Assembly: GCA_016839745.1 (NCBI GenBank)
Contig: JAEOTS010000124.1
Coordinates: forward strand, 1 to 12,031
Source of the DNA: Promethearchaeota archaeon
Lineage (GTDB): Archaea; Asgardarchaeota; Lokiarchaeia; Sigyniarchaeales; SOKP01
Length of the DNA stretch: 12,031 nucleotides
Direction of reading: 5' to 3'
Of this stretch, positions 1-12,031 are shown in pieces. A model generated the notes under the pieces. The model searched no databases and was not told the DNA's origin. It was given only the letters and a program-made list of their open reading frames with translations. A program made the position numbers and the translations under genes. How positions within the stretch are numbered: position 1 is the stretch's first letter; every line of letters begins with the position of its first letter.

Positions 1-72
1 AAAGACTTGTTTCACGATCATAAATGTCAGTAATTCTCTACTTTTTCCTAAAAATCAACACACCCTCTTTAA

Positions 73-79
73 TTTATAG
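73..79 (+). promoter_or_regulatory. Putative archaeal TATA box, probably for a leaderless transcript
   Basis: TTTATAG begins 28 nt upstream of the ATG at 101, and no SD motif precedes that ATG. Confidence 0.4.
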
Positions 80-100
80 TAAGTAAGTTTATTTAGATTT

Positions 101-847
101 ATGCTCGAAGCTGGAAAAGATGATAATATCGTTGAAAAAAAATTAACCGAATCAGCATATCGCTCCCATAATTTTAATGTCATACCCCCGATCATTGGAA
201 TTATTATCGCAGATCAGTATGGGAACACTATTACGGTCTTTGAGTATGATTCGAATGACGTAGATAAATATGAATCTATTAAATCTTACCTATCAGGGGA
301 TCAAAAAAACTTTTTAGAAATAGACCTGGTTTCCATGTATTTAAGCTCGTTTAAAATCTTTGCCGGGCAAGCTAACATAAAAAATCTCTCTCACCTTGAA
401 ATCTATGGTTCGAATATTAAAGCTCAAATCTATTTTTTGCTTGAGAAATTTATGGTAATCATCTTTTTAAACTCTAACACGGATTTAAATTCAAAAGATA
501 GGGCTCAGGTTATAAAATATTGCGAAGATAAGCTTAATAAGTACGAATTTGAATATAGAAACTTTAATGAGACTGGTTCTAGAGAAACATTATCGATATT
601 GGAACAAAAGGGTAAAAAATGGTTAAAAAAATTCAATGTCAGATACATCCAAACTTACAAAAATATTTACTTAAGGAAACACGAAACTACTGAGGAATTA
701 ATGAATAAATTAGGATTGATAATTCAGAGTGAGATAAACGAATACCTAAACCATGTTCCTGAAGAGATAATTAATAACTTCTCTAAGGACCTCAAGAACA
801 AAATTCAAGATAAACTTTTTGAAATCAATCTAAATAAGCCAGAATAG
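101..847 (+). CDS. Longin/roadblock-like domain protein with C-terminal helical extension
   Basis: 248-aa ORF. IIGIIIADQYGNTI (beta hairpin), DLVSMYLSSFKIFAGQ (helix resembling the LxSxFLSAxxxFAxE helix of Asgard longins), three strands (LSHLEIYG, IKAQIYF, FMVIIFL) and then helices match the longin beta-beta-alpha-beta-beta-beta-alpha order. Confidence 0.6.
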   Translation: MLEAGKDDNIVEKKLTESAYRSHNFNVIPPIIGIIIADQYGNTITVFEYDSNDVDKYESIKSYLSGDQKNFLEIDLVSMYLSSFKIFAGQANIKNLSHLEIYGSNIKAQIYFLLEKFMVIIFLNSNTDLNSKDRAQVIKYCEDKLNKYEFEYRNFNETGSRETLSILEQKGKKWLKKFNVRYIQTYKNIYLRKHETTEELMNKLGLIIQSEINEYLNHVPEEIINNFSKDLKNKIQDKLFEINLNKPE

Positions 848-864
848 TTTAAAAAAGAGTAAGT

Positions 865-874
865 AAAAAAAAAA
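865..874 (-). terminator. Oligo-T terminator candidate for the Rab-like gene
   Basis: A10 on + (T10 on -), 5 nt after the stop codon ending at 880. Confidence 0.5.
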
Positions 875-879
875 TAATT

Positions 880-1719
880 TTATTCTTGAAATTTTACTAA
901 AACTGTAGTAGCAATAACATCAAGTGTTTCTTGAAAGCGCTCGTCTTCTATATTTCCTATCTCAAAATATAAGGCTCCTATTTCTTTAGTGAGAGATAAA
1001 ATTTCTTTATAAGGTATAACCGTATTATTTCCCATAGCTATAAGTGCTATTGGTATGGAAATCTCCTTCCGAAATCTTCCTTTAGTTTTAAATTTTAATC
1101 CAGTGACTTCCTTAAGTTCATTATAATATCTTTTAATCATATCAAAAGATTCACGATTCTCTTTGTTAAATACTAGTATTGCCGCTGTTGCACCCCTATA
1201 AAATTGGGGTCTTAAAAAGGCAAATCGTTTCTGACGTGTAACATCCCAGATTTGAAGCCTTGTTAAGGTTTTATCGTAATTCTCAGTTAATTTAGTTAAC
1301 AAATTAACACCGATTATATCTCTCTCTGGAGCCATTTGAGGCTTATTAAAAACACTTGGAAGATAATCAGATTGTTCTTCCGTTAGACCAAGAATTATTA
1401 TTTTTAGCTGGTAATCATACTTTATTCCCCATTCTCTAAAACTAATTAAGAATTTTTCATACCTTTGGATTTTTTTCCGTAAATCGTATAATTGGCTGCG
1501 TTCTTTAGTTGAAAGTGGAGTCTCTCCAATAATCCGGCGTATAACTACTTCTACTTGCCCTGGACTAATTGTCTTTTCATATAACTCACTTATTTGAAAG
1601 GAAACTTCTTTTATATTAAACTCTTTAGATATTTTCTCTGTCGGAAACTGAATTTTCTTCAAAAACTTCTTTAAATCATCTATTTGTTTTTCGCTAAGAA
1701 AAATATTTTTAGAATTCAT
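880..1719 (-). CDS. Rab-like small GTPase-fold protein with degenerate nucleotide-binding motifs and ~100-aa N-terminal extension
   Basis: YDYQLKIIILG, IGVNL, RLQIWD, QKRF, FYRGATAAILVF and RESF follow the Rab consensus, but G1-G5 are all substituted. Start moved from 1746 to the ATG at 1719 because GGAGGT (1730-1725) lies 5 nt upstream of it. Confidence 0.8.
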   Translation of the reverse strand: MNSKNIFLSEKQIDDLKKFLKKIQFPTEKISKEFNIKEVSFQISELYEKTISPGQVEVVIRRIIGETPLSTKERSQLYDLRKKIQRYEKFLISFREWGIKYDYQLKIIILGLTEEQSDYLPSVFNKPQMAPERDIIGVNLLTKLTENYDKTLTRLQIWDVTRQKRFAFLRPQFYRGATAAILVFNKENRESFDMIKRYYNELKEVTGLKFKTKGRFRKEISIPIALIAMGNNTVIPYKEILSLTKEIGALYFEIGNIEDERFQETLDVIATTVLVKFQE

Positions 1720-1724
1720 TTTCA

Positions 1725-1730
1725 ACCTCC
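1725..1730 (-). promoter_or_regulatory. Shine-Dalgarno site
   Basis: GGAGGT-TGAAA-ATG on the minus strand. Confidence 0.65.
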
Positions 1731-1754
1731 TTTTTTCGTCCATCATTATTATTG

Positions 1755-1777
1755 ACGTCCAATATAGGAATGGACGT
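1755..1777. promoter_or_regulatory. Inverted repeat, operator candidate
   Basis: ACGTCCA-N9-TGGACGT, perfect 7-bp arms, relatively GC-rich within an AT-rich intergenic region. Confidence 0.5.
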
Positions 1778-1782
1778 TTTGG

Positions 1783-1790
1783 TATTTAAA
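1783..1790 (-). promoter_or_regulatory. Putative TATA box for the Rab-like gene
   Basis: TTTAAATA on the minus strand, preceded by A-rich AGCAAACA (BRE-like), directly upstream of the inverted repeat. Confidence 0.5.
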
Positions 1791-1840
1791 TGTTTGCTAA
1801 AAATTACAAAGTAAAAGAAAGAAAAATAATAATTAATATT

Positions 1841-2299
1841 CTATTTAAGGGGAAAAAGTATTTCTGTTTGAAGTTCTTCAGGAGATACCACGGAAGGGTC
1901 GTTTAAATACAATTCATAAGCAATACCCGTTGGTTCATATCCTTGATCCTCAATATACTTGGCAAGTGTTTCATAGGCAGGAGCCACCCCACTATATGGT
2001 CCAATATAAAGACAAGATGCATACTTTCCTCTAGGGATTTCACTTGCTTTAATTTCGTCTTTACTAGATATCTTTTTAGCTACAGGAATCCCAATCTCTA
2101 TATCTAAATTTTGCATGTCCATATTGTAATAAGCAACAAATGGAGCACCAACCATTTGTTCATTTAATTGACCGAGATACTGCATAATCACTCCGTAGTT
2201 CTTACCTAAAACTTCAGGTAGATTCTGAACAGAACTTGTAGTTCTTATTGAGAGTGTATTTTGAGCATCTCGCTCAATTATCTCACATTTATAACTCAT
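1841..2299 (-). CDS. Standalone GyrI-like small-molecule-binding domain protein
   Basis: 152 aa with GAPFVAYY, DIEIGIPV, IPRGKYASCLYIGPY, AYELYLNDP and ELQTEILFPL, typical of the GyrI-like/AraC effector-binding family. No HTH. Confidence 0.9.
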   Translation of the reverse strand: MSYKCEIIERDAQNTLSIRTTSSVQNLPEVLGKNYGVIMQYLGQLNEQMVGAPFVAYYNMDMQNLDIEIGIPVAKKISSKDEIKASEIPRGKYASCLYIGPYSGVAPAYETLAKYIEDQGYEPTGIAYELYLNDPSVVSPEELQTEILFPLK

Positions 2300-2387
2300 T
2301 TATTCATCCCTTATTTTAATTTTAAGTAATGAAAAATACTTTTTTAATGATATATCAGTACAAAGAAAGTAATTTTTTTTCAAAAGG

Positions 2388-3638
2388 TTAATCCTTGAAG
2401 TATTTCATTAAGAACCATACTTCAACAAACAGACCTGCTAAACCTACAGCAAAAGGAGCAATGTAATGTACGCTCTCTGCAAGAAATCCGCCAATCGCAC
2501 CAGTAGGCATCATACCGATTCCTCTGATAAATGCTACAATTCCATAAGATTCTGCTTTTCTGCTATTATCTAGATTAGTTAAAGTCATCTGTTCCGACGG
2601 GATAAAGGTAGTTACTGCGATTCCAAAAAAGATTTGTCCAATAATTAAGCCTGGAAATACGAACAATGTAATTCCATTCAACCATAAAACCGAAACCAAT
2701 ATGTTCATGGAAAAAAAAACCATACCAAAATATTGGCTTATAATCAAACATTTTTTTCTTCCAATCTTATCTGCTATTCTTCCTGCGGGAATCTGCGAAG
2801 CCATATTTGAAATGTGAAACCATACTGCTATAAAAGCAATTTCTGAATTTGTGAAATGATAATATGTTGAAAGACCTGCATTAAATATAGATAAAGCTAT
2901 ACCCCACACAAAGACATCTAAAGTAAAGAATAAAGTAGCTACCTTTATTTTGGGATTTTGAAAGAGTTTTGGGGATTTTTTGTTTTTACGGTCAGCCGGT
3001 TTACTTAATTCTAAGACTTGCGTATCATATGAAGTATTAGGGGTTCTAATTACTAAAGCTAGGATAAACCATTCTCCAATCAGAATAACACTGAAGATCA
3101 GAAAATAGAATTGAGAAGTAAAACCTGAATTAAGCATGACAAAAGAGGTACCACCAATACTACCTCCAAAATATGCGAAGAATACTAAACCATACATTAT
3201 TCCTTTTTTAGTATCACCGCTATTTTCCGATACAAATATTTGAAAATTCAAACTATTTACCATAGCACCTAAAATATATACAATAACTCCCAGAATAAGC
3301 ATCGGGATGCTACTTGAGACAACTAGTATCATTAATCCGAAAGAAAATATAGGAGGACCAAATAACCAAATTTTCTTAATCCCATATTTATCTGATAATT
3401 TACCTATTAGAGGCATAGGTAAAAATTGCATTATATTTGAGATAGAGATAATAATTCCAGTATAGAATAGTGAACCCGTATAATCACTTAGGAAAGGCGT
3501 GAAAACGATGTTAAACGCTCCAAATCCAAATCCATGTATTAGATTCATAATGATCTGGGAAACGAGATTTCTCATTTTTACATGGTTTGTTTTATCCAAT
3601 GTGGGAATTCCTATTGACGTTTTTTCTTCACTTCTCAT
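2388..3638 (-). CDS. MFS transporter
   Basis: 416 aa, about 12 hydrophobic segments in two halves. Motif A appears twice (GKLSDKYGIK, GRIADKIGRK). Confidence 0.93.
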   Translation of the reverse strand: MRSEEKTSIGIPTLDKTNHVKMRNLVSQIIMNLIHGFGFGAFNIVFTPFLSDYTGSLFYTGIIISISNIMQFLPMPLIGKLSDKYGIKKIWLFGPPIFSFGLMILVVSSSIPMLILGVIVYILGAMVNSLNFQIFVSENSGDTKKGIMYGLVFFAYFGGSIGGTSFVMLNSGFTSQFYFLIFSVILIGEWFILALVIRTPNTSYDTQVLELSKPADRKNKKSPKLFQNPKIKVATLFFTLDVFVWGIALSIFNAGLSTYYHFTNSEIAFIAVWFHISNMASQIPAGRIADKIGRKKCLIISQYFGMVFFSMNILVSVLWLNGITLFVFPGLIIGQIFFGIAVTTFIPSEQMTLTNLDNSRKAESYGIVAFIRGIGMMPTGAIGGFLAESVHYIAPFAVGLAGLFVEVWFLMKYFKD

Positions 3639-3789
3639 TATTTATTTAAATAGTTCAAGCCTTAAATCGTTTTTCCTCGAAGAAACTATACATTTACGAT
3701 TAAAAGATACAGATTCTTATTTCAAAATAAAAAAGTTAATATGAATGAAGTGAATAATTTTAATTTAAAACTGATTAAATGAATTCATA

Positions 3790-4167
3790 ATGTATCAAAT
3801 TGAAAAAATTAACGATACTAGTTTTTATATAAAAGCAACTGGTACTTTTCCTCCACCGGTAGCAGAAAGATTTATAAAAGAATTTGAGGAGTTAACTAAA
3901 GATATTCACGATAAGTTAAGTATAATCGTCGACATTAAAGACGCTATTCTTTTGAGTATTGATTCAGTGGATATTATCCTTGAACTCTTGAAGAATAATA
4001 ATGAAAGGCTTTTTAGATCTGCTTTCATAATCGCTAAAAATCCCCCTCTAAGCGAAGAATTTAAATATCTCCTAGATCGTGCTCAATCTCCTAAACGAAA
4101 AATTGTATCCGACCTTGAGGAAGCGAAAGAATGGATAGGGATTGAAAAAATCGTGTTTAAGCAATAA
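3790..4167 (+). CDS. STAS/SEC14 (SpoIIAA-like) domain protein
   Basis: 125 aa with FYIKATG, IIVDIKDA, RSAFII and the terminal IVSDLEEAKEWI (F/V-x-x-x-EEA-xx-WL signature). Confidence 0.7.
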   Translation: MYQIEKINDTSFYIKATGTFPPPVAERFIKEFEELTKDIHDKLSIIVDIKDAILLSIDSVDIILELLKNNNERLFRSAFIIAKNPPLSEEFKYLLDRAQSPKRKIVSDLEEAKEWIGIEKIVFKQ

Positions 4168-4192
4168 ATTTGAAATATATTTTACTCCTGGA

Positions 4193-4996
4193 TTAAAAGT
4201 TAACACCTAACCTTTTTTTACACAATTCAACAGCTTTAGGATTATTATCTACCCCAATCCATTTTCTATTTAACCTCTCCGCAGCGGATATCGTTGTTCC
4301 AGACCCGCAGAAGAAATCTGCAACAATATCTCCCTCGTTTGATGATGCTAAAACTATTCTTTTTAATAATTTTTCTGGTTTTTCAGTAGGGTATCCGTGA
4401 TATTCTTTTGATCTCGTAATCGTTTGATATGAAAAGATATCGTTCCAGACATCGCCAACTAATGTCCCCGGGCTTTCATCTAAATATTGTTTCCCTCTTC
4501 TTCGTTTTCTGTAAAGGCGTCCATCTTCGTCTTTATATCTGAACATTGTTTTAATATAATCTTCTCGATAAGGTAGATATTGCTTATTAAATGTGAAATT
4601 TTCCGATTTTGTGTAATACAATATTGTATCATGCTGGCGCACCCAACTTTTTACTTGACTTTTAAAACCCGAGACGCTCCCTACATTCCATATGATTTCC
4701 TTTCGAAAATTGTTTCTCCCAAAAATTTCGTCACATAAAGGCTTTAAATCGAATATGGCACTAGCATCACAATGTAAGTAAAAACTACCAGTTTTCTTAA
4801 GAACCCGATGCATTTCTTTAATCCTTAGTTTCATAAAATCTAAATATTCTGTTAATGAATTCCATAAATCAGAAAATTCTTTATAATCGACACCGCTGTA
4901 GAAGGGTGGATCAATATATATAAGATCGATTATTTCTGATTCCAACTTCCTCATAAATTCTAGGTTCTCTGCGAGATAGACCGTATTTAATTTCAT
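4193..4996 (-). CDS. Site-specific DNA methyltransferase (N6-adenine/N4-cytosine, beta-class order), orphan
   Basis: Catalytic IYIDPPF near the N-terminus, MHRVLKKTGSFYLH, YPTEKPEKLLKRI, and SAM-binding VADFFCGSGTT near the C-terminus. Confidence 0.95.
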   Translation of the reverse strand: MKLNTVYLAENLEFMRKLESEIIDLIYIDPPFYSGVDYKEFSDLWNSLTEYLDFMKLRIKEMHRVLKKTGSFYLHCDASAIFDLKPLCDEIFGRNNFRKEIIWNVGSVSGFKSQVKSWVRQHDTILYYTKSENFTFNKQYLPYREDYIKTMFRYKDEDGRLYRKRRRGKQYLDESPGTLVGDVWNDIFSYQTITRSKEYHGYPTEKPEKLLKRIVLASSNEGDIVADFFCGSGTTISAAERLNRKWIGVDNNPKAVELCKKRLGVNF

Positions 4997-5013
4997 GTGA
5001 GAATTATATATGA

Positions 5014-5418
5014 ATGAACGTTAATGCAATTATGATGAAGAAAGAAAGGTTAAATAAGAATTTCTTGAATGACTTTCAATTTTACGACTTCACAAAAATT
5101 AAAGAGAATAAAATCTTTTTAGTTGGTTCAATTCGGTTTAAAGATTATTTCATTAAAATCGAGTCAATTTTACAAATTATATATAAAAAGCTTGTTGGAA
5201 TTTGTTCTGTCGATGGGTTGTTAAATAAAGATAAGTTTAATGAAGAAGAATGGGACAAATTGCAAGAGATAGCTATACAAAAATTAAATGATCAAGACGC
5301 AATTTTAGTCCTTGATGTTGATAACTATATTGGGGAGCAATCAAAAGAGGAAATCGAATATTTCAGCTCACACCTGCATAAACCAATATATTATTTGTCT
5401 AAACTTAAAATTGGATAA
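5014..5418 (+). CDS. Nucleoside 2-deoxyribosyltransferase-like (DUF4406-related) small protein
   Basis: KIFLVGSIRF ... QKLNDQDAILVLDVDNYIGEQSKEEIEY ... KPIYYL follows the NDT-like flavodoxin-fold pattern with a conserved Glu. True start may be 5032 or 5035 (TATA-like TTATATAT at 5004-5011). Confidence 0.6.
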   Translation: MNVNAIMMKKERLNKNFLNDFQFYDFTKIKENKIFLVGSIRFKDYFIKIESILQIIYKKLVGICSVDGLLNKDKFNEEEWDKLQEIAIQKLNDQDAILVLDVDNYIGEQSKEEIEYFSSHLHKPIYYLSKLKIG

Positions 5419-5580
5419 TTTCAGTAATTTACAATTTACTAAAGTCTATTCAATTCATAAATTAACTCTTAAAAATCAATAATTTGGTAAAGTCGTAATA
5501 TATTAAAGGTTAAAATAGATTTTAATCATAATTAAATAAATTGGAAACTTTAACGACCACAGTCACGGGTTAAAACTAAA

Positions 5581-6561
5581 ATGGAATTGTTCCAAGTGTT
5601 TTGGGACGATCAAAAGAAACTTTTTTTAGAATTCGAAAAAAATGAGGAAGAGCAAGTTCTATTTCTCCCTGAGACGATAAACAGGTTAAATATCCAATTT
5701 GAAATTTCAAAGATAGTCAAGCAAGACATTTACTACAAGCAGACTCCATCATTAGTTTCCATTAAGAAAATTTATCATTCAACTGAATATTTAGGTTGTT
5801 CTATAGAATTAGATGAGATTCACGGGTTTTCTGATATTCAGATTAAAATATTAAGGTTGACGATTTACTTATACTCTGGTCAGAGAATTGAGTATACCTT
5901 TTCGGAGAAAATTAATGTATCTGATATTTGGGTAAACGATGATTGCTACGCAGGTTTCCAATTCGTCGATTTAAACTCACCTAAAAATCAGAGAAAGAAA
6001 GTAACTCGAGAGAGAGTAGTTCAAGCAACAAAAACTGATTTTAATCAAAAGAAAGAAGAGAAAACCGTTATTTATGAGAAGAGGAGTATTGAAAGCATTC
6101 CAACGGACCAGTCTGTAATATCAATGATGAATGAGAGTAATAAAACTTTAAAAAATATTGAGAAGCATTTAGCAAGCCTTGCATTAACCTTACAGAACAT
6201 GCCTGCTAATCCAATATCTTACGGTCCACCCTCTGGTGTCCCTCAGAGAATTACTGGACCTGGTATCGAAAGAATTAAAGGACCAGACGTACAATCGCTA
6301 ATACAAGGGCGGGGATCTTCGGCCAAACTATTAGTAATAAAGGAAATGAAAACAATTTTCAGAGAAACAACAGAGAAAAATAGTGGTTTCAGTATTAAGG
6401 ATATCCTAAAACCAATGGATGAGAAAGAACTTCAATCCATTATATTAAGCGAAGAGGAGCTTGTTAAAAAGGAAGAAGAATCAATTAATAATCAAATTAA
6501 ACGATTTAAAAAACAACAAGAAGAAAAAATCAAGTTAGAGCAGTTAAAAGAACCCGAATAA
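5581..6561 (+). CDS. Hypothetical protein (globular N-domain, coiled coil, Pro/Gly-rich segment, charged helical C-terminus)
   Basis: 326-aa ORF filling the space between neighbours and followed by T-rich tracts. No family recognised. Confidence 0.8.
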   Translation: MELFQVFWDDQKKLFLEFEKNEEEQVLFLPETINRLNIQFEISKIVKQDIYYKQTPSLVSIKKIYHSTEYLGCSIELDEIHGFSDIQIKILRLTIYLYSGQRIEYTFSEKINVSDIWVNDDCYAGFQFVDLNSPKNQRKKVTRERVVQATKTDFNQKKEEKTVIYEKRSIESIPTDQSVISMMNESNKTLKNIEKHLASLALTLQNMPANPISYGPPSGVPQRITGPGIERIKGPDVQSLIQGRGSSAKLLVIKEMKTIFRETTEKNSGFSIKDILKPMDEKELQSIILSEEELVKKEEESINNQIKRFKKQQEEKIKLEQLKEPE

Positions 6562-6676
6562 TCTTTTTAACTTTTAAACTTTAATTTCTATTAACCCTAA
6601 TCATTGTTAGTTTTATTATAAATCTTTAATTAGCTTTAACTATTAAGTTATAAATGAGGACACAAAACTCGTTAGA

Positions 6677-7465
6677 GTTGAGAATAATATTTTATTAAAT
6701 TACTTTATTGGGACAGCTGGAAGTGGTAAAAGTTCTTTAACAGGTTTATTTAAGGATTATGTTATAAATCGAGATCCAGAAATCTCAGCAATTACACTAA
6801 ACTTGGATCCTGGTGTTAAAATAATGCCATATAATCCAGATATAGATATTAGGGATTTTATTGTTCTTGAAGAAGTAATGACTGAATATGGATTGGGTCC
6901 AAACGGAGCAATGATCTTAGCATCTGATTTAATGGTTAATTTTTTGGACGATCTCAAAGATGAAATTGACGAATATAACCCAGATTGGGTATTTGTAGAC
7001 ACTGCTGGACAACTAGAGTTATTTGCATTTAGAGAAACGGGACCATTGATAGCAAGTACATTAGGTTTTGGATCTATCCAACGGGCTGTATCCTTCCTTT
7101 TTGATTCGAATTTTGTACTAAGACCAAATGGTTTTATATCAACACTATTACTAGCTGCCTCTGTGCAATTTAGGTTTAGAAATATTTCACAAATTAATGT
7201 ATTATCCAAAGTAGATCTGTTAAGCGAAGATCAAATTGAAATGATAATTAATTGGAGTCAAGATTTTAAAGCATTAGAGGATTCTACTAATGAGAGAGAA
7301 AGTGGACTGATAAGAGAGCTATCTATGCTAATTTCAGATGTATTTAGTCAATTAGGATCCACTTCTGAATTAATACCTTGTTCAATAAAAGAAGAAAAAG
7401 GATTAGATCTGCTTTTCGGCTATTTACAGCGTATATTTGACTCTGAAAAATCAAAATTCATTTAA
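6677..7465 (+). CDS. GPN-loop GTPase (ATP_bind_1 family); start uncertain
   Basis: Frame is open from 6647. P-loop GTAGSGKS at 6710-6733 lies upstream of the ORF-track TTG at 6803, followed by NLDPG, YGLGPNGA (GPN), DTAGQLE and LSKVD. No in-frame ATG/GTG/TTG precedes the P-loop, so 6677 (GTT) is a provisional start. Confidence 0.92.
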   Translation, partial: VENNILLNYFIGTAGSGKSSLTGLFKDYVINRDPEISAITLNLDPGVKIMPYNPDIDIRDFIVLEEVMTEYGLGPNGAMILASDLMVNFLDDLKDEIDEYNPDWVFVDTAGQLELFAFRETGPLIASTLGFGSIQRAVSFLFDSNFVLRPNGFISTLLLAASVQFRFRNISQINVLSKVDLLSEDQIEMIINWSQDFKALEDSTNERESGLIRELSMLISDVFSQLGSTSELIPCSIKEEKGLDLLFGYLQRIFDSEKSKFI

Positions 7466-7525
7466 AAAATTAAAGATTTATTGAATTATCAAAATAGTTT
7501 ATGTAATATTGGTTTAAATTAAAGT

Positions 7526-8623
7526 ATGAAAATTATAGGTCCATGTGCGGGTATAGGGTCAAGATTACGCCCGTTCACGTTAAGTAAGCCTAAAACATTC
7601 ATAAATGTTGCAGGAAAGACTGTTTTAGAACATATTCTTAATAGGTTCAGCGAGACATTTGATTCAGGCACTGAATTAATTTTAATTGTTGGATACAGGA
7701 AAAGACAAATAATAGAATTCGTCAAACAGAAGTATAGTGATAAATTTAAATTAACTTTTATAGAACAAGAGCCTCGTGGATATAATGACGATACACCATT
7801 TTACTGGGGTTTAGGAGAGGCCGTATATCTAGCAAATACGTGTTTTGAAGAATCTAGTTATACGAATACAGAAACAGACAAACGTGATGGATCCTTAATT
7901 TTTTTAGCAGATATGATACCAATCGAGGAATATTCCTATTTAATGTATCGATATTATGAATCTGATGTAGATGGAATAATCACTGTAGTGGAAGTACCGG
8001 AAGAAGATGCAAGCTCATATGGAGTGGTTGTTATTGATAAGAATTCAATGATTCAGAAATTAATTGAGAAACCTAAAGATTTCATATCAAATTTAGCAAT
8101 TGCAGGTCTTTATGCCTTTTCAAACTCCGCAACTAAAGCTCTCTTTGATATTATAAAGGAGTATTTAGATAAAAGAACAGAGGGCTCTAAAGAAATCTAT
8201 CTGACAGAGAGTTTGCAAGATTTAATAAATAGTGGTTTTAAAATTGCAGCAATTAATTTAAAAAAGGGAATTCTGGATTTCGGTAGGCCTTCTGAAGTTT
8301 TAAAGGGTAATCGATATTTGTTAGAACAGCAATCGGTAAAAGTTGAAGAGTTTAAAGAATTAAACATCACTTCCGAAAAGTCCTACATAAAAAATCCAGT
8401 ATATATTGGAGAAAATTCTAAAATTATTAATTCAGTAGTGGGACCTTTTGTATCGATTGGAGCTGATTCATTAATAGAAAACTGTATCTTAGAAAATTGT
8501 GTTATTGAAAGGAACACTAACTTGAAAAATGTAATTTCTGAAAAATCTATAATTGGTAGTAATGTAAAAGTTGAAAATATTAGTAAGAATAACCTAATTA
8601 TTGGAGATAAAAGCATTTACTGA
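7526..8623 (+). CDS. Sugar-phosphate nucleotidyltransferase, long form with C-terminal left-handed beta-helix (glucose-1-phosphate thymidylyltransferase-like)
   Basis: AGIGSRLRPFTLSKPK, YGVV, LIEKP, SNLAIAGLYAF, EIYLTE, DFGRP and hexapeptide repeats (NPVYIGENSKIINSVVGPFVSIG). Confidence 0.9.
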   Translation: MKIIGPCAGIGSRLRPFTLSKPKTFINVAGKTVLEHILNRFSETFDSGTELILIVGYRKRQIIEFVKQKYSDKFKLTFIEQEPRGYNDDTPFYWGLGEAVYLANTCFEESSYTNTETDKRDGSLIFLADMIPIEEYSYLMYRYYESDVDGIITVVEVPEEDASSYGVVVIDKNSMIQKLIEKPKDFISNLAIAGLYAFSNSATKALFDIIKEYLDKRTEGSKEIYLTESLQDLINSGFKIAAINLKKGILDFGRPSEVLKGNRYLLEQQSVKVEEFKELNITSEKSYIKNPVYIGENSKIINSVVGPFVSIGADSLIENCILENCVIERNTNLKNVISEKSIIGSNVKVENISKNNLIIGDKSIY

Positions 8624-8721
8624 TAACTCTTTCATTTAACTGACAAACAATATTTAAGAGATTTTAAGAAATTTTAATTAATTTCGTAAAATATATTTTT
8701 AGTACGAATAATATTAAATAT

Positions 8722-8727
8722 AAGGAG
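8722..8727 (+). promoter_or_regulatory. Possible Shine-Dalgarno site
   Basis: AAGGAG 13 nt upstream of the ATG at 8741; spacing is long. Confidence 0.35.
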
Positions 8728-8740
8728 ATTTTGAAATATC

Positions 8741-10114
8741 ATGCCCAAATATAATATCGCATTTGATGTAGCACACAAACCTAGAGGCAAAATCGACGAG
8801 AATCTCACAGAACTACGAGATTTCTTAAATTCAAACGACTTTCTTTGTTATAACTTCTTGGAAACTCCAATTACTCAAAATTCATTGAAAGCGTTTGATA
8901 TCTTAGTATTTGTCTGTCCAGATTTTGCTAGAATTAGTACCATGGAAATTAACGAAATTAATAATTGGGTTAGACAAGATGGAGGTGGATTACTGCTTTT
9001 ATCTCATGCAGGGGGAGATAAAGGAAGAAATAGCAATTTGAGTGAGCTTAGTCAAATTTTTGGCATCGTTTTTGAAAACGATCAAGTCTTAGATGAAACC
9101 TATAATCTAGGTATGGAAAATATGCCTATACTTACAGCATTCATACCACCACATCCAATTACAAATAGTGTAAGTTCGATATGTTATAGATCTGGTTGCT
9201 CACTTAGTGTATTAGGAAATTCGATTTCAATCGTTTCATCAAATGAGACTTCTGAACCGTTCTCATCTGCATTGGTTTGTGTTTCTGAGCCTGATAATGG
9301 TAGAATTTGTGCTATAGGAAGCTATGAAATATTTAGAGACAGAGTAGGTGGTGGATTTAGCAATGATGAACATCCAAATTTTGCGTTTAACATATTTTCG
9401 TGGTTAATTTCAGACTATAGAATGGAACTACACTCGAGTGGTGCAATTCCGGAGATTATTCCTCAAGAGGAAATACGTGTTCAACAATCATCAGATTATT
9501 CTTCATCTCTGACTCAATCTGGCTTAGAAGATAAACAAAAAATAGATATTAGCTTTTCTATGAACATAACAAGCAATAGCGAGTTAGTAGAATTGCTTAA
9601 AATATTTCAAAATCAAATTGTCACTATAAAAACAACAATTGATAAACTAATTAAAACGGCTATATCATCTGATAAAGATATTACTGAAGCGAAGAAACTG
9701 CAAAGAAAATCTAGTAAATCTTCACAAGAGCAGATTAAAAAATCAATTAATAATGGATTTGATGAATTATTAGCCCCACCAGAAGAATTATCTGATTTGC
9801 CCCCGAAACCCGATAGTTTAAAGGCGAAAGACAGCGAGAATCTTATTGGATTACCAAAACTCGATGCAGCAAATAAATTAAAACCCGTACCTAAACTGAA
9901 ATCTAGTAAGAAACCTAAAAAGAAAGATTTAATTGATCAAAAGAACGCATTAAAAAGTAAACTTGATTCGGTTAAAAATTTGATTGACTTTATAGAAAAA
10001 AAATACGCTTCCAAGCAAATGGATAAGAAATCTTATGAGAAACGTATTAGCCAATTGAAGATTGATTTGAAAACAACACAAAACAAAATTGATGAAATCG
10101 AAAAACAATTATAA
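8741..10114 (+). CDS. GIFT (GldG/IFT52, DUF4350-like) domain protein with coiled coils, Pro/Lys-rich linker and C-terminal helical hairpin
   Basis: IAFDVAH, PITQNSLKAFDILVFVCP, EINEINNWVRQDGGGLLLL, NLSELSQIFGIVFENDQV, HPIT, GRICAIGS..IF and FAFNIFSWL match the GIFT pattern over about 225 aa. No signal peptide or TM helix. Confidence 0.8.
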   Translation: MPKYNIAFDVAHKPRGKIDENLTELRDFLNSNDFLCYNFLETPITQNSLKAFDILVFVCPDFARISTMEINEINNWVRQDGGGLLLLSHAGGDKGRNSNLSELSQIFGIVFENDQVLDETYNLGMENMPILTAFIPPHPITNSVSSICYRSGCSLSVLGNSISIVSSNETSEPFSSALVCVSEPDNGRICAIGSYEIFRDRVGGGFSNDEHPNFAFNIFSWLISDYRMELHSSGAIPEIIPQEEIRVQQSSDYSSSLTQSGLEDKQKIDISFSMNITSNSELVELLKIFQNQIVTIKTTIDKLIKTAISSDKDITEAKKLQRKSSKSSQEQIKKSINNGFDELLAPPEELSDLPPKPDSLKAKDSENLIGLPKLDAANKLKPVPKLKSSKKPKKKDLIDQKNALKSKLDSVKNLIDFIEKKYASKQMDKKSYEKRISQLKIDLKTTQNKIDEIEKQL

Positions 10115-11437
10115 TTTTTCACTTTTTGGTTTAAATTCGTCAGGAACATATGGTTGAGCGTATTTATTCACAATTTCGAAAAACTCTTTATCACTAACAC
10201 CCTTAGATATTTTATCCAATTCTTGTTTTATTATGTTGAACGATTTCCTTAATTCTTTTTTTGAAGTCTCTTCATGAACACTTTTTACATCGGAGACTAT
10301 TTTCTTAATGATATCTTCAGGAATATCTAAATCCAAGACTTTAATTTTCTTTTGCAATGCGTTTAGGACAGATTTTGAACCTGAAAATTTACCTAAATAG
10401 AATTTTCTTCTTCTTCCGACCATATGAGGGTTAATTGGTTCGTAAGTTAATGGATGTGCTAAGATTGCAGCTATATGTAATCCACTTTCGTGAGCAAAAG
10501 CGTGTTTTCCTACAATGGGTTTATTTAACGCTAAAGGTTGGCTAAAGTATTTCTCGCAAACTTCGCTAATTTCAGGTAGTCGCGTTAAATCTATACCAGT
10601 GTTAATACCCATCCGTTCCAAGATTGTTACTACTTCTTCTAAAGCTGCGTTTCCTGCTCTTTCACCATACCCATTTATACAAGTGTGAGGATAAGTACAG
10701 CCCTCAAATACTCCAGTAACAGTATTAGCAACGGCTAAGCCAAAATCGTTGTGAGTATGAATTCCCATAGGTACTTTTTTATTAAGAGGGATTATTATCT
10801 CATTTTTAATTCGATTGATCAAGTATGATGTTGAGAGTGGTGTTAAGATGCCAACAGTATCTCCAAGGACAATTCTCTCAGCTCCTGCTTCAATAGCCGT
10901 TTGGAAAACTTTTGATAAATGCTTAAAATCGCATCTCGTGCCATCTTCAGAAACCCAGTTTACTTTAAAACCATTTTCAATGGCGTAATGAATAGCAGCT
11001 TTTATCATCTCCAATTGTTCTTCCGGTTTTTGCTTCAAGGTTTTCCTAAAAATTGGCGAGATTGGCATAAAAATGACGATTTCTTTTAAGTCTGCCTCTA
11101 TACACGCGTCAATATCTTCTTTCTTAGGACGTGCAATCCCCAAAATACTCGCATTAAAATTCTCGTTAACGATTGTTTTAACAATTTTCTTTTCTGATTT
11201 TGAAACCGCTGGAAACCCAACAGCAATTAATTTTACTCCAATTTCGTCCATTAATTTTGCTAAATGGATCTTTTCGTCCAAAGTAAGATATACAGTAGGA
11301 CTTTGCTCGCCATCCCTTAAAGTTTCATCCCAAATACAAACTTGTGTGGGTATGTCTGATTTTTGTTCTTTTAAAGCAATCTCATTGTAATCGACTAATA
11401 ATTGAGATAATTCCTCTTTAGTAAATTTATAGCTCAT
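10109..11437 (-). CDS. Homocitrate synthase-like enzyme (AksA-type; LeuA/CimA DRE-TIM family)
   Basis: DETLRDGEQ, GDTVG, HTHNDFGLAVAN, GYGERAGNA, HESGLH and LGKFSG. At 442 aa it has no recognisable LeuA regulatory domain. Substrate cannot be fixed from sequence alone. Confidence 0.88.
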   Translation of the reverse strand: MSYKFTKEELSQLLVDYNEIALKEQKSDIPTQVCIWDETLRDGEQSPTVYLTLDEKIHLAKLMDEIGVKLIAVGFPAVSKSEKKIVKTIVNENFNASILGIARPKKEDIDACIEADLKEIVIFMPISPIFRKTLKQKPEEQLEMIKAAIHYAIENGFKVNWVSEDGTRCDFKHLSKVFQTAIEAGAERIVLGDTVGILTPLSTSYLINRIKNEIIIPLNKKVPMGIHTHNDFGLAVANTVTGVFEGCTYPHTCINGYGERAGNAALEEVVTILERMGINTGIDLTRLPEISEVCEKYFSQPLALNKPIVGKHAFAHESGLHIAAILAHPLTYEPINPHMVGRRRKFYLGKFSGSKSVLNALQKKIKVLDLDIPEDIIKKIVSDVKSVHEETSKKELRKSFNIIKQELDKISKGVSDKEFFEIVNKYAQPYVPDEFKPKSEKL

Positions 11438-11502
11438 TTCTAGTTCTAAAAATGGTCTAAAATAAATAAATTCAATTATTTCATTAGATTTATTAAAGGA
11501 AG

Positions 11503-11511
11503 AAAAAAAAA
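11503..11511 (-). terminator. Oligo-T terminator candidate for the PPIase gene
   Basis: A9 on + (T9 on -), 23 nt after the stop codon ending at 11535. Confidence 0.45.
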
Positions 11512-11534
11512 GATTTTAATCATAAAACGCATGT

Positions 11535-12020
11535 TTAGTCATGCTCGCAACCACACCCACATTCATGAGCATCTGGTGGATCTGGCTTACAACCCGTTTC
11601 TAAAATTTTTATTTTAAAATGAAGAGTTTTTCCCGCAAGTGGGTGGTTCATGTCAAGTGTAATAAACTCCTCATCTACTTCTTTAACCCAAGCCATTGAG
11701 TGCGTCCCGTTAGCGTCACCAACTCCAAGCATCATTCCTACCTCGGGATCCAAATCTCCTGGTAGTTGATCCGTACTGATCGTTTGTACTAGGAGGGAGT
11801 CAATCTCTCCATAACCTTCAGAAGGATTTAGCGTAATCTCAAACTCGTCCCCTACTTCTTTACCTAAAACAGAATTATCAAATCCTTGAATCAACATTCT
11901 AGCGCCAACCTCAAATTTAATTGGTTCTCCCCCCTGAAGTTCTGTTGAATCAAATATGGTTCTATCCTCTAATCTCCCTTCGTATTCGACTTTGATGATA
12001 TCCCCTTTCTTAATAGCCAT
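11535..12020 (-). CDS. slyD: FKBP-type peptidyl-prolyl cis-trans isomerase, SlyD-like
   Basis: VEYEGRLEDRTIFDST, LIQGFD, PSEGYGE, insert-in-flap region, DMNHPLAGKTLHF and a Cys/His tail. ATG at 12020 (MAIKKGD) preferred to TTG at 12029. Confidence 0.93.
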   Translation of the reverse strand: MAIKKGDIIKVEYEGRLEDRTIFDSTELQGGEPIKFEVGARMLIQGFDNSVLGKEVGDEFEITLNPSEGYGEIDSLLVQTISTDQLPGDLDPEVGMMLGVGDANGTHSMAWVKEVDEEFITLDMNHPLAGKTLHFKIKILETGCKPDPPDAHECGCGCEHD

Positions 12021-12031
12021 AAAATCCAACT

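Follow-up and report, generated by a model that had tools for sequence, protein, structure and literature searches.

The window, the whole stretch of DNA analysed, is a complete 12,031-bp contig of a 3.53-Mb genome (32% GC) of a Loki-type Asgard archaeon belonging to the Promethearchaeota. On its minus strand an open reading frame runs from 880 to 1746, and within it lies a gene for a Rab-like protein preceded by palindromic DNA. The conserved start is the ATG at 1717-1719 (MNSKN...), as the MNSK-type start is shared by orthologues, giving a protein of 279 aa that matches the called protein P0002. The features of the locus, all on the minus strand, are as follows.

1783-1797: promoter, with a BRE-like GCAAACA (1791-1797) and a TATA box, TTTAAATA (1783-1790).
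1737-1777: operator-like element starting 7 nt after the TATA box and reading ACGTCCAT (1770-1777), N8, TGGACGTCAAT (1751-1761), N7, ATGGACG (1737-1743); it can be read as two abutting inverted repeats or as three ACGT-centred boxes 19 bp apart.
1726-1730: Shine-Dalgarno-like GGAGG, 6 nt before the ATG.
880-1719: coding sequence, 279 aa plus stop (TAA at 880-882).
1426-1719: N-terminal domain (residues 1-98), predicted as strand, H1 (10-22), strand, H2 (36-46), H3 (53-63) and a long basic H4 (71-97); a new domain and candidate DNA-binding module.
1429-1560: H3-turn-H4 unit (residues 54-97), the most conserved stretch of the protein (ISPGQ...G..L..KERSQLYDLRKKI.RYEKFL).
883-1419: Rab-like pseudo-G domain (residues 101-279).
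1366-1389: former G1/P-loop, GLTEEQSD (residues 111-118), in which the Lys and Ser/Thr are gone and two Glu have been introduced.
1189-1314: retained Rab-type interswitch and switch II surface (IGVNL, RLQIW, RFAFLR, FYRGA), with most of the invariant residues of the G domain.
1231-1245: former G3, DVTRQ, with Gly replaced by Arg.
1051-1104: family-specific basic insertion of 18 aa between helix 3 and strand 5 (TGLKFKTKGRFRKEISIP, net charge +5), modelled as a beta-hairpin.
1021-1038: former G4 region, AMGNNT in place of GNKxD.
952-966: former G5, FEIGN in place of E(T/S)SAK.
851-874: T10 (874-865) and T6 (856-851) tracts directly after the stop codon; oligo-T tracts act as terminators in archaea, and these are read as a termination signal.

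The C-terminal domain is clearly related to Rab proteins. Pfam Ras (PF00071) matches residues 145-282 with E 8e-14 (52 bits against a cut-off of 21.6), but only over profile positions 32-160, so that the P-loop part is not recognised. The best sequence matches among solved structures are Rab11, Rab5 and Ypt (E 4e-12), and a Foldseek search with the AlphaFold model (pLDDT 78) returned Rab27a, Ypt1, Rab3, Rab11 and Rab5 (E 1e-9 to 3e-10; target-normalised TM-score up to 0.76). However, the HMMER alignment to Rab11 and a MAFFT alignment with the 67 other PF00071 matches in the genome showed that all five G motifs are replaced. G1 (GxxxxGK[ST]) reads GLTEEQSD, the G2 switch I Thr is Ile (RDIIGV), G3 (DxxG) is DVTR, G4 (NKxD) is replaced by AMGNNT with a deletion, and G5 (SAK) is EIGN. 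Among the 68 Ras-family matches, this is the only one with all five motifs gone. In contrast, YDYQLK and the RabF1-5 equivalents IGVNL, RLQIW, RFAFLR, FYRGA and LVFNKE are retained, although RabF3 and RabF5 match only in part. The protein ends in VLVKFQE, without a C-terminal prenylation Cys, a motif that Asgard Rabs in general lack (PMC10933270). The first-pass annotation, which described loss of all five G motifs with retention of Rab family motifs in an intact frame with expression signals, was therefore correct in every detail.

The gene is not decaying. A search of 5.8 billion proteins gave 87 homologues at 41 to 100% identity, all of the same length and build; those with a source name come from Lokiarchaeota, Promethearchaeota or Hermodarchaeota MAGs, and one more distant member is from Hodarchaeales. 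The frame is intact in about 90 homologues and the motif losses are shared by the whole family, in which the former P-loop has its own conserved pattern, GL..(E/D)Q(S/T). The G3 and G4 positions vary freely (at G3, DVTSQ, DISKK and NVSGN, while one orthologue has DVAGQ). In a tree with 43 canonical paralogues, all 15 pseudo-G domains form one clade (SH-aLRT 100), which points to a single, old loss. Pairwise dN/dS among 11 orthologues is 0.18 to 0.49 overall and similar in both domains. The annotation had named intact G motifs in close orthologues as grounds for rejecting its view, and orthologues do not have them. The basic insertion is present in all pseudo-G domains and absent from canonical paralogues, and within it K209 is invariant.

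The N-terminal domain is specific to this module. Residues 1-98 are predicted to fold confidently on their own (pLDDT 89.9) and are basic (+6 overall, +4 for H4 alone). A full HMMER search with this domain against 1.8 billion representative proteins found only 22 proteins, and in every hit whose domains were mapped it lies directly before a degenerate Ras domain. No Pfam family was matched, and a Pfam search with all 17 members of its alignment returned only noise; the Atlas gave no usable hit. Foldseek against the PDB gave no row with E below 2, the weak rows including homeodomains, Myb, TFIIB and LuxR at chance level. VIA structure comparison gave a best Z of 4.6, and residues 48-98 superposed on two HTH domains with non-significant scores (Z 3.4 to 3.5, rmsd 1.8 to 2.4 over 51 residues). 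A PADLOC search returned only a weak REase_II match to residues 8-104 (E 0.0021, 15 bits), which was treated as chance.

Almost every gene with this domain has the same promoter: BRE/TATA, 7 nt, then GTCCAT-N8-TGGACGTC(C/A)AT-N7-ATGGACG. This layout, at the same distance from BRE/TATA, was found in all 11 orthologue loci, in paralogues of about 320 aa (37 to 44% identity) that lie in unrelated genomic contexts, in at least three fused forms (see below) and in 53 further metagenome loci wherever upstream DNA is available. The distance from BRE/TATA to the palindromes is fixed in more than 60 promoters of the family, and the anchored consensus over 21 promoters is TaCAAA.A TTTAAATA tgAAAA.GTCCATT.Tta.aaTGGACGTCaAt.ataa.aatgGACGtc. 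A few N-terminally extended fused forms (loci L108, L115 and L119) show no site in the upstream DNA available.

The element is also exclusive to these genes in the genomes searched. The composite site occurs once in the genome, at this promoter, and relaxed scans for the inverted repeat or the core box, made in search of a regulon, returned only chance-level single sites. Across 42 genomes of the genus, the pattern TCCAT-N7-9-TGGACGTC had 15 exact matches in 13 genomes, all within about 80 nt upstream of a gene encoding the N-terminal domain, whereas a reversed control pattern gave scattered hits. The nine searched genomes of the genus that lack the gene (85 to 100% complete) had no match. A site of a general transcription factor would not behave like this. 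Neither is an AbrB-type repressor encoded nearby: the only two AbrB/MazE matches (PF04014) in the genome are on other contigs, although action in trans is not excluded.

Half-site variants (GTCCAT, GTCAAT and GCCCAT) change on both arms and track the paralogue. Some lineages have GTCAAT/TTGAC boxes and one subfamily has ATGGGCGCCCAT, while in one locus (L033) two tandem paralogues each carry their own box type. Residue 75, at the start of helix 4 (KERSQLYDLRKK), is Ser in all but two of the GGAC-box promoters and Thr or Asn with TGAC or GGGC boxes. On a tree this gives only five independent pairs, with the box changing in the same direction in 4.3 of them on average and in the opposite direction in 0.1; as five pairs cannot reach significance (sign test, P about 0.125), the covariation is suggestive only.

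The N-terminal domain was found in 29 of 301 sampled genomes of the phylum (18 of 27 in the same genus, 22 of 68 in the family and a few in two other families), with one or two copies per genome. The gene is therefore lineage-restricted and dispensable.

In rare relatives the module is followed in the same polypeptide by one or two canonical Rab-like domains, and one of these forms also has the N-terminal domains of CDC48 in front. Examples are the proteins P0098, P0102 and P0103, plus further metagenome forms of 525 to 698 aa. These canonical domains form a clade (SH-aLRT 99) with three stand-alone GTPases of this genome, at C58:1057, C170:5350 and C10:1937 (contig and position). The C10 gene sits just upstream of a CDC48_N-AAA gene, and in two metagenome loci a GTPase whose C-terminus reads like this clade lies directly upstream of a fused form. 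The fused pseudo-G domains belong to the subfamily of about 320 aa and not to that of the gene studied here, so any transfer of a partnership to this gene is indirect. Complex prediction of the pseudo-G domain (residues 96-279) with the GTPase at C58:1057 scored 0.24 and 0.18, under the 0.32 mark, which is not evidence either way.

The neighbouring gene at 101-847 was considered as a roadblock/longin partner. Pfam found nothing, even at E 10, hhalign of its alignment against 14 roadblock paralogues of this genome gave a probability of 0.5%, and the Atlas gave only a 0.84 lead to a Roadblock/Fuz_longin cluster. Its adjacency is part of a generally conserved gene order and is lost in distant loci, and it was not used as evidence of partnership.

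The best explanation, which we consider somewhat more likely than not, is that the gene encodes a pseudo-Rab fused to a new DNA-binding module that represses its own promoter. In this view the C-terminal part would be a Rab-fold domain that no longer binds or hydrolyses GTP (a class-i-type pseudoGTPase), while the H3-turn-H4 unit of the N-terminal domain would read DNA. The protein may bind as a dimer, a dimer of dimers or three phased dimers to the tandem palindromes, since palindromes imply a dimer and two abutting palindromes imply a dimer of dimers or three phased dimers. Archaeal transcription normally starts about 22 to 27 nt after the TATA box; the palindromes would therefore cover the expected start, inferred here from this typical geometry, and a bound protein would block RNA polymerase recruitment. 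The dead Rab domain would provide oligomerization and/or a nucleotide-independent docking surface, made up of the conserved interswitch and switch II face plus the basic hairpin insertion, through which a partner modulates DNA binding; that partner may be a canonical Rab-like GTPase of one specific clade. What the analysis establishes is the loss of the G motifs, the conservation of the family and the exclusive link between the N-terminal domain and the promoter element, whereas DNA binding, repression, oligomeric state, the absence of nucleotide binding and the identity of the partner are inferences. The N-terminal domain matches no known DNA-binding fold or family, and as the genome has no second strong site, the only visible target is the gene itself, leaving the physiological output unexplained. 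One RNA-library contig (window 1642-1856, about 98.6% identity) crosses the TATA box, but it shows neither a start nor a strand and may be read-through from the upstream gene or carried-over DNA.

The interpretation in the first-pass annotation, a nucleotide-free Rab mimic (scaffold, decoy or GEF sink) fused to an unknown helical domain of about 100 aa, was only partly supported. A conserved pseudoGTPase is supported, but the N-terminal part is not just a helical appendage, as its presence goes together with one palindromic promoter element, which points to DNA binding and self-regulation and not to a free scaffold, decoy or GEF sink. A protein acting only through protein-protein contacts, with its promoter palindromes bound by a different factor, remains possible though unlikely. 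The Rab-type interswitch and switch II surface is the most conserved part of the G domain, the module is fused to canonical Rab-like domains and to a CDC48 N-domain in rare relatives, and the N-terminal domain has no recognizable DNA-binding fold. However, a general factor would be expected to have sites elsewhere, while the site was found only at genes encoding the N-terminal domain and box variants follow the paralogue, even in tandem.

It is less likely still that the repeats act in RNA, as hairpins in the 5' leader bound by the N-terminal domain or another factor to control translation or mRNA stability. Compensatory changes on both arms fit RNA stems as well as dimer DNA sites, the second repeat lies in the expected leader and the RNA-library contig spans the whole region. 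However, the first half-site, only 7 nt after the TATA box, lies upstream of where archaeal transcription normally starts, so that the first inverted repeat could not be fully transcribed from this promoter, and the fixed distance from BRE/TATA is as expected for a DNA operator. About equally doubtful is that the G domain still binds a nucleotide or another ligand in a non-canonical way. The former P-loop has a new conserved motif, one orthologue has DVAGQ at G3 and some prokaryotic small GTPases with deviant G4/G5 motifs remain active (PMC4316618), but the P-loop Lys and Ser/Thr, the switch I Thr, the NKxD Asp and SAK are all absent at once, two acidic residues sit where the phosphates would lie, and G3 and G4 vary freely within the family. 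Although redundant copies are plausible among 68 Ras-family matches, a decaying paralogue is refuted by the intact frames, dN/dS, conserved promoter, Shine-Dalgarno sequence and terminator, and the single old clade reaching Hodarchaeales.

Class-i pseudoGTPase domains of eukaryotes (CENP-M, p190RhoGAP pG1/pG2 and the AAGAB N-terminal domain; PMC5593906, PMC12490416) likewise keep a small-GTPase fold under selection after loss of the nucleotide-binding motifs, as protein-interaction modules. The present domain is archaeal and Rab-like, carries the 18-aa basic insertion and is fused to a new domain that travels with a private promoter element; the papers searched describe no link to DNA or gene regulation for the eukaryotic examples. 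Asgard and eukaryotic Rab/Ypt GTPases (for example, Thor-Rab, PMC10933270; Rab11, Rab5 and Ypt1) give the best sequence and fold matches and share YDY-x-x-K and RabF1-5-like motifs, and other Asgard Rabs also lack the prenylation Cys, but they differ in G1 to G5, the insertion and the extra N-terminal domain. Archaeal repressors such as Pyrococcus Phr and LrpA and Archaeoglobus MDR1 have palindromic sites immediately after BRE/TATA and over the start site at their own promoters, where blocking of RNA polymerase recruitment is the expected mechanism, but use recognized wHTH or Lrp folds and small-molecule or metal sensor domains, whereas here the candidate DNA-binding domain has no assigned fold and the second domain is a dead Rab. 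P-loop NTPase-type regulators (STAND/MalT-LuxR and AAA+ NtrC-type) couple an NTPase-fold domain to a DNA-binding output, but their NTPase domains are active and of other classes. In bacterial group 3 MglA modules with a neighbouring receiver-wHTH protein (PMC4316618), the GTPase and the HTH are separate proteins, whereas here a Ras-superfamily domain without nucleotide motifs is covalently joined to the candidate DNA-binding domain. Literature searches on archaeal or Asgard pseudoGTPases and on Asgard small GTPases with DNA-binding domains found no paper describing an archaeal pseudo-Rab family, this N-terminal domain or its operator.

Asgard archaea carry dozens of Rab/Ras-like genes whose functions are almost all unknown, and which are central to arguments about the origin of eukaryotic trafficking and signalling. 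This family indicates that some of these "GTPases" are probably not molecular switches, one old clade having been rebuilt into what looks like a DNA-binding regulator with a private operator, which would also supply a new DNA-binding domain. It also warns against counting all Ras-family Pfam hits in Asgard genomes as active GTPases. A more speculative possibility, which we regard as unlikely although not excluded, is a transcription factor controlled by a small GTPase: the dead Rab domain would pair, in trans in this genome and in cis in the rare fused forms, with a GTP-loaded canonical Rab-like GTPase of the clade containing the genes at C58:1057, C170:5350 and C10:1937, switching the N-terminal domain on or off its operator. 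Asgard small-GTPase signalling would then feed directly into transcription through a pseudoGTPase adaptor and, if the fused forms reflect a real partnership, this would be the first direct link between small-GTPase signalling and transcription in the closest archaeal relatives of eukaryotes.

A 248-aa gene (101-847, plus strand) lies tail-to-tail with the pseudo-Rab. It has about 260 homologues, and every one that carries a source name is from an Asgard MAG (mostly Promethearchaeota). As these are 55 to 90% identical, the gene is more conserved than the pseudo-Rab. It belongs to no Pfam family. Although its N-terminal half looks roadblock/longin-like on inspection and in an Atlas lead (0.84), hhalign against the genome's own roadblock paralogues gave no support for this.

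The gene at 6647-7465 (plus strand) encodes a GPN-loop GTPase (PF03029). Its P-loop, GTAGSGKS (6710-6733), is encoded in frame but upstream of the first ATG/GTG/TTG (6803), and no canonical start codon lies between the preceding stop (about 6644) and the P-loop. In the relative L031 (a related locus) the called gene likewise begins after the P-loop. This may reflect a non-canonical start codon (ATT or ATA) or, alternatively, a conserved annotation problem.

Elsewhere in the window, 3790-6561 forms a block comprising o125 (3790-4167), an N6/N4 DNA methyltransferase (4193-4996), o134 (5014-5418) and o326 (5581-6561), which is conserved in order and at 67 to 92% identity in the related loci. The three ORFs flanking the methyltransferase have no Pfam family. 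In addition, 8741-10114 (plus strand) encodes a 457-aa protein with an N-terminal IFT52 GIFT domain (PF23355, E 2.6e-12) and a long, low-complexity, Lys-rich C-terminal half.

A 215-nt contig from a sediment metatranscriptome library matched window positions 1642-1856 at about 98.6% identity. It runs from inside the pseudo-Rab gene, across the operator-like element and TATA box, into the 3' end of the upstream GyrI-like gene, and could represent read-through transcription or carried-over DNA. Within the pseudo-Rab protein itself (P0002), a PADLOC search gave a weak match of residues 8-104 to a type II restriction enzyme model (PDLC03420 positions 125-222, E 0.0021, 15 bits), which is probably due to chance.

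Three canonical GTPases in the same genome form a clade with the G domains that are fused to the module elsewhere, and each sits beside a notable gene. At locus L065 (contig C10, 1901-3967) the GTPase lies next to a CDC48_N-CDC48_2-AAA ATPase of 468 aa, that on C170 (L066) next to a 735-aa TPR protein and that on C58 (L067) next to a V4R/DUF2507 protein.

Comparison of two orthologues of the window gene, at loci L038 and L042, showed that the N-domain has a synonymous divergence (dS) of about 1.5, while the G domain of the same gene pair has a dS of about 0.18. This suggests recombination or exchange of domains within the gene. At another related locus, L033, two paralogues of the family (324 aa, 4773-5747, and 278 aa, 6001-6837) lie in tandem. 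Each sits behind its own TATA box and its own box type (ATGGGCGCCCA versus TTGACGTCAAT), as would be expected if duplicated self-regulators had diverged to avoid cross-talk.

Follow-up and report, generated by a model that had tools for sequence, protein, structure and literature searches.

Does the GIFT-domain protein encoded in this stretch of Asgard DNA share a specific ancestry with IFT52, or is the likeness between the two only a retained ancestral one? The ancestors usually proposed for the IFT machinery, of which IFT52 is the central scaffold, being also the backbone subunit of IFT-B1, are of protocoatomer-like and small-GTPase type. To our knowledge, no archaeal antecedent has been described for IFT52, and a full-text literature search returned no paper mentioning both IFT52 and Asgard. 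The presence of GIFT domains in bacteria, IFT52 and OST48 has been known since Beatson and Ponting 2004.

The reading preferred here, to which we give a probability of about 0.55, is that the protein would be a soluble member of an Asgard family of GIFT proteins (clade A), with a head homologous to that of IFT52 and, by analogy, a putative role as an adaptor.

Layout of the gene and its product

The window, i.e., the whole stretch of 12,031 nt that was analyzed, has a G+C content of about 31% and carries typical Asgard genes, including those for a Ras-family GTPase and a GPN-loop GTPase. The gene under study, whose product is called P0001, is organized as follows:

8741 to 10114, forward strand: complete ORF of P0001, a predicted cytoplasmic GIFT-domain protein (457 aa plus stop, no internal stop)
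8750 to 9445, forward strand: GIFT domain (residues 4-235), its alpha/beta fold resembling that of class-I glutamine amidotransferases (Pfam, fold match, hhalign)
9446 to 9574, forward strand: Ser/Gln-rich linker, residues 236-278 (low-confidence model; varies between orthologs)
9575 to 9709, forward strand: residues 279-323, one long helix that probably forms a coiled coil (model)
9710 to 9919, forward strand: Pro/Lys-rich stretch, residues 324-393 (low-confidence model; short conserved motifs)
9920 to 10111, forward strand: C-terminal helical hairpin, residues 394-457 (model; conserved in many clade-A proteins)

A preliminary description had placed in this ORF a GIFT domain starting near residue 4, with neither signal peptide nor transmembrane (TM) helix, and this is borne out by the translation, by a Pfam match from residue 7 and by the Kyte-Doolittle profile, in which the N-terminus is polar and the highest 19-residue mean is 1.17. 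The order it gave for the tail (Ser/Gln linker, coiled coil, Pro/Lys stretch and helical C-domain) is equally apparent from the composition and from an AlphaFold2 model, for which 55 diverse homologues served as input and whose mean pLDDT is 84.8. Residues 1-240 form a compact alpha/beta domain in this model (pLDDT >92), and the hairpin is made of helices 394-423 and 429-456 (pLDDT >90).

More than 540 homologues of P0001 were found in total. The 120 matches listed have 61-89% identity. Orthologs with 60-89% identity share the start M-P-(K)-Y-N-I-A-F-D, at the same position in all of them, and the named homologues among those listed are hypothetical proteins from metagenome-assembled genomes of Lokiarchaeota or Promethearchaeota. 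P0001 is best described, from its sequence, as a predicted soluble cytoplasmic protein of a Lokiarchaeia-type Asgard archaeon.

Extent of the homology to IFT52

Residues 4-235 of P0001 are certainly homologous to the GIFT domain at the N-terminus of eukaryotic IFT52, as indicated by Pfam, a PDB sequence search, two structural comparisons, an HMM built from eukaryotic IFT52 alone and a profile-profile alignment. The sole Pfam family above its cut-off in P0001 is IFT52_GIFT (PF23355; 46.8 vs 27.2 bits, E 2.6e-12), DUF4350 and ThuA reaching only E ~0.1 (for DUF4350, PF14258, 13 bits vs a cut-off of 30.4) and ABC_transp_aux (PF09822) giving no match in the Pfam scan at E up to 1. Proteins of the P0001 family already carry a Pfam tag through automatic annotation. 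The top three rows of a PDB sequence search with P0001 are IFT52 chains (E 6e-6 to 2e-3), the remaining two being unrelated proteins at E ~0.8, and phmmer aligns P0001 residues 64-121 with mouse IFT52 68-124, including the block GG..L...GEGGE...NIN.LLEEYGI..NNDAV; the IFT52 segment that the preliminary description had given is essentially right.

Structural comparison of the P0001 model gives the same ranking. Foldseek lists the N-domains of IFT52 first, with E-values from 6e-19 (5fmr_C) to 4.5e-17 and target-normalised TM-scores of 0.82-0.91, followed by OST48 (E 2.5e-9) and then by ThuA-like and GH42-associated domains. In an independent search of representative structures with VIA-align, mouse IFT52N (5fms_A) superposes on the model with a Z of 29.2 and an rmsd of 1.9 A over 214 residues; the Z is 22.7 for Chlamydomonas IFT52, 20.2 for human OST48 and at most 18.5 for the rest (ThuA-like and GATase1-like chains).

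Because the Pfam seed might hold archaeal sequences, which would make the result circular, an HMM was also built from eukaryotic IFT52 alone, the sequences being collected by one homology search seeded with a 77-residue Chlamydomonas fragment. In a six-frame search of the genome this HMM recovers exactly five ORFs, P0001 and four paralogs (E 1e-13 to 2e-6; for P0001 about 49 bits, E 1.2e-13), the next match lying at E 0.015. In the reverse direction, an archaeal HMM spans positions 4-228 of eukaryotic IFT52, and hhalign of the ortholog alignment against the IFT52 alignment yields a probability of 96.4% over residues 42-233. The GIFT signature of P0001 comprises GG (81-82), S-H-A-G-G-D (88-93), N99, P173 and G-S-Y (193-195), of which G81, G82, G91, G92, D93, N99, P173, G193 and S194 correspond to residues invariant in eukaryotic IFT52. 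A pattern search with the eukaryotic IFT52 alignment returned no prokaryotic relative, which is put down to its patterns being IFT52-specific.

Over the hhalign core the two proteins are 25% identical, and structural alignments to IFT52's N-terminal GIFT domain (PDB 5FMR, 5FMS and 8BD7 chain B) cover about 190-230 homologous residues at about 17-20% identity. They have in common the motifs GG...GG[DE]....N, FGI...ND.V and G[RK]....GS..F.D, as well as a cytoplasmic location and an N-terminal GIFT domain, behind which come a Pro-rich region and, at the end, a small helical part. IFT52 differs in carrying insertions that P0001 lacks, and in the F-D-x-x-H start motif, which is conserved in both prokaryotic clades described below (A and B).

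Other members of the superfamily stand further away. OST48/WBP1, the luminal subunit of the eukaryotic oligosaccharyltransferase, has a GIFT fold in its N-terminal domain (PF03345) and provides the second-best group of solved structures, but it is membrane-anchored and luminal whereas P0001 is predicted to be soluble and cytoplasmic; PF03345 finds nothing in this genome. Asgard homologues of OST48/WBP1 have been published as eukaryotic signature proteins restricted to Heimdallarchaeia (PMC10307638), and these belong to a different family from P0001. GldG/ABC_transp_aux (PF09822) and DUF4350 (PF14258) are of the same superfamily as P0001, and some of its relatives, along with its paralogs, have sub-threshold or marginal matches to their profiles; the GldG type is exported or membrane-anchored, unlike P0001, which has neither signal peptide nor membrane anchor. 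The preliminary description had named, as grounds for giving up its reading, a nesting of the domain among GldG and DUF4350 proteins, far from IFT52; this does not hold, since P0001 is much nearer to the IFT52 profile than to those of GldG/ABC_transp_aux or DUF4350.

The homology ends with the head. In IFT52, the central region binds IFT88 and threads through IFT70, and the C-terminal domain pairs with IFT46. The HMM of the eukaryotic IFT52 C-terminus finds nothing; Itf52_C (PF21178), the domain pairing with IFT46, has no match; IFT52_central (PF23352) finds nothing in the genome; and IFT46 itself (PF12317) is not detected at E up to 0.1 in this 89%-complete assembly. In profile-profile comparisons, the alignment to IFT52 stops at P0001 residue 233, and the hairpin profile matches that of the IFT52 C-terminus with a probability of 0.1%. 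The 'IFT52-like architecture' that had been proposed for the whole protein is thus not upheld past residue 233, and the likeness of the tail, judged from sequence, is one of analogy only. A linker motif of P0001, EL..PP.EL.DL, was considered as a counterpart of PPPP.LELFDLDE in IFT52 and set aside, being too short, different in order and without a profile alignment at that place. Within the head, K130 and R204 of IFT52, which are required for the association of IFT-B1 with IFT-B2 (PMC4818760, PMC9753473), align to N127 and S176 in P0001, and the equivalent sites in clade A are N/T/S and A/S/T, respectively. Because the parts that bind IFT88, IFT70, IFT46 and IFT-B2 are absent or not conserved, P0001 is not an IFT52 orthologue in function; and since none of the other IFT features looked for shows up in the tail or the genome, it is to be regarded as a possible ancestor-type relative and not as an archaeal IFT52.

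Distribution of the family and placement of IFT52

The family of P0001, clade A, consists of cytoplasmic GIFT proteins and extends across the Asgard archaea; the same hairpin closes many of its members. This clade contains P0001-like proteins, almost all without signal peptide or TM helix, and takes in sequences straight from Asgard genomes of 13 GTDB families; it also includes one protein labelled Korarchaeota and one labelled Ranarchaeia. Clade B comprises the genome's other paralogs together with exported proteins and with bacterial ones, the bacterial members without signal peptide or TM helix coming from Verrucomicrobiota, Actinomycetota and Bradyrhizobium. P0001 has matches in 170 of 201 Asgard genomes, covering 22 of 27 GTDB families; full-length orthologs are confined to the window's own family and order, and elsewhere the GIFT domain alone matches. 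A search of 1.84 billion representative proteins gave only 507 matches. The close matches are nearly all GIFT-first and without TM segments, and among the distant matches are proteins 800-2,100 aa long that are exported or anchored. Of 61 Asgard genomes, 54 have PF23355 above its cut-off, as a rule in several copies; the cut-off is also exceeded in 5 of 61 Verrucomicrobiota and in none of 14 control genomes.

In the source genome (3.5 Mb, 89% complete) there are five GIFT proteins, all of them without a signal peptide. The four paralogs of P0001 bear other tails: two have, by eye, a ribbon-helix-helix-like segment after the GIFT domain, for which Pfam gives no such family, and one has a weak HeH/SAP-like motif at its end. 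No other protein of this genome is matched by HMMs of the long helix, the linker and the hairpin, and the tail of P0001 is therefore not a module of other proteins here.

The tail segments are retained within clade A to different depths. For the Pro/Lys stretch, which keeps the short motifs L..LPPKP, IGLP and KLKP, the linker HMM matches among full-length clade-A representatives only P0127, a relative at ortholog level; the long-helix HMM matches 10 representatives, the helix being kept only in closer relatives. The hairpin is a conserved module of clade A: its HMM matches 22 clade-A representatives, including the distant P0148, P0155 and P0182, which lie near IFT52 in the trees, and no clade-B protein or eukaryotic IFT52. 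Of the 'SHOCT-like' C-domain that had been described, the helical hairpin itself stands and the assignment to SHOCT is weak. Near the C-terminus of the protein the hairpin has the motif G-x-[ILM]-[TSD]-x-x-x-[YF]-x-x-[QKR], and at the equivalent position some relatives have SHOCT matches, all sub-threshold (P0204, E 0.018, 15 bits vs a cut-off of 27; P0148, E 0.34), but Pfam SHOCT (PF09851) does not match P0001 even at E 10. The hairpin also superposes on that of S. islandicus CdvA (Z 10.5, rmsd 0.7 A, 64 residues), and relatives of P0001 have weak Vps28 and Vps23-core matches; homology to CdvA, Vps28 or the Vps23 core was not adopted, the resemblance being taken as a common antiparallel two-helix arrangement.

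Two careful maximum-likelihood trees (LG+C20+F+G4 by PMSF, 66 and 72 rows) separate eukaryotic IFT52 plus clade A from clade B, with support of 100/98 and 100/99. Within clade A, IFT52 falls with weak support beside P0182 (Ranarchaeia) or beside families f4, f5, f10, f18 and f27, and not beside the P0001 subfamily; the latter is read as a derived member of clade A and is not the one nearest to IFT52. In modest agreement with the trees, the IFT52 profile scores 216 against clade A in hhalign and 167-182 against clade-B groups, the depths of these alignments being different, and the combination of GG[DE], N99, P173 and GS is common to IFT52 and clade A, all four together occurring in no sampled clade-B protein. 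These trees, profiles and signatures suggest, by a slight balance of probability, that IFT52's GIFT domain has its nearest prokaryotic relatives in clade A.

The main alternative to such a placement is that P0001 would be an ordinary prokaryotic GIFT/GATase1-like protein whose likeness to IFT52 is only retained ancestral, IFT52 itself having come from another lineage, e.g., from exported archaeal or bacterial GIFT proteins; P0001 would then say nothing specific on the origins of IFT. AU tests do not reject a grouping in which IFT52 goes to the side of exported and bacterial GIFT proteins (delta lnL 2.4, p 0.44; delta lnL 8.1, p 0.23), and a quick tree of 131 rows does place IFT52 in clade B, although there it joins long-branch rows, with a long-branch warning. 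With the eukaryote-only HMM, other archaeal proteins reach about 100 bits, including some from Asgard families f10 and f26 and an exported Thermoprotei-labelled protein, and the top scorers include the exported P0237 and P0225 of about 1,100 aa (93-100 bits), as compared with the score of P0001 given above; the bacterial homologues without signal peptide or TM helix point in the same direction. Against this alternative, the two careful trees keep IFT52 out of clade B, the signature residues and profile scores favour clade A, in P0001 the DUF4350 profile falls far below its cut-off and ABC_transp_aux gives no match at E up to 1, and the bacterial phylum sampled has domains of the PF23355 type much more rarely than Asgard genomes do. 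Altogether it appears rather unlikely. The preliminary description's candidate Asgard relative of IFT52 is accordingly established as to domain homology; its specific sisterhood, for which a maximum-likelihood phylogeny had been proposed as a check, is graded as favoured and not higher, because the AU tests do not reject the clade-B side and the larger tree put IFT52 there.

Returning to the placement of IFT52 with clade A, a further step would make this clade the archaeal lineage that gave rise to the IFT52 GIFT domain, with the binding regions for IFT88, IFT70 and IFT46 acquired later, a scenario that we put forward tentatively, at somewhat less than even odds. If it is true, the head of the IFT-B1 backbone would be Asgard-derived, and the family would count as a eukaryotic signature protein, so far unreported, with a link to how the cilium arose. 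As the nearest or near-nearest relative of IFT52N, clade A would offer a candidate pre-ciliary role for the GIFT domain and, being abundant and paralog-rich, would provide a protein amenable to experiment in cultured Lokiarchaeia. Should the affinity to IFT52 prove unspecific, clade A would still be a large Asgard protein family, uncharacterised, whose two-module design is conserved.

Function and genomic neighbourhood

By analogy with IFT52, the GIFT head of P0001 may act as a binding platform, and the tail, with its Ser/Gln and Pro/Lys stretches, its long helix and its SHOCT-like hairpin, could oligomerise or dock the protein, which would make of P0001 a multivalent cytoplasmic adaptor. IFT52N itself serves for interactions; it is not an enzyme and binds no sugars (PMC4818760). 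In the orthologs of P0001, a set of polar residues is invariant (D9, H12, K13, R15, H89, D93, D118, H138, R150, C153 and H211), several of which differ in IFT52, and this pattern suits a pure scaffold no better than it does a ligand or catalytic site.

The two genes next upstream of P0001 in the window are:

6803 to 7465, forward strand: GPN-loop GTPase (ATP_bind_1), next gene upstream
7526 to 8623, forward strand: NTP_transferase with left-handed beta-helix (LbH), sugar-nucleotidyltransferase-like, the upstream neighbour

An alternative is that the GIFT head would bind a ligand or act as a catalytic module, its substrate perhaps being a sugar or sugar nucleotide, that P0001 would work with the neighbouring nucleotidyltransferase, and that it would be no protein scaffold. 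In each of the six loci that were examined from the window's family and order, the NTP_transferase/LbH gene adjoins the GIFT gene and runs in its direction; this co-orientation, the many invariant polar residues, the F-D-x-x-H motif conserved in clades A and B and different in IFT52, and a fold that is that of class-I amidotransferases and glycosidase-associated domains would all suit such a function, as would the involvement of OST48 in glycosylation and of GldG in polysaccharide-linked gliding (Beatson and Ponting 2004, as far as cited in PMC4818760). Yet the position of the amidotransferase nucleophile is occupied in P0001 by S-H-A-G-G-D, without a Cys, IFT52N lacks sugar binding, and the adjacency is lost outside the order, where f3 and f21 have only a weak nucleotidyltransferase homologue 1.5-3.5 kb away. 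We consider this alternative improbable, and an adaptor role remains the preferred reading.

In 5/5 loci from the window's own family, the GPN GTPase gene lies upstream and collinear; at L058, the single locus examined from the sister family f2, it was not seen. The loci examined reveal no phylum-wide association of clade-A genes with any neighbour. Other families have local arrangements of their own: in f8 and f19 the clade-A gene stands tail-to-tail with an ARPC4-like gene, and in f7 it adjoins a gene of the HIT family.

The C-terminal hairpin and genes beside clade-A GIFT genes

In the AF2 model of P0001, the cytoplasmic GIFT-domain protein of the window, the C-terminal helical hairpin (residues 394-457; window 9920-10111) can be superposed on the CdvA filament's own helical hairpin (S. 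islandicus; 9s9g_A) with Z 10.5 and an rmsd of 0.7 A over 64 residues, and at the equivalent position P0155, a distant relative in the same Asgard family (clade A), shows weak Pfam matches to Vps28 and Vps23-core. This likeness to CdvA, Vps28 and Vps23-core probably reflects a common two-helix arrangement and nothing more.

An ARPC4-like gene was observed tail-to-tail with a clade-A GIFT gene in two GTDB families:

L061:4695-5465, +, ARPC4-like/clade-A GIFT pair, Asgard family f8
L062:4783-5358, +, ARPC4-like/clade-A GIFT pair, Asgard family f19

The neighbour matches the 20 kDa subunit of the ARP2/3 complex (E about 3e-7), and the pairing could point to a functional tie with the actin system, or could just be synteny passed down by descent.

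Other GIFT proteins in the same genome and in Bacteria

The genome encoding P0001 carries four more GIFT paralogs, all lacking a signal peptide:

L003:1363-2628, +, GIFT paralog
L001:934-1860, -, GIFT paralog
L002:961-1839, -, GIFT paralog
L005:1063-1791, -, GIFT paralog

The L003 paralog ends in a weak HeH/SAP-like motif (HeH E 0.0075; SAP E 0.096). Judged by eye, a ribbon-helix-helix-like segment follows the GIFT domain in two of the four, and a relative is annotated 'predicted transcriptional regulator'.

Bacterial GIFT proteins (P0215, P0218, P0230 and those of loci L022-L033) have neither signal peptide nor TM helix, are 520-715 aa long and contain the motif DESHxESW. A C-terminal domain conserved among the three metagenomic representatives, P0215, P0218 and P0230, appears to have a TIR or nucleoside-deoxyribosyltransferase fold.

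Further genes of the window

Four window ORFs matched no family above threshold (orthologs counted among the related loci examined):

5014-5418, +, orthologs in four related loci
5581-6561, +, orthologs in three related loci
3790-4167, +, orthologs in two related loci
101-847, +

Among them, the C-terminal domain of Man1-Src1p was matched weakly (E 0.019), as was the WhiA LAGLIDADG-like domain (E 0.026).

GTPases are encoded at:

880-1746, -, Ras/Roc-family small GTPase, 288 aa
6803-7465, +, GPN-loop GTPase ORF as listed, TTG start

In the former, residues 141-282 form the GTPase domain, and the N-terminal extension (~140 aa) matched no family. The true start of the latter probably lies upstream of the listed TTG, because the ORF begins at profile position 32 and its orthologs are about 20-40 aa longer (239 aa at the related locus L054).
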